A stretch of DNA of 49,865 nt. It comes from a virus. Its lineage: Duplodnaviria; Caudoviricetes. The notes below the pieces were generated by a model. It worked only from the letters and a program-made list of their open reading frames with translations. It ran no database searches and was not told where the DNA came from. Shown piece after piece: positions 1 to 49,865 of this stretch (the stretch's first letter is position 1; each line of letters opens with the position of its first letter). Position numbers and translations under genes: made by a program. The stretch is from positions 1 to 49,865 of the IMG/VR virus record IMGVR_UViG_3300031716_000015. One strand, given 5' to 3'.

Positions 1-159
1 GACCAGGCTGCCGATGAGAGCCGGAGTGGCGGCGGCAAGCCCGCCGCCTCCGCCGCCGACTGCCCCTACGGGCGGGGCCGGGATGTTGGGCATCAGGTCC
101 TTGCGGATCTGCTGAAGCCGCCGCAGCATCGCGCGCTCGGCGCTGATCTGCTTGAGGAC
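1..159. repeat. Terminal overlap, copy 1 (matches 49707-49865)
   Basis: 157/159 identical; mismatches at 22/49728 and 146/49852; lies inside the tape measure gene. Confidence 0.95.
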
Positions 160-477
160 GGCCTTGTCGCCCGTGTTGGCGAACTCCCGGCCGAGGACCT
201 TCAGGTGCAGGACGGTCGCGTCGATCTGCCGGTCGAGCTGGCCGAGTTCGCGCTTGTACGCCTCAGCCTCGACCTTGGCCGTCTTCGTGCCCGCCGCGGC
301 CTTTTCCGCGCCCCGGCCCGCCTTGGCGGCCTTGTCGGACATCTTGTCCAGGCCGCGGTCGGCGGCGACCACCGACGCTTCGAGCTTGCGGACGTCGTCG
401 GAAGCGCCGCGGATCTGCTTGCGGGCCTCAGCGGCCTTGACCTCCAGGGCGACCGAGACGGTACGGCGAGCAGACAC
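1..477 (-). CDS. Tape measure protein, N-terminal part (continues across the join into 49706-48021)
   Basis: GTG at 477 with GGAGG upstream; reads VSARRTVSVALEVKAAEARKQ... in frame into MLRRLQQIRKDL of the 48021..49835 ORF; follows the chaperone genes. Confidence 0.88.
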   Translation of the reverse strand, partial: MSARRTVSVALEVKAAEARKQIRGASDDVRKLEASVVAADRGLDKMSDKAAKAGRGAEKAAAGTKTAKVEAEAYKRELGQLDRQIDATVLHLKVLGREFANTGDKAVLKQISAERAMLRRLQQIRKDLMPNIPAPPVGAVGGGGGGLAAATPALIGSLV

Positions 478-480
478 CCG

Positions 481-873
481 TCACCTCCGCTCGACCCGGT
501 ACTGCAGCGCGTGCGGATGGGGGTTCTCCTTGTAGCCGTCCGCCTCCTGGGCGATGGCCGTACAGCGGTGGCAGCGGGCCGCCTCAACGCGGTACGCGTC
601 TTCGGCCTCCGGCTTGGTGCTGTCGGGAAGGTGCGCTCCGCAGCCCGTGCAGCAGGCGTCGTCGTAGGCCTGCAGCGCGAGGATCAGTGCTTGTTGCTCT
701 TCGTCCCATTCCGCTTCCGGGCGGGACGAGGCGAGCCTTCCGCCGTCGTCGTAGGAGTAGACGGTTGCGGGTTCCCATCCGTCGAATCGCTTGAGGGAGA
801 TTCCGAGCCCTCGGGCCGCTCGGACGCGGGAGCGGTAGTGCTCAGAGCCCGCGAGGCGGCCGATGAGAAAGGG
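481..873 (-). CDS. Tail assembly chaperone, frameshifted C-terminal (T) segment
   Basis: -1 frame relative to 684..1352, entered at CCCTTTC (867-873); LGISLKRFDGWEP...CxxC...CxxC, just upstream of the tape measure gene. Confidence 0.75.
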   Translation of the reverse strand, partial: PFLIGRLAGSEHYRSRVRAARGLGISLKRFDGWEPATVYSYDDGGRLASSRPEAEWDEEQQALILALQAYDDACCTGCGAHLPDSTKPEAEDAYRVEAARCHRCTAIAQEADGYKENPHPHALQYRVERR

Positions 874-1352
874 ACGTCTACACCGGCCCGGTTGACCTCC
901 CAGGCCGCGTCGACGAGGGCATCCCACTGCGCGGCCGACAGCACATCGGCCAGCAGCTCCCACTCGGCGTCGGAGATCTGCGGATCGGCGATGCAGGCCC
1001 GGGTCAGCGCCTCGAAGAACGTCTCCCGGTTGAACCCAGCCGCTGCGTCGCGGTTGTCGCCCTCGCGCGGCAGGTGGTCGGCGTAGAGCTGCGTCCACTG
1101 GCGCCGGCCGACCGCCCGGAGCCTGAACGTCGCCGATGCCGCCGCCATCTGGGCGCGGATCTCTTCGACGCGCTGCGCTGCGGCGTGAACGTCCTCACCG
1201 GCGTTGAGCGAGTTGGCGGCACGGGCCGCACGCTGCGCTTCGGCCAAGTCGGCTTCGGCGGCTTCGAAGTCGGCGGTCAGGTCGGCGCGCAGGCAGATCC
1301 GGACTTCCTTCTCCGGCAGCTTCGCGGTGTCGAGTAGTTCCTTGATGTCCAT
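684..1352 (-). CDS. Tail assembly chaperone (G)
   Basis: Between major tail and tape measure; ..WEVN..DVPF at the slippery site. Confidence 0.85.
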   Translation of the reverse strand: MDIKELLDTAKLPEKEVRICLRADLTADFEAAEADLAEAQRAARAANSLNAGEDVHAAAQRVEEIRAQMAAASATFRLRAVGRRQWTQLYADHLPREGDNRDAAAGFNRETFFEALTRACIADPQISDAEWELLADVLSAAQWDALVDAAWEVNRAGVDVPFSSAASRALSTTAPASERPEGSESPSSDSTDGNPQPSTPTTTAEGSPRPARKRNGTKSNKH

Positions 1353-1386
1353 TCCAGCCCCTCATCCAGCCCCGCAGACAGCAGAA

Positions 1387-1424
1387 GCGGGAGCACGCAC
1401 CGGGGCTGGTGGGCGTGCTCCCGC
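1387..1424 (-). promoter_or_regulatory. Stem-loop between major tail and chaperone genes
   Basis: GCGGGAGCACGC ... GCGTGCTCCCGC 12 bp inverted repeat. Confidence 0.6.
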
Positions 1425-1437
1425 GATCGGGGGACGG

Positions 1438-1917
1438 TCAGGCGATCGTCGCGCGCAGCGTCGGAGCGGCGTTGATCTTCGTCGGCACCTCGTACTTGCG
1501 GACCGAGTTCGGCTCCGGCTTGAGGAACTTCGCCTGGCCGCAGATCACCGGATAGACCTCGACCTTCTGGCTCGACGCCCAGGAGGTGGACGAGGAGACG
1601 TCGCGGCGGATGACGATGTATCCGGTCACGCCGCGCACGAGCGTGTCGTACACGGTGTCGGTGCCGGTCTGCTTCTTGAACCGCAGGGTCGTGCCGCTGA
1701 ACGAGTCGCGGCCGATCGTCAGCGTGTCGAAGGTCGAGTCCAGCGCGGTCGTGTCCACGTCCGCGGTGGTCGCCTCGAAGCCCTCCAGACCGTCGGCGGT
1801 GATCACCGACTGCAGCAGGATGCCAGCGTTCAGCTCGGTCGTGGTCGGTGCGGCGTTGTTGCTGATGGCAGGCACATACGCGACCCGCGTCATGCCATCT
1901 GCGAGGCTGTCAGCCAC
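1438..1917 (-). CDS. Major tail (tube) protein
   Basis: 159 aa Thr-rich, VPAI..APTT.EL.AG and KVEVYPV motifs of actinophage tail tubes; synteny. Confidence 0.85.
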   Translation of the reverse strand: MADSLADGMTRVAYVPAISNNAAPTTTELNAGILLQSVITADGLEGFEATTADVDTTALDSTFDTLTIGRDSFSGTTLRFKKQTGTDTVYDTLVRGVTGYIVIRRDVSSSTSWASSQKVEVYPVICGQAKFLKPEPNSVRKYEVPTKINAAPTLRATIA

Positions 1918-1920
1918 GGG

Positions 1921-2199
1921 TCACTCCTTCTCTTCGTCGCCGCTGGACGCGGGCACGGTGGACTTCGGGGCCCTCTTCGCGGGCTTCGCGGCAGCGGACG
2001 CCGACTTGGCCTGCTCGGCCTGGAACGCGGCCAGCTCGACGACGGCGGGGTTCGGCTCCGGCGGCGGGTCCTCGTCGGCGACCTGCCAGCCGCGGGCCTC
2101 GAACGCGGCTACGGCGGCGGCCGGGCATTGGAACCAGCCGGCGTGCTCGGGGTCGGTGTGGCGCATCCACACCAGTTCGTCGGGACGCAGCTCGGTCAT
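1921..2199 (-). CDS. Hypothetical virion-region protein
   Basis: MTELRPDELVWMRH... 92 aa, fills the gap in the tail operon. Confidence 0.65.
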   Translation of the reverse strand: MTELRPDELVWMRHTDPEHAGWFQCPAAAVAAFEARGWQVADEDPPPEPNPAVVELAAFQAEQAKSASAAAKPAKRAPKSTVPASSGDEEKE

Positions 2200-2204
2200 C
2201 GCGA

Positions 2205-2543
2205 TCACCCGAGCGGAAGCAGGACGCAGGTCACGGTCGTGGTGAAGCTGTGGGTGACCGTGACGACGCTGGACGACAGGTTCACCGCCCGCGGGCTGAT
2301 GTACATGACCTCGGTCGTGCCGTTGGCAACCGCGTTCGCCGTGGTGGTGGCGGCGTTGGACGCCGGCGTAAGGCTGGAGTCGGAGACGGTCACGTTGTCC
2401 GGCGAGGCGCCGCCGTTGATGATGACCAGGTAGGCGCCGAGCGCCCCGAGGTCGGAGGCCGAGATCGTGTCGGAGGCCGAGACCGCGGTAGGCGACCACG
2501 CCACCCCTGCGGCCGTCGGTCGAGTGGCAGTGAGCAGCGCCAT
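2205..2543 (-). CDS. Putative small structural protein (beta-rich)
   Basis: 112 aa Thr/Ala/Val-rich; RBS; located in tail operon. Confidence 0.7.
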   Translation of the reverse strand: MALLTATRPTAAGVAWSPTAVSASDTISASDLGALGAYLVIINGGASPDNVTVSDSSLTPASNAATTTANAVANGTTEVMYISPRAVNLSSSVVTVTHSFTTTVTCVLLPLG

Positions 2544-2620
2544 ACCGGCGCACCCCCTTTTGTCTCAATGGAGGTCCGCCGGTCGGCGGAAGAACGATGT
2601 GATCAGTGGCGAAGTGGGCC

Positions 2621-2626
2621 TACGCT
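2621..2626 (+). promoter_or_regulatory. -10 element (TACGCT) for a leaderless plus-strand transcript
   Basis: TANNNT 7 nt before ATG 2634. Confidence 0.45.
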
Positions 2627-2633
2627 GGCGCGC

Positions 2634-3074
2634 ATGTCCGGGGAGATGAAAGTCAATCGATGGCGCCTGCCGCTGCTGGTGGGCGTAGGCGTCGTTCTCG
2701 CGGTAGTGATCGCGATCGGAATCGGGACGTTGCTAGCCCACGACCAGAAGGCCGGGCGAGCCCCGGCAGCCTTCGCCTCCTCGGCCGCGTCGTCGCCGAC
2801 ACCGGCAGACCGTGGGGCCGAGGTCGCGTGCGGGCTCAACAACCTGGCAATCCAGACGGGCAGCCTCGAAGACCCGGACTCGGTCGGCGCGATAGTCGCA
2901 GCGTCGAAGGAGTCAGCAGTCGACAGCATCCGAATTCAGGCCACACTGCTCAGCGAGCAGCTGAAGATCGCCCTCGCTGCTCGCGGACAAAAGGACGCGG
3001 CGAAGTACGCGGACAAGCTGCGCGATGCCGCCGAGGATCTGCGGACCACCTGCATCAGCGCGGGCTACCTATGA
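2634..3074 (+). CDS. Membrane-anchored protein (moron)
   Basis: N-terminal hydrophobic helix LPLLVGVGVVLAVVIAIGIGTLLA, Ala/Ser/Pro linker, helical domain with two Cys; antisense to tail operon. Confidence 0.75.
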   Translation: MSGEMKVNRWRLPLLVGVGVVLAVVIAIGIGTLLAHDQKAGRAPAAFASSAASSPTPADRGAEVACGLNNLAIQTGSLEDPDSVGAIVAASKESAVDSIRIQATLLSEQLKIALAARGQKDAAKYADKLRDAAEDLRTTCISAGYL

Positions 3075-3301
3075 AGACCCTGACCGCGATCATGCGTCTG
3101 CGGTGGCTCATCGTCCTCGGCCTGCTCGCCATCGCCTGGATGACCTTCAAGCCCGTCGCCTACGTCCTCACGACCGTGGTCTGCTGCGCCGCGCCGCTCG
3201 ACCTGCTGATCACGCTGCTGCCCGGCGGCCGTCGCAAGGCGGACCAGGCTCGACGGGCACAGGTCAAGGCCGAGTCGCGGCGGATGCTCGACCAGCCCTA
3301 G
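3071..3301 (+). CDS. Small membrane protein (moron)
   Basis: ATGA overlap with the previous gene; two hydrophobic segments and a basic tail. Confidence 0.7.
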   Translation: MKTLTAIMRLRWLIVLGLLAIAWMTFKPVAYVLTTVVCCAAPLDLLITLLPGGRRKADQARRAQVKAESRRMLDQP

Positions 3302-3720
3302 CCCGGCGCCGAGATCATCGCGTAGACGACGGTCTGGACATACAGCGGCGCCGAAGCAAGCTCCGAACGCTGCGGCTGCTCGCCGGAGTCGGCCTCGAAG
3401 TAGACCATCCCGTTGTTACGCCCGGCGGTCGCCGGGACCTGGTTGAGCAGCTGCGTGCGCACCCGCCCGGCCAGCTCCTGGCAGGCCGTCTCGGTCTCGC
3501 CGACACAGTTGACGTACCAGCGGACCGTCGCGGTGACCGACAGCCCGTCCAGGGCGTTCGCGCCGCCCTCCTTCGGCCAGCCGACCGACGTGTAGGCCCG
3601 TACGTACGGCGTTGCCAAGCTCCCCGGGACGAACCCGTCGGCGTCCGGGTAGACGGTCAGGGCCGTGTCGGCGCGCAGCAGGTTCAGGCCGGCCGCGGCG
3701 AAGTCGCGTTCCAGGCTCAC
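3298..3720 (-). CDS. Tail terminator-like protein
   Basis: 140 aa, GTGA overlap, position after the gp10-like gene. Confidence 0.7.
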   Translation of the reverse strand: MSLERDFAAAGLNLLRADTALTVYPDADGFVPGSLATPYVRAYTSVGWPKEGGANALDGLSVTATVRWYVNCVGETETACQELAGRVRTQLLNQVPATAGRNNGMVYFEADSGEQPQRSELASAPLYVQTVVYAMISAPG

Positions 3721-4094
3721 GACAGCAGGTCTTCCAGCATGTCGGCCAGGGCGCGCTCGAAGCGGGGCTCCTCTGCGGCGATCGCCTCCAGCGGGCCCGG
3801 CAGCGGCGCGTTGTCGCCCAGGCCCCAGGCGATGATCGCCCCGAGCGGGCCTTGGCGCTTGTGCTCGTCGACGTAGACGTCGCCGTTCACGACGTCGCTG
3901 CTGGTCGTCACGTCGTAGCGGATCGCCCTCGGCAGGTGCGGAATGTGGGCGTGGCCCGTCCAGCGCGCCTGCCAGTCCTTCTTGATGTTGAACATGCCCT
4001 TGCCGACGACCCGCTCCGTGCGGTCGACCAGCACCTCGTCGGCGTGCTCCAGGTCGTCGATCCACGCCTGCAGCGCCCGGATGTCCACGCCCAT
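3717..4094 (-). CDS. HK97 gp10-like neck protein
   Basis: HLPRAIRYDV...QGPLGAII.WG pattern; synteny. Confidence 0.7.
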   Translation of the reverse strand: MGVDIRALQAWIDDLEHADEVLVDRTERVVGKGMFNIKKDWQARWTGHAHIPHLPRAIRYDVTTSSDVVNGDVYVDEHKRQGPLGAIIAWGLGDNAPLPGPLEAIAAEEPRFERALADMLEDLLS

Positions 4095-4095
4095 G

Positions 4096-4485
4096 TCAGT
4101 CGACCTCCTCCACGGAGATCCTGCGCGCAGTCGCCTCGGACTTGATCTGCTTGGAGCTGACCCGCAGCGTGCGGCCCACCAGTGCCGTGTCGTTGCGTGC
4201 CGCGTCGACCGTCACCTCGTCGAGGTGCCGGACATCCTCGCTGCCGACGATCGGCAGGTGCAGCTCCAGCGGCAGCACCGCCACGGTGGCCTCGCCGCCC
4301 TCGGTCGGGCTGCCCTCGCCGGACATCGTGATCCGGCACGGTCCCGAGTAGATGACGGTCTTGGCCGGGGTTACGAAACCGGCCGAGTCGGTGGTTACGC
4401 CGGTGATGCGCCGCACCGTGCAGGCGTCCATCATGCGGTTGTTCGCTGCCGCGCGGCCGTGGGCGAGGATCGTCGACAGGGACAC
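4096..4485 (-). CDS. Head-tail stopper (DUF6093-like)
   Basis: GRAAA...M.DAC.VRR...IYSGPCRI...LHLP motif. Confidence 0.75.
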   Translation of the reverse strand: MSLSTILAHGRAAANNRMMDACTVRRITGVTTDSAGFVTPAKTVIYSGPCRITMSGEGSPTEGGEATVAVLPLELHLPIVGSEDVRHLDEVTVDAARNDTALVGRTLRVSSKQIKSEATARRISVEEVD

Positions 4486-4495
4486 TTCCGCCTCC

Positions 4496-5980
4496 CTACG
4501 GCCGGTGGATGACGCCTGCGTAGGGACGCTCGACATTGCCGGATACCGGCCGGGTGGTCGATCCGGAACCCGGGCGCCCCGAAGGGTTCGCGCGCGGGAA
4601 ACTCGCCGCGAGAGCGAAGACGGAGCCGGTCAAGCTTCGGGTGGTGCTGACCTTCAGCGCTACCGCGACCGCATAAGTGCGGCCGGTCGCAGTGGACCGC
4701 TTGACGGTGGAGCCGCCGGTAAACGCCGCCGTGCTCGCCGATCCAGCCGGGGTCGCCCGCTTGACGACTGCGGCCCTCGTGGCGGTGGCGGTGGCGGTGA
4801 CGCCCTGCGGCGCGACCGCCTTGACCTGCGTGGCGCGGGCGACCGCAGCGGTCGCGCACCGGCCCGCGAGGGAGACAACCTTCACGGCGGTCGCGGTACT
4901 GGCGGGCGCCGCGAAGGTGCGCCCCGTTTCGGCCCGGGCCCCCAGGTTGCCGGTCAGGAAGGCGACCGCAGCAGTCGCGCCGGTCTTCGGTGCGACCTTA
5001 GCGGCCGTGCCCGAGGTCCGGGTGGCGGCGGCGGCGGGGCCGGACTGCGGGGCGGACTTGACCCCGGCGCCCCGGGAGAACGCTGCGGCTGCACATCGGC
5101 CCGCTACCGGTGCGACCTTGACCGCGGTCGCGTAGGAAGCGGCCGCGACCGCGGCCTGGCCGGACTGGGCGTCGACCTGCATCGTCGACGAGTCGGTGCC
5201 GGCCCACGGTGCAGGGAGACTGTCCGGTCCGGTGAACAGGCCCGGCGCCGGGCCGTCGAAATTCGGCGGAGGCGCATCGGCGGGAGTGCCGCCCGCACCG
5301 GCCGTCTTGAACGCGATCGTCAGCGCGGTGTAGTTGCGCTGCGTCAGCGTCATGACGAACGTCTTGGTGCCCGTCGCCCCGCTGGCCGACAGCTGCTGCG
5401 TCGCGCCGGAGAACGACATGCCACCCGCGTCGACGTCGTACGCCGAATTCATCCCCGACGGATAGCCGGTAACCGGGCCGGAGTCGGCTCCGCCGCCGTC
5501 GTTGACGTGGCAGATCAAGAACGCGTCCGAACTCGACGGGGACGCCGACGGGCAGATGTGCGACGTTGTCGACGTGCTCGACGAGTCGAAGGCGCCCACC
5601 GCGACGTCGATCGGGGAGCCGGTGTCCACGCCCGACAGGACGAAGACCGCAAGGCCCTTCTCCTCGTCGCCCGCCCCAGTCTCGGTCTCGGAGACGGTCA
5701 GGTCGCCGGTCGAGCCGACGATGTAGACGTACGGCTTGGCGTGCGCGAAGTTGCTACCGCCGTCAGCGGGCAGCCCCGTGCCGTTGATCGGGTTGACGCC
5801 GGATGTCGATCCGCCGACCGACGGGGTCGTCATCGCGGACAGCGCGTAGAAGTCGTTGCAATGGATGATGCACAGCACGTCGCCGGACTGCGGCTGGCGA
5901 GTGCCGGTCAGCGTGACCGACACTGCCGCGACGGTGCTGAATGCGGTTGCCGGGCTGCCGCCACGGATTGCGATCGCCAC
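4496..5980 (-). CDS. Putative fibre protein with ~20 aa Ala/Thr repeats
   Basis: 494 aa; beta-rich N-terminal domain, then about ten repeats of G..AAA....A.KVA. Confidence 0.7.
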   Translation of the reverse strand: MAIAIRGGSPATAFSTVAAVSVTLTGTRQPQSGDVLCIIHCNDFYALSAMTTPSVGGSTSGVNPINGTGLPADGGSNFAHAKPYVYIVGSTGDLTVSETETGAGDEEKGLAVFVLSGVDTGSPIDVAVGAFDSSSTSTTSHICPSASPSSSDAFLICHVNDGGGADSGPVTGYPSGMNSAYDVDAGGMSFSGATQQLSASGATGTKTFVMTLTQRNYTALTIAFKTAGAGGTPADAPPPNFDGPAPGLFTGPDSLPAPWAGTDSSTMQVDAQSGQAAVAAASYATAVKVAPVAGRCAAAAFSRGAGVKSAPQSGPAAAATRTSGTAAKVAPKTGATAAVAFLTGNLGARAETGRTFAAPASTATAVKVVSLAGRCATAAVARATQVKAVAPQGVTATATATRAAVVKRATPAGSASTAAFTGGSTVKRSTATGRTYAVAVALKVSTTRSLTGSVFALAASFPRANPSGRPGSGSTTRPVSGNVERPYAGVIHRP

Positions 5981-5996
5981 GGCAACCCCCCGCGGA

Positions 5997-6320
5997 CTAG
6001 CCGGTGTAGTTCGTGCCGGTCAGCTGCTTGGCGTTCGCGAAGTAGTTGCTCGCCCCGCCCGGGGCGAAGGAGCCGTGCGCGACCACATACAGGCCGGACG
6101 TGCCGCCGAGGTCGGCGAAGCTGTCGCGCAGCACCTTCACGTCGCCGGTCGACGCCGACCCGGTGATCCCGATGCCGTTGAGGTACGCGTCGCTGTGGGT
6201 CGCGTCGTCGAGCCACAGCTTGAACCGGCGCACCTGGTCCAGCGCGTCCCACAGGTTCGTGACCAGCGCACCGGCCTTGTTGTTCACGTCGGCGGCAGCG
6301 ACGGGATATCCGACAGCCAT
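5997..6320 (-). CDS. Hypothetical structural-region protein
   Basis: 107 aa with RBS (GAGGA). Confidence 0.7.
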   Translation of the reverse strand: MAVGYPVAAADVNNKAGALVTNLWDALDQVRRFKLWLDDATHSDAYLNGIGITGSASTGDVKVLRDSFADLGGTSGLYVVAHGSFAPGGASNYFANAKQLTGTNYTG

Positions 6321-6345
6321 GATGTCCTCTCGATCGGCGGGACGG

Positions 6346-6870
6346 TCAGTTGAGCTGCTCGACCAGGAAGTGGTGGCAGGTGATCGTGTTCGACGCCGAC
6401 GAGGTGCCCCACTGCGCGCCGACCGTGAGGGCCTTCGCCGCGGTGGTGTCGATCGTCGCCGTGGCCGGGGCGGTGGCGGGCATCATGTTCGTCGCCGTCG
6501 TCGAGATGTTCTCCGCGACGCCGATCGCCAGTGCCGTACCGGACGAGCCGATCGTGCGCACCCGCACCTCGGCGGTCGCCCGCCAGGTCTGGTTCGTCAC
6601 CCCGGACGGGGTCGTCACCGCCGACGTGGCGCACAGGGCGACCCCGGCGACCGCGCCGTAGTAGAAGCCGATCAGCAGCGTCGGCGTACCCGTCGTCGAG
6701 AACCGGCCCGCCGCCGTGAACTTCAGCGTCGTACCCGGCAGGAGCAGGTTCGCGGGCAGAGTGATGTTCGGCGTCGGCGAGATGTCAGTCAGCGTCGTCG
6801 AGGTGGCGAGCGCGGAACCGTCGGCGATATGGAACGGCGGGAGGATCGTCTCCCAGAACTGGACAGCCAC
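6346..6870 (-). CDS. Putative virion beta-sandwich protein
   Basis: 174 aa Thr/Ala-rich. Confidence 0.7.
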   Translation of the reverse strand: MAVQFWETILPPFHIADGSALATSTTLTDISPTPNITLPANLLLPGTTLKFTAAGRFSTTGTPTLLIGFYYGAVAGVALCATSAVTTPSGVTNQTWRATAEVRVRTIGSSGTALAIGVAENISTTATNMMPATAPATATIDTTAAKALTVGAQWGTSSASNTITCHHFLVEQLN

Positions 6871-6871
6871 C

Positions 6872-7525
6872 TCAGACTCCCGTCACGTCGAGCACAAGAG
6901 CGCCGATCGCTGCGGTGATCTGCCCCTGCGCGCCGAATACCTCGGGGACCACCTTCTGGAAGAACAGCTCGCCCTGGCCGGTGATGTTGATCGCCGAGCC
7001 GCCCGACGTGGTCGCGACCTTGAACACGTCGGTCGTCAGGCCCGAGGCGAGGACGAAGTAGATCGTGCCCTCGGTCAGGCCGGTCGGGATCGACTCGGAG
7101 AAGACGTTGAACAGCATCACCCGGTCATCGGTCGTCAGACCGTGCCCCGACGAGGTGATCGTGTCGTTGGTGACGCCGGTCGAGTCGACCTCACCGAAGC
7201 CCTTCACCGAACCGCCGAACGGCGCGTAGCCGCGGAAGTTCGACGTGTTGCCCGTCGAGGCGTTCCAGTAGGTGAAGAAGCCATACGTCCCGGCCGGGAC
7301 GTCGAACGTCAGCGCGCCGGTGTTCGACTTCGTACCGCTGGACGCCGCACCCCAGGTGACCGCCTGCCGGGCGTACGCCGGCGAGCCGCCGGTCGCCTCG
7401 GTGCCGGTCGCGTTCGTTCCCGTGCCGGGATCGCCGAGCTGGTGGATCCCGACGTGCGTTATCTGGGTCGCCGACTCGTCGAGGGCGTCGAGCATGGCGT
7501 TCTGTGCGGTCACGTTGAAGGCCAC
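6872..7525 (-). CDS. Putative fibre/appendage-associated virion protein
   Basis: N-terminal DPG....E.TGGS.AYARQAVTW..ASSG motif typical of phage fibre-associated proteins; C-terminal HGLTT.DRV...GL..GT.YFV module. Confidence 0.65.
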   Translation of the reverse strand: MAFNVTAQNAMLDALDESATQITHVGIHQLGDPGTGTNATGTEATGGSPAYARQAVTWGAASSGTKSNTGALTFDVPAGTYGFFTYWNASTGNTSNFRGYAPFGGSVKGFGEVDSTGVTNDTITSSGHGLTTDDRVMLFNVFSESIPTGLTEGTIYFVLASGLTTDVFKVATTSGGSAINITGQGELFFQKVVPEVFGAQGQITAAIGALVLDVTGV

Positions 7526-7534
7526 GGACCCTCC

Positions 7535-7924
7535 TCAGTTCGTCAGCGGGTTGAACACGGACGGGTTGACCGCGGTCCAGGACCAGTCCCAGTCCGGGAA
7601 GGAACCTTGGGGCTGCGTCGCCCCGGTGGCATACGCAGCCTTCGCGGCGGCAAGGATCTCCTTGCGCCGCTCGGCGGAGTACGCAACGGAGTGATCGTCC
7701 AAGGACTCGCTACTCAGGCCCGACGGATTGAAGTACGCGATCGCTGCCAGCTCGATCGCGTACGCCCACAGGTCGTCGGGGACCGGGTCGGGCCACGTGG
7801 TGAGGCCCGTGGCCGACATCAGCCATCCGGACGCGTACCGGCGCACCCGGGTCGCGGTCTCGGTGTCCACTTCGGGCACCTGAAGCCACGACGGCAGATC
7901 GATCAGATCGAAGATGTCGGCCAC
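7535..7924 (-). CDS. Head-to-tail adaptor
   Basis: AY.NP.GL.SESLDDHSV.Y motif; follows the capsid genes. Confidence 0.75.
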   Translation of the reverse strand: MADIFDLIDLPSWLQVPEVDTETATRVRRYASGWLMSATGLTTWPDPVPDDLWAYAIELAAIAYFNPSGLSSESLDDHSVAYSAERRKEILAAAKAAYATGATQPQGSFPDWDWSWTAVNPSVFNPLTN

Positions 7925-7933
7925 GAGGGGCTC

Positions 7934-8197
7934 CTACGCCGCGGTCTTCTTGGCGACGGCCTTCTTCGGCTCGTCGGCCTTGGCCTCCGGCTCGGCCGGT
8001 ACCTCGTCGAACGGCGGGGTGTCCGAGACGACCACGTCCTCGTCGACGACCGCGCCCTTGCGGACCAGCCGGGCCAGGTCGTCGGCGTCCGCACCGGCCG
8101 GAACCGGAGCGTCCTTGTAGAACTCGCGCAGCACCAGAGCACCGTCGGTACCGCGGACCTTGAGCGTGACGTACGGCCACGCGAACTTCTGCGTCAC
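7934..8197 (-). CDS. Small capsid-associated protein
   Basis: GTGA overlap with the capsid stop; L..L...GAV motif and Lys/Ala tail. Confidence 0.65.
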   Translation of the reverse strand: MTQKFAWPYVTLKVRGTDGALVLREFYKDAPVPAGADADDLARLVRKGAVVDEDVVVSDTPPFDEVPAEPEAKADEPKKAVAKKTAA

Positions 8198-9117
8198 GAC
8201 GTCACCCCCGTGATCTCCTGGCCCGCGCCGGGCTCCTGCACCACCGGAACCGTCTTGCGGCGGCCCTGCAGGTCCCACGCGTCGTTGGCGTCCAGGCGGA
8301 TCGACTTGATCTGCACCGCCAGGTCCGACACCGCGTAGCCGGGCGCCCCGTCGGTCTCGTCGGCCATGCCGCCGAGCGCCTTGGAGTCCAGCACGTAGGC
8401 GGACGTCGCCACCGGCAGGTTCGGGGTGACCACGACGGTCATGCCCGCGATCTGCTGGACCTCGCCGGTGTAGACCGGGTTGTCGGTCGTCTCCCGCCGC
8501 CACAGGTTCGAGATGACGGTGTCGACCATCATCGACATGTAGCCGAGGTCCGACACGACGATCGTGTCCGGGCTGTAGCCCAGGTTGCGGGCCACGATGA
8601 TCCGCTTGGCGTTCAGGATGTCGTTGAGGATCTTCGGTGTACCGGCGTCCCACTTGCCCAGGGTCGCCGTGTCCGCCAGCGCGGTGCCGATCGCCGACAT
8701 GGTCACCGAGTCGACCTGCGAGATGATCGAGTTCACGACCTTCTGCAGGGCCCGGTCGACGGCCGCGCCAGCGTAGACGTTGCGCTCGATCTCCTCATCC
8801 GTCAGCCGCACCTTCTGGCCCCACTTCGCGACCGCGGCAACGGCCGCGGTGCCGGTGGGCAGGTTCGCGAACGGGTACTCCGAGCCCGCCGACACCGCTT
8901 CCACGGTCCGGTCGGACACGAACGGCTCGGTCTGCTCGTACAGGACCGCGCCGCCCGAGGACCGCAGCCGCTGCGTGAGCAGCTGGTCGGACACGAACCG
9001 CAGGTCCTTGAAGTTGCGCAGCCGCCGGCGGATCGCAGTGGGGTTCTGCAGGAAGCGGCTGATGGACAGGGTGTCGCCCGAAAGGGTGGGCGCTCCTGCC
9101 GGGTAGGAACCGGGCAT
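8194..9117 (-). CDS. Major capsid protein
   Basis: 307 aa; V..GSEYP, KWG.KV.LTDE and final P.V.EP motifs of HK97-fold capsids. Confidence 0.9.
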   Translation of the reverse strand: MPGSYPAGAPTLSGDTLSISRFLQNPTAIRRRLRNFKDLRFVSDQLLTQRLRSSGGAVLYEQTEPFVSDRTVEAVSAGSEYPFANLPTGTAAVAAVAKWGQKVRLTDEEIERNVYAGAAVDRALQKVVNSIISQVDSVTMSAIGTALADTATLGKWDAGTPKILNDILNAKRIIVARNLGYSPDTIVVSDLGYMSMMVDTVISNLWRRETTDNPVYTGEVQQIAGMTVVVTPNLPVATSAYVLDSKALGGMADETDGAPGYAVSDLAVQIKSIRLDANDAWDLQGRRKTVPVVQEPGAGQEITGVTS

Positions 9118-9135
9118 TGCCTATCTCCTCTCGGG

Positions 9136-9525
9136 TTACCGACGGCCCTGGAAGCGGACCTTGGCGGGCGCGGTGACAGTGGTGAGTGCGGTGCCGATGA
9201 GCGTGCCCGCGGCCGAACCGGCGGCGATCGACGTCGCGACCGGGTCGATCTGGCCCGACGCAGCGGCCTGGACGCCGCCGCCCTGGGTGATGTTGTTCGC
9301 GCTGACGATCTCGTGGATCACGCCTTCCAGCGGCCAGATCGTGACCTTCGCGCCGGACGCGGCGTCGTGGGCGAACACGCCGCACACGATCGTCGAAGCG
9401 GCACCGGCGGTCGCGACGGTGCCCGAGCCGGAGATGGCGGCGAGGGTGCCGCCGGTGACCGCTCCGGAGGTGGTCGACGTCCACGGCACAGCGCCGCCGG
9501 AGTAGACCGGACTGTAATCAGCCAC
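9136..9525 (-). CDS. Capsid decoration/cement protein (DUF2190-like)
   Basis: Gly/Ala/Thr-rich, GVFAHDAASG.KVT and IGTAL motifs; between scaffold and capsid genes. Confidence 0.75.
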   Translation of the reverse strand: MADYSPVYSGGAVPWTSTTSGAVTGGTLAAISGSGTVATAGAASTIVCGVFAHDAASGAKVTIWPLEGVIHEIVSANNITQGGGVQAAASGQIDPVATSIAAGSAAGTLIGTALTTVTAPAKVRFQGRR

Positions 9526-11368
9526 GGCGGGCCTCCTTCACGACCGGCGGGAACAGGCTCGCGAACTCGCGGTCGAGATCCTCGTCGTCGACACCGCCCG
9601 CATAGCCCGACGCCGTGACCGGCATGACGTTGCGCGCCAGGCCGTCGATGACCTCGCGGGTGCCCTCCGGGTCGGCGTTCCACAGCCGAACCCAGTGCTC
9701 ACGGCGGGCCGGGGCGAACTTGCCCGCCTTGACCGCCTCGGCGATGACCTGGTCCCGCTCGCCCTCACGCTGGCGCTGGGCCTGCGCCTCGAGAGCCTGG
9801 ATGCGCTCCTGGGCGGCGGCCCACGCCGACGCCTCGACACGCATCCACGACCCCTGGGCCACGTCGGGCTTCGCGGGAGCCTTCGGCTTCACGGGCTCCT
9901 CGCCGAACAGGGACGCCTGCACCGGAGCCGGTGCCGGATCGCCCCTCAGAGCGGCGGCGGCGGCTTCCATCGCCGACGCCACCTCGTCGTCAGGCGCATC
10001 GGCCGAGAGGCCCAGCGCCGTCCGGGTGATTGCCGGATCCATTGGGCCGGCTCCTTCCTCTGCCGCCATCGGGGCGGGAGACATGGATGCGACGACCCGC
10101 ACACCAGAAGCCGCGGCGATGCCGACGGCCTTGGGCAGGTCGCGCAGGGATTGAATGGACGACATGCCGGGCGGTGTCACGCCCAGCAGCGCCAGGGCCT
10201 CGACGACGAAGCCGTACTTCTCGCCGTCGTCGGCGGTGAAGTCGAGCCAGCCCTCGACGGACCGGTCCGGCCACGCGTCCTTGGCGGACGCGGCGAGCCA
10301 GTCGGGCATGCCGGTGATGTCGCCGACCAGCGCGAGCCCGTTGCGGTCCTCGACGCGCACGTTGCCGACCCAGCCGAGTGCCGGTTCACCGTCGAAGCGC
10401 GGATCAACGTGGCCGATCTTCACGTGCGCGGGACGGGCGCCGGGCCTGTTGGCGTAGCGGGCCGCATCGTGCAGGTGCGCTTCGGTGAACGTCTGCGTGC
10501 CCGACGACAGCTTCCACATGCCGGGCCGGGCCAGCTCGATACCGCGCAGCTCGGCGGCGGCGACCTTCCTCTTGTCCTCGTCGAACTCGATGCCGTACTT
10601 GCGACCGGCGGCGAGGACCCTCGCCTTGACGCGAGCCAGCTCGTCGGCCGAGTACTCGCCGGCGTTGTCGGCCTGATTGATGTACGACCAGGCCGCCCGG
10701 CAGTGCTCCTCGGAATCCAGCGGGTAGCGCTTGCGCCCGTCGGGCTGGTAGCCGGGATCGGCGTACTCAACGTCGCCGTACGGCTCAGCGCCCGACGCTG
10801 CCTCCACCGACTCTGTGCCGGAAGGCTCCTCGTCAGCCTCGTCAGCCTCGTCAGCGTCCGGCTCGTCCTCGTCGTCCTGGTCCTCGTCCGGTTCGGCCAG
10901 ATCGGCCGCGGCCCGTACCCTCGGCGACGCCTTCTTGGCCGGCGCGTGCTTCGCCGCAGGCAGCACCCGGGTCGCGGCCAGCCGGTCGATGAACGCCGGA
11001 GCGATGATCCCCGTCGGGCGCATCCCCAGCCGCAACTGAGCGGCCTTGATCGCCGACGTCGTCAGCGGCCCCAGCTTCCCGTCAACGGCCAGCTTGCGGC
11101 CGTGCAGGTCGGTCAGACCCAGCCGGTTCAGCTGCTCCTGCAGCGCCCGGACCCGCTTGTCGCCGCCCTTGTGGCCGTAGCCGGTGCCGCGGACCCCGTC
11201 GAAGCCGAGCTGGCCCGCCGGGATCACGCGCCGCTGACGGCGCTTCGGGGTCGTCTTCGCCGCCGGGGACGTCTTCGCGGGCTTGCTCTTCGTGCCGAAC
11301 TGGCCGCCCGCAGCGCGCGGATGCAGCTCCTCGACGAACAGGGCCGCCTCGACCTGGGCGTGCGTCAT
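9518..11368 (-). CDS. Mu-type prohead protease/scaffold fused to N-terminal peptidoglycan-binding-like and DUF6582-like domains
   Basis: IELARPG.W, KIGH, EPALGWV, RSVE, LALLGVTPPG protease motifs; VRALQEQLNRLG..VDGKLGPLT PG-binding motif; YADPGYQ.DG.KRYPLD. Confidence 0.8.
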   Translation of the reverse strand: MTHAQVEAALFVEELHPRAAGGQFGTKSKPAKTSPAAKTTPKRRQRRVIPAGQLGFDGVRGTGYGHKGGDKRVRALQEQLNRLGLTDLHGRKLAVDGKLGPLTTSAIKAAQLRLGMRPTGIIAPAFIDRLAATRVLPAAKHAPAKKASPRVRAAADLAEPDEDQDDEDEPDADEADEADEEPSGTESVEAASGAEPYGDVEYADPGYQPDGRKRYPLDSEEHCRAAWSYINQADNAGEYSADELARVKARVLAAGRKYGIEFDEDKRKVAAAELRGIELARPGMWKLSSGTQTFTEAHLHDAARYANRPGARPAHVKIGHVDPRFDGEPALGWVGNVRVEDRNGLALVGDITGMPDWLAASAKDAWPDRSVEGWLDFTADDGEKYGFVVEALALLGVTPPGMSSIQSLRDLPKAVGIAAASGVRVVASMSPAPMAAEEGAGPMDPAITRTALGLSADAPDDEVASAMEAAAAALRGDPAPAPVQASLFGEEPVKPKAPAKPDVAQGSWMRVEASAWAAAQERIQALEAQAQRQREGERDQVIAEAVKAGKFAPARREHWVRLWNADPEGTREVIDGLARNVMPVTASGYAGGVDDEDLDREFASLFPPVVKEARRG

Positions 11369-11418
11369 CGGCCCACCTCCTCGGGGATCGGCGAATGGGC
11401 TGATGCGGGGTGGAGAAG

Positions 11419-14400
11419 TTACTTGCGCTTGGAAGGCAGCCGGGCGGCTATGTCGGCAAGTTCGCGCTGCAGGTCGTCCTTCTCGGCGTCGAGCTGCGCC
11501 CGACGCTGCGCGGACAGACCCTCGCGGTCGAGGTCGGCCTGAACGAGCGCCAATTCGTACGTGATCTCTTTCTGGCGGCGGCGGTCAGCTGCGGCCTCCG
11601 AGCGAGGTGTACGCCCGACTCCGGCCGCCTTCTTGCCCGCCTCCGACTGGCGCTGCGCCAGACGCTCCGCGCGGGGATTGGCGGACGGCGCCGGGCCGAA
11701 TTCACTCTGCTCCGGTGTAACCCGGATCATGTGATTGCCCTCGCCGCCGATGGACAGGGCCTGGTCCCGCTCACGCTGGCTCAGGGTCTTCAGATCCGCC
11801 ACCGGGATGATCCTCACGTCTGGCTGACGGAGCATGCCCTTCAGGATCTTGTCCTGCTCCTCATGCGAATATCCGGCCGTGCTGAGGGCGTCACGTACGT
11901 CGGCGATTCCAGCCCAGCTGGAGGAGTTCGAATAGACATCTACGGCGTCGCGGACGACCTGCTCACCATGAGCGGTCCGGGTATCGCCCGGCTGATCGCC
12001 ATGCGTCCCGCCCAGATGCCCCAGGAGCTTCTCGGCGATCGAGTCGCGGGATTCACCCCGCTTCAACTCGATACCGCGCTTACGCGCCACCCGGCGCAGC
12101 TGCTCACGGTCGAACCCGTCGAACGGATGCCCCTTGCCGCCACCCTTGCCGTGAGCCTCGATCGCGTCCTTCAGGTGGTCCACCATGCTGCGGAACCGGC
12201 CGCCACCCGGCGAACCGGCCGGATTGCGCGGCTGGCGCGGGTTGAACGACGCCGCGACCGCCCCGGACAACTCGCCCAGCGCCGCCGACAGGGCGTCGAT
12301 GCCCAACTCCCACTCGTCGGCCTCATCGTCGGCGAGGTCGCCGAAGTCCTCGGCCAGCTCCTGCGCGAACGCCTCCAGCGCCTCAGCGCTCGCCGATTCG
12401 GCAGACGCCGCGACGTGGTGGCGCGGCGGATTGTGCCCGTACCGCAGCCGATACCACTTCGAGACCGTCGCCTTGAGCTTCTCGGGGTTCTTGATGTACT
12501 TCTTCAGGTGGTCGTACAGGTCGGTCCAGGTGACCCACTTGCTTGCCAACTGGCCGTAGACCCACATCCGCTTCAGGCGCTCGCCGCCCGGGTGCGTGTC
12601 GACACCCGCCGCAGCCGCGACCCACGACGCCTCGTCGTCCAGGTCGGGCGCGGCTGACGGCCGTTTCCGCGCTGCAGCGAGAACCCTCTCCACCGACGCA
12701 ACGAGCGCAGCAGCCCTGACCGTGTCCCCGCCCGCACCGGACAGCTGGGCGTGGATCAGCGACAGCGTGAGGGCGGTGTGCCACTCGCGCATGTCGTCTT
12801 CGGTCATTTTCAGGATGGTGCCGTCGGACTGGCCCTCGCCGAACTCGTCGTAGCCACTGATGTCGAGATCCCACAGGGGGTCGCCGTCGTCATCCTCGCG
12901 CTTGGTCGACCAGTCGAAGTTACGGGGATCGGCGTCCTCTTCGCCTTCTGGGGCGGGCGAGTAGTAACCCGGATCGTCTCCGCCGCCGAGCGCCTCGGTC
13001 AGGCGCTGATGCAGCTGCTCGACCTCGGCTGGCGACATGTCGAACATGACCGTCGTGCCGTCGTCGCCGGTCGCCTCGATCCCGTAGTCGCCATTCGGCT
13101 TGCGCGTGGTCCAGTCGATCGACGAGCCGTTACGCGTGTCGACGCGGCCCCCCGGGTGCACCCGCACTAGATCGCCGAGAAGGCGCTTGACCGCGCCGCC
13201 AACCCCGTCACCCCATTTGCCATCAGGATCGCGGGGCTGATCGGGGTTGAACTTCGCCTTCACGGCACGCTTGGCCGCCACCGACTCCGCGCCGAACGAC
13301 GCCTCCTGCGGCGCGGCCGCCGCATTCGGGTCAGCCGTACCCGCCGGGGCCGTAGCCGTCGCCGGATCAGCAGGCGGCAAGCCGTAGAACTGGCGCGTCG
13401 CCGTCTCCAGCACCTCATCCGGGTGCAGGATCCCGGCGTCGACCAGCGTCTTCATCGCCTCCGCCGTCGCGGGCTGCCGGGAGCCGATCTCGTCGAAGAC
13501 CAGCTTCGGCGCGGGCTCGTCCGGACCCCAGTTCACGTCGACCAAGTCCTCGACGATGTGCTGGGTCGCTGTGTCGGCGACCTGCTGGGCGAGGGTCTGC
13601 AAGCTCAGGGTGAAGAAATCGGCGAACGTGCTGCCGAGCGCCCACGAGCCGGTCTGCTGGCCCAGGTTCAGGAAGTGCGCCAGCACCGCGCGGGCGATCT
13701 GCTGGTCGTGGTACTCCACCGCGGGCTTCGCATCCGGCAGCGTGCCCTCCACGCCCATCAGCCGCAGCTTCGCCCCGAACGGCGTCGCCGCCCCCGCAGC
13801 CTCACCCGCACGCAGCGACGTGGCCATGTTCAGGCCCGCCGTCAGCGACGCCTCGCCATCAGCACCCTCATAGACCGGGATGCCCATGCCGTTGCGCTCG
13901 ATCGTCTGCGCCCACACCCGCAGCAGCCGGTCCTTGAGCAGCCAGTTCTTGTACACCGGCCGCAGGATCGAACAGCCCAGCCAGTTGCCGCCCTCACGGT
14001 CGAACACATACGCGACCAGGCGGTCCACCGGGATCGGGCGCGGCTCGGTGTTCTTCTGCGTCCAGTACTGCCTGATGCCGACCAGGCCGCCGTCGGACGC
14101 GACGTCGACCATCTCGATCGTCGTCGGCGGACGGTAGGCCAGCTTGCGCAGATGCGCCCGCGACCCGTCGTCGTCGACCCGGTACACCTGCTCGAAGTAG
14201 GAGAAGCCGAACGGCAGCATCAGCAGCGACAGCCGCAGATGCTCGATCCAGCTGAACCGGTCCTTCAGCCGGACCGGGGCCAGGACGTCACTGCGGCCCA
14301 CGATCGGCAGCCCCAGGTCGTCGGCGACCAGCCGCACGACCTCCTCGCGGGCCCCGGCCGGGTCCAGACGCCACGGCGTACGCAGCACCGGCAAGGTGAC

Positions 14401-14580
14401 CGCGTTCAGCACCGACTTGACCTGGCCGTCGGTGCGGCGCATCTGGTCGAAGACCGTCACCGACAGCGGGAACTGCAACTCCGGGGTGAACTCGTTCTCG
14501 TACTGCCACCAGTAGTTCGGCGCCGCGACCTGGTAGCCGATCTCGGCCTGCGGGACCTTCGCGGGGGCGGTGTCAGCCAC
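11419..14580 (-). CDS. Portal protein (DUF935/Mu gp29 type) with a long C-terminal extension
   Basis: FGFSYFEQVY, G.SILRP.Y..W, ERNGMGIP, I.RAVLAHFL, GS.ALG motifs in the first ~400 aa; follows the terminase. Confidence 0.88.
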   Translation of the reverse strand: MADTAPAKVPQAEIGYQVAAPNYWWQYENEFTPELQFPLSVTVFDQMRRTDGQVKSVLNAVTLPVLRTPWRLDPAGAREEVVRLVADDLGLPIVGRSDVLAPVRLKDRFSWIEHLRLSLLMLPFGFSYFEQVYRVDDDGSRAHLRKLAYRPPTTIEMVDVASDGGLVGIRQYWTQKNTEPRPIPVDRLVAYVFDREGGNWLGCSILRPVYKNWLLKDRLLRVWAQTIERNGMGIPVYEGADGEASLTAGLNMATSLRAGEAAGAATPFGAKLRLMGVEGTLPDAKPAVEYHDQQIARAVLAHFLNLGQQTGSWALGSTFADFFTLSLQTLAQQVADTATQHIVEDLVDVNWGPDEPAPKLVFDEIGSRQPATAEAMKTLVDAGILHPDEVLETATRQFYGLPPADPATATAPAGTADPNAAAAPQEASFGAESVAAKRAVKAKFNPDQPRDPDGKWGDGVGGAVKRLLGDLVRVHPGGRVDTRNGSSIDWTTRKPNGDYGIEATGDDGTTVMFDMSPAEVEQLHQRLTEALGGGDDPGYYSPAPEGEEDADPRNFDWSTKREDDDGDPLWDLDISGYDEFGEGQSDGTILKMTEDDMREWHTALTLSLIHAQLSGAGGDTVRAAALVASVERVLAAARKRPSAAPDLDDEASWVAAAAGVDTHPGGERLKRMWVYGQLASKWVTWTDLYDHLKKYIKNPEKLKATVSKWYRLRYGHNPPRHHVAASAESASAEALEAFAQELAEDFGDLADDEADEWELGIDALSAALGELSGAVAASFNPRQPRNPAGSPGGGRFRSMVDHLKDAIEAHGKGGGKGHPFDGFDREQLRRVARKRGIELKRGESRDSIAEKLLGHLGGTHGDQPGDTRTAHGEQVVRDAVDVYSNSSSWAGIADVRDALSTAGYSHEEQDKILKGMLRQPDVRIIPVADLKTLSQRERDQALSIGGEGNHMIRVTPEQSEFGPAPSANPRAERLAQRQSEAGKKAAGVGRTPRSEAAADRRRQKEITYELALVQADLDREGLSAQRRAQLDAEKDDLQRELADIAARLPSKRK

Positions 14581-14592
14581 AACTCACCCCCG

Positions 14593-16158
14593 TCAGAACT
14601 GGACCGTCATGAGGTCGACGTCGGGGCGGGACTTCGCGGGGATCAGTTCCACGATGGGCGGAGCGGCGGGCGTCTTCGGCTGCCCGTACACCATCAGCCC
14701 GTGCAGTGCGTTCGTCGCCCCGACCAGGCCCGAGATGTCGCCCGCGGCATGCTTGCGGTCCCACGCCCACGCATCGGCCAGCGAGCGCGTCGCCGACCGG
14801 CGCAGCATCTCCAGCAGCCGGTCGTCGCCGAGGTGGCGCAGCTGGCCGGTGATCGCCGCGTCGTACATCCGGCCGCACGCGTACGCGACCTCGCGCATCG
14901 ACAGCGGCTTCGGCTCGATCAGGTTCGGCTTGGCCGGCAGTCGCTCGGCAACCTCGGTCAGCAGCGACGCGCCCGGCCCCGCCGGGTCGAACACCACCGC
15001 GATGACGGGCTGCCGGCCGCAGATCTCGCCCAGGCGGCCCGCGATCCAGCCCGTGTCGTCGCGGTAGTCGATCAGCTCGACATGCGGCAGCCCGTCCGAG
15101 CGCAGCCCCGCCACGACGATCGCGCCCTTGTCGCGGCGCCAGCTGACCTCCCAGGTCAGCACCACGCCACCGGCGATCTCCGAACGCGGATCGCGGCAGT
15201 TGACCCATGCCGTCAGCGGGATCTTGCTCGGCAGCAGCTCTGGCACCCGCTGGCACAGGCACTCCGTGCGGAACACCGGCTCCGGATCTGTCGCGGCGGC
15301 CGAGCGCAGCGCCTCGATCGAGATGCCCTGCGGATAGCCCAGCGACGGGTTCGCCATCGCCCAGTACTGCGGGTCGTCGATCGGGCAGTCGTCGGGGGCA
15401 GACCACTCGAACAGGCCCATCGACGGGTCCGCGCTCGGATCCTCGGCCGTCGCCCGGCCCTTCTCCTGCAAGTCGTTGAGCACGATGCTGCGGTCGTCGC
15501 CGGAGTTCGTGACCGCCCAGATCTGGGCGTTGCTGCGCGCCATCGTCGTCTTCGTCACCGCGGCCCACGAGTCCCAGGTGTGGTGCTCGCGCAGCTCGTC
15601 GAGGTTCACGTCATCGGCCGACAGCGACCGGCCGCCGCGCCGCGACGCCGCCGCGATCTTCCAGCGGGTGCCGTTGGTCAGCTTCAGCGCCTTCTTGCCG
15701 TTCGTCCGGTCGACGTGCTCGATCTCGGCCCGCAGTTCCGGGATCGACTCGACGATCTCGACGGCCTTGTCCCACGACTCCTCGGCGTAGTCGAGGATCT
15801 GCGCCGTGCCGATCACCAGCAGGACCCGCAGGACGAACATCTTCCACAGGTTCTTGACCTCGACCAGCGTCGTCTTGCCGTTCTGGCGGGCGACGAGGAC
15901 CAGGATCGTGCGGAACCGGAACCGTCCGTCGGCGCGCAGCTCGAAGCCGTGGATCAGCAGCCAGCGCTGCCACGGCAGCAGCTGCAGCCCGAGGACTTCC
16001 TCGGCGAACTGGACGGCGGAGAAGCCCAGCGACGTGTCCGGCGTCAGCGCACAGCCGCACCCGCAGGGTCCGGGCGGGCCGGTGACCAGCGGCGGAGTGT
16101 AGATGCGCGGCAGAGTCGAGCCGCGCAGGTCAGCCCTGGCGGCGGTCAGCGTCGCCAC
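14593..16158 (-). CDS. Terminase large subunit
   Basis: LLPWQ, Walker A VARQNGKT, Walker B VNLDELREH, ANPSLG, FRTECL. Confidence 0.95.
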   Translation of the reverse strand: MATLTAARADLRGSTLPRIYTPPLVTGPPGPCGCGCALTPDTSLGFSAVQFAEEVLGLQLLPWQRWLLIHGFELRADGRFRFRTILVLVARQNGKTTLVEVKNLWKMFVLRVLLVIGTAQILDYAEESWDKAVEIVESIPELRAEIEHVDRTNGKKALKLTNGTRWKIAAASRRGGRSLSADDVNLDELREHHTWDSWAAVTKTTMARSNAQIWAVTNSGDDRSIVLNDLQEKGRATAEDPSADPSMGLFEWSAPDDCPIDDPQYWAMANPSLGYPQGISIEALRSAAATDPEPVFRTECLCQRVPELLPSKIPLTAWVNCRDPRSEIAGGVVLTWEVSWRRDKGAIVVAGLRSDGLPHVELIDYRDDTGWIAGRLGEICGRQPVIAVVFDPAGPGASLLTEVAERLPAKPNLIEPKPLSMREVAYACGRMYDAAITGQLRHLGDDRLLEMLRRSATRSLADAWAWDRKHAAGDISGLVGATNALHGLMVYGQPKTPAAPPIVELIPAKSRPDVDLMTVQF

Positions 16159-16561
16159 GAAGCTGCGCGAGCCGGCCCTTCACCGGCTTGTCGCCCTTGA
16201 GCGCCTCCCGGATTTCGGCCCGGGTCGCCGGAGAGCCGCCGAGGTCACGCAGAGTGGCCTGAAGCTGGGGGCCCAGCGCCTGGACCGTCTTCGCGATGTC
16301 GCACATCGCCTCAAGCCGCTGGAGCTTCTTGTAGATCGAGCCGTCCCCGGCAGCGTCGCGGTACAGCTCGTCGAGGAGTTCGGCGCGCTCGACGGCGCTC
16401 TCGATCTCCTCGGCGTGGCGAAGGGCGAGCGCCTTGAGGCCGTCGTCGGTGTCGGCGAGCCAGTCCATCTTGTCGATGGATGATTTGACGGCATCGCGCA
16501 GGTCAGGGGGCTTTTCGCGGCCCGTGTCGGGGGTGTCCACGAGGCGGAGCTGGCGGCCCAT
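16130..16561 (-). CDS. Terminase small subunit
   Basis: 143 aa upstream of TerL; LGPQL..TL..LGGSPATR motif. Confidence 0.8.
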   Translation of the reverse strand: MGRQLRLVDTPDTGREKPPDLRDAVKSSIDKMDWLADTDDGLKALALRHAEEIESAVERAELLDELYRDAAGDGSIYKKLQRLEAMCDIAKTVQALGPQLQATLRDLGGSPATRAEIREALKGDKPVKGRLAQLRGDADRRQG

Positions 16562-16777
16562 AGATCACCGCCAATCATCACGCACAGTCACGACTGTCCG
16601 AAGTGGATAATTGCATGCGTGGATTTATGCATAATATTCAAGATCAGCCGGGGAGGGATCTTGGCGATTGGCCCGGCGGTCATGATCATTGATCTTCGTA
16701 TTTTTTCGTGATCAACTGTATATGCATGCGTGCACGTGCGTCACGCTGCGTAGTCAACACAAGATCGACACTGAGCG
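16562..16777. other. Candidate packaging (cos/pac) region
   Basis: Most conspicuous AT-rich noncoding stretch, between HNH/P-loop genes and TerS; multiple palindromes (TTATGCATAA, TGATCA) and repeated AAGATC/GATCTT. Confidence 0.5.
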
Positions 16778-17248
16778 TTACCAGCTACGCGACGCGGGCA
16801 GCGGGAAGTCGAACGCTGGTCCTGGCGAGGCCCTGCCTGGCTGCTGCACCTCGGCCCTGCTGCGGTACCACTCGTCGATCGCGGCGAACATGCGCCTGGG
16901 CCGCTCGCTCTTGCACCTCTGGCGTACCACATCGCGTCCAGGGTCGACGGTCACGATCTGTGCACCCATGCCCCGGTACTCAGCCATGCGCTGCGCCCCC
17001 GGGTTGGAGTGGATGACATACACGTCCGTCACGTGGATCTGCTTGAGCGCAGCCTCGATGGCCGCAGCCCGCACCGCCTTGGTCACAGCTACAACGGGGG
17101 CTGCATGGTCATGCAGGTCCCCGCCCGTGCCCGTAAGCGCCACGGCCAGGCGGTCGTAGTCCACCACCACGTCGGTGGGCTTGGCCCGCTCCAGTACCCA
17201 TGTGCTCTTGCCGGCGGCGGGCGGTCCGATGACGACGGTCAGCGCCAT
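16778..17248 (-). CDS. Small P-loop (AAA_33-like) protein
   Basis: GPPAAGKST Walker A; VVDYD; TGATG overlap with HNH. Confidence 0.8.
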   Translation of the reverse strand: MALTVVIGPPAAGKSTWVLERAKPTDVVVDYDRLAVALTGTGGDLHDHAAPVVAVTKAVRAAAIEAALKQIHVTDVYVIHSNPGAQRMAEYRGMGAQIVTVDPGRDVVRQRCKSERPRRMFAAIDEWYRSRAEVQQPGRASPGPAFDFPLPASRSW

Positions 17249-17529
17249 CACCACTCCCGCGAGGTGCGTACGGCTACGGTCCTCGCCGCGTTGGTCACCA
17301 ACGCTCCGTTGCGTCCACCGGCCTTGCGGTTGCAGGTGACGTGCTCAGGGCCGGTCCAGATGGTGCGGTCGTTGTCGTCGTGGCCGAGGTCCCAGTCGCG
17401 TCCCGGTTCGAGTCGCTGGTTGCAGCGGGCGCAGTCGACCAGTCCGGCATCCACCTTCGGAGCCCATCGTGCCCGCTCGGCCTGATGCTTCGCGCCGTAG
17501 CCGCGCTGAGCGGTGGTCGGCCTGGCCAT
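17248..17529 (-). CDS. HNH-like endonuclease
   Basis: RGYG..H, CARC, WDLGH, PEH..CN. Confidence 0.8.
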   Translation of the reverse strand: MARPTTAQRGYGAKHQAERARWAPKVDAGLVDCARCNQRLEPGRDWDLGHDDNDRTIWTGPEHVTCNRKAGGRNGALVTNAARTVAVRTSREW

Positions 17530-17530
17530 G

Positions 17531-17737
17531 TCACGCCGCTATCGCTACCCGCGGTCCCCGGTGGACAGCCCCGGTCGCCCGCATGGCCTTCTCGACGGCC
17601 TGGACTTCGCGGTAGTCGTAGAGCCCGTCGGCGGTCCGGGTCAGGCGGCCTTCGTAGTACCACTTGTGGACGGCGTTGCGGGACAGGCCGAGCCGTCGTG
17701 CGGCCCATGCGCCGGTGACGTACTGGTCGGTGGCCAT
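17531..17737 (-). CDS. Small HTH DNA-binding protein (MerR-like)
   Basis: AARRLGLSRNAVHKW...GRL...GLYD; RBS GGGGGTG. Confidence 0.7.
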   Translation of the reverse strand: MATDQYVTGAWAARRLGLSRNAVHKWYYEGRLTRTADGLYDYREVQAVEKAMRATGAVHRGPRVAIAA

Positions 17738-17756
17738 GTTCACCCCCGGGTACGCG

Positions 17757-17782
17757 AAAAAGCCCCGCACGATGGCGGGGCT
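17757..17782 (-). terminator. Intrinsic terminator
   Basis: AGCCCCGC-CATCGT-GCGGGGCT followed by TTTT on the minus strand. Confidence 0.7.
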
Positions 17783-17814
17783 CCTGTCTGCGGGCATGGT
17801 GAACTCGCAGGTCA

Positions 17815-17843
17815 TGTATACGTCGCGGTGATCACTTCGTCAA
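17815..17843 (-). promoter_or_regulatory. Candidate late promoter
   Basis: TTGACG-N17-TATACA on the minus strand, upstream of the packaging operon. Confidence 0.6.
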
Positions 17844-18046
17844 GTCGCGTCGCTCTGGCGTGTCGCCTCGTCGGGTAGCGGCGGCCAGAGCGGATGCATG
17901 GTGTCGACGAGGGTCCGGATCTCGACGGCCGCCTGGGCGATGAACTCGTCGTTCACGTAGGCGGCCAGCTGCGGCTCGTGGATCTGGTCGTCACGCATCA
18001 GTTCCCACCGCCGCAGTTCATCATTGTGGCGCCATTGCGCATTCAT
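17840..18046 (-). CDS. Hypothetical protein
   Basis: 68 aa, ATGA overlap. Confidence 0.6.
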   Translation of the reverse strand: MNAQWRHNDELRRWELMRDDQIHEPQLAAYVNDEFIAQAAVEIRTLVDTMHPLWPPLPDEATRQSDAT

Positions 18047-18285
18047 GCTTCAGCCCCCCGCTCTTGGTGGCGCGGGGCGTCGCGGGTGTCGTCGCACAGC
18101 GCACACTGCGGGTCGCGCGGCTGCCATGGGTGAGTCATCGGGACCGGCCGCCAGTTCTTGCGGATGTCGTCGAGCTCGGCCCGCAGCTTGCGGACCTCGA
18201 TGGCCATGGTCTGAACTGCCCGCTCGGCTTCGGCGCGTGCCTCCTGTGCGCGTCGGGCGCTCGCCTTCCAGTCACGCTTCTTCAT
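18043..18285 (-). CDS. Hypothetical protein (coiled coil + CxxC)
   Basis: 80 aa, ATGA overlap. Confidence 0.6.
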   Translation of the reverse strand: MKKRDWKASARRAQEARAEAERAVQTMAIEVRKLRAELDDIRKNWRPVPMTHPWQPRDPQCALCDDTRDAPRHQERGAEA

Positions 18286-18437
18286 ACTCCAGCCCCTCGT
18301 TTCAGCCGCGCCAGCTCGCGGCGCTCCTCGTGCACTCTGTTGCCGAACAAGTCGCGGTCGTGCGATCGAAAGTCAGCACATGGGCACCCGACCGGTGCAT
18401 GGCACTTCGGACATGGAACGCGATGCCGCCAGTTCAT
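18282..18437 (-). CDS. Small zinc-finger protein
   Basis: CPKCHAPVGCPC...H..R. Confidence 0.65.
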   Translation of the reverse strand: MNWRHRVPCPKCHAPVGCPCADFRSHDRDLFGNRVHEERRELARLKRGAGV

Positions 18438-19150
18438 CGCTTCGCCCCTGCGATCACCAGCCGCGCCCAAGACGCATACTCGGATTCGGTCATCACCACG
18501 CCGCAACCGTCGGTGTCGCACCGCACCCGCTCGTCTGACGGCCACCACCACAGGCTGACCAGTTCGCAGCCCCGGCATGGCGCCGTCCTCGGTTCGGCCC
18601 GCCGTCGTGGTGGCCGCTCATCCTCCTCGACCATCCGTGGAATGTAGCCCCGCATGGTCAGGTGCAGATCGCGGATCTCGTCGGCCACGTCGTCGATGGC
18701 CGGGTGGTGGTCGCAGGCGTCGTCGCACCGCCGCGCCAGCCACGCCGTGAGCGCTGCCACGGTCGGCTCGGGCGTCACGGTGCTCTTGCACCACTGGTAG
18801 CTGTCCCAGTCGCGAACCCACAGGTCGAGGATGTATGCCACGGCCGGTTCGCCGATCTGGTCGTCGATCCACCGCAGCGCCTCCGACGACGGGCGGAAGC
18901 GGCGCGGCGGTCCGGTGAGGTCCACGATGTCGACGTTGAGCGGGAGCGGCATCTCGCGGCTGCCGGTGACCCGCTGGCTGTTGCCGCGTCCGGGGGCGAG
19001 CATGGCGTGCAGCTGCGGGTAGAGCGCCCCGATGTCCGCGATGGTCTCGGCGAGCCAGATCCTGCATGGCTGGCAGACCTGGGCCCGCTCGTAGTGCACG
19101 GCGGTTCGCTGGCGGACTGGGCAGACGACGCAGAGCCTTTCCTCGGTCAT
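18434..19150 (-). CDS. Zn-binding putative transcriptional regulator
   Basis: CxxC/CxxC N-terminus, PLPLNVD, C-terminal PCRGC...VRC...C; typical gene upstream of HNH-terminase in actinophages. Confidence 0.65.
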   Translation of the reverse strand: MTEERLCVVCPVRQRTAVHYERAQVCQPCRIWLAETIADIGALYPQLHAMLAPGRGNSQRVTGSREMPLPLNVDIVDLTGPPRRFRPSSEALRWIDDQIGEPAVAYILDLWVRDWDSYQWCKSTVTPEPTVAALTAWLARRCDDACDHHPAIDDVADEIRDLHLTMRGYIPRMVEEDERPPRRRAEPRTAPCRGCELVSLWWWPSDERVRCDTDGCGVVMTESEYASWARLVIAGAKR

Positions 19151-19407
19151 CGCGCGGGCCTCTCGTAGCGGATCGACCGCGCCAACCGTCGTACTGCGTC
19201 GAGATCGGTCGGGGGCATGTTGCGTGCGAGCTGCCAGCCGCAGTCGGGGTCGTGGCCTTCGGACCGGCGCTCGTCCTCGACAGGCAGGCAGCACAGGTAG
19301 CAGACGCCGTCTTCTTGGATGGGGGCCGCGCTGTCCATGAGCGACTGGGCGGCCAGTACCAGCTTTTCGAGGATGTCGGGAAGGTCGATCGTTCGCTCGG
19401 GGTACAT
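19147..19407 (-). CDS. Hypothetical protein
   Basis: CYLC...H.PDC; overlapping start/stop. Confidence 0.6.
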   Translation of the reverse strand: MYPERTIDLPDILEKLVLAAQSLMDSAAPIQEDGVCYLCCLPVEDERRSEGHDPDCGWQLARNMPPTDLDAVRRLARSIRYERPAR

Positions 19408-19670
19408 CACGCTGCTCGCGCCTCCTCGGTGGCTTTGGCTGTGTCCGGGTCCAGTTCGCCGCCGTGGACGGGGCAGCCGGACCACCTGGCGCGCGTGAAC
19501 CACGGCTTGCCACCGCTGGGCGGGGTCGTCTCGACCAGCGGGCACGTGCACCAGGGGGCCGGGTCCTCGCTTTCGTATCTTGCGCACGGCCGGTCGCCGC
19601 AGACGTCGCCGTACTGTTCGGGACAGCCGCGCGTCGGCATCTCGCGGCACGGGTGCAGGGGATCGAACAT
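19407..19670 (-). CDS. Cys-rich hypothetical protein
   Basis: CTCP...GCPVHG; TGATG overlap. Confidence 0.6.
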   Translation of the reverse strand: MFDPLHPCREMPTRGCPEQYGDVCGDRPCARYESEDPAPWCTCPLVETTPPSGGKPWFTRARWSGCPVHGGELDPDTAKATEEARAA

Positions 19671-19966
19671 CAGCCCTCACCTCCTCCGATTCGTTCGGGG
19701 TTGAGGCGGTCCTTGAGCTTGACCGGCTCGTACGGCCAGGTCTTGCAGCAGCACGGGCCGGTCTCCTCGCCGCCGTAGAGCTTGCGCGGCGTGTGGCCGC
19801 ATGTGTGGTCGAGGCCGGGGTGCTTGGAGCTGGCCAGGCATAGGTGCTCATGGTCGGCTCCCGGCTCGTACATGCGCGCCTTGCAGAAGCCGCTGTCCCA
19901 TGGGGCCTCACGGCGTACGGGCGGGGTCTTCTCGACCATCGGCGTCTTGCGGAACGGCCAGATCAT
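19670..19966 (-). CDS. Cys/His-rich hypothetical protein
   Basis: 98 aa, ATGA overlap. Confidence 0.55.
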   Translation of the reverse strand: MIWPFRKTPMVEKTPPVRREAPWDSGFCKARMYEPGADHEHLCLASSKHPGLDHTCGHTPRKLYGGEETGPCCCKTWPYEPVKLKDRLNPERIGGGEG

Positions 19967-20340
19967 GCGTCACCGCCGTCCAGCGCGAGCAGGGTCGGGC
20001 ATGGCAGGACCTCGTCGTCGTGGTTGCAGAACTCGCTCGGACGTCCGCCGTATTCGCGCGGTCGGTGCAGCGCCCGTACCGCCTCGACCTTCCCCCGCAG
20101 CCCGTCCCGCTCGGCCTCAGCTTTGCGGAGGCGGGCCAGCTCATTCGGGTCGATCGTGTTCAGCGTGCGAACGACGGGCGCCGGGTCGTCGGTGACGACG
20201 TTCCAGTCGAAGTCGAGGCTCGCGTCGTCGAGGCAGCTGGCAGTACCGCACTTCGGGCAGACGCTCGCGCGCCCCTCAGCGCCTCCGTGAGCCTCGCCCT
20301 GCGCCGTTGCCTCGGCGGGGCGTTCTGTCGCGTCGGTCAT
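19963..20340 (-). CDS. Hypothetical protein
   Basis: VRALHRP...C..D...PCPTL motif common in actinophage small proteins. Confidence 0.65.
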   Translation of the reverse strand: MTDATERPAEATAQGEAHGGAEGRASVCPKCGTASCLDDASLDFDWNVVTDDPAPVVRTLNTIDPNELARLRKAEAERDGLRGKVEAVRALHRPREYGGRPSEFCNHDDEVLPCPTLLALDGGDA

Positions 20341-20684
20341 CGCGCCCACTCCATCCGCTCGCGGACGTCTTCGGGCATCGGGATGCGCCAGACGCCTCGG
20401 TCGTTGGCCGTCATGCCGAGCGTGGCCGAGTCGATGCAGTGGCCGTTGCGGCGGTGCTTGTCGAAGTTGGCCGCGGTGGTGAACGTGGCGTGGCAGACGG
20501 TGCAGTGGGCCTGCCGCCCGTGCGGTTGGACGCAGTCGTCGCGGCATCGGGTCCACGATGGCCCGTCCGCATGACGGGTCGGAGAAATGGCGGCCTTTCC
20601 GGGGCGTGGTGTACGCGGCTTACGGTCCGCTATGTTGATCTCCTGAGATTGGCCTGAGGGCTCCACGTTCGGATCGTCGGTCAT
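20337..20684 (-). CDS. FDXHR-type zinc-binding protein
   Basis: AHCTVCHATF....FDKHR..G.C. Confidence 0.7.
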   Translation of the reverse strand: MTDDPNVEPSGQSQEINIADRKPRTPRPGKAAISPTRHADGPSWTRCRDDCVQPHGRQAHCTVCHATFTTAANFDKHRRNGHCIDSATLGMTANDRGVWRIPMPEDVRERMEWAR

Positions 20685-20881
20685 CGCCTGTTCGCCTCCT
20701 CCGCCGTCAGCGGCTTGTCGCACATGCATCGCGGTCCGTGCTCGACCGGGTGGGCGGTGTCGAAAGTCATGGGCTCGTGGGCGTACTGCGGGAGTTCGCC
20801 GTGGAGCCAGCCGATGCCGTCCAGCCAGTGGACGGGGCGGCGGCAGTTGCGGCAGCTCGACGTGGTCAGGTCGGTGCTCAT
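20681..20881 (-). CDS. Hypothetical protein
   Basis: CRNC...GWLH; ATGA overlap. Confidence 0.6.
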   Translation of the reverse strand: MSTDLTTSSCRNCRRPVHWLDGIGWLHGELPQYAHEPMTFDTAHPVEHGPRCMCDKPLTAEEANRR

Positions 20882-21216
20882 CGCCGTCCTCGCTTCCGGC
20901 TGTAGGCGGTGTGCATGCGGCGGATGCGGTCGCGGCGGATAGCCCGCTGGTCGAGCAGGTACGCCTCGCCCCAGAGCATCCAGTCCTCGACGATCTGGGC
21001 GTATGTGCGCGCTGGTGGCCGCTGCGACGGCGGGGTGTACGCGGCCCGTACGACTTCGACTTGCCATGGTGTGAGTTCGCAGTCCAGGTCTCGGGCGAGT
21101 GCCAGGACGGCGTCGGCGGTGATCCACGGTCCCGGCGTGGCGGCTTCGGCGAGTGTCCGCAGCCGTTGCGCGGCGGCCCGCAGTTCAGCGGCTGGCGTCT
21201 GGTCGGAATAGGCCAT
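20878..21216 (-). CDS. Hypothetical protein (ATPGPW motif)
   Basis: 112 aa, RBS GGAGG. Confidence 0.65.
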   Translation of the reverse strand: MAYSDQTPAAELRAAAQRLRTLAEAATPGPWITADAVLALARDLDCELTPWQVEVVRAAYTPPSQRPPARTYAQIVEDWMLWGEAYLLDQRAIRRDRIRRMHTAYSRKRGRR

Positions 21217-21717
21217 GGCTCGCCTCCTTGATTCGCTCGTCCATGAGCTGCATCCGCTGCTCGATGTCGGCCGGGTTGGGTGTCCCGCCGTAGATCACGC
21301 GCTCCAGTACGCGCCGGGCGATATCCCACGGGATGTCTTCGTCGCTGAGCGCCGCCTCGACGAGGTTCACGAGGTAGCGCACCCGGGTGATGTCGGCATA
21401 GGCCTGGGCGTCTTGGCGCGCGAGGGTTTGGAGCCCGGTCCGTCGAAGATGGTCGTTGAGCAGGCTGTCACTGCGGGGGCGCCAGTCGTACGGGTCGCGG
21501 TGGGGCTCAGGCATGGCGCTCTCCGATCTCGCGGGCGATGGCAGCGGCCTGGTTCGGGTACATCCAGGCGAGGTTGTGGTGCGGGTCGCGTCCTCTAGCG
21601 AGCAGCTCGACCGCGATCTCCAAGCGGCCGAGTCGATCGTCTGTCCGCTGGAAACGGGCGTCGGCCTCGGCGAGGGTCCGCAGCCGTTGCGCGGCGGCCC
21701 GCAGTTCGGCGGCTGGC
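21141..21717. repeat. 56 bp direct repeat (21141-21196 and 21662-21717)
   Basis: 53/56 identical; both copies encode PAAELRAAAQRLRTLAEA. Confidence 0.85.
21185..21514 (-). CDS. Hypothetical protein
   Basis: 109 aa in operon. Confidence 0.6.
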   Translation of the reverse strand: MPEPHRDPYDWRPRSDSLLNDHLRRTGLQTLARQDAQAYADITRVRYLVNLVEAALSDEDIPWDIARRVLERVIYGGTPNPADIEQRMQLMDERIKEASHGLFRPDASR

Positions 21718-21725
21718 TCAGGCAT
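21507..21725 (-). CDS. Hypothetical protein
   Basis: 72 aa; shares N-terminal segment with 20878..21216. Confidence 0.6.
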   Translation of the reverse strand: MPEPAAELRAAAQRLRTLAEADARFQRTDDRLGRLEIAVELLARGRDPHHNLAWMYPNQAAAIAREIGERHA

Positions 21726-22038
21726 CGTCGTCCTCCTCGCCCTCGACGGCGTCTCCCGTCGGCTTGTCCAGGTAGACCCGGGCGTCAGCGATGAAGATCG
21801 CCTGGCCCGACTTGACGATGGGGTTGGTCATCAGCTCGGGAACCGGCAACGGCCATGGGAGCCGATGGAGCGCGGCGGCGATGCGCTCCTGATCGTCGGG
21901 GTGGCAGAAGAGCACTGGTCGCGGGATGTCGGCGAGGATCCGCCGCATCTCGGCGATGATGTCGGGCTGCTCGGCTATCGCAGCGAGCCCGCTGGGGCCG
22001 CCGTCGGTAGGCGCGGTGGTCGGTTCGAGGTCAGGCAT
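21718..22038 (-). CDS. Hypothetical protein
   Basis: 106 aa, RBS GGAG. Confidence 0.6.
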   Translation of the reverse strand: MPDLEPTTAPTDGGPSGLAAIAEQPDIIAEMRRILADIPRPVLFCHPDDQERIAAALHRLPWPLPVPELMTNPIVKSGQAIFIADARVYLDKPTGDAVEGEEDDDA

Positions 22039-22261
22039 CGGCGTCTCCCGCAGCCTCGTAGACGTCGGCGAAGACGTCGGGCTTGATCCACCCGCCGTCG
22101 TTGGTGGTGTGCTTCCAGCGGTGGGTTCCGGCGTACGGGCTGCCGAAGAACGCGGTGACGGCGGTGCAGGAGTCGCCGGTGCCAGCGAACTGGATGGCTT
22201 CGACGACTACGGGGCGCTTGCGGTAGCGGCCGGGCGCGGTGGTCGGGTCGGGCTGGGTCAC
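22031..22261 (-). CDS. RKxPVVVEAIQF-family phage protein, possibly internally deleted
   Basis: YRKRPVVVEAIQF ... KPDVF..VYE. Confidence 0.65.
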   Translation of the reverse strand: MTQPDPTTAPGRYRKRPVVVEAIQFAGTGDSCTAVTAFFGSPYAGTHRWKHTTNDGGWIKPDVFADVYEAAGDADA

Positions 22262-23088
22262 GGTGTCTCCTCGGTCGGTGGGGCGAGCCGCTCGGCGCGG
22301 CATGGTGCGCAGTTGTGGGCGAGCTGGCCGCGGTGCTTCGCGCACTGGGGCCGCCTGTCGCGGTCGTGGGCGTTGGCCATGGCGTGGCCGGCGGCGTACG
22401 CGGCGTCCCATGCTTCGGCGGCTTCGCGGGCGGTTTTGCATTTGCGGCATGCGGGTGGGTCGGGGTCGTCGCGGTGTTCGCGGCAGGCGGGTTCGGGGCG
22501 CGGTCCGCCGCGTCCAGACCCCGACACAGACTCAGACACAGACACAGACACGCCTGGAATCCGGTCGGAATCCGACCGGAATCCGCCTGGAATCCGGTCG
22601 GATTCCGGTCGGACAATTTGCGTCTCTACCTGCGCGTCCGGCGGCGGACTGCTGCGGGATGCGCGTTTGCGGCAGCGCGGAGAGCAGAATTTCGAGTCCG
22701 CCCTACGTGTGACATAAGCGTGACCGCAGCTGTGACAAGTGGCCTCTCTAGCCGTGACCGAAGCGTCCTCGCGATCCTGCCGCTTGCGTTCGCGGTCGGC
22801 GGCGCGGTCAGCTTCGATGCGGGCTTTGGTCAGGTTCCGCTCCTCGTACTGGTGGAACTGATGGCCGCCCTTGACTCGCCTCCACAGCCGCCGACGTACC
22901 AGTTCGTCCGCCACGGCCTCTTCGTACCGGAGCGTGTGCGCGAGCACGTCCTCGGAGATGAAGCCGTCAGTCGACTTCGCCGCGGAGAACGAGCCGGCGC
23001 GCACCCACAGCGCGAAGGCAGAGTCGGACATCCCGGTGGTCTTGGGATGGTCGTAGAAGTCAGGGTCGACCTGGAACCGGATGGGCAA
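22258..23088 (-). CDS. Replication initiator protein
   Basis: F.VD..F.DHPK...AFALWVRAGS.....TDGFI N-terminus typical of actinophage initiators; internal iterons; C-terminal C..H...C..C. Confidence 0.75.
   Translation of the reverse strand: MPIRFQVDPDFYDHPKTTGMSDSAFALWVRAGSFSAAKSTDGFISEDVLAHTLRYEEAVADELVRRRLWRRVKGGHQFHQYEERNLTKARIEADRAADRERKRQDREDASVTAREATCHSCGHAYVTRRADSKFCSPRCRKRASRSSPPPDAQVETQIVRPESDRIPGGFRSDSDRIPGVSVSVSESVSGSGRGGPRPEPACREHRDDPDPPACRKCKTAREAAEAWDAAYAAGHAMANAHDRDRRPQCAKHRGQLAHNCAPCRAERLAPPTEETP
22523..22613. repeat. Iteron array, putative replication origin
   Basis: GGAATCCG at 22556, 22567, 22578, 22589 and GGATTCCG at 22600 (11 bp period), preceded by a (GACACA)n run. Confidence 0.7.
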
Positions 23089-23110
23089 GGTGCTTCCCTT
23101 CTGGTGCAGT

Positions 23111-23134
23111 GCCCCGCCCGGGATCGGGCGGGGC
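23111..23134. promoter_or_regulatory. GC-rich hairpin upstream of the initiator gene
   Basis: GCCCCGCCCG-GGAT-CGGGCGGGGC; no U tract. Confidence 0.45.
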
Positions 23135-23145
23135 GATTCGCGTGG

Positions 23146-23916
23146 TCAGCTGCGCCAGGGCGCGAGGGCCTGGGTCTTGCGGCGGGCGTTGTACAGCTCG
23201 ACGACGATGTCGGCCACGCCGACGACGACGGACAGGCGGTACATGTCGCGGAAACCGCGGGCATCGCCGAGGAGGCGGTTGGGACCTCCGCCGCGGCGGG
23301 CTAGGCGGTCAGCGAGTTGGCTGTCGTCCACGGCAGAGCCGTATCGGGCGTAGACCAGGCCGATGCCTTCAAAGATGCGGCCGTCCACGCCGGATGTGTC
23401 GTGTCCCCAGGCCCGGGTGACGGTGATGAGGGTGCGCTCGAATGCCTGCGGATCGCGGTTATAGATCCGCTCGGCCGCGACGACCGCGGAGAACGATCCG
23501 TCGCCGAGCGCCGGATTGATCTTCCATCCGTGCTTGGCCAGGATCTGGGTGATGGCGGTCGCCACCGCTTCTCCCTCGACGGTCCGTACCCTGAACTTGT
23601 CCAGCGCCTGGAGCCTGACGGTGTTGTTCAGCAGGCGGAACAGCCGGGCCTCCTCCTCGACGGTCAGGCCGTCGAAGATTCGGCACAGGACCTTCTCGCC
23701 GTCGCCGCCCGCTAGCCGGAGGGCTTCGACGCGGTGCTGGCCGTCGATGACGTGGTACGAGCCGTTGCCCCGGTGGGAGACGGTGACGACACCGATAGCG
23801 GATAGGTCGAGGTCGTCGGCGATCTTCGCTACCCGGCTCCGGTCGAGCGGGCGCTGGACGTTCGGGTCGACGATCAGTCCGGAGACCGGAAGCAGTCGCT
23901 GTTCAGGCTTGGCCAT
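23146..23916 (-). CDS. DUF6551-like ParB-fold (DGQHR) protein
   Basis: VQRPLD...IGVVTVS.R..G.YHVIDGQHR, EEARLF..LN. Confidence 0.75.
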   Translation of the reverse strand: MAKPEQRLLPVSGLIVDPNVQRPLDRSRVAKIADDLDLSAIGVVTVSHRGNGSYHVIDGQHRVEALRLAGGDGEKVLCRIFDGLTVEEEARLFRLLNNTVRLQALDKFRVRTVEGEAVATAITQILAKHGWKINPALGDGSFSAVVAAERIYNRDPQAFERTLITVTRAWGHDTSGVDGRIFEGIGLVYARYGSAVDDSQLADRLARRGGGPNRLLGDARGFRDMYRLSVVVGVADIVVELYNARRKTQALAPWRS

Positions 23917-24760
23917 TGGTACGCTCCTTGAGTCGTTTGATGAGCACTTCGATGACTCGCCGTGCTTCGGAGAGGTCGCCCACCCACTGGGCGGCCTCTT
24001 GTCTTGTGATGTCGGGGTGCAGCTCGGTGATCTGTTTGAGCCCGTAGCTGATCCCGGTGAGGGTGGATGCGGCGGTGCTGATCGCGTGCCGCTGCTTCTT
24101 CGGGTCGGCGACCGTGGTACGCCGTGGCGTGGTAAGGCGGGCTTCGCGGACCCTGCGAACCTTCTCGAAGTTGCCGGCGACGTTGCCCGTGGTGTTCATG
24201 TCGGCCAGTGCTTGCCGGGCGAGCATCTGGTCTTCGGCCGCCAGCGTCGTGTCCTCTGCCGCCGCAACTACGGTCTTGGCGCGCTCGTACGTACTTGCCG
24301 ACATCCCTAACGCAGAGGCAACGACATCGCGGGTCTCACCTCTGGGCACGGTCCCGGTCTCCTGACCGGAACCGAACTGACCTGCCGCTTTACGCTCGGC
24401 GGCTCTTGGCCGCTCCAGCTGCTCCAGCGCTTGCCCGAGGCGGACTAGCTCCTCGGGCGTCATCGGTTTGCGCTCGGTGTTCTCGTCCCGCTCGATCCGC
24501 AGTCGTGCGGCCGCTCCGTCGAGGTCCTCGACGATCCTGGCCGGGATGGTGGTCAGGCCGAGCAGCTGGAAGGCGCGCAGCCGCCGTTCGCCAGCGAGTA
24601 GCCGACCGCCGGGCGTGACCGTAATCGCGTTGATAAGGCCCTGCTCCTTGATCGACCGGGCGAGTTTCTCCAGATCGCCGAGGTCGGAACGGAACCGGCC
24701 GTCGACACGAACCCAGTCGACCCGGACTTGGCGTTCCACATCCACCTCCAAAGTCGTCAC
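23903..24760 (-). CDS. ParB/Srx N-terminal domain protein with HTH
   Basis: LARSIKEQGLINAITV...LLAGERRLRA, ENTERK, VASALGMSASTYERA. Confidence 0.85.
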   Translation of the reverse strand: MTTLEVDVERQVRVDWVRVDGRFRSDLGDLEKLARSIKEQGLINAITVTPGGRLLAGERRLRAFQLLGLTTIPARIVEDLDGAAARLRIERDENTERKPMTPEELVRLGQALEQLERPRAAERKAAGQFGSGQETGTVPRGETRDVVASALGMSASTYERAKTVVAAAEDTTLAAEDQMLARQALADMNTTGNVAGNFEKVRRVREARLTTPRRTTVADPKKQRHAISTAASTLTGISYGLKQITELHPDITRQEAAQWVGDLSEARRVIEVLIKRLKERTNGQA

Positions 24761-24767
24761 TCCTTTC

Positions 24768-24941
24768 TCAGTCCGTCTCGCCGACGCGGCGCGCTTCGGC
24801 GGCGCGTACGTCGGCCTCGGTAGGCGGCAGTTCGTGGACTTCGCGGTCGCGGGGCAGCCCGCAGACTGCGCACCGATCGTCGCCGCGGTGGTCGTGGATG
24901 CCGTCGCCCGCGTACGGGTGGGCGGCGGGCTTGGCTGTCAC
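24768..24941 (-). CDS. Small Zn-binding hypothetical protein
   Basis: HPY...CAVCGLP....H; GTGA overlap. Confidence 0.6.
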   Translation of the reverse strand: MTAKPAAHPYAGDGIHDHRGDDRCAVCGLPRDREVHELPPTEADVRAAEARRVGETD

Positions 24942-25261
24942 GCCGCCTCCCGCTTCGGTGCCATCGCCTTGAGGAGGTCTTGCCGCCGCTGCCGGGTGAC
25001 TGCGGGCGGGTCGTACTGGCGCCGCACGGCCGCCGGCGGGGTCTTGGGCTGGACGTCGGCGAGGAGTCCGGCGCGGTGGGCGATGTCGACGGCGTGGGCG
25101 TCGTTGCGGGCGCCGAGCAGCGACAGGACCGCGCGGATGGCGGGTTCGACGGTGGCTGGTGACCGGCGCAGGGTTTGGGCGATCTGGCGGCGGGTTTGTC
25201 CGGCGGCGAGGCCGCGCAGGATTGCCATCTCGCGGTCGGTGAGGTGTGTGCGGTCGGCCAT
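24938..25261 (-). CDS. LuxR-type HTH protein
   Basis: LTDREMAIL..LA.G.T..QIA..L..S..TV......L..LGARN..HAV. Confidence 0.8.
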   Translation of the reverse strand: MADRTHLTDREMAILRGLAAGQTRRQIAQTLRRSPATVEPAIRAVLSLLGARNDAHAVDIAHRAGLLADVQPKTPPAAVRRQYDPPAVTRQRRQDLLKAMAPKREAA

Positions 25262-25315
25262 CGTCGCCTCCTCTGGTGTTTGGGTCGCGCTCCGGGGAAG
25301 CGGAGCGCGACGGTC

Positions 25316-25774
25316 CTATTCGGTGCCGCACCAGCCGCTGTGGCTGCGGTCGGTGAGCGTGCACGCGTCGGTGTGCATCCGGGGCGGCTTGGGCAGGTTC
25401 TGGCCCTGGTGGCAGGCGCAGGTGCACGGTGCGGGGCAGTATTTGCAGTGCGGGTGGCTCATGTCGCCGCGGGCGCGCTGTGCAGCGCCGCATTCGGGCT
25501 CGCACAGTTCGTGCAGGCAGCCGGTGGACAGGTAGTGGTGCGTGCCGTCGTGGATCGGCTGGGCTGCCTCGTGGAGGATCGGCCACACGGCCTGGACCAC
25601 CGCTGCGGCCTGGTCCATGAAGGTCTCGCGGTCGATGCGGCCGAGCTGGTGCCAGGGCGCGATCGTGTACTGGCTGTCGTACTCGGCGTGGAGGACTTGG
25701 GCTGCGGCTTCCACGGCTTCGGTCCAGTCGATGTCGGGGATCGGCGGCCGGTTGGGCACGGTGTCAGGCGCCAT
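25316..25774 (-). CDS. Hypothetical protein, Cys/His-rich C-terminus
   Basis: HHYLSTGCLH...CKYC.APC.C.CH. Confidence 0.65.
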   Translation of the reverse strand: MAPDTVPNRPPIPDIDWTEAVEAAAQVLHAEYDSQYTIAPWHQLGRIDRETFMDQAAAVVQAVWPILHEAAQPIHDGTHHYLSTGCLHELCEPECGAAQRARGDMSHPHCKYCPAPCTCACHQGQNLPKPPRMHTDACTLTDRSHSGWCGTE

Positions 25775-26720
25775 CGCGGGCCTCCTCGCTCGCCTCGTCG
25801 AGGGTCTGGCCCCTCGCGGGCGGGGCGCACCTTGGGCACGGTCGGGCGGCGTACCACTCGATGACCTTCTCGGGCAGGATGAATAACCCGGTCCTGGTCG
25901 CCCGTCCGCAGACCGTCCGGGCGCGGTCGCCGCTGACGGCGTGGTAGTCCACGTCCCGCCGCGCAGTGGCGATCCAGACCATGCCGTCGCCGGTCTGGTC
26001 CGGCGCGGGCGCCTCCACAGCGGACGGAGCGGCAGCCGCAGCGGCCACGTCCTCTGGCATGTAGCCGGGCAGGAAGTGATGAAGTTCCTCTTCGGCGCGG
26101 CGCGGCTGGTACCAGGCGTCCGGGTTAACGCGGTCGGCTCGCTCCTCAGGAACGGCGATCAGTCTGGTCGAGCTGTAGTCGATGCCGAGGACCGCACACG
26201 CGCCGAATAGCGGGTTGCCGAGCGACAGGCCGTCCTTGCAGCCGCCGTCGTACAGGCCGGGGCCGCGCCATCCGGCGCAGGTGTCACCTTCGTGGCGGCC
26301 GTGGGGGCAGCGGTCGAGGTCGGAGATGATGCGGCGCCATTTCTCGCCAGCCTCGCGCGCCTGGGCCAGCTCGGCGCGCAACTGCTTGCACTCCTGCCGC
26401 GCGTCCTCCAGCCATCCGTCGGTGGTCGTGTACGCCTCGTGGAGCGCGGCGACGGACTCCCAGCCCTCAGGCTTGGCGGCTTCGAGTTCGTCGATCAGCC
26501 ACTCGACCACTGGCGCGAGTTCCGCCCCCAGCTCCATCGGTACTCGCCTCGGTCGGCCGTTCGGCGAGAGGATGCCCCGGATGTTCAGCGCGTCGTTCTG
26601 GTAGGCCACCAGTTCCGGACGCCAGCGGTCGATGCGGTCGCGGAGCTGCTTGATCTCGGCCTCGGCGTCGCCGCACGAGGTCCCCATTGCGTGGATGTCG
26701 TAGTGGTCGAACAAGCTCAT
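25764..26720 (-). CDS. Hypothetical modular protein
   Basis: Coiled coils plus DLDRCPHGRHEGD.C..C and CPRC modules. Confidence 0.65.
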   Translation of the reverse strand: MSLFDHYDIHAMGTSCGDAEAEIKQLRDRIDRWRPELVAYQNDALNIRGILSPNGRPRRVPMELGAELAPVVEWLIDELEAAKPEGWESVAALHEAYTTTDGWLEDARQECKQLRAELAQAREAGEKWRRIISDLDRCPHGRHEGDTCAGWRGPGLYDGGCKDGLSLGNPLFGACAVLGIDYSSTRLIAVPEERADRVNPDAWYQPRRAEEELHHFLPGYMPEDVAAAAAAPSAVEAPAPDQTGDGMVWIATARRDVDYHAVSGDRARTVCGRATRTGLFILPEKVIEWYAARPCPRCAPPARGQTLDEASEEARDGA

Positions 26721-27121
26721 CGCGGTCCCTCCTCGATGGACGCGGCGGGGAAGCACTCGCACAGCGCTTGCGGGCAGCCGTGATCGGCGCACATCGCCAC
26801 CTCGCCGACGAACGGGATGCCGCCACTGCCGTCGTAGAACGCCAGGATTTGGCGGATCTCAGCGCGGTGGGCTTCCTCGTTGGCGCGGGCCATGTCGGTA
26901 ACGCGGGCCACCTCATCGGTCAGCCGCTCGATTTCGGCCAGCAGCTTCTCGCCCGCGCTCAGCCCGGCGCTGATGACCAGGTCGCTGTCGCGGTCCTCGT
27001 CGGCCGGGATGCGCATCGTCCACTTCGTCTTGCCTTCGCACAGGGCAGCGACATGGTTGTGCGCCTTCTCGATCGCGGCGCGCAGTTCGGCCAGGCGGTC
27101 AGCGGTCAGTTCGTTGCTCAT
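26717..27121 (-). CDS. Hypothetical protein
   Basis: TGATG overlap; LLAEIERL coiled coil. Confidence 0.6.
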   Translation of the reverse strand: MSNELTADRLAELRAAIEKAHNHVAALCEGKTKWTMRIPADEDRDSDLVISAGLSAGEKLLAEIERLTDEVARVTDMARANEEAHRAEIRQILAFYDGSGGIPFVGEVAMCADHGCPQALCECFPAASIEEGPR

Positions 27122-27450
27122 CAGGCGGTCTCCGATCCTTCGCGGCCGATGGCCGCCTCTCCCGTGGATGTGAGTGCGATCTGCGGCCGTCCGTCGGCGA
27201 CCCGCTCGCGCGCCCACTGCGCGGCGACGAGGTCGCGGATATCGGCGTTGACCGCTTTGCCCGCGCACATCCAGCCCCGCGACGGATGCCAGCGGCACTT
27301 ACCGGCCGCGATGGCTTCGAGCAGTCCGCGCCTCGTGGCGGTCAGGGTGAGCTGACGGGGTGGCTGCTCGGCGCGGCGGACGCTGACGCCGAGGACCTGG
27401 CCCTTGAGGAGGCCGCTGCGACGCGGGCCGAACCGGGGCTTCGGGCTCAT
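27121..27450 (-). CDS. Hypothetical protein (winged-helix-like)
   Basis: LT.TG..A C-terminal motif; ATGA overlap. Confidence 0.55.
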   Translation of the reverse strand: MSPKPRFGPRRSGLLKGQVLGVSVRRAEQPPRQLTLTATRRGLLEAIAAGKCRWHPSRGWMCAGKAVNADIRDLVAAQWARERVADGRPQIALTSTGEAAIGREGSETA

Positions 27451-27818
27451 ATCGATCCCGTCCCGTCGGTGAAGTCGGGCAACACTGGGCGGCCGTCGAG
27501 GCGGCCGAACAGGTGCAGCGCGAACTGATGAATGTTGATGTGCTCCGACGGCGGTGCGAACACCTGGTACGCCCAGCCGTCACCGAACACGGCGCGGTGG
27601 AGCATCTTCAAGTCGTCGTATTCGGGCATACGGTCGGCATGTGCGACGGAGGCGTGGACCCAGTCGGTGACCGGCTCGCCGTGTGGGGCGCTGGTGACGA
27701 TGACGGAGCTGACACCGTTCGTGTGGCGGTACGCCCAGCCGTCCGGGCCCATCGGGTGAGCCGGGCTCCACATCTTGCGGCCGAGACGCTGGCGGATGCC
27801 AAGCGGGTCAAGGGTCAT
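27447..27818 (-). CDS. Conserved phage protein
   Basis: W.HASV....RMP.Y.DL...HRAVFG...YQVF.P..EHINIH..ALHL. Confidence 0.7.
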   Translation of the reverse strand: MTLDPLGIRQRLGRKMWSPAHPMGPDGWAYRHTNGVSSVIVTSAPHGEPVTDWVHASVAHADRMPEYDDLKMLHRAVFGDGWAYQVFAPPSEHINIHQFALHLFGRLDGRPVLPDFTDGTGSI

Positions 27819-28675
27819 GCCGCGGCTCGCGGCTGGGGCGCGTCCTGCCAGTCCTTGTCGTCGGCGGGCTTCGGCTTCTGCCCGGCCAGTTCGGCGGCGG
27901 TCACCCGGGCGGGCGGGAACTCCTCGGCCCGCGACACCTCGCCGCGCTTGATCGACGTGAACGTCACACCGAGCTGCGCCACGTCCAGCTCCAGCCACTC
28001 GGCGGCCGGACGGCCGACCTTCTCCTCCAGCTGGCCCTGCGTCACGCCGATCCCGCCGTACGTGGAGATGCAGTCCGCGACCCGCTGCGCCAGGGGCTTG
28101 CCGCCGCCGTCGGCGAGGGTCTCCATGCAGCGGTCCTTGGCCTCCTCGGTGAACCACGGCGGCAGGACGGCGAAGATGGCCTCACGCAGGCGGCGGGCGC
28201 CGTTGTTGGCGTTGTTCTCGTAGATGTCGCGGACGTCGGTCAGCCGCTCGGGACCACCGCGCTTGTCGCGCAGGTGCTTGACGATGAACTTGTTCTCGAC
28301 CTTGGTGTTGTTCTCGACGTCCCACGCGTACGCCTGCATCTCGGATTCGCCGGCGTCGTCGTCGCGGGACAGTTCGACGATGCCGTACTGGATGTTGCGC
28401 CAGCATCGGGCGAGTTCCCGTGCGAGGTGCACGGAGGCGCCGGAGACGGCGGTCCCTGCGCGGGGGAAGCGGAAGAACGCCCGCTCGGCGAGGCTCTTCT
28501 GCTTGGTGGTGGTCCGCATCTCGGCCAGGGCGGCCTGCACGTCGCGCGGGTAGGACTTCGCCAGGGCGGCGGCTGCGGCGACTTCGGCGGCGGCACGCGA
28601 CTGTTCGACGGCGGTGGCTTGGCCGACGCGCGTCGGCAGGGGAATGGCCGGGGCAACCTTCTCCACGGCGGTCAT
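27815..28675 (-). CDS. Putative single-strand annealing (recombination) protein
   Basis: PRD...AF..FPR.G..VSG.SV.LARELARCW.N; downstream of exonuclease. Confidence 0.6.
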   Translation of the reverse strand: MTAVEKVAPAIPLPTRVGQATAVEQSRAAAEVAAAAALAKSYPRDVQAALAEMRTTTKQKSLAERAFFRFPRAGTAVSGASVHLARELARCWRNIQYGIVELSRDDDAGESEMQAYAWDVENNTKVENKFIVKHLRDKRGGPERLTDVRDIYENNANNGARRLREAIFAVLPPWFTEEAKDRCMETLADGGGKPLAQRVADCISTYGGIGVTQGQLEEKVGRPAAEWLELDVAQLGVTFTSIKRGEVSRAEEFPPARVTAAELAGQKPKPADDKDWQDAPQPRAAA

Positions 28676-28947
28676 GCGACTGCCACCGTCGGGTAGCACG
28701 CCAGCTCGGGGCACAGTTCGACGCCGACGTGGCGGGCGTGGGCCCAGCCGACTGACCGCATCCGGTCATCGGTGCCCTGGCATGCGGCCACGACCGGGAA
28801 GATGGACTTCTGCATGGTGCGGCCATCGGTGTAGTGCGGATCCCGCTCGGTGTGGGTCATGCGGCGATGGGCTATACCACCGGGTCCGGTGGGGCCACTG
28901 ACGGCAACGTCCAGTCCGGGGTGCGGGTCGGCGATGTTTTGGTTCAC
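28672..28947 (-). CDS. Hypothetical protein
   Basis: Overlapping start/stop between exonuclease and annealing gene. Confidence 0.55.
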   Translation of the reverse strand: MNQNIADPHPGLDVAVSGPTGPGGIAHRRMTHTERDPHYTDGRTMQKSIFPVVAACQGTDDRMRSVGWAHARHVGVELCPELACYPTVAVA

Positions 28948-29786
28948 CAGGTGCCTTCCTTCAGGTAGCGGTTGGTCATCCAGTCGGGCAGGGGCAGCGG
29001 GGCCACTTCGTCCTCGGGCTCGTAGCCGGGCCAGCGGCCCGCCTTGGAGCAGGCGGCGTAGATCTCCAGCGCCTCGTCGTTGCGGTCGCGGCCGTGGCGC
29101 ATCGCGAACACGTCGGGCTCGCGGCAGTTGACGAGATACGGCGGCGATTTCTCTTGGAAGATCAGGACGAGGGCGGCGTCGCCGAGGACCTTCTGCGCGC
29201 CGCGGACATACCACTGGGCGCGCTGGTGGTAGGAGTACGACCACATCGCCTTCGCGCACCCGGCGGGGCTCGCGTCGGTGGCGGACTTGTACTCGCCGAG
29301 GACGTAGCGGCCGTCGGAGGCGTGGGGCAGGAAGTCGACCAGGGCGCGGCACCAGACGCCGGTGGGGCCGTCCTGCCACACGATGGTCTGCTCGGGGGTG
29401 CCGCGCTCGGGGTCCAGGAGCGCGGCGGCCATGGGGTGCTGGCGCAGCGCGACGGCCATCGCCTTGACGACGACGTAGTCCCCGGCGAGCAGCGGGATGA
29501 GTCCGTTGGCGCGGGCTTCGTCGCGCTGCGCCTTGGCGGCTTTGGTCATCCAGTTGTCGGCGTCGACCACGACGATGTCCCGTCCGGCGCCGAGCACCAG
29601 GCGGTGGGCGGCGGAGCCGAAGTCGAACACGTCTTTGGGCGGCAGCGGGTGGCGGCGCTCGTAGTCGAACTTCGCGGGGCATTCGTTGACGAGCTTGACC
29701 GCGCCGGACGAGGTGAGGCTGCCACCCGCGACCGGGTCTTGGTGGTATTCGTCCGCCGAGATGTTGTGAATGCCGGTGCCGATCAC
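28944..29786 (-). CDS. PD-(D/E)xK exonuclease (RecE/DUF3799-like)
   Basis: YH.D...SSS, FGSAAH..VL, PE, CRA..D, EYK, YHQ.A.WY, QEK.PPY. Confidence 0.85.
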   Translation of the reverse strand: MIGTGIHNISADEYHQDPVAGGSLTSSGAVKLVNECPAKFDYERRHPLPPKDVFDFGSAAHRLVLGAGRDIVVVDADNWMTKAAKAQRDEARANGLIPLLAGDYVVVKAMAVALRQHPMAAALLDPERGTPEQTIVWQDGPTGVWCRALVDFLPHASDGRYVLGEYKSATDASPAGCAKAMWSYSYHQRAQWYVRGAQKVLGDAALVLIFQEKSPPYLVNCREPDVFAMRHGRDRNDEALEIYAACSKAGRWPGYEPEDEVAPLPLPDWMTNRYLKEGTW

Positions 29787-30007
29787 CGCTCACCCCACAG
29801 GTTGCGGCGCAGCTGGTCGAACTCGGCCGCCTCCTGCTCCCGGCGCAGACGCTCGCGCAGCCGGGTCAGCTGGTAGGCGAGCGCTTCGGCGCGGAAATCG
29901 AGGTCGTCGTCTTCGGTCCAGGTGCGGCGGGCCTTGTGCCATTGGGTCCAGATGCCCACCGCGAGGCCGACGAAGCCGAGCGCCACGACGGCCAGTGCGG
30001 TCGTCAT
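29783..30007 (-). CDS. Small membrane protein
   Basis: N-terminal hydrophobic helix. Confidence 0.6.
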   Translation of the reverse strand: MTTALAVVALGFVGLAVGIWTQWHKARRTWTEDDDLDFRAEALAYQLTRLRERLRREQEAAEFDQLRRNLWGER

Positions 30008-30558
30008 CGGACCGCCTCCAGCTCTCCGGTGACCGCGCCGTCGACCACGCGCGGGATCTGCCCGGTCTCGTCGGTCCGCGGCGTCACCGGCATCTGCACC
30101 CGGCCCGTCCGGACGCCGTACCACAGGTCGGAGGTGTCGGTGATCGACGGGAAATTGGCGGCCACCTGGTCGTGCAGTGCCGTGCCGCCGTTCCACGCCG
30201 GATCGATCAGGTCGCGGACGGACGGAGCAGCGGGCAGGGCGATCACCGCCGACGGCATCCGGTCGCGCATCTGCTGGCGGGCGGTCGGGCGCTCCTCCAG
30301 GCGGCGAACCCGCTCGGCGAACTCGGCGAGGTCGTCGCTGTCGGCGTCGCAGGAGTCGGCGTAGGACTCGACGCGGGCGTTCAGCTTGCCGAGTTCGCGG
30401 GCCAGGTACGCGCAGCGGCGGTTGGCATCGTTGTTCTCACGGCGCAGGGCCCGCAGTTCGCGGTCGGTGTAGTGGCGCCCGGCGAGGTGGGCGAGTGCGG
30501 CGGCGACGAGGGCCACGGCGGTGATGCCGCACAGGATGAGGGTCATCGGGTCGGTCAT
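30004..30558 (-). CDS. Membrane-anchored coiled-coil protein
   Basis: N-terminal TM, heptad region. Confidence 0.65.
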   Translation of the reverse strand: MTDPMTLILCGITAVALVAAALAHLAGRHYTDRELRALRRENNDANRRCAYLARELGKLNARVESYADSCDADSDDLAEFAERVRRLEERPTARQQMRDRMPSAVIALPAAPSVRDLIDPAWNGGTALHDQVAANFPSITDTSDLWYGVRTGRVQMPVTPRTDETGQIPRVVDGAVTGELEAVR

Positions 30559-30561
30559 GGC

Positions 30562-30726
30562 TTACTCCTCGAAGATGCGGACGCAGTCGCACGGCGCGTA
30601 CGGGTGGCGGTCCAGGTCGGTGTAGAGGCAGCCGTAGCCGCCGTGGAGTGTCTGGACGTGGCCGCAGTCGGGGCAGCGCGGTCCGTCGAAGACCCGCTTG
30701 AGGACGCGGCGGATGTGGTTGAACAC
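30562..30726 (-). CDS. Small Zn-binding protein
   Basis: CPDCGH...H...C...CDC; RBS GAGGAG. Confidence 0.55.
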   Translation of the reverse strand: MFNHIRRVLKRVFDGPRCPDCGHVQTLHGGYGCLYTDLDRHPYAPCDCVRIFEE

Positions 30727-30728
30727 GG

Positions 30729-30902
30729 TCAGCTCCTCGCGGTCGGTGCGGGCGTGGGGACGCATTCGGTGTGGACCAGGCCGAGCGGCTTGCGGGACCA
30801 CACGCTGGCCTGGCCGGTAAAGATGCCGCGGCCGCAGATCGAGCACACGGCTTTGCGCTGGTCGACGCCGACGGTGGCTTGGACGGACGGTCGGATGCCC
30901 AT
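30729..30902 (-). CDS. Small Zn-binding protein
   Basis: CSICGRGI..G...VHTEC. Confidence 0.55.
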   Translation of the reverse strand: MGIRPSVQATVGVDQRKAVCSICGRGIFTGQASVWSRKPLGLVHTECVPTPAPTARS

Positions 30903-31549
30903 CACGCCACCGCCGCGCTCAGGTGGGCGATCAGCTGCTCGCCGATGAACTGCGTGTAAGCGGGCGGAATCGCCTGGGACAGCTCTCCGCGGTTCATCCA
31001 GTCGATGCCCATGGCCCGCCGGTAGTCGGCGATGGTCGGGTTGTAGCCGAGCTTCTCGCGGACCCAGGACGGCGTGCCGTGGCCGACGACGGACGGCACC
31101 GGGTACGGGTGGTGGCACGGCGGCGAAAGCTGGTATCCGCGCCAGGACGTCTCGAACCAGCGCTCGCGGCGCAGGTCGAGCCCGAATTGGCAGCCGCACA
31201 GCTTGAAGTCGGCCCGCATGGGTGCGCCGGGCACGTTCTCGATCGCCCACGGCCTGCCGATCGACAGGAGCAGTGCCCGGGTGGGGTCGAGCAGGTCGGG
31301 ATACTCCTTGCCGGCGCTGCGCTGCGATTGCGCCGCGACGCTGTATGCCTGGCACGGCGGCGAGGCGTGGATGGCGTCGAACTCGTGGCCGTGCTCGGCG
31401 AGGTATTCGAGGGCGTCGCCGAGGTGGTGTTCGAACGGGTATCGCGGCTGCGGGTTGATGTCGACGCCGACGACCTCGAAGCCGGCACGGTGGTAGCCCA
31501 TGGCGCAGCCGCCGGCTCCGGAGTAGAGGTCGAGCAGTCGCGGCGCCAT
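30902..31549 (-). CDS. DNA cytosine-C5 methyltransferase (compact)
   Basis: LDLYSGAGG (I), SPPCQ (IV), IENV (VI), RRER (VIII), QAIPP (X-like). Confidence 0.88.
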   Translation of the reverse strand: MAPRLLDLYSGAGGCAMGYHRAGFEVVGVDINPQPRYPFEHHLGDALEYLAEHGHEFDAIHASPPCQAYSVAAQSQRSAGKEYPDLLDPTRALLLSIGRPWAIENVPGAPMRADFKLCGCQFGLDLRRERWFETSWRGYQLSPPCHHPYPVPSVVGHGTPSWVREKLGYNPTIADYRRAMGIDWMNRGELSQAIPPAYTQFIGEQLIAHLSAAVA

Positions 31550-31815
31550 CACGCCACCTCGTCTGGTTCGATCGCGCATCCCGGGCACCAGGTAGTGCCG
31601 TGGCAGGCCGGGCAGCCAGGAGACGCGGCGCGCAGCTTCCCGCAGTAGCAGGAGCCGACGCGGGCGAGGTCTTCGCGGCACGACGGCCCGATCGGCGACC
31701 ACGGGTTCGGGCTGCGGTAGTCGCGGTTGCCCAGCGCCCAGTCGCACAGGTCGGCCCAGCATTGGCCGGGGAGTTTGTCGAGCAGGTTCGCGATACGCCA
31801 GCGGAGCTTCTCCAT
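31549..31815 (-). CDS. Cys-rich hypothetical protein
   Basis: GQCWADL..WA...CYCGK; TGATG overlaps. Confidence 0.6.
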   Translation of the reverse strand: MEKLRWRIANLLDKLPGQCWADLCDWALGNRDYRSPNPWSPIGPSCREDLARVGSCYCGKLRAASPGCPACHGTTWCPGCAIEPDEVA

Positions 31816-32450
31816 CAGGCCACCTCCTCGGTGAGGACGCCCCACGGCAACTGGCGCTCGGCTTCGTCGAGCCAGTCCAGCAGCGTGGGCAGGTTGCGGT
31901 CGGGGCCGAACGCCAGGTAGGTCCCGTCGCAGGAGTCGCAGCCGATCGCGGCGGCGTACTGCAACCGCCGCCAGGAGTTGACGCGGCCCATGTGGACCCA
32001 CTTGCCGCGCACCTTTGCCTCGCGGGCGATGAGGGCGGCAGCGGGCGACAGCTTCCAGTCGGTGCTGCCCGCGATGAACAGGACGTCGAAGTCGTCCCAC
32101 GGCACCGTGAGGTCTTCGAGGCCGTCCTGGGCGCACAGCGCGACGGGATAGCCGAGGGCGCGGATGCGGGGAAGCATCGGCGCGGACAGCTTTAGCGTGG
32201 CGGCGGCGCCGAAGGGAACGTCGGGTGCGACAGCGAAGGCGCACTCGGCGACCATCGGTAGCCGGTCGGTGAGCCAGGCCAGGTAGGCGTCGTCGCCGGG
32301 ATAGCCGCCGGTAAAGGCGGCGTTGTCGGCACACCAGCGGCGTCCGGGCTCTAGCCGGTTGCCGGTGGCCGGGGTGACGATCTGGCCGAGGAGTCCGCAG
32401 TCCATGGCGGCCCTAACCTTCGGCCCGCTGGCCGTGGCGAAGTACTCCAC
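31815..32450 (-). CDS. DpdA-like (TGT-fold) 7-deazaguanine DNA transglycosylase
   Basis: DNAAF, APDV, QDG, FIAGST.WK, HMGRVN, DSCDGT motifs; adjacent to YhhQ. Confidence 0.7.
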   Translation of the reverse strand: MEYFATASGPKVRAAMDCGLLGQIVTPATGNRLEPGRRWCADNAAFTGGYPGDDAYLAWLTDRLPMVAECAFAVAPDVPFGAAATLKLSAPMLPRIRALGYPVALCAQDGLEDLTVPWDDFDVLFIAGSTDWKLSPAAALIAREAKVRGKWVHMGRVNSWRRLQYAAAIGCDSCDGTYLAFGPDRNLPTLLDWLDEAERQLPWGVLTEEVA

Positions 32451-32940
32451 GTCCCACCACCACTGCGCTGACGACCACCACTGTGGCGGTGGTCTTGACG
32501 AACATCTGGCCAGGCACGGCGGGCCAGATAGGGAAGCCAGCCAGCCAAAGGAAAAGCACCGTGTCCACGGCGGAGCCGACCAGGTTGGACGCGACAGCGG
32601 CCGTTGCCCAGCCGTGACGGCGCAGCGGCGAGTAGACGGCGAAGTCCGCCAACTCGGAGACCGCGAACGCGGCCCCGGACGCAAGCGCGAGTTGGGGTGT
32701 GGCCAGCAGCGCCGACAGGGCGGCCCCGCCGACGATGCAGGCGAGGACGGCGACCCGTCCGGCGGTCTCGTGGACGGCGTCGCGGGCCAGGAGCACCAGC
32801 CCGGCGGCCCAAGTGCCAGCCGTCGCCGACAGGCCGAAGCCGACGGGTACGAAGCCGTAGCGGGCGGTCAGGACGTTCGCGGCGACGGCGAGGCCGAGGA
32901 ACGCGACCGTCGACCAGAAGCGCAACAGGAAGTTGGTCAT
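32413..32940 (-). CDS. yhhQ: VUT family (YhhQ-like) queuosine-precursor transporter
   Basis: AAN, RD.V.E..G, ALASG.AF.VSE.AD..VY, SN.VG..VDT.LFL.LA, GQ..VK; multiple TMs. Confidence 0.85.
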   Translation of the reverse strand: MTNFLLRFWSTVAFLGLAVAANVLTARYGFVPVGFGLSATAGTWAAGLVLLARDAVHETAGRVAVLACIVGGAALSALLATPQLALASGAAFAVSELADFAVYSPLRRHGWATAAVASNLVGSAVDTVLFLWLAGFPIWPAVPGQMFVKTTATVVVVSAVVVGRGVLRHGQRAEG

Positions 32941-33182
32941 CACGCCACCTCGTCGTTCGGGTCGGTCCACGGCCGCAGCGTCAGCCGGGGATAGCGGCGC
33001 GGTGCCGGGGGCAGCGACGTCGAGTCCGGCGTTAGGGCGGCTGCGGCCACCTGGGCGAGTTGGGCGGGGATGACGGCCTCGTCCGGGTAGGACGTGACGG
33101 CGTTGTGGCCGAGAATGGCGGCGGCCTGCTTGTGGGTGTAGGGCGTCGGCGCGGCGGGGATCGGCGTCGGGTCAGCGGTCAC
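32940..33182 (-). CDS. Hypothetical Pro-rich protein
   Basis: Overlapping start/stop. Confidence 0.5.
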   Translation of the reverse strand: MTADPTPIPAAPTPYTHKQAAAILGHNAVTSYPDEAVIPAQLAQVAAAALTPDSTSLPPAPRRYPRLTLRPWTDPNDEVA

Positions 33183-33763
33183 GGCTTCACCTCGGCGCGG
33201 GCCTTGTCGTACTGCGCGATCCCCCACTGGATTGCGTGGCAGCACCAGAGGAACTGGTAGGTGTAGTCGTTGAAGGACTCGCCGTAGGCGCCGTACCGCG
33301 CGCCCTTGTACTCGAATTCGGCCACGGCTTGCATCGCGCCCTGCTCGTGCCAGATGTCCTCGCCGAAGATCTCCTCCTCGACGGCCTCGACGATGCCCGG
33401 GTACTCCTCGGCGAGCTGTGCGGCCCAGTCGGAGACTGATTGGCGGAAGTCCGCTTCCGAGTAGGCCATCGTGCCGCGCCGCGTGCCCTCGGAGATGATC
33501 TTCTCCGACCAGTAGCCGGGGTTGATCCGATCGCCTCGGAAGAACTCGAACATGTCCTCGATGCGCGAGAAGACGAAGCCGTCCATGTCGCCACGGATGG
33601 CGAGGCAGCCGGGCCAGGTGACCAATTCGAACCAGTAGGTTGAGCGATCCGGGCGCATGAACAGCAGGTGCCGGTACAGCCCGTCGTCGCGCTTGACGGT
33701 CATCTCGTGCTTGGCGGTGTCCGTGGTGAACTGCTCGGTCTCGTAGTCCGGGTAGCCGCTCAT
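33179..33763 (-). CDS. Conserved phage protein
   Basis: H.M....DDGLYRHL.F, YWF..VTWPG.L.I.GD, INP.YWSEK. Confidence 0.75.
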   Translation of the reverse strand: MSGYPDYETEQFTTDTAKHEMTVKRDDGLYRHLLFMRPDRSTYWFELVTWPGCLAIRGDMDGFVFSRIEDMFEFFRGDRINPGYWSEKIISEGTRRGTMAYSEADFRQSVSDWAAQLAEEYPGIVEAVEEEIFGEDIWHEQGAMQAVAEFEYKGARYGAYGESFNDYTYQFLWCCHAIQWGIAQYDKARAEVKP

Positions 33764-33963
33764 CGGGCCACCCCCGCCCCGTCGCCGACGTACTCGCCGA
33801 CCCCGGCCGCGAATCCGGCCATGTACGCCCGCAGGACCAGCTCCCGCGCGTCGTCGATCGAGACGCCTTCCTGCGCTTGGCGGGCGAGGCGTTCCAGGAC
33901 TGCGGAGTCGCCGGGCTTGGACGGCGAGTAGCGCTGCTGGGCGTCGGAGATAGGGGCGGTCAT
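33760..33963 (-). CDS. Hypothetical protein
   Basis: ATGA overlaps. Confidence 0.55.
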   Translation of the reverse strand: MTAPISDAQQRYSPSKPGDSAVLERLARQAQEGVSIDDARELVLRAYMAGFAAGVGEYVGDGAGVAR

Positions 33964-34364
33964 TCGGTCACCGCCAGCGGGAACGACCACACCTTGCGCT
34001 CCGAGCCGCCGTCCTCGTCGGCGGGCAGGATGATCTGCCACGGCCCGGCGAACAAGCCGTAGGCCACCCAGCTACATCCGCGACCCTTCCACTCACGTTC
34101 GGGCACCTTCAGCGCGCCGAGCGAGCGGCCGATGCACTCCTGGCCGCACGCCGCCGCTTCCGCCCCGGCTTCTTTGAAGTCCCCGAACGACGCGACGTCT
34201 CCGCAGCTCGGGCAACGGAACGCCCAGTCGAGCCAGTCCTTGCCGAACGCAGCCTCAGCCTCAGCCATAAGCTCGGCCTGGGTCAGCACGCGGACGTTGG
34301 GTCCGCTGATTGACCGGGGGCCATCCGTGGCGGTTACGATGTTCTCAGTGGTCACGTTGATCAT
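33960..34364 (-). CDS. VVA0879-like protein
   Basis: FG.D...WAF.CP.CG.V.S..DF...QECIGR...GC.W.AYGLF. Confidence 0.7.
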   Translation of the reverse strand: MINVTTENIVTATDGPRSISGPNVRVLTQAELMAEAEAAFGKDWLDWAFRCPSCGDVASFGDFKEAGAEAAACGQECIGRSLGALKVPEREWKGRGCSWVAYGLFAGPWQIILPADEDGGSERKVWSFPLAVTE

Positions 34365-34387
34365 CCCTTCGTGATCCGGTACTTCGG

Positions 34388-34557
34388 AGGCCCTGGGTGT
34401 TGCGTGCACCCGGGGCCTTTGGCTTGTGGGTGGCCGGGACGTGGGGCCAACACGTCCCGGCCCGCAGCGCCAGCCCCACCCCTGAAAGCCAGCGCGCGTC
34501 TTCGGCGGGGACCGGTCCCGCCAGTCAGAGGCATCTGCGAGACAGGACCGGTCCCCG
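34388..34557. promoter_or_regulatory. Three tandem strong hairpins in an intergenic gap
   Basis: Inverted repeats 34388-34418, 34432-34462, 34506-34557. Confidence 0.6.
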
Positions 34558-34562
34558 TGCCG

Positions 34563-35069
34563 TCAGGTCCGGGGAGGAACTCCTGACGGCAGCCCTCGCG
34601 CGCCAGACCAGGGCGGCGCGGCGAGGGAGTCGTCGGCCAGCACGGCACCGGAGTGCACTCGGGCTGGCCTGGCCGGAACCGTGCGGCCTACAGCCGCCGT
34701 GCCCCGGCTCGACTTGGGGCGCCACGGGTTGGCGAGCATCGCGGCGATGGCCAACCCCGGCACGAGCAGATGCACGGCGGCGAGCCAGAAGCACGACCAG
34801 CCGGTGATCGCGTAGGCGACGAGGTAGCGGCCGCCCTGGTTCAGGACGCGGACCAGACGCTGACGGCGCGACAGGCGCGGCGGACGGCCGATGCGGACGT
34901 GGACCGGCTGAGTCGGCCGAGGCGGCGGCGAAGGAGCAGGCGACGTCGGCACGGGCATGTCGTCCGGTCGGGCCATCGCCCACTTGTGGGGCCGCGGCAA
35001 CGGGCCGGGTCCAGGCGGGCTCGTCGGGTACACGGGATCGGCGGGCTTCGGCGGAGCGGCGAGGATCAT
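34563..35069 (-). CDS. Pro-rich membrane protein
   Basis: Pro-rich N-terminus, two hydrophobic segments. Confidence 0.55.
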   Translation of the reverse strand: MILAAPPKPADPVYPTSPPGPGPLPRPHKWAMARPDDMPVPTSPAPSPPPRPTQPVHVRIGRPPRLSRRQRLVRVLNQGGRYLVAYAITGWSCFWLAAVHLLVPGLAIAAMLANPWRPKSSRGTAAVGRTVPARPARVHSGAVLADDSLAAPPWSGARGLPSGVPPRT

Positions 35070-35257
35070 CGGACCGTCCTCCCGGTGAGTAGTTGGGCGA
35101 TGGCGACGAGCGCGGCGCCCCACGCGCGGCCGCAGTCGATGGCGGTAGTCAGCGGGGTACGCGAGCCCGGAACGCGGAACTCCTTCGGGCCGGGCTTCGG
35201 CTTCGGCGTCGTGGGTGCGGGCCTCGGGTGAATCGGCTCGGGTCGCGCACTGGCCAT
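35066..35257 (-). CDS. Hypothetical protein
   Basis: TGATG/ATGA overlaps. Confidence 0.5.
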   Translation of the reverse strand: MASARPEPIHPRPAPTTPKPKPGPKEFRVPGSRTPLTTAIDCGRAWGAALVAIAQLLTGRTVR

Positions 35258-35436
35258 CAGATGGCCCTCGCCTTCTCCAGCACCGCGAACTGCGAATCTG
35301 GTATCCGAAGCCGCTTGCGCTTGTCGGAGCCGACGTTGATCGCCTTGATGGTCCGGTTCGTGATGAAGCCGCGGACCACTGTCTTGTCGACGCCGAGCGC
35401 CTTGGCGAACTGCTCGACCGTCAGGTAGGCGGGCAT
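35257..35436 (-). CDS. Excisionase-like HTH protein (59 aa, absent from the ORF track)
   Basis: MPAYLTVEQFAKALGVDKTVVRGFITNRTIKAINVGSDKRKRLRIP...; directly after cro. Confidence 0.75.
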   Translation of the reverse strand: MPAYLTVEQFAKALGVDKTVVRGFITNRTIKAINVGSDKRKRLRIPDSQFAVLEKARAI

Positions 35437-35437
35437 G

Positions 35438-35704
35438 TCACTCCCCCGCTTCCTGGCCGATGATCTTCTCGACGGTCAGCTGCAGGCGGTCGGCGATGCG
35501 CATCGCCGTGGCGAGCGCGACTCCGATCTGCCGACGTCGCCAGCGGTACAGCGTGGATCGGTCGGTGCCGAGGTGTTCGGCGAGAGCGACGTCCGTGTCG
35601 ATGCCGATCTCGCGGGCCTTCGCGTCGATGACGGTGAAGTCGAGCCAGACCCTCGCTGATGATGCGGCTTGCGCGTCCTGCTGAGCGTCAATTGATGCGA
35701 CCAC
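35438..35704 (-). CDS. Cro-like XRE HTH protein
   Basis: LAEHLGTDRSTLYRWRR; divergent from the repressor; -10 TACGGT 7 nt upstream. Confidence 0.8.
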   Translation of the reverse strand: MVASIDAQQDAQAASSARVWLDFTVIDAKAREIGIDTDVALAEHLGTDRSTLYRWRRRQIGVALATAMRIADRLQLTVEKIIGQEAGE

Positions 35705-35872
35705 GCATCAGACCGTACGCCGAAGTGCCAAGATGCGCTACCGCATCACGGTCAGCCGTTCGGATGATTCGCCGGTTCCCCCTCCCGGGCCGATGATGCG
35801 TATATGCAACGTTACGACAGCGCCTATACCCCGACGCGAGTCGCTCGCTGGGTCATGATGCGTGTCCGCATA
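35694..35872. promoter_or_regulatory. Immunity operators GATGCG-N4-CGCATC
   Basis: Perfect at 35694-35709 and 35732-35747; degenerate at 35795-35810 and 35857-35872. Confidence 0.7.
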
Positions 35873-35923
35873 GGTGCGGAGGCGCCTACTCCCAGGCCAG
35901 GGCGGGTCATCTACGTTGTGCGC

Positions 35924-36385
35924 ATGCGCAACATCGAGGACGTCACAAGCGGCGACTGGGCATCATTCGTCCGCGAGGGGCGCCGCGAGGTGAAGATGAC
36001 CCAGGAGAAGTTCGCGGCCGCTGCGCGCGTCAACCGGTCCACGGTGTACCGCTGGGAGAAAGACGGCATGAAGCCGGAGAGCGTCTCCCAGGTCATCGCC
36101 GTGGCCGACGTTCTGGGCGTGGACCACGCCGTCGCGCTCAAGGCCGCCGGCCTGGCCCCACCCGAGCCCGCCGAGCCGCGCAAGCCCCACCCACTCGTGG
36201 TGAAGTACGGCCTCAGTTCTTCTGACTCGATCGTGCGCCGGATACTCGCCGAGGACACCGACGAGGTCACCCGTGAGCAGATGTTCCGCCACTACCGCCG
36301 CCGCCTCGACGAAGCGGCTGCCGACATCGACTGGATGGCCCGCACGGCGAAGGGAACCGACCGTGGCATGGATTCGGCGGCTTAG
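35924..36385 (+). CDS. Immunity repressor (XRE HTH)
   Basis: MTQEKFAAAARVNRSTVYRWE; upstream of integrase; TACGTT -10 6 nt before the ATG (start uncertain). Confidence 0.85.
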   Translation: MRNIEDVTSGDWASFVREGRREVKMTQEKFAAAARVNRSTVYRWEKDGMKPESVSQVIAVADVLGVDHAVALKAAGLAPPEPAEPRKPHPLVVKYGLSSSDSIVRRILAEDTDEVTREQMFRHYRRRLDEAAADIDWMARTAKGTDRGMDSAA

Positions 36386-37553
36386 CTCCGGCAACTGGGC
36401 GGCGACCGTACGACTCGCCAACGGCCAGCGCGCCAACGACTCCTTCCCGCTCAAGGACATGGCAGAGAAGTGGGCGGCCGAGGTTGCCGCCGCCGACCGG
36501 CGCGGCGAATGGATCGACCCGAAGCTCGGCCAGGTCACCATCGGCGAACTGTGGGACCGCTACGGCGACGCCCGCCCCCTGGAACGTGCATCCCGCGCCC
36601 GGGACATGTCCCACTGGCGCACCCACGTCGCGCCCCGCTGGGCGACGGTTCGGGCCGGGACGATCCTCAAGCCCGACATCAAGGCGTGGGTTGTCGAGAT
36701 GGAGCGCGCCGGTGTGGGCGCCGCGTCCATCGAGGCCGCTGTCGGCGTGCTGAGGTCCATGCTGGAGACCGCCGTCGACGCCCGCCTCATCCGGGTCAAC
36801 CCGGCGCAGGGGGTGCGGTCCCCGCGGCGCGGTGCGCATCTCGACCGCATCCTCGACGACCACGAAGACGAGATCCTGCTGGGCAACATGGACCGCCGCT
36901 GGCCCGGCGCAGCGTACGCGCGACTGTTCGCCGAGCTGATGCTGTACTGCGGGCTGCGCTACGAGGAGGCGGCCGCGATCCGCCGCGAGCGCGTCGACAT
37001 GCGCCAGCGGATCCTGCACATCGGGCCGGTGATGGAACGCGACGGGAAGATCCGCGAGTACCCGAAGAGTCCGGCCGGCGTGCGGCCGGTGCCGGTCGAC
37101 GACGAGCTGTGGCCGCGGCTGCGCGATCACGCGCTGACGGTGGAGCCCGGCGCGCTGGTCTTCACCGCGGCCGAGGGCGGGCCCCTTCGGTACACGAACT
37201 GGCGTAACCGGATCTGGCTGCCAGCGCTTTGCGAGCGGGTACCGATGTCGGCCGCGGAGATCGAGGCATACGTCGCCGGGCGGAAGGCAGTGGGCAGGCG
37301 CAGCGGGTGGCGGCCCGAGTACCTCAGGGAGGTGCCGCTGCTCGCCGATCCGCAACCGACGCCGCACGACCTGCGCCACACGTACGGCACGCGGCTGGGC
37401 GAGGAGGGTATGCCGCCGCACGAGATCATGGCGCTGATGGGGCATGCGAACCTGCGGTCGGTGCAGCGCTACCTCCACGCCCGGGAAGGCCGGTTCGAGC
37501 GGGCGCGGCGGGCGATGTCGGCCTCGCGCGGTCGGTCGTCCACATTGCACTGA
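36363..37553 (+). CDS. int: Tyrosine integrase
   Basis: GLRYEE (R), PKS (K), HDLRH, LMGH, QRY; N-terminal W.A.VR arm-binding strand. Confidence 0.95.
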   Translation: MAWIRRLSSGNWAATVRLANGQRANDSFPLKDMAEKWAAEVAAADRRGEWIDPKLGQVTIGELWDRYGDARPLERASRARDMSHWRTHVAPRWATVRAGTILKPDIKAWVVEMERAGVGAASIEAAVGVLRSMLETAVDARLIRVNPAQGVRSPRRGAHLDRILDDHEDEILLGNMDRRWPGAAYARLFAELMLYCGLRYEEAAAIRRERVDMRQRILHIGPVMERDGKIREYPKSPAGVRPVPVDDELWPRLRDHALTVEPGALVFTAAEGGPLRYTNWRNRIWLPALCERVPMSAAEIEAYVAGRKAVGRRSGWRPEYLREVPLLADPQPTPHDLRHTYGTRLGEEGMPPHEIMALMGHANLRSVQRYLHAREGRFERARRAMSASRGRSSTLH

Positions 37554-37678
37554 TCGGTAGTCAAACGGTAGTCAGGATCTTGAACTGTAGCCAATCCCAG
37601 CCATCCCTAGACAACCCGAAATACCAGGCCAGCCGCTGTGTCGATGGAGTTCCCGCAGGTCAGAGAACCGGCTGATTA

Positions 37679-37724
37679 TCGTTCACACCGAAGAGGTCGC
37701 GTGTTCGATCCACGCATCGCCCAC
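37679..37724 (+). other. attP core: 3' half of tRNA-Val(CAC)
   Basis: TCG-TTCACAC-CGAAG-AGGTC-GCGTG-TTCGATC-CACGC-ATCGCCCA: anticodon loop, T arm and acceptor 3' strand; no 5' half. Confidence 0.85.
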
Positions 37725-37740
37725 GATGAATAGCAGCAGA

Positions 37741-37778
37741 CGAGAGGCCCCGGATGGATCGCCATCCGGGGCCTCTCG
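37741..37778. terminator. 17 bp stem-loop downstream of the attP tRNA half
   Basis: CGAGAGGCCCCGGATGG-ATCG-CCATCCGGGGCCTCTCG. Confidence 0.75.
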
Positions 37779-37813
37779 CTTCAAGATCCGCGATCTCCGA
37801 AGTCATTCGGTAG

Positions 37814-38353
37814 TCAGCGTTTTGACCCGGGATCGCGCCTGGGGCCATCCGTTCCGGTCCTCTCATCGCCCTTGATCAGTCGGAGGTCGGGAAGGCCCTC
37901 GGACTTGATCAGCCCGTCGACGAACTGCGCGGCGAACGCCGGGCCCCCACGCCGAGGCCGCCTTCGCCGCGGCGACCGCTCTGTGCCCTGCACCGGCGGG
38001 TACCGCTTGATGAAGTCGCCCAGCAGCGCCTTGAGGCCCTCAACCTCCCCGGACAGCCCCGCCGCCGTGTTGGTCAGATCGAGTGTGTCCTCATCGATGC
38101 GGTCCAGCCTCGCGGCCAGGGCGGCGGTATCGCGCCGCATGGCGTCCTGGCGTACGCAGACGATCGTCAGGCCGGCCACGATCGCGGCGAGAACGGCGAA
38201 CGTGACGGCCGCGACGTGGGCGTAGCGGGTTGTCCCGTCCTTCTCCATGGACATGGCGCTGATGGTGGCGGCGAGTATCAGCAGCACGGTGACTGCGGCG
38301 GCGCGCCAGGCGTACGCCGGGATGGCTGGTCGTGCGGGTTCGGGCTCGGTCAT
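37814..38353 (-). CDS. Two-TM membrane protein with cytoplasmic coiled coil
   Basis: Two hydrophobic helices, heptads; RBS GAGGGAG. Confidence 0.7.
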   Translation of the reverse strand: MTEPEPARPAIPAYAWRAAAVTVLLILAATISAMSMEKDGTTRYAHVAAVTFAVLAAIVAGLTIVCVRQDAMRRDTAALAARLDRIDEDTLDLTNTAAGLSGEVEGLKALLGDFIKRYPPVQGTERSPRRRRPRRGGPAFAAQFVDGLIKSEGLPDLRLIKGDERTGTDGPRRDPGSKR

Positions 38354-38764
38354 GTCTGCGCTCCCTCGTGTCGCCGTCGGGTGTCTGGGACGGCATGCGG
38401 TTCGGGCTCCCGCTCGCCGCACCCGGGCGGGACGTACAGGGCCGGGGGCTGCGCAGGAACCAGGGTTGCCCTCGGGAACCACGACCGTGCCACTGATGGC
38501 GGAAGGGGGTCAACACCCTGGTCGCTGAAGTAGGACGATGAGGAGATCACCGACCGTCACCGCTCATGGAGGAACGTTCGCCTGGCGAACGATCTGCGTG
38601 CACGGCGGTGCGGAGGCTCCACGTGAAACGTCACGCTCAGCCTCGCTCGGCTACGGCGGGTAAGTCCATGCAGGATGCAAATTGCCCGCGAGATTTACCC
38701 GACCGGTTGATCTTTCGTGCCACGTCCGGCCGATGCTGTAACACCTGCCGGGCTGGCAGCGATA

Positions 38765-38986
38765 TCAGCGGGATGGGCCACCAGGGCCCGTGGCGGCCTC
38801 GGTCCAGCGCGGGCCGCAGTCGTCGACCGCGGCGCCGTCCCGACGGTCGTCGTCCTCGTCTCCACCGCGGCGCGGGTATTCGCGCTCATCCCAGTCCACG
38901 AGTTCCGCGCGCAGCGCGGCCTGCCGCTTCAGCTCACGTTTGTACAGCGCGACTGCTTCCGTGAGCGCGGGGTCGGGGTCCGCCAT
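38765..38986 (-). CDS. Hypothetical protein
   Basis: RBS GGAGG; divergent from GntR. Confidence 0.5.
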   Translation of the reverse strand: MADPDPALTEAVALYKRELKRQAALRAELVDWDEREYPRRGGDEDDDRRDGAAVDDCGPRWTEAATGPGGPSR

Positions 38987-39242
38987 GGTTCCTCCCGGGT
39001 TGTCTCCCCGGCGCCGGGCCTTCCACTTGCAACACCGACGCCGGGGGCTAAGGGCCGGGCGGTCCATTTGGTAGCGACCATCGGGGACCGCCCGGTCTGG
39101 GCCGCGTACCTCAGTGTCGAGCTGGGAGGCGGCCCTCAACGCAGCTTTACAAGTAATGCAAGCCATGTCAACATGACCTAGCTAGCTTGTCACCATCGAA
39201 GGGGGTGTGATGGGATCTTCTGGTCGAGCTGGGAGTACCGTC

Positions 39243-39476
39243 ATGCCTTCTACTGAGGCGCGCTGGGAGCGCGTCATGCGCGTACTACGAGCGCGCATCG
39301 CTGCCGGGGAGTACGAACCCGACGGCCGCCTGCCATCCACCGCCGAACTCGCGGGCGAGTTCAAGGTCAGCAAGCCCACCGTGCGCCAGGCCATCACAGT
39401 GATGACCGCGCTGGGAGAGCTTCGCGGCGAGCAGGGCGTGGCCGTGTACCGGGTCAAGAAGGAGGAGGGCGAATGA
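39243..39476 (+). CDS. GntR-family winged-HTH protein (DNA-binding domain only)
   Basis: LRARI.AGEY....RLPS.AELA.EF.VS..TVRQA...G.L..EQG. Confidence 0.85.
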   Translation: MPSTEARWERVMRVLRARIAAGEYEPDGRLPSTAELAGEFKVSKPTVRQAITVMTALGELRGEQGVAVYRVKKEEGE

Positions 39477-39682
39477 GCTATATGCCTATCGATACGTCAC
39501 TCGGGCACCCGCTCCAGTACGCCTTCTGCGGCAACGTCTATATCGGCGACACCGAGAACCTGACGGACCCAGAGGTGCGCGCCAAAACCAGGCAGCAGGG
39601 CGCGGTAGATCGCTACAACCGCTGCCCCACATGCGAGCAGTGGTCACCCTGCGACGTCAGGCGAGCAGGCACCGATGGATGA
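39473..39682 (+). CDS. Hypothetical protein
   Basis: ATGA overlap; CPTCEQWSPC. Confidence 0.6.
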   Translation: MSYMPIDTSLGHPLQYAFCGNVYIGDTENLTDPEVRAKTRQQGAVDRYNRCPTCEQWSPCDVRRAGTDG

Positions 39683-40082
39683 GTTGATCGCCTTTCTCCG
39701 GCGCATGCTCGACGCCGATGAGGCACGGGCGAGGGCCGCTACTCCGGGCCCGTGGCGACACAACCCGGACAAGCATTGGCGCAAGCCCGGTACGTCGTGG
39801 TTCGAGGAGGCCGTGTTTGCTGGTGCTCCCGGAGCTGACGCGACCTGCGTCGCTGGGACCGGCGAGACTGACGACCCGCAAAGCATGGCCGACGCCGACC
39901 ACATCGCCCGCCACGACCCGGCGCGCGTCCTCGCCGACGTCGCCGCCAAGCGGGCAATTCTGAACGCGGCCGTGATGCTGCTCGTGGACGACGCAGAAGA
40001 CGAGGAAGCCGCCGAGATCGTGAAGAACCTGGCGCTGCCGTACGCCGACCACCCCGATTACCAGGAGTCGTGGCGGCCGTGA
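39675..40082 (+). CDS. DUF6221-like protein
   Basis: LIAFLR..LD.DE, HIARHDPARVLADVAAKRAIL, LALPYADHPDYQE.WRP. Confidence 0.85.
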   Translation: MDELIAFLRRMLDADEARARAATPGPWRHNPDKHWRKPGTSWFEEAVFAGAPGADATCVAGTGETDDPQSMADADHIARHDPARVLADVAAKRAILNAAVMLLVDDAEDEEAAEIVKNLALPYADHPDYQESWRP

Positions 40083-40348
40083 GCGACGCCATCACCATGG
40101 TCATCGGCAGCGGCGAGGCGTGCGACCTCCGCGTCGACGACCCGTACGCTTCGCCTCGCCACGCGGCAATCACGCGGCGCGCCAACGGCACCTACTGGAT
40201 CGAAGACCTCGGCTCCACCAACGGCACCCGAATCTTCCGCGGCCAGGGCGACGCCTTCGGCACGAAGGTCTACGGACCGACACCGCTCATGCGGGGCGAT
40301 GTCATACGCATCGGGCGGACGCCGATCCCTTGGACGCCGCCCGCCTAG
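40079..40348 (+). CDS. Stand-alone FHA domain protein
   Basis: IGS...CDL...D.Y.S.RHA.I...W.IEDLGSTNGT...L..GDVIRIG. Confidence 0.9.
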   Translation: MSDAITMVIGSGEACDLRVDDPYASPRHAAITRRANGTYWIEDLGSTNGTRIFRGQGDAFGTKVYGPTPLMRGDVIRIGRTPIPWTPPA

Positions 40349-40410
40349 CTCCCACGCTTCTCCCACCCTCTTCCCCCCACCACTTCCCAACCATGGGAGG
40401 TCAACCCACC

Positions 40411-40680
40411 TTGCTCACATCCGAAGAGCTGGAACAGCTCGCCACCGAACTCCTTGACTTCATCACCGAACGCGCAGGCGACCTCGTGGCCGACCGCGAC
40501 GACGCGTACGCCTGGCTGACCGCCGCGCTGGAGGTCGACGCCGGCTTGCGGCGGGTCGCGCCGCGTGTGTCCAGTGCGCTGGACGGGCGTGCGCTGCGGG
40601 AGGGCATGTCGCAGGCGGCTATCGCGCGGGCGCGGGGTACGTCGCGGCAGGCGGTCAACGGGCGCGTCAGGGCGTCTTGA
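40411..40680 (+). CDS. C-terminal HTH protein
   Basis: GMSQAAIARARGTSRQAVNGR; GGAGG upstream of TTG. Confidence 0.7.
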   Translation: MLTSEELEQLATELLDFITERAGDLVADRDDAYAWLTAALEVDAGLRRVAPRVSSALDGRALREGMSQAAIARARGTSRQAVNGRVRAS

Positions 40681-40688
40681 CGTACGCT

Positions 40689-41198
40689 GTAGCCCGGATT
40701 GCATCGGAGGTGACCGTGGCGCAGAGGCTGTACCTGGCGGACCTGCAGGAGCGTTACGGCGCTCCGAAGGGGACGGTGCTGGCGTGGCGGCGCCGCGGTC
40801 TGCTGCCTGCGGAGGACGGCACCGAGGCCGACCGCGGGCATGTGCGCCCGTACTGGCTTGAGTCCACTCTGTCCGATTGGTCGCCGCCGCGCGCACGCTC
40901 TGTGAGCTGACTGGCCGCTCCGGCGTGTCCGATTCGCCCTGTGGATCATAACGGGACGGTAACGCAATCCGGGTTGCCCAAGTTTGGACGTCAGCCGGTC
41001 GGCCAAGCTTGCAATCCGGATTGCGCCTGTAACTGCCCGCGAGGTGCAACCAGACTTACGTGTCCGCATTGGACGGTTGCCCAGCGTGAGAATCCGGCCG
41101 ATTTGGCACGCGCGTTCGACGCTATAGGCGCTGACCAGGGAGCGCCTCCGCCGACGCCCAGGTCAGAGGTGGTGGACGTGATGCAATCCGGATTGCAT
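40689..41198. promoter_or_regulatory. Palindromic operator GCAATCCGGATTGC, repeated
   Basis: 41011-41024 and 41183-41196 perfect; 40964-40977 one mismatch; 40689-40702 degenerate. Confidence 0.75.
40716..40910 (+). CDS. AlpA/MerR-like small DNA-binding protein
   Basis: GTVLAWRRRGLLP..D......PYW..STL..W; RBS GGAGG. Confidence 0.7.
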   Translation: MAQRLYLADLQERYGAPKGTVLAWRRRGLLPAEDGTEADRGHVRPYWLESTLSDWSPPRARSVS

Positions 41199-41208
41199 GC
41201 TTGTGGAC

Positions 41209-41457
41209 ATGACCGATGAAGCACGCCGCCAAGCCGCCGAGATCCTGTCCGCCGCCGCCGACCAGTACCGCATCAACCAGGCCCACGCCGAAGCGCTCAT
41301 CGCCAACGCCGACGAACGCTGCGACTGCCCCGCCGAAGAGTGCGACTGCCCGACCCCCGACGAGATGCGCGCCGACGCGAGCACCCGCGCCACCCTCGCC
41401 AACGCCGCCGCGACCATGGCACTCGCGATGGTCACCTTCCTCACCCCGAAGGAGTAG
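41209..41457 (+). CDS. Hypothetical protein (CDC..ECDC)
   Basis: Probably leaderless; TGGACG and CATGCT elements flank an operator. Confidence 0.65.
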   Translation: MTDEARRQAAEILSAAADQYRINQAHAEALIANADERCDCPAEECDCPTPDEMRADASTRATLANAAATMALAMVTFLTPKE

Positions 41458-41461
41458 AGCC

Positions 41462-41731
41462 ATGGACCGCACCGAACTGGCCCGCCGCCTCGCCGACGTG
41501 CACGCAGTCGCCGATTCCCTCGCCGAGCAGATGCGCGAGAAGGAGCGCCAGGCCGTCGTCCTCGCCAACGGCTGGGCCCTCGAAGCGCTCGCGAGCGCCC
41601 TGACCGACCGGCTCAAGCAGTTCGCCGCCGACTACGAGGTCGAGCTGACCGACGACGTGGTTCGGGGTGTGTGGCTCGCCTCGCAGCTGGTACTCGACCT
41701 CGACCCCGACCAGATGCTCGCCGACAACTGA
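41462..41731 (+). CDS. Hypothetical helical protein
   Basis: RBS AAGGAG. Confidence 0.65.
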   Translation: MDRTELARRLADVHAVADSLAEQMREKERQAVVLANGWALEALASALTDRLKQFAADYEVELTDDVVRGVWLASQLVLDLDPDQMLADN

Positions 41732-41751
41732 CCTACCGATAGGAGAGCACC

Positions 41752-41952
41752 GTGAAGCACCAGGTCGAGTACCGCGATGTCGTCGCCGTCGAACGCGTCC
41801 GCGACGGGGCCGTGCAGCGCACCCGGCTCATCTCCCGCTCGCAGGTGTCGGCCCGGGTCCGCTGGGCGGCGGGCGGCGAGGTGGAGCAGGTGTTCTTCGA
41901 CGATCCGGCGCTGCGGTTCCTGACGGCGGCCGAGGCGCGCCGGGCGTCCTGA
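41752..41952 (+). CDS. Hypothetical protein
   Basis: RBS AGGAG; followed by a terminator. Confidence 0.6.
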   Translation: MKHQVEYRDVVAVERVRDGAVQRTRLISRSQVSARVRWAAGGEVEQVFFDDPALRFLTAAEARRAS

Positions 41953-41962
41953 CCCCGGACAC

Positions 41963-42005
41963 AACGAAAGCCCCCGCGGCCTCACGGCAGCGGGGGCTTC
42001 GTTTT
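41963..42005. terminator. Bidirectional terminator
   Basis: AAGCCCCCGC...GCGGGGGCTT flanked by AACG and CGTTTT, between convergent genes. Confidence 0.75.
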
Positions 42006-42007
42006 GG

Positions 42008-42139
42008 TCAGATCGACGAGCTGAACGCGGCCACTTCCACCGGCACAACCGGCTTGGCGCCGACGATGCGGCGGACGACGGCCGCGCGCTGGGCGGCGCT
42101 GATGTCGGCCAGCTTCGGGCGGGGCTGGGTGCTCGGCAT
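42008..42139 (-). CDS. FxSxx-COOH-type RiPP precursor-like peptide (43 aa)
   Basis: MPSTQPRPKLADISAAQRAAVVRRIVGAKPVVPVEVAAFSSSI*; -10 TATCCT 6 nt upstream; terminator downstream. Confidence 0.75.
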   Translation of the reverse strand: MPSTQPRPKLADISAAQRAAVVRRIVGAKPVVPVEVAAFSSSI

Positions 42140-42159
42140 GGCGCCAGGATACGCCGATG

Positions 42160-42404
42160 CAGAAGCGCCCCCGGCCCGAAGGCTGGGGGCGCAACGCTGG
42201 GCGTCCGGGAGTCCGAGACCCTTGTCCAGGAGCGGCCTGGATTCACGCCGCCGAACCGGCGCAGCTTGTCTGGGGAGACGGTGTCCCGCCGTCAGGCTGG
42301 CGCAGTCGCGTCGACTCGACCGCTTGGCCCTTCCCGGGTCCCCGACGTACTGATCTGCGGCCGTCGCCGCACCCTTCCGCCGAGCGCGTTGGCGCCGCTC
42401 CCCG
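42160..42404 (-). ncRNA. Putative structured noncoding RNA or leader (~245 nt)
   Basis: -10 TATGCT at 42411-42416; several nested stems; ends in a cUUCGg hairpin (42165-42192); no credible ORF. Confidence 0.45.
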
Positions 42405-42442
42405 CCGAAGAGCATACACCGGGGCCACGACGGAACCGGCCA

Positions 42443-42473
42443 TTGACACCGCCGCTTAGTACGTGCGTACGAT
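42443..42473 (+). promoter_or_regulatory. Promoter TTGACA-N19-TACGAT overlapped by an SOS-box-like palindrome
   Basis: TAGTAC-GTGC-GTACGA at 42457-42472; GTG start 6 nt after the -10. Confidence 0.5.
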
Positions 42474-42479
42474 TCGAGG

Positions 42480-42734
42480 GTGCTGGAACAGCGGCCCGAC
42501 GGCAGCGTCCGCGAGATCCCGCCCGAGCAGTGCTCGGCGCCGGACTGCGGCCAAACCCTGCTACGGCCCGGCTGGGGCGAATGCCCGCAAGACCGCTGCG
42601 GCAAAATGGGCCGCACCTACACCTGCGACGCCGGGCACATCACCATGGCGTCGTGGCACGAGCACCGCGTCGTCCCCGACGAGCGGCCCCGATGGCACTG
42701 CGGCTACGAGGACCCGAGCAGTTCGTCGAAGTAG
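42480..42734 (+). CDS. Small Cys/His-rich (zinc-ribbon-like) protein
   Basis: C....C, C....C, C..GH; own promoter. Confidence 0.65.
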   Translation: MLEQRPDGSVREIPPEQCSAPDCGQTLLRPGWGECPQDRCGKMGRTYTCDAGHITMASWHEHRVVPDERPRWHCGYEDPSSSSK

Positions 42735-42886
42735 CCCGACTGCACTGCCGCCGCGAACCGGCGCACCTCGTCAGCCGTCACCGGCGTCGAACCCTCCGCC
42801 TGATTGCTGGACAGCAGCAGACCGCCGCCCGGCTGGGACTCCAGCGAGATGCAGCCCGAGGCCTCGCAAGGGGTCGTCAGCTTCAC
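42704..42886 (-). CDS. DUF397-like protein
   Basis: C..SGCI.L......L.SS.......VT.DE.R.F..AV.SG.FD; GTGA overlap with the holin-like gene. Confidence 0.65.
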   Translation of the reverse strand: MKLTTPCEASGCISLESQPGGGLLLSSNQAEGSTPVTADEVRRFAAAVQSGYFDELLGSS

Positions 42887-43113
42887 GGCTTTGCCGTCAC
42901 CGGGACCAGTCGGCGGACGAAGTAGGCGACACCTGCGGTGAGCACGCTCTTCGCCACCAGGCCGCCGACGACGAGCCAATACTCCTTCGTCCAGCGGATG
43001 TCGGTGAACGCGGTGGCGAGGACGACGACGACGGCCGTAGCGACATCGAGGCCGAGGCCCATCAGGAACGTGCGGACCGCGAGCGGCTTCGGGGCATGCG
43101 GGTCTTGCGGCAT
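42883..43113 (-). CDS. Holin-like membrane protein
   Basis: Two TMs, A.RTF..GL..DV motif. Confidence 0.65.
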   Translation of the reverse strand: MPQDPHAPKPLAVRTFLMGLGLDVATAVVVVLATAFTDIRWTKEYWLVVGGLVAKSVLTAGVAYFVRRLVPVTAKP

Positions 43114-43415
43114 CACGAACTCCCTTCGTCCAGATTGGTCAACTGCGCCCGCAGCATCAGCCACCAGCGCCAAGCCAAGCCCACAGCCAGCGCCACGAAC
43201 ATCACCAGCCGCACGATCAGCTGCCCGGGGAAGCCCTCGCCGAACACCAGCGCCAGCATCCGCAGCCCGAACAGGCCCGTCACCCCGGCCGTCACCAGCA
43301 TCACGTTCTGGCCCTCAGCCGAACTCCGCCACGGCGCCAGCGTGTGATACGTCGCCATGAACACCAGGCCGGCGAAGAACGCGAACACGCCGACGACGTT
43401 GATGAGCGTGGTCAC
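43113..43415 (-). CDS. Putative holin (3 TM)
   Basis: Y...APW.SS..G.N.M, FPG; three hydrophobic helices. Confidence 0.7.
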   Translation of the reverse strand: MTTLINVVGVFAFFAGLVFMATYHTLAPWRSSAEGQNVMLVTAGVTGLFGLRMLALVFGEGFPGQLIVRLVMFVALAVGLAWRWWLMLRAQLTNLDEGSS

Positions 43416-43609
43416 CGGTGCCCCCTGAAAGCCGCGTTGATCCTCGGCGCGAACTGGTTGATCTCGCGCAACCGGCGCAGTTGGCTGGCCAGCGAGCGGA
43501 TCTCGCGGTCCTGGGCATGTGCCTGGTCGAGGCGCCGCTGGGCGTCGGCGACGCCCTGCTTCATATCCTGGGCACGGTCGCGTCCGAACAGTCTGGTCAG
43601 CCAGCTCAT
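43412..43609 (-). CDS. Small lysis-cassette protein
   Basis: Amphipathic N-terminus, coiled coil, N.F...I..AF. Confidence 0.65.
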   Translation of the reverse strand: MSWLTRLFGRDRAQDMKQGVADAQRRLDQAHAQDREIRSLASQLRRLREINQFAPRINAAFRGHR

Positions 43610-43851
43610 GCAGGATCACGCACCTTCGGCAGCGCCTGGAGCGCGGCTACCGCGGTCCGGGACAGCTCCATCAGTTCGGAGATCTGAGCGTCGCGCTTCT
43701 CCAGCGCGGCTTCGAGCTTGTCGATGCGCTGCAATGCCCGGTCATGGGTGCGTCCGGCGACCAGGCGCCCGGTCAGCACCATCCAGATGGCCAGCAGCAG
43801 CAGCCCGACCGCGCCGCCTGGCGGCACCCACCCCGGAAGATCTGCCAGCAC
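43606..43851 (-). CDS. Membrane protein in lysis cassette
   Basis: TM then TGRLV...H and coiled coil. Confidence 0.7.
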   Translation of the reverse strand: MLADLPGWVPPGGAVGLLLLAIWMVLTGRLVAGRTHDRALQRIDKLEAALEKRDAQISELMELSRTAVAALQALPKVRDPA

Positions 43852-43854
43852 CGA

Positions 43855-44775
43855 TCACTCCGCGGTACGGTCGTGCAGCTCGTCGGCGACCGCCTCAGCG
43901 TTCTCGTCGGCCGTGGGTACGGCCTCGATCGCCGCCTTGATCTCGCCGAGGGCCGCGATCGCATCCGGCGGCAGAACCACCGTGGTGTCGCCGTCGTCCT
44001 GCGCCGCGGCCAGGATTGCGCCGAGTTGCGCGGCCAGGTCCGCAGGAACGCGCGCTGCCGTGACGGTCGCAGCGTCCGCGGCCCGCTTCAGCATCACGTA
44101 CGCCTTCTCGACCGGCACGCCGTCGAAGAGGTCTCGCGTCCACACCGCCAGGCTGATCTTCTCGATGTCGTCAGCGGTCAGCATGTCGACTCCCCACTGG
44201 CCGTAATCGGCCTTCATCGCCCGGTTGAGGTCGCAGTCGGCGCCGCCGATGGTGACGCCGTTGCGGTACTGCTGGATGTGCGCGGCCGGATGCCACAGGC
44301 CGCCCGACCACGCATAGGTCTGCCAATACCAGGTCGCGAGCTTGTCCTTCATCGACGCGAAGTGGGCGATGACCTTGTAGCCGCCGTACACGCCGACCCG
44401 GCCCGGCCCGAGGACCGAGGCTGCGCCCGCCATGGCCGCGTCGAGCGCCGGCCAGTGGGTCGAGTTCGCGTCGAAGTCCACGCTGAGATAGATGGGCCGG
44501 TCCGCGGGCATGCCGAGGGCCCGGAAGTGCTGCTCCGCGTCGGCGGCCCACGCCTTTCCGGCCGAGTAGCCGCCCTTCAGCCCGTCGGTGGTGCCCTCCG
44601 CGTTGGCCACCACCGCGATACCGGCCGCGGTCAGCCCGGCCAGTTCGGCGGCGGTCAGCTGCTTGGAGTCCGATCCCGGCCCGCCGTACCGGCACGCGAA
44701 GACCTTGCCCGCCGCGGCGAGCGTCGCTGGGGCGGGGTTGGGCGGGAACGCGTAGTCGACACCCTCGACCGTCAT
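43855..44775 (-). CDS. Endolysin, DUF1906/GH25-like glycoside hydrolase
   Basis: GVDY, RY, K.LT..E, PIY.SVD.D, GVYGG, WQTYAWS.G, QY.N, DLN. Confidence 0.88.
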   Translation of the reverse strand: MTVEGVDYAFPPNPAPATLAAAGKVFACRYGGPGSDSKQLTAAELAGLTAAGIAVVANAEGTTDGLKGGYSAGKAWAADAEQHFRALGMPADRPIYLSVDFDANSTHWPALDAAMAGAASVLGPGRVGVYGGYKVIAHFASMKDKLATWYWQTYAWSGGLWHPAAHIQQYRNGVTIGGADCDLNRAMKADYGQWGVDMLTADDIEKISLAVWTRDLFDGVPVEKAYVMLKRAADAATVTAARVPADLAAQLGAILAAAQDDGDTTVVLPPDAIAALGEIKAAIEAVPTADENAEAVADELHDRTAE

Positions 44776-44776
44776 G

Positions 44777-45286
44777 TCACACCGCCTGCCTGATCCGCAT
44801 CCACGAGCCCGCGTTGATCCGGGTGTTCTCCGCCGTCGACACCGACTGCGCCCGCTGCAGCTGCAGGCTGCCCGCCGACGTGACTGTGATGAAGCCCGTG
44901 AACGTGATCACGCTGGGCGTACCGATCCCGAGCCCGCCGTACGTCTTCGCGGTTCCCGACGCCTCACCCGGCGACGAGAGCGGCACGTACGCCCCGGCCG
45001 AGTTCACCGAGACCGCCGTGTAGAAGAACGTGGCCGTAGGGAACGTGAACGCCAACTTGATGTCGGCAGCCGTACCGGCCTCGTAGACGATCGCGGCGTC
45101 GAAGTCGTACTCGACGCCGGCCGCGACCGCCACAACCATGCCAGTCTCGTTGGCCAGAGTCGTGGTGCTGGGGAACGCGGTGCCGTTGCTGGTCTTCTCC
45201 GCGCGGATCGGCCCCAGGCGGTCGATCTCGTCCTGCAGATCGTCGGCGAGGATGAAGTTGCCGGGCAGGATCTGGTTGAGCGCCAT
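44777..45286 (-). CDS. Minor tail / receptor-binding-type protein
   Basis: 169 aa beta-sandwich, G.LQLQ.AQ...T....GSWM. Confidence 0.7.
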   Translation of the reverse strand: MALNQILPGNFILADDLQDEIDRLGPIRAEKTSNGTAFPSTTTLANETGMVVAVAAGVEYDFDAAIVYEAGTAADIKLAFTFPTATFFYTAVSVNSAGAYVPLSSPGEASGTAKTYGGLGIGTPSVITFTGFITVTSAGSLQLQRAQSVSTAENTRINAGSWMRIRQAV

Positions 45287-45294
45287 GCAGCCCC

Positions 45295-48021
45295 CTAGTA
45301 GCCGTAGTACGGCGGAGTCCACAGCCGCAGCTGCGCCCCGGCTGTGTGGGTTTTGACGACGCCGTTGACCGACCGGGTGACGGTGAACCGCTGCGGGGTC
45401 AGCACGATCGCGTTGTCCCAGGCGACGATCGGGTTGACGTTGGTGTTCCCGGTCTCGGCACGCGAACCGATCCCGACCGCGGTGAACGCCGACACGCTCG
45501 TGTCCGCCACCCGCAGCAGCATCCGCCGGGCGATCGTCGTGCCGGCCCGGTACGCCCAGCCGCCGACCGACTCGCCGGGGATGACGTCGAGCAGGATCGT
45601 CCACTGGTCGCCGACCGCGAACGTGCCCAACGACAGCGATGAGGTGAGCGCCGAACCGACCCCGGCGACGGTCTTGATCAGCAGCAGGCTGACGGTGCCG
45701 TCGGTGTTGAAGTCCAGCCGCGCGCCGTAATGGTTGCTGGTGTCGCTGCCGGTGATGACCCGCCCGGACAGTGCCGCGCCAGTAGGGGTTGCCGACACGT
45801 TCGCGGTGGCGCGGACCCGGTAGCCGGTGACAGATGCCAGCGACCACCGCTGGACGTTGACCGACGACAGGGTATGGAAACCCTTGGAGCCGTTGACGGA
45901 GAAGTCCGCCGCGACACCGCCGGTGCTGGTGTACACCTGGCCGGAGTCGGCGGTGCTCCAGCTGTTGCTGACCGAGCGGCTGAACGTGTCGCGGTACAGC
46001 GACCCGACCGCCGATACCAGCATCTTCTCGCCGCCGACTCCGACGTGGTAGCCGGACGCGGTCGTCGACCACTGCAGGCCCTCGTCAGTGACGGCCGCGT
46101 CGATGTCGGTTTCGGTGGTGTCGAGGTCCTCGATCGTGAACGTGTTCGCCGAGTCGTAGCGGTCGCCGCCGGTGTCGTACCTCGCCACGTCGTACGGCGC
46201 GTACGGCATCACGTTCGGGGCGAACCGCCAGTCGACCGCGTCGAGGATTTCGGTCCAGCCGACGGTGAGCCCGTCGATGCCGTCGATGTGGTGCTGCGGC
46301 GGCAGGGCCGTCTTGGCGACGGTGATCCGGTCGCCGATCGCATGCGCGGCCACCGAGTCGGCGAGCAGCGCCCCGTCGGCGTTGCGCAGGTTGATGCCGA
46401 CGGAGTTGTAGCGGGCGCCGGCCGCGGTGCCCAGGTGTACCGCCCAGGAGGCATCGGAGGACAGCTGGTCGTCGGCCTGCACGTTGACGGTGCGCGAGTC
46501 CTTGATCCGGGCCCGGATCTTCGCGACGTGCTCCTCGTCGGCCACCCGCGCCGAGCCGCCGCCAGGGCGGTTGGACGTGATGTCGTTTCGGCCGTACTGG
46601 CGATCGCGGATGGCTTCGAGGTTCTCCTCGATGGAGCCCCGGACCACGGCGATCGTCGCCGCCTGGTCATAGAGATGCGCGCGGGTGACGTGGACGATCG
46701 CACCGTCGGTGCCGTTGTCGTGCATGAGGCCCTGGTCGGCCAGCTCGCAGTCGCGCAGGTTCGCGATCAGCGTGTCAATCAGCTGCGGGCCCATCGGCGG
46801 TGTGTCGGCGGCGTTGCCGGTCAGTTGGAACGGCACGCCCTCCTCGCGGCACAGCCGGATCATGCGGTCGCCCGCGGTCTCGCCAGGGAAACCCGCCGCT
46901 CCCGGCGCGTTGTTGCTCAGGCTGGGGGTCGTAATGATGTCGTCGGTCAGCAGCGCCGCATGGCCGAACGACCAGCCTGTCGACACCGTCGAGGCGATTG
47001 CGGTCGCTCGAAAGGGCATTCCGGGACTGCCCGCTCCCACCCCGTCGGGGAGCTGTAGCGAGGTCGACAGGCCCACCCCGTCGGTCTGGTAGATGTTCAG
47101 CACCAGGATGTGGTCGCCGGTGAACATGGCGTCGGTGATCCCTACGAGGTAGGGAGTGTCTCTAGCCAGTACGCCGGAGATCGACGCCCCGGCGCCTACC
47201 ACATTGCCGGCGACATCCACGGTGGTGAACACCAAACGGCCGGAGGACTGCTGGTAGGTCACGTAGACCCGGGCGCACAGATGTCCGGGCACCATGTCGA
47301 CGATGACCAGGTCCGCGTCGTTGCTGAACCCCGAACTCGGGATCATCATCGTGAACTGGAATTGCCAGTGACCGGTATCGGCGTAGACGGGGAAGGGAAC
47401 GACGACCTGCGACGGGCCGTTGAGGATCGGCAGTGGCTTACTGCCTGCGAACCCGGAGTAGGAAGCCGGGCTCACCGAGCCGCTGAACGTTGCGGGCGGC
47501 TGGCCGGACAGGTAGGACGCGAAGCTGGTGGCGTCGCTGCCGTCCTCCATCGGCCAGTAAGCGATCGGTACGAAGTCGCCCTCGGAAATCCCGGCCATCG
47601 CCCGCGTCAAAGGCGACCGCAGCGAGTCGGATCCCTGCGCGAGGATGCCGAGCGTCCCGATCGCTGTCACCTCGACGGTCGCGTCGAGGTCGCCGCCCGG
47701 GAACCGTTCCACGATCGAGTCGACCTGGCCGTGGAACCGCTCAGCCGGGGAGACCGTCAGGCCGATCCGCGACATCCGGATCTCGCAGCCGCGGCCCCAC
47801 GACCCGTAGTACGGCGAGACCGCGTTGTCCTCGGTCAGGTAGCCGTCGGGGTTGCCGAGGGTCAGCTGCAGCCGTGAGGTCTCGGCCTGGATCGAGTTCG
47901 CCGAGCGGCCCTGCGTGATCACGCACGACGCTGCCCGGCCGCGCGAGGTGACGTCGACCCAGCCGAGCGCGGTGTTTACCTCGACCTTGACGACGATCTT
48001 CGCGTTCGGGTCGTAGACCAT
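45295..48021 (-). CDS. Large minor tail (hub/baseplate) protein
   Basis: 908 aa after tape measure; W.DVT, L.NPDG, P.AYWPMEDG, R..RLC.EEG, GE.M.V, FTVTRSVNGV.K.H. Confidence 0.85.
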   Translation of the reverse strand: MVYDPNAKIVVKVEVNTALGWVDVTSRGRAASCVITQGRSANSIQAETSRLQLTLGNPDGYLTEDNAVSPYYGSWGRGCEIRMSRIGLTVSPAERFHGQVDSIVERFPGGDLDATVEVTAIGTLGILAQGSDSLRSPLTRAMAGISEGDFVPIAYWPMEDGSDATSFASYLSGQPPATFSGSVSPASYSGFAGSKPLPILNGPSQVVVPFPVYADTGHWQFQFTMMIPSSGFSNDADLVIVDMVPGHLCARVYVTYQQSSGRLVFTTVDVAGNVVGAGASISGVLARDTPYLVGITDAMFTGDHILVLNIYQTDGVGLSTSLQLPDGVGAGSPGMPFRATAIASTVSTGWSFGHAALLTDDIITTPSLSNNAPGAAGFPGETAGDRMIRLCREEGVPFQLTGNAADTPPMGPQLIDTLIANLRDCELADQGLMHDNGTDGAIVHVTRAHLYDQAATIAVVRGSIEENLEAIRDRQYGRNDITSNRPGGGSARVADEEHVAKIRARIKDSRTVNVQADDQLSSDASWAVHLGTAAGARYNSVGINLRNADGALLADSVAAHAIGDRITVAKTALPPQHHIDGIDGLTVGWTEILDAVDWRFAPNVMPYAPYDVARYDTGGDRYDSANTFTIEDLDTTETDIDAAVTDEGLQWSTTASGYHVGVGGEKMLVSAVGSLYRDTFSRSVSNSWSTADSGQVYTSTGGVAADFSVNGSKGFHTLSSVNVQRWSLASVTGYRVRATANVSATPTGAALSGRVITGSDTSNHYGARLDFNTDGTVSLLLIKTVAGVGSALTSSLSLGTFAVGDQWTILLDVIPGESVGGWAYRAGTTIARRMLLRVADTSVSAFTAVGIGSRAETGNTNVNPIVAWDNAIVLTPQRFTVTRSVNGVVKTHTAGAQLRLWTPPYYGY

Positions 48022-49865
48022 CAGCCGCCCACCCGCGTGCGCGAGCCGAGCGCCGACTGCACATCCCCGCCGAGCAGGGTGATCTCGCGGCGGATGCCGG
48101 ACAGCATGCCGGTGCCCTCGACGACTAGGACGTGGCGGTGCTCGTGCACGACCGTCGTCGTTCCGCCGCCGCCCGAGCGCACATATCCGCCCGGAACGAC
48201 CGACGCCCCATACCAGCCCGCGGCCTGGCCGAGGATCGCCATCGACCGGCCGTAGTTGCCCGACTTGGGGATGAACGCCTCGCCGCGCGTCGCCGGTTCG
48301 GCGATCATGTAGCGGCCGGGGTTTGCGGCCGAGTAGTACGACGCCTCCCGCAGCAGCCCGGATGCGGCGTGGGTGTAGGCCCCGCCCCACCGGTTGCGCG
48401 ACAGGCTCCGCTCGCCCTCGCGGTACGTCGCGAACTCCGCCGCGGCCAGTCCCTTGGCGACGCCCAGGCGCTGGATGTAGTAGTTCAGCCGCGCCGTGTA
48501 GGTCGCCAGGCCCGGCATGGTGACCGGAACCGTCAGCCCGCCCAGCAGGTTGCCGGTCTTCACCGAGTCGATCAGGTCGTCGACGGCCTTCTTGTCGTAG
48601 CCGAGGTCGCGGGCCATCTTCCGGATCCGCTCCAGCTGTCGGTCGTAGGCCTGCGTGGCCGCGTCGAGGCTGCCGGTCTTGTCGTACTCGGCCTGCTTGA
48701 CACCGTCTGCCGCGCGGATCAGATCGATCAGGGCCTGCTTGTGGTCTCGGCCGGCCTCGGTGGTGATGTCGAGGCTCCGCTTGCCTTCGTGCAGGGTTTC
48801 CACAGTGTCCGCCCACTGCTGGTTGAAGCGGATCTGCGCCTCCGGCAGGCCGAGCACGATGCCGAGCTGCTTCTCCATAGCGTCGTTGAGGTCGCGCAGG
48901 GCCTGCACCTCGGCTTGGGTGGTGTCGCGCAGGTCGCGCAGCGACCCGTTCCAGTCGTTCGCGGCATCGCTAGCCTTGTGAAGGCCCTCGATCAGGGAGG
49001 CGTCCTCGTCGTTCAGTCCTTGGACGAAGCCCCGGTACTGGTCGACGGCGATGCCGATGTTCCCGCCGAACGGGCCGAGGGTGTCGGTGACCTTCTGGAT
49101 CCCCCGAAGCCACGAGTCGCCCCACGAGGTCGCGCCGTAGCCGAGTTTGACCTCCCACTCGAAGATGTCCGACAGGACGGCGATGAACTGGCCGCTGCCC
49201 CGGATGAAGCCCTCGACGATGTGCAGCAGCTCGATTAGGCCCATGGTGGCGCCGTCGCTGCTGTCCGAGATCGACTCCATGGCGTCGCCGATGGCGTTTC
49301 CGACTTCGGGCAGCTCGTTGGCCAGCGCCCGGAGAGCCTTCTGCGCCGGGCCGTTGAAGATGGCGTCCAGGCCGCGGTCGATGCCGCGGAACAGGCCCTC
49401 GACGCCCTTGGTCAGCGGGCCGATCACCGGCGCCAGCTTGGTGAACCCGCTGTGCAGCGTGGCGGTCAGGCTCGCGCCGGTCTCCTCCGACTCGCCGAGT
49501 GAGTCGACGAGCGGCTGGATGAACGGGTCGCCTGAGTCACGCAGGCCGGTCATGAAGCTCTCGCCGAAGCGTGTTGCCGCGCGGCGGACCCGGTCGTCCT
49601 GGCTGGCCGCGGCGATGCCGCCGATGATGCCGCCGGTGCCGATACCGCCGAGGACGGCGCCGCCGACAGCAGCGCCGATCGCGGGCAGCGCGGCGGCTGC
49701 GATCGCGACCAGGCTGCCGATGAGAGCTGGAGTGGCGGCGGCAAGCCCGCCGCCTCCGCCGCCGACTGCCCCTACGGGCGGGGCCGGGATGTTGGGCATC
49801 AGGTCCTTGCGGATCTGCTGAAGCCGCCGCAGCATCGCGCGCTCGGCGCTGCTCTGCTTGAGGAC
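48021..49865 (-). CDS. Tape measure protein, C-terminal part (about 720 aa once joined with 1-477)
   Basis: Ala/Gly-rich helical sequence; AEP.T.GEAFIP C-terminal motif. Confidence 0.88.
   Translation of the reverse strand, partial: VLKQSSAERAMLRRLQQIRKDLMPNIPAPPVGAVGGGGGGLAAATPALIGSLVAIAAAALPAIGAAVGGAVLGGIGTGGIIGGIAAASQDDRVRRAATRFGESFMTGLRDSGDPFIQPLVDSLGESEETGASLTATLHSGFTKLAPVIGPLTKGVEGLFRGIDRGLDAIFNGPAQKALRALANELPEVGNAIGDAMESISDSSDGATMGLIELLHIVEGFIRGSGQFIAVLSDIFEWEVKLGYGATSWGDSWLRGIQKVTDTLGPFGGNIGIAVDQYRGFVQGLNDEDASLIEGLHKASDAANDWNGSLRDLRDTTQAEVQALRDLNDAMEKQLGIVLGLPEAQIRFNQQWADTVETLHEGKRSLDITTEAGRDHKQALIDLIRAADGVKQAEYDKTGSLDAATQAYDRQLERIRKMARDLGYDKKAVDDLIDSVKTGNLLGGLTVPVTMPGLATYTARLNYYIQRLGVAKGLAAAEFATYREGERSLSRNRWGGAYTHAASGLLREASYYSAANPGRYMIAEPATRGEAFIPKSGNYGRSMAILGQAAGWYGASVVPGGYVRSGGGGTTTVVHEHRHVLVVEGTGMLSGIRREITLLGGDVQSALGSRTRVGG
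49707..49865. repeat. Terminal overlap, copy 2
   Basis: Matches 1-159 with two mismatches. Confidence 0.95.

Follow-up and report, generated by a model that had tools for sequence, protein, structure and literature searches.

Locus and genome

A 43-codon fxsA-like gene lies past the lysis genes, as a moron-like unit, in the viral genome IMGVR_UViG_3300031716_000015, the whole of which (49,865 bases, 69% G+C) makes up the window analysed here (Table 1); fxsA-like genes occupy a similar position in L135, L032 and L077. The ends of the genome are terminally redundant (129 of 130 bases identical), its completeness was rated at 100%, and its gene set comprises terminase, portal, capsid, tail tube, integrase, repressor-like, holin and glycoside-hydrolase endolysin genes. 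It is the complete genome of a temperate tailed phage of soil origin with an actinomycete host, the temperate lifestyle being deduced from the integrase, the repressor-like genes and a tRNA-Val-like attP. The early region also holds a cytosine methylase-like match and a match to Vut_1 (queuosine-precursor transporter-like), and the accessory region a stand-alone FHA-domain protein (E 3e-16), a possible modulator of, or decoy in, phosphothreonine signalling.

Table 1. Coordinates of the fxsA-like gene, its surroundings and other features of the window
Feature	Position	Strand	Basis or remark
Cytosine methylase-like match	30902-31762	-	early region
Vut_1 match	32413-32970	-	early region
tRNA-Val-like attP piece (3' half)	~37679-37724		tRNA identity by eye from sequence
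FHA-domain protein	40070-40348	+	accessory region
GC-rich hairpin with A/T-rich arm ends, 3' of the fxsA stop (-33.6 kcal/mol)	41963-42003	.	folding test
fxsA-like gene, 43 aa (P0001), ATG start	42008-42139	-	ORF listing, profiles, gene calls
C-terminal core VAAFSSSI	42011-42034	-	sequence; alignment
Leader segment L10...VVRRIV26, common to Micromonosporaceae FxsA	42062-42112	-	
Upstream part of the 202-aa shadow ORF, non-gene	42140-42616	-	codon statistics; closed early in L140; no Pfam match
TATCCT, -10-like hexamer, 6 nt upstream of the ATG	42146-42151	-	motif test
Hairpin upstream of the fxsA promoter (-29.3 kcal/mol)	42165-42192	-	folding test
Non-coding stretch, candidate small RNA	~42170-42410	-	conserved with L140
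Cys-rich 84-aa gene	42444-42734	+	conserved in L140
Two small convergent genes beside fxsA, order kept in L140	42480-42886	.	no Pfam/PHROG match
~60-aa gene	42704-42886	-	conserved in L140; no Pfam match

The 43-codon gene and its expression signals

The encoded peptide ends in ...AVVRRIV...VEVAAFSSSI, and public gene callers predicted exactly the 43-aa product. An earlier sequence-only reading had described the ORF as hidden at the end of a longer shadow ORF and as having the C-terminus VAAFSSSI; the first point was confirmed by its place at the 3' end of a 202-aa ORF (42008-42616) and the second by the translated ORF. A 202-aa gene was considered and rejected, since the upstream codons are non-coding in their statistics (GC2 0.70 and GC3 0.75, against 0.56 and 0.95 for the peptide) and since the shadow frame, open for 159 codons in the window, is closed after only 42 codons in L140, a 2-kb phage-like metagenome contig with the same three-gene order. 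Within the peptide, a cyclophane is predicted between Phe39 and Ser41. Neither Pfam nor PHROGs matched the peptide, nor did PADLOC.

The TATCCT element may direct a leaderless transcript. The motif TANNNT stands 5-8 nt upstream of 6 of the 991 ATGs in the window (0.6% background), and L140 has TACGCT in the same place with equal spacing to the ATG. The hairpin 3' of the gene, which separates it from the convergent gene 41752-41952 (+), is likely to be a bidirectional terminator, and the upstream hairpin probably insulates the fxsA promoter; in L140 the hairpin at the corresponding position is a different one and has a T-run. A strict consensus scanner returned 0 promoters and 0 terminators in 40500-43500, and the promoter and terminator calls rest on a separate motif and folding test, by which the leaderless -10 and the terminator of the sequence-only reading were recovered. 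Contigs from three other studies (X3, X4, X5) span the gene partly or wholly with 1-2 differences, which is evidence of presence only.

Comparison with L140 showed that the -10, start, frame and stop are kept through 3- and 9-nt indels while the flanks have diverged. The 31 codons compared hold 6 amino-acid-changing and 2 silent differences, and these counts give no dN/dS sign of purifying selection; selection on fxsA is indicated instead by indels that preserve the frame and by retention of the start and stop. The neighbouring Cys-rich gene, preceded by TTGACA...TACGAT positioned for a leaderless GTG start, has no family match and zinc-ribbon-like leads only, and the ~60-aa gene presumably resembles DUF397 proteins. 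Three weak loci were all that a scan with the neighbouring ORF returned. The conserved non-coding stretch, which may encode a small RNA, has TATGCT at its start, hairpins in common with L140 and a terminator-like end immediately ahead of the fxsA promoter; Rfam returned nothing significant in 41900-42500.

Similarity of the peptide to FxsA precursors

TIGR04268 was the sole NCBIfam match to the peptide among 18,950 models (16.2 bits, E 0.0097). In this check against the FxSxx-COOH model, proposed in the sequence-only reading, the score lies below the curated cut-off of 28 bits, which true host precursors fail to reach as well. None of five such precursors reached 28 bits (25.4, no match, no match, 25.4 and 26.2), and as all five are FxsB-adjacent, the cut-off is too strict for this FxsA subfamily. 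On a profile built from 80 host precursors only, the peptide scored 38.6 bits, the top of 953 six-frame window segments (E 1.4e-10 for the whole segment; runner-up 0.027), a score reached by 0 of 1000 leader-only shuffles (maximum 28.1) and 0 of 1000 full shuffles. Its leader is homologous to host FxsA leaders by this score and by a 98/99 clade with host precursors, and its length and end (43 aa, FSSSI at the stop) agree with those of FxsA, which is ~40-60 aa long with F-x-S-x-x at the stop. By these sequence comparisons the peptide is an FxsA (FxSxx-COOH) homologue, and the earlier description of it as FxSxx-COOH precursor-like stands on the host-only profile, the shuffles and the tree. A chance ORF with an FxS-like end is very improbable: the peptide does fall under the TIGR04268 cut-off, and a shorter motif scan gave mostly chance matches (19 of 23), but the profile score, the shuffles, conservation in L140, the gene calls and the placement in the tree counter this reading, which we regard as refuted.

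In protein databases the closest entries are P0002 (FXSXX-COOH protein by its source name), P0004 and P0005, and Phe and Ser are conserved in the four closest whole-sequence relatives, P0002-P0005. A 23-row profile retrieved 720 proteins, many of them annotated FxSxx-COOH among the 120 listed; V36, A37, F39 and S41 are invariant in a 23-row alignment, 16 of whose rows came from core-pattern scans. The top ESM Atlas matches were FxSxx-COOH clusters (0.78-0.81), which we treat as a lead only. Peptides of the window clade are 39-45 aa long, against ~50-61 aa in hosts, and have mostly Ser or Gly at the middle core position, where pattern-found host precursors have Asn in 70 of 70, though the pattern permitted Ser. 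Host precursors with FSS or FGS cores do exist next to FxsB, and the argument for a non-modifiable decoy from the FSS core alone was rejected, as hosts carry that core too.

The gene stands alone in the window and in other viruses

No match to TIGR04269, PF04055, NF040586 or NF040588 was found in the complete 49.9-kb genome, the negative for NF040588 being weak, as that search detected nothing in any control genome. The cognate FxsB (radical SAM/SPASM) is absent beside the precursor, and FxsC and FxsT are absent too. The earlier statement that this complete genome holds no maturase was thus upheld for TIGR04269 and PF04055. The searches for the enzyme and sensor genes having found none, the phage locus does not belong to the fxs cluster family.

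A survey of phages for orphan copies, as the sequence-only reading had suggested, turned up 14 further viral records with orphan FxsA-like genes. TIGR04269 matched 0 of the 15 viral records (the window included), 8 of which are at least 90% complete. A degenerate DNA pattern covering the last eight codons and the stop matched 7 viral contigs, and in 7 of 7 the match ends a short FxsA-like ORF that has a leader (L004 is identical to L007). The first looser pattern gave five matches (two repeats and the new L133-L135), another looser pattern three (two repeats and one chance match, none new), and the shorter motif scan 23, made up of one repeat, 19 chance matches and three new ones (L190, L200 and L207); L200 was accepted by eye only, with 4.8 bits on the host-only profile and no TIGR04268 match. 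L228, whose C-terminal FSSSI is that of the window peptide, came from an alignment scan. A 2-row alignment scan of viral contigs gave 51 pattern stretches, none confirmed, and tblastn of 4 peptides against 50,697 cultured-phage records found no relative (one search gave 15 short chance matches). As most viral orphans were found by patterns requiring the F-x-S core, core conservation among them is built in.

The commonest host core is carried unchanged by 9 of the 15 tabulated orphans. A leaderless-type -10 precedes 6 of 13 orphans, and a Shine-Dalgarno-like motif 4 more. They occur in very different phages, including a 113-kb direct-repeat genome, a 53-kb inverted-repeat genome and tRNA-array phages. 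The orphan fxsA often lies in or beside phage tRNA genes (L004, which carries 30 tRNAs, L005, L006, L133, L140 and L228, whose tRNA was identified by eye).

In bacterial genomes the same pattern matched at least 120 loci, 80 of them with flanks; six ending in TGG and not a stop were dropped, leaving 74. The suggested survey of hosts for fxsB loci found an FxsB-type ORF directly downstream in 70 of the 74 matches, as judged by motif (69 by CxxxCxxC, 1 by HExxH). Among the four exceptions, L032 and L077 fall within prophage lysis regions, as judged by eye from their ORFs, and L028 and L029 are bacterial orphans outside obvious prophage lysis regions. The flank of another bacterial orphan copy, L110, is too short to judge.

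A scan with one FxsB protein, by which close relatives only are detectable, found a single viral relative, L188. It lies in a 130-kb viral record with direct terminal repeats (G317), where an FxsB/YhhB-like radical SAM gene (L188:2865-4137; TIGR04269 318 bits, below the cut-off) directly follows a 57-aa ORF that has several F-x-S/N motifs and the end FNSDI. By its gene content, L188 may be a complete phage-encoded triceptide cluster.

Origin of the phage copies and match to the host

A tree was built from 44 peptides (27 host rows, 15 phage or prophage and 2 of unknown context; 48 columns kept), leaving out L028, L029, L200 and L228; its bootstrap had not settled. A single clade of the 15 phage and prophage peptides was rejected (p-AU 3.7e-5), and the phage label changes 12 times on the tree, at least 3 of these changes being forced by supported branches. 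By this tree the phage copies are polyphyletic, pointing to repeated independent capture. Six Micromonosporaceae precursors, all retrieved with the window peptide as query, share a clade (support 98/99) in which the window peptide, L140, P0004 and P0005 are nested. With leaders alone compared against 81 hosts, the prophage orphan L077 (90, next 49) and the orphan L028 (105, next 60) are each closest to their own host's FxsA, and the prophage orphan L032 is not (rank 5 of 81), so that, of the 3 orphans whose host genome is known, 2 have a leader that matches the host. For L002 the closest precursors are of the Kitasatospora type.

A member of the Micromonosporaceae is the likely host of the window phage. 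The attP had no exact match in 151 Micromonosporaceae genomes, most of which match at 85-91% over ~46 nt (a tally of 135 that includes three unpublished genomes, G075, G116 and G147), and its T-stem differs from all 151. Lysis-region DNA matched 3 of 201 Micromonosporaceae and 0 of 201 Streptosporangiaceae genomes; these matches were given little weight, because the best endolysin match examined, L216, sits among chromosomal genes and only 2 candidates were scored per genome.

The host fxs locus and its predicted role

Host locus L176 has the order fxsA, fxsBH, fxsC, fxsT and a convergent alpha/beta-hydrolase gene. The fxsBH product matches TIGR04269 at 541 bits and has an HExxH extension, FxsC (NF040588) is TIR-like, and FxsT (NF040586) joins ParA-like, NB-ARC and TPR parts. 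Of the proteins that the sequence-only reading had assigned to host loci, FxsB, the TIR-like protein and the NTPase/TPR protein were found, and the HEXXH domain is usually fused to FxsB. This domain is of the hydroxylase type rather than a peptidase; the zincin-like 'peptidase' family, as described in PMC12636437, includes alpha-KG hydroxylases. MscB is reported to form a Phe C4-Ser Cbeta cross-link (PMC11002830). In host loci little or no space separates the fxsA stop from the beginning of fxsB. Of 61 Micromonosporaceae genomes sampled, 35 hold an FxsT above its cut-off, frequently with several copies each, and precursors of the window subtype occur in at least 9 of 71 genomes.

At the position that we take to be catalytic in the TIR-like domain of FxsC, Glu is present in 3 of 6 aligned copies. 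The copies without it include L178 and L181, whose precursors rank among the nearest to the window peptide, and the simple picture of suicide by NADase activity is weakened for these loci. Of 12 neighbours of host loci picked by hand, 8 have NACHT, TPR, KAP, HNH, WYL or SLATT domains, a count taken with no background control. The 12 fetched host loci contain no dedicated exporter, and PADLOC has no Fxs-system model beyond generic domain matches.

Section 24 of PMC7159879 predicts that the peptides serve TIR/AP-ATPase/TPR conflict systems as a coupled signal or toxin, and the same source describes STAND NTPases as switched via C-terminal repeats. An antiviral role of the Fxs system is thus a bioinformatic prediction of that paper, and no report showing such a role was found in the literature searched.

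Possible role of the phage peptide

We tentatively favour, at somewhat less than even confidence, the reading that a host-matured FxsA mimic holds the host's NLR-like FxsC/FxsT module off during infection. The phage would carry a stand-alone host FxsA precursor gene without a maturase and transcribe it from the leaderless promoter; the steps that follow are inferred from sequence. Host FxsB would cross-link Phe39 and Ser41 into a cyclophane, and the leader would be removed, possibly by the alpha/beta-hydrolase encoded beside many host loci. The finished peptide would act inside the cell, as suggested by the lack of a dedicated exporter in the 12 fetched loci, and would bind the repeats of FxsT or bind FxsC; TPRs commonly bind C-terminal peptides. 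Under a guard logic, loss of a short-lived host peptide would trip the sensor and the phage copy would replace what was lost, much as phage-borne antitoxin mimics replace lost antitoxin. A host FxsB substrate is the best reading of the host-type leader, the cross-linked residues, the repeated capture and the own promoter, and retention of the leader and of both Phe and Ser makes the choice lean to borrowing of the maturase over a decoy. The sequence does not decide whether the signal is off or on; the guard model is preferred because an unchanged ligand would profit the phage only if the ligand holds the system off. That the Fxs locus is in general a guard-type immune system, its sensor held off by a cyclophane RiPP, and that phages have repeatedly stolen the precursor so that the host radical SAM enzyme makes the silencing signal, is put forward with greater reserve, as a possibility.

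The guard model was ranked ahead of three other readings. If the host peptide is an activating alarm, the phage peptide could be a competitive decoy which, unmodified or abnormally modified, jams FxsB or sits on the sensor but does not set it off. The orphan pattern and host-matching leaders would look the same, and the short peptides of the window clade with their Ser or Gly core would fit, but none of the four close relatives has lost Phe or Ser, nor has L228, FSS and FGS precursors stand beside FxsB in hosts, and the majority of tabulated orphans leave the commonest host core unchanged; we consider a decoy unlikely. Equally unlikely in our view is cargo of the lysogen, by which a prophage boosts or redirects the host Fxs system, not silencing it but excluding rival phages or altering development or hyphal cell death. 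The temperate window phage, the moron-like position shared with L135, L032 and L077, the non-phage orphans L028 and L029 and the ParA/MinD-like domain of FxsT agree with such a role, whereas the occurrence of orphans in phages as different as the direct-repeat, inverted-repeat and tRNA-array genomes speaks against it.

Doubt is greater still for a neutral passenger, a tiny host gene acquired by recombination and not yet lost. The gene is small, the window and L140 show no excess of silent changes, and cultured phages hold no homologue, yet such a passenger accounts poorly for repeated capture from several host families, for the clean separation from fxsB, whose start in hosts coincides with the fxsA stop or lies close to it, for new promoters at 6 of 13 orphans against a 0.6% background, and for a frame, start, stop and -10 kept while the flanking DNA diverged; the scan with one FxsB protein, sensitive to close relatives, also found just 1 viral relative.

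Comparison with known systems

The chemistry of FxsA and FxsB is known, and the biological role of the locus is only predicted, as a conflict system. That unrelated phages repeatedly retain the precursor alone, in host-matched form, gives evidence from nature that this pathway counts when phages infect, and a single 132-bp gene offers a simple handle on the role of the Fxs pathway. If the host-matured mimic is the right reading, it would be a new kind of anti-defence, in which a virus uses a host RiPP maturase, and would link triceptides to bacterial NLR-like immunity. No precedent for a host-matured RiPP counter-defence was found in the literature searched, nor a report of a phage-borne FxsA, subscription chemistry papers being mostly beyond the reach of the search. 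The Mucilaginibacter triceptide of PMC12912966 was considered and set aside as unrelated to Fxs.

The host fxs locus has the same architecture (peptide, radical SAM, TIR-like, ParA-like + NB-ARC + TPR) as the peptide-processing modules that Kaur et al. (2020; PMC7159879) describe for actinobacterial VMAP-ternary and stand-alone AP-ATPase/TPR conflict systems. That account is a prediction and mentions no phage copies, which the source data of the paper could list. Lanthivirins, anti-phage lanthipeptide clusters of Actinobacteria (Shomar et al., 2026, cited in bioRxiv 10.64898/2026.08.26.747419), are alike in that actinobacterial RiPP clusters can be anti-phage; they differ in chemistry and in being host-encoded, and the citing preprint, as far as it describes them, mentions no phage-borne precursor.

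With the FxsA triceptide precursors (TIGR04268, NF040585 SjiA, PF27839) that accompany FxsB/MscB (TIGR04269), the window peptide shares the length class, the leader motif and the C-terminal F-x-S-x-x, and it clusters with precursors that lie immediately before FxsB in host genomes. Unlike in FxsA/FxsB loci, the phage copy is alone, has its own promoter-like element and hairpins and a shorter N-terminus, and lies in a genome that is complete yet lacks FxsB, FxsC and FxsT. T4 Dmd and the ToxI mimics of phage phiTE are phage-encoded antitoxins or antitoxin mimics. The logic proposed here would be shared with them by analogy, the phage supplying the part that keeps a suicide module off; the proposed mimic has no sequence relation to these antitoxins and would differ from them in being a peptide that needs the host's maturase.
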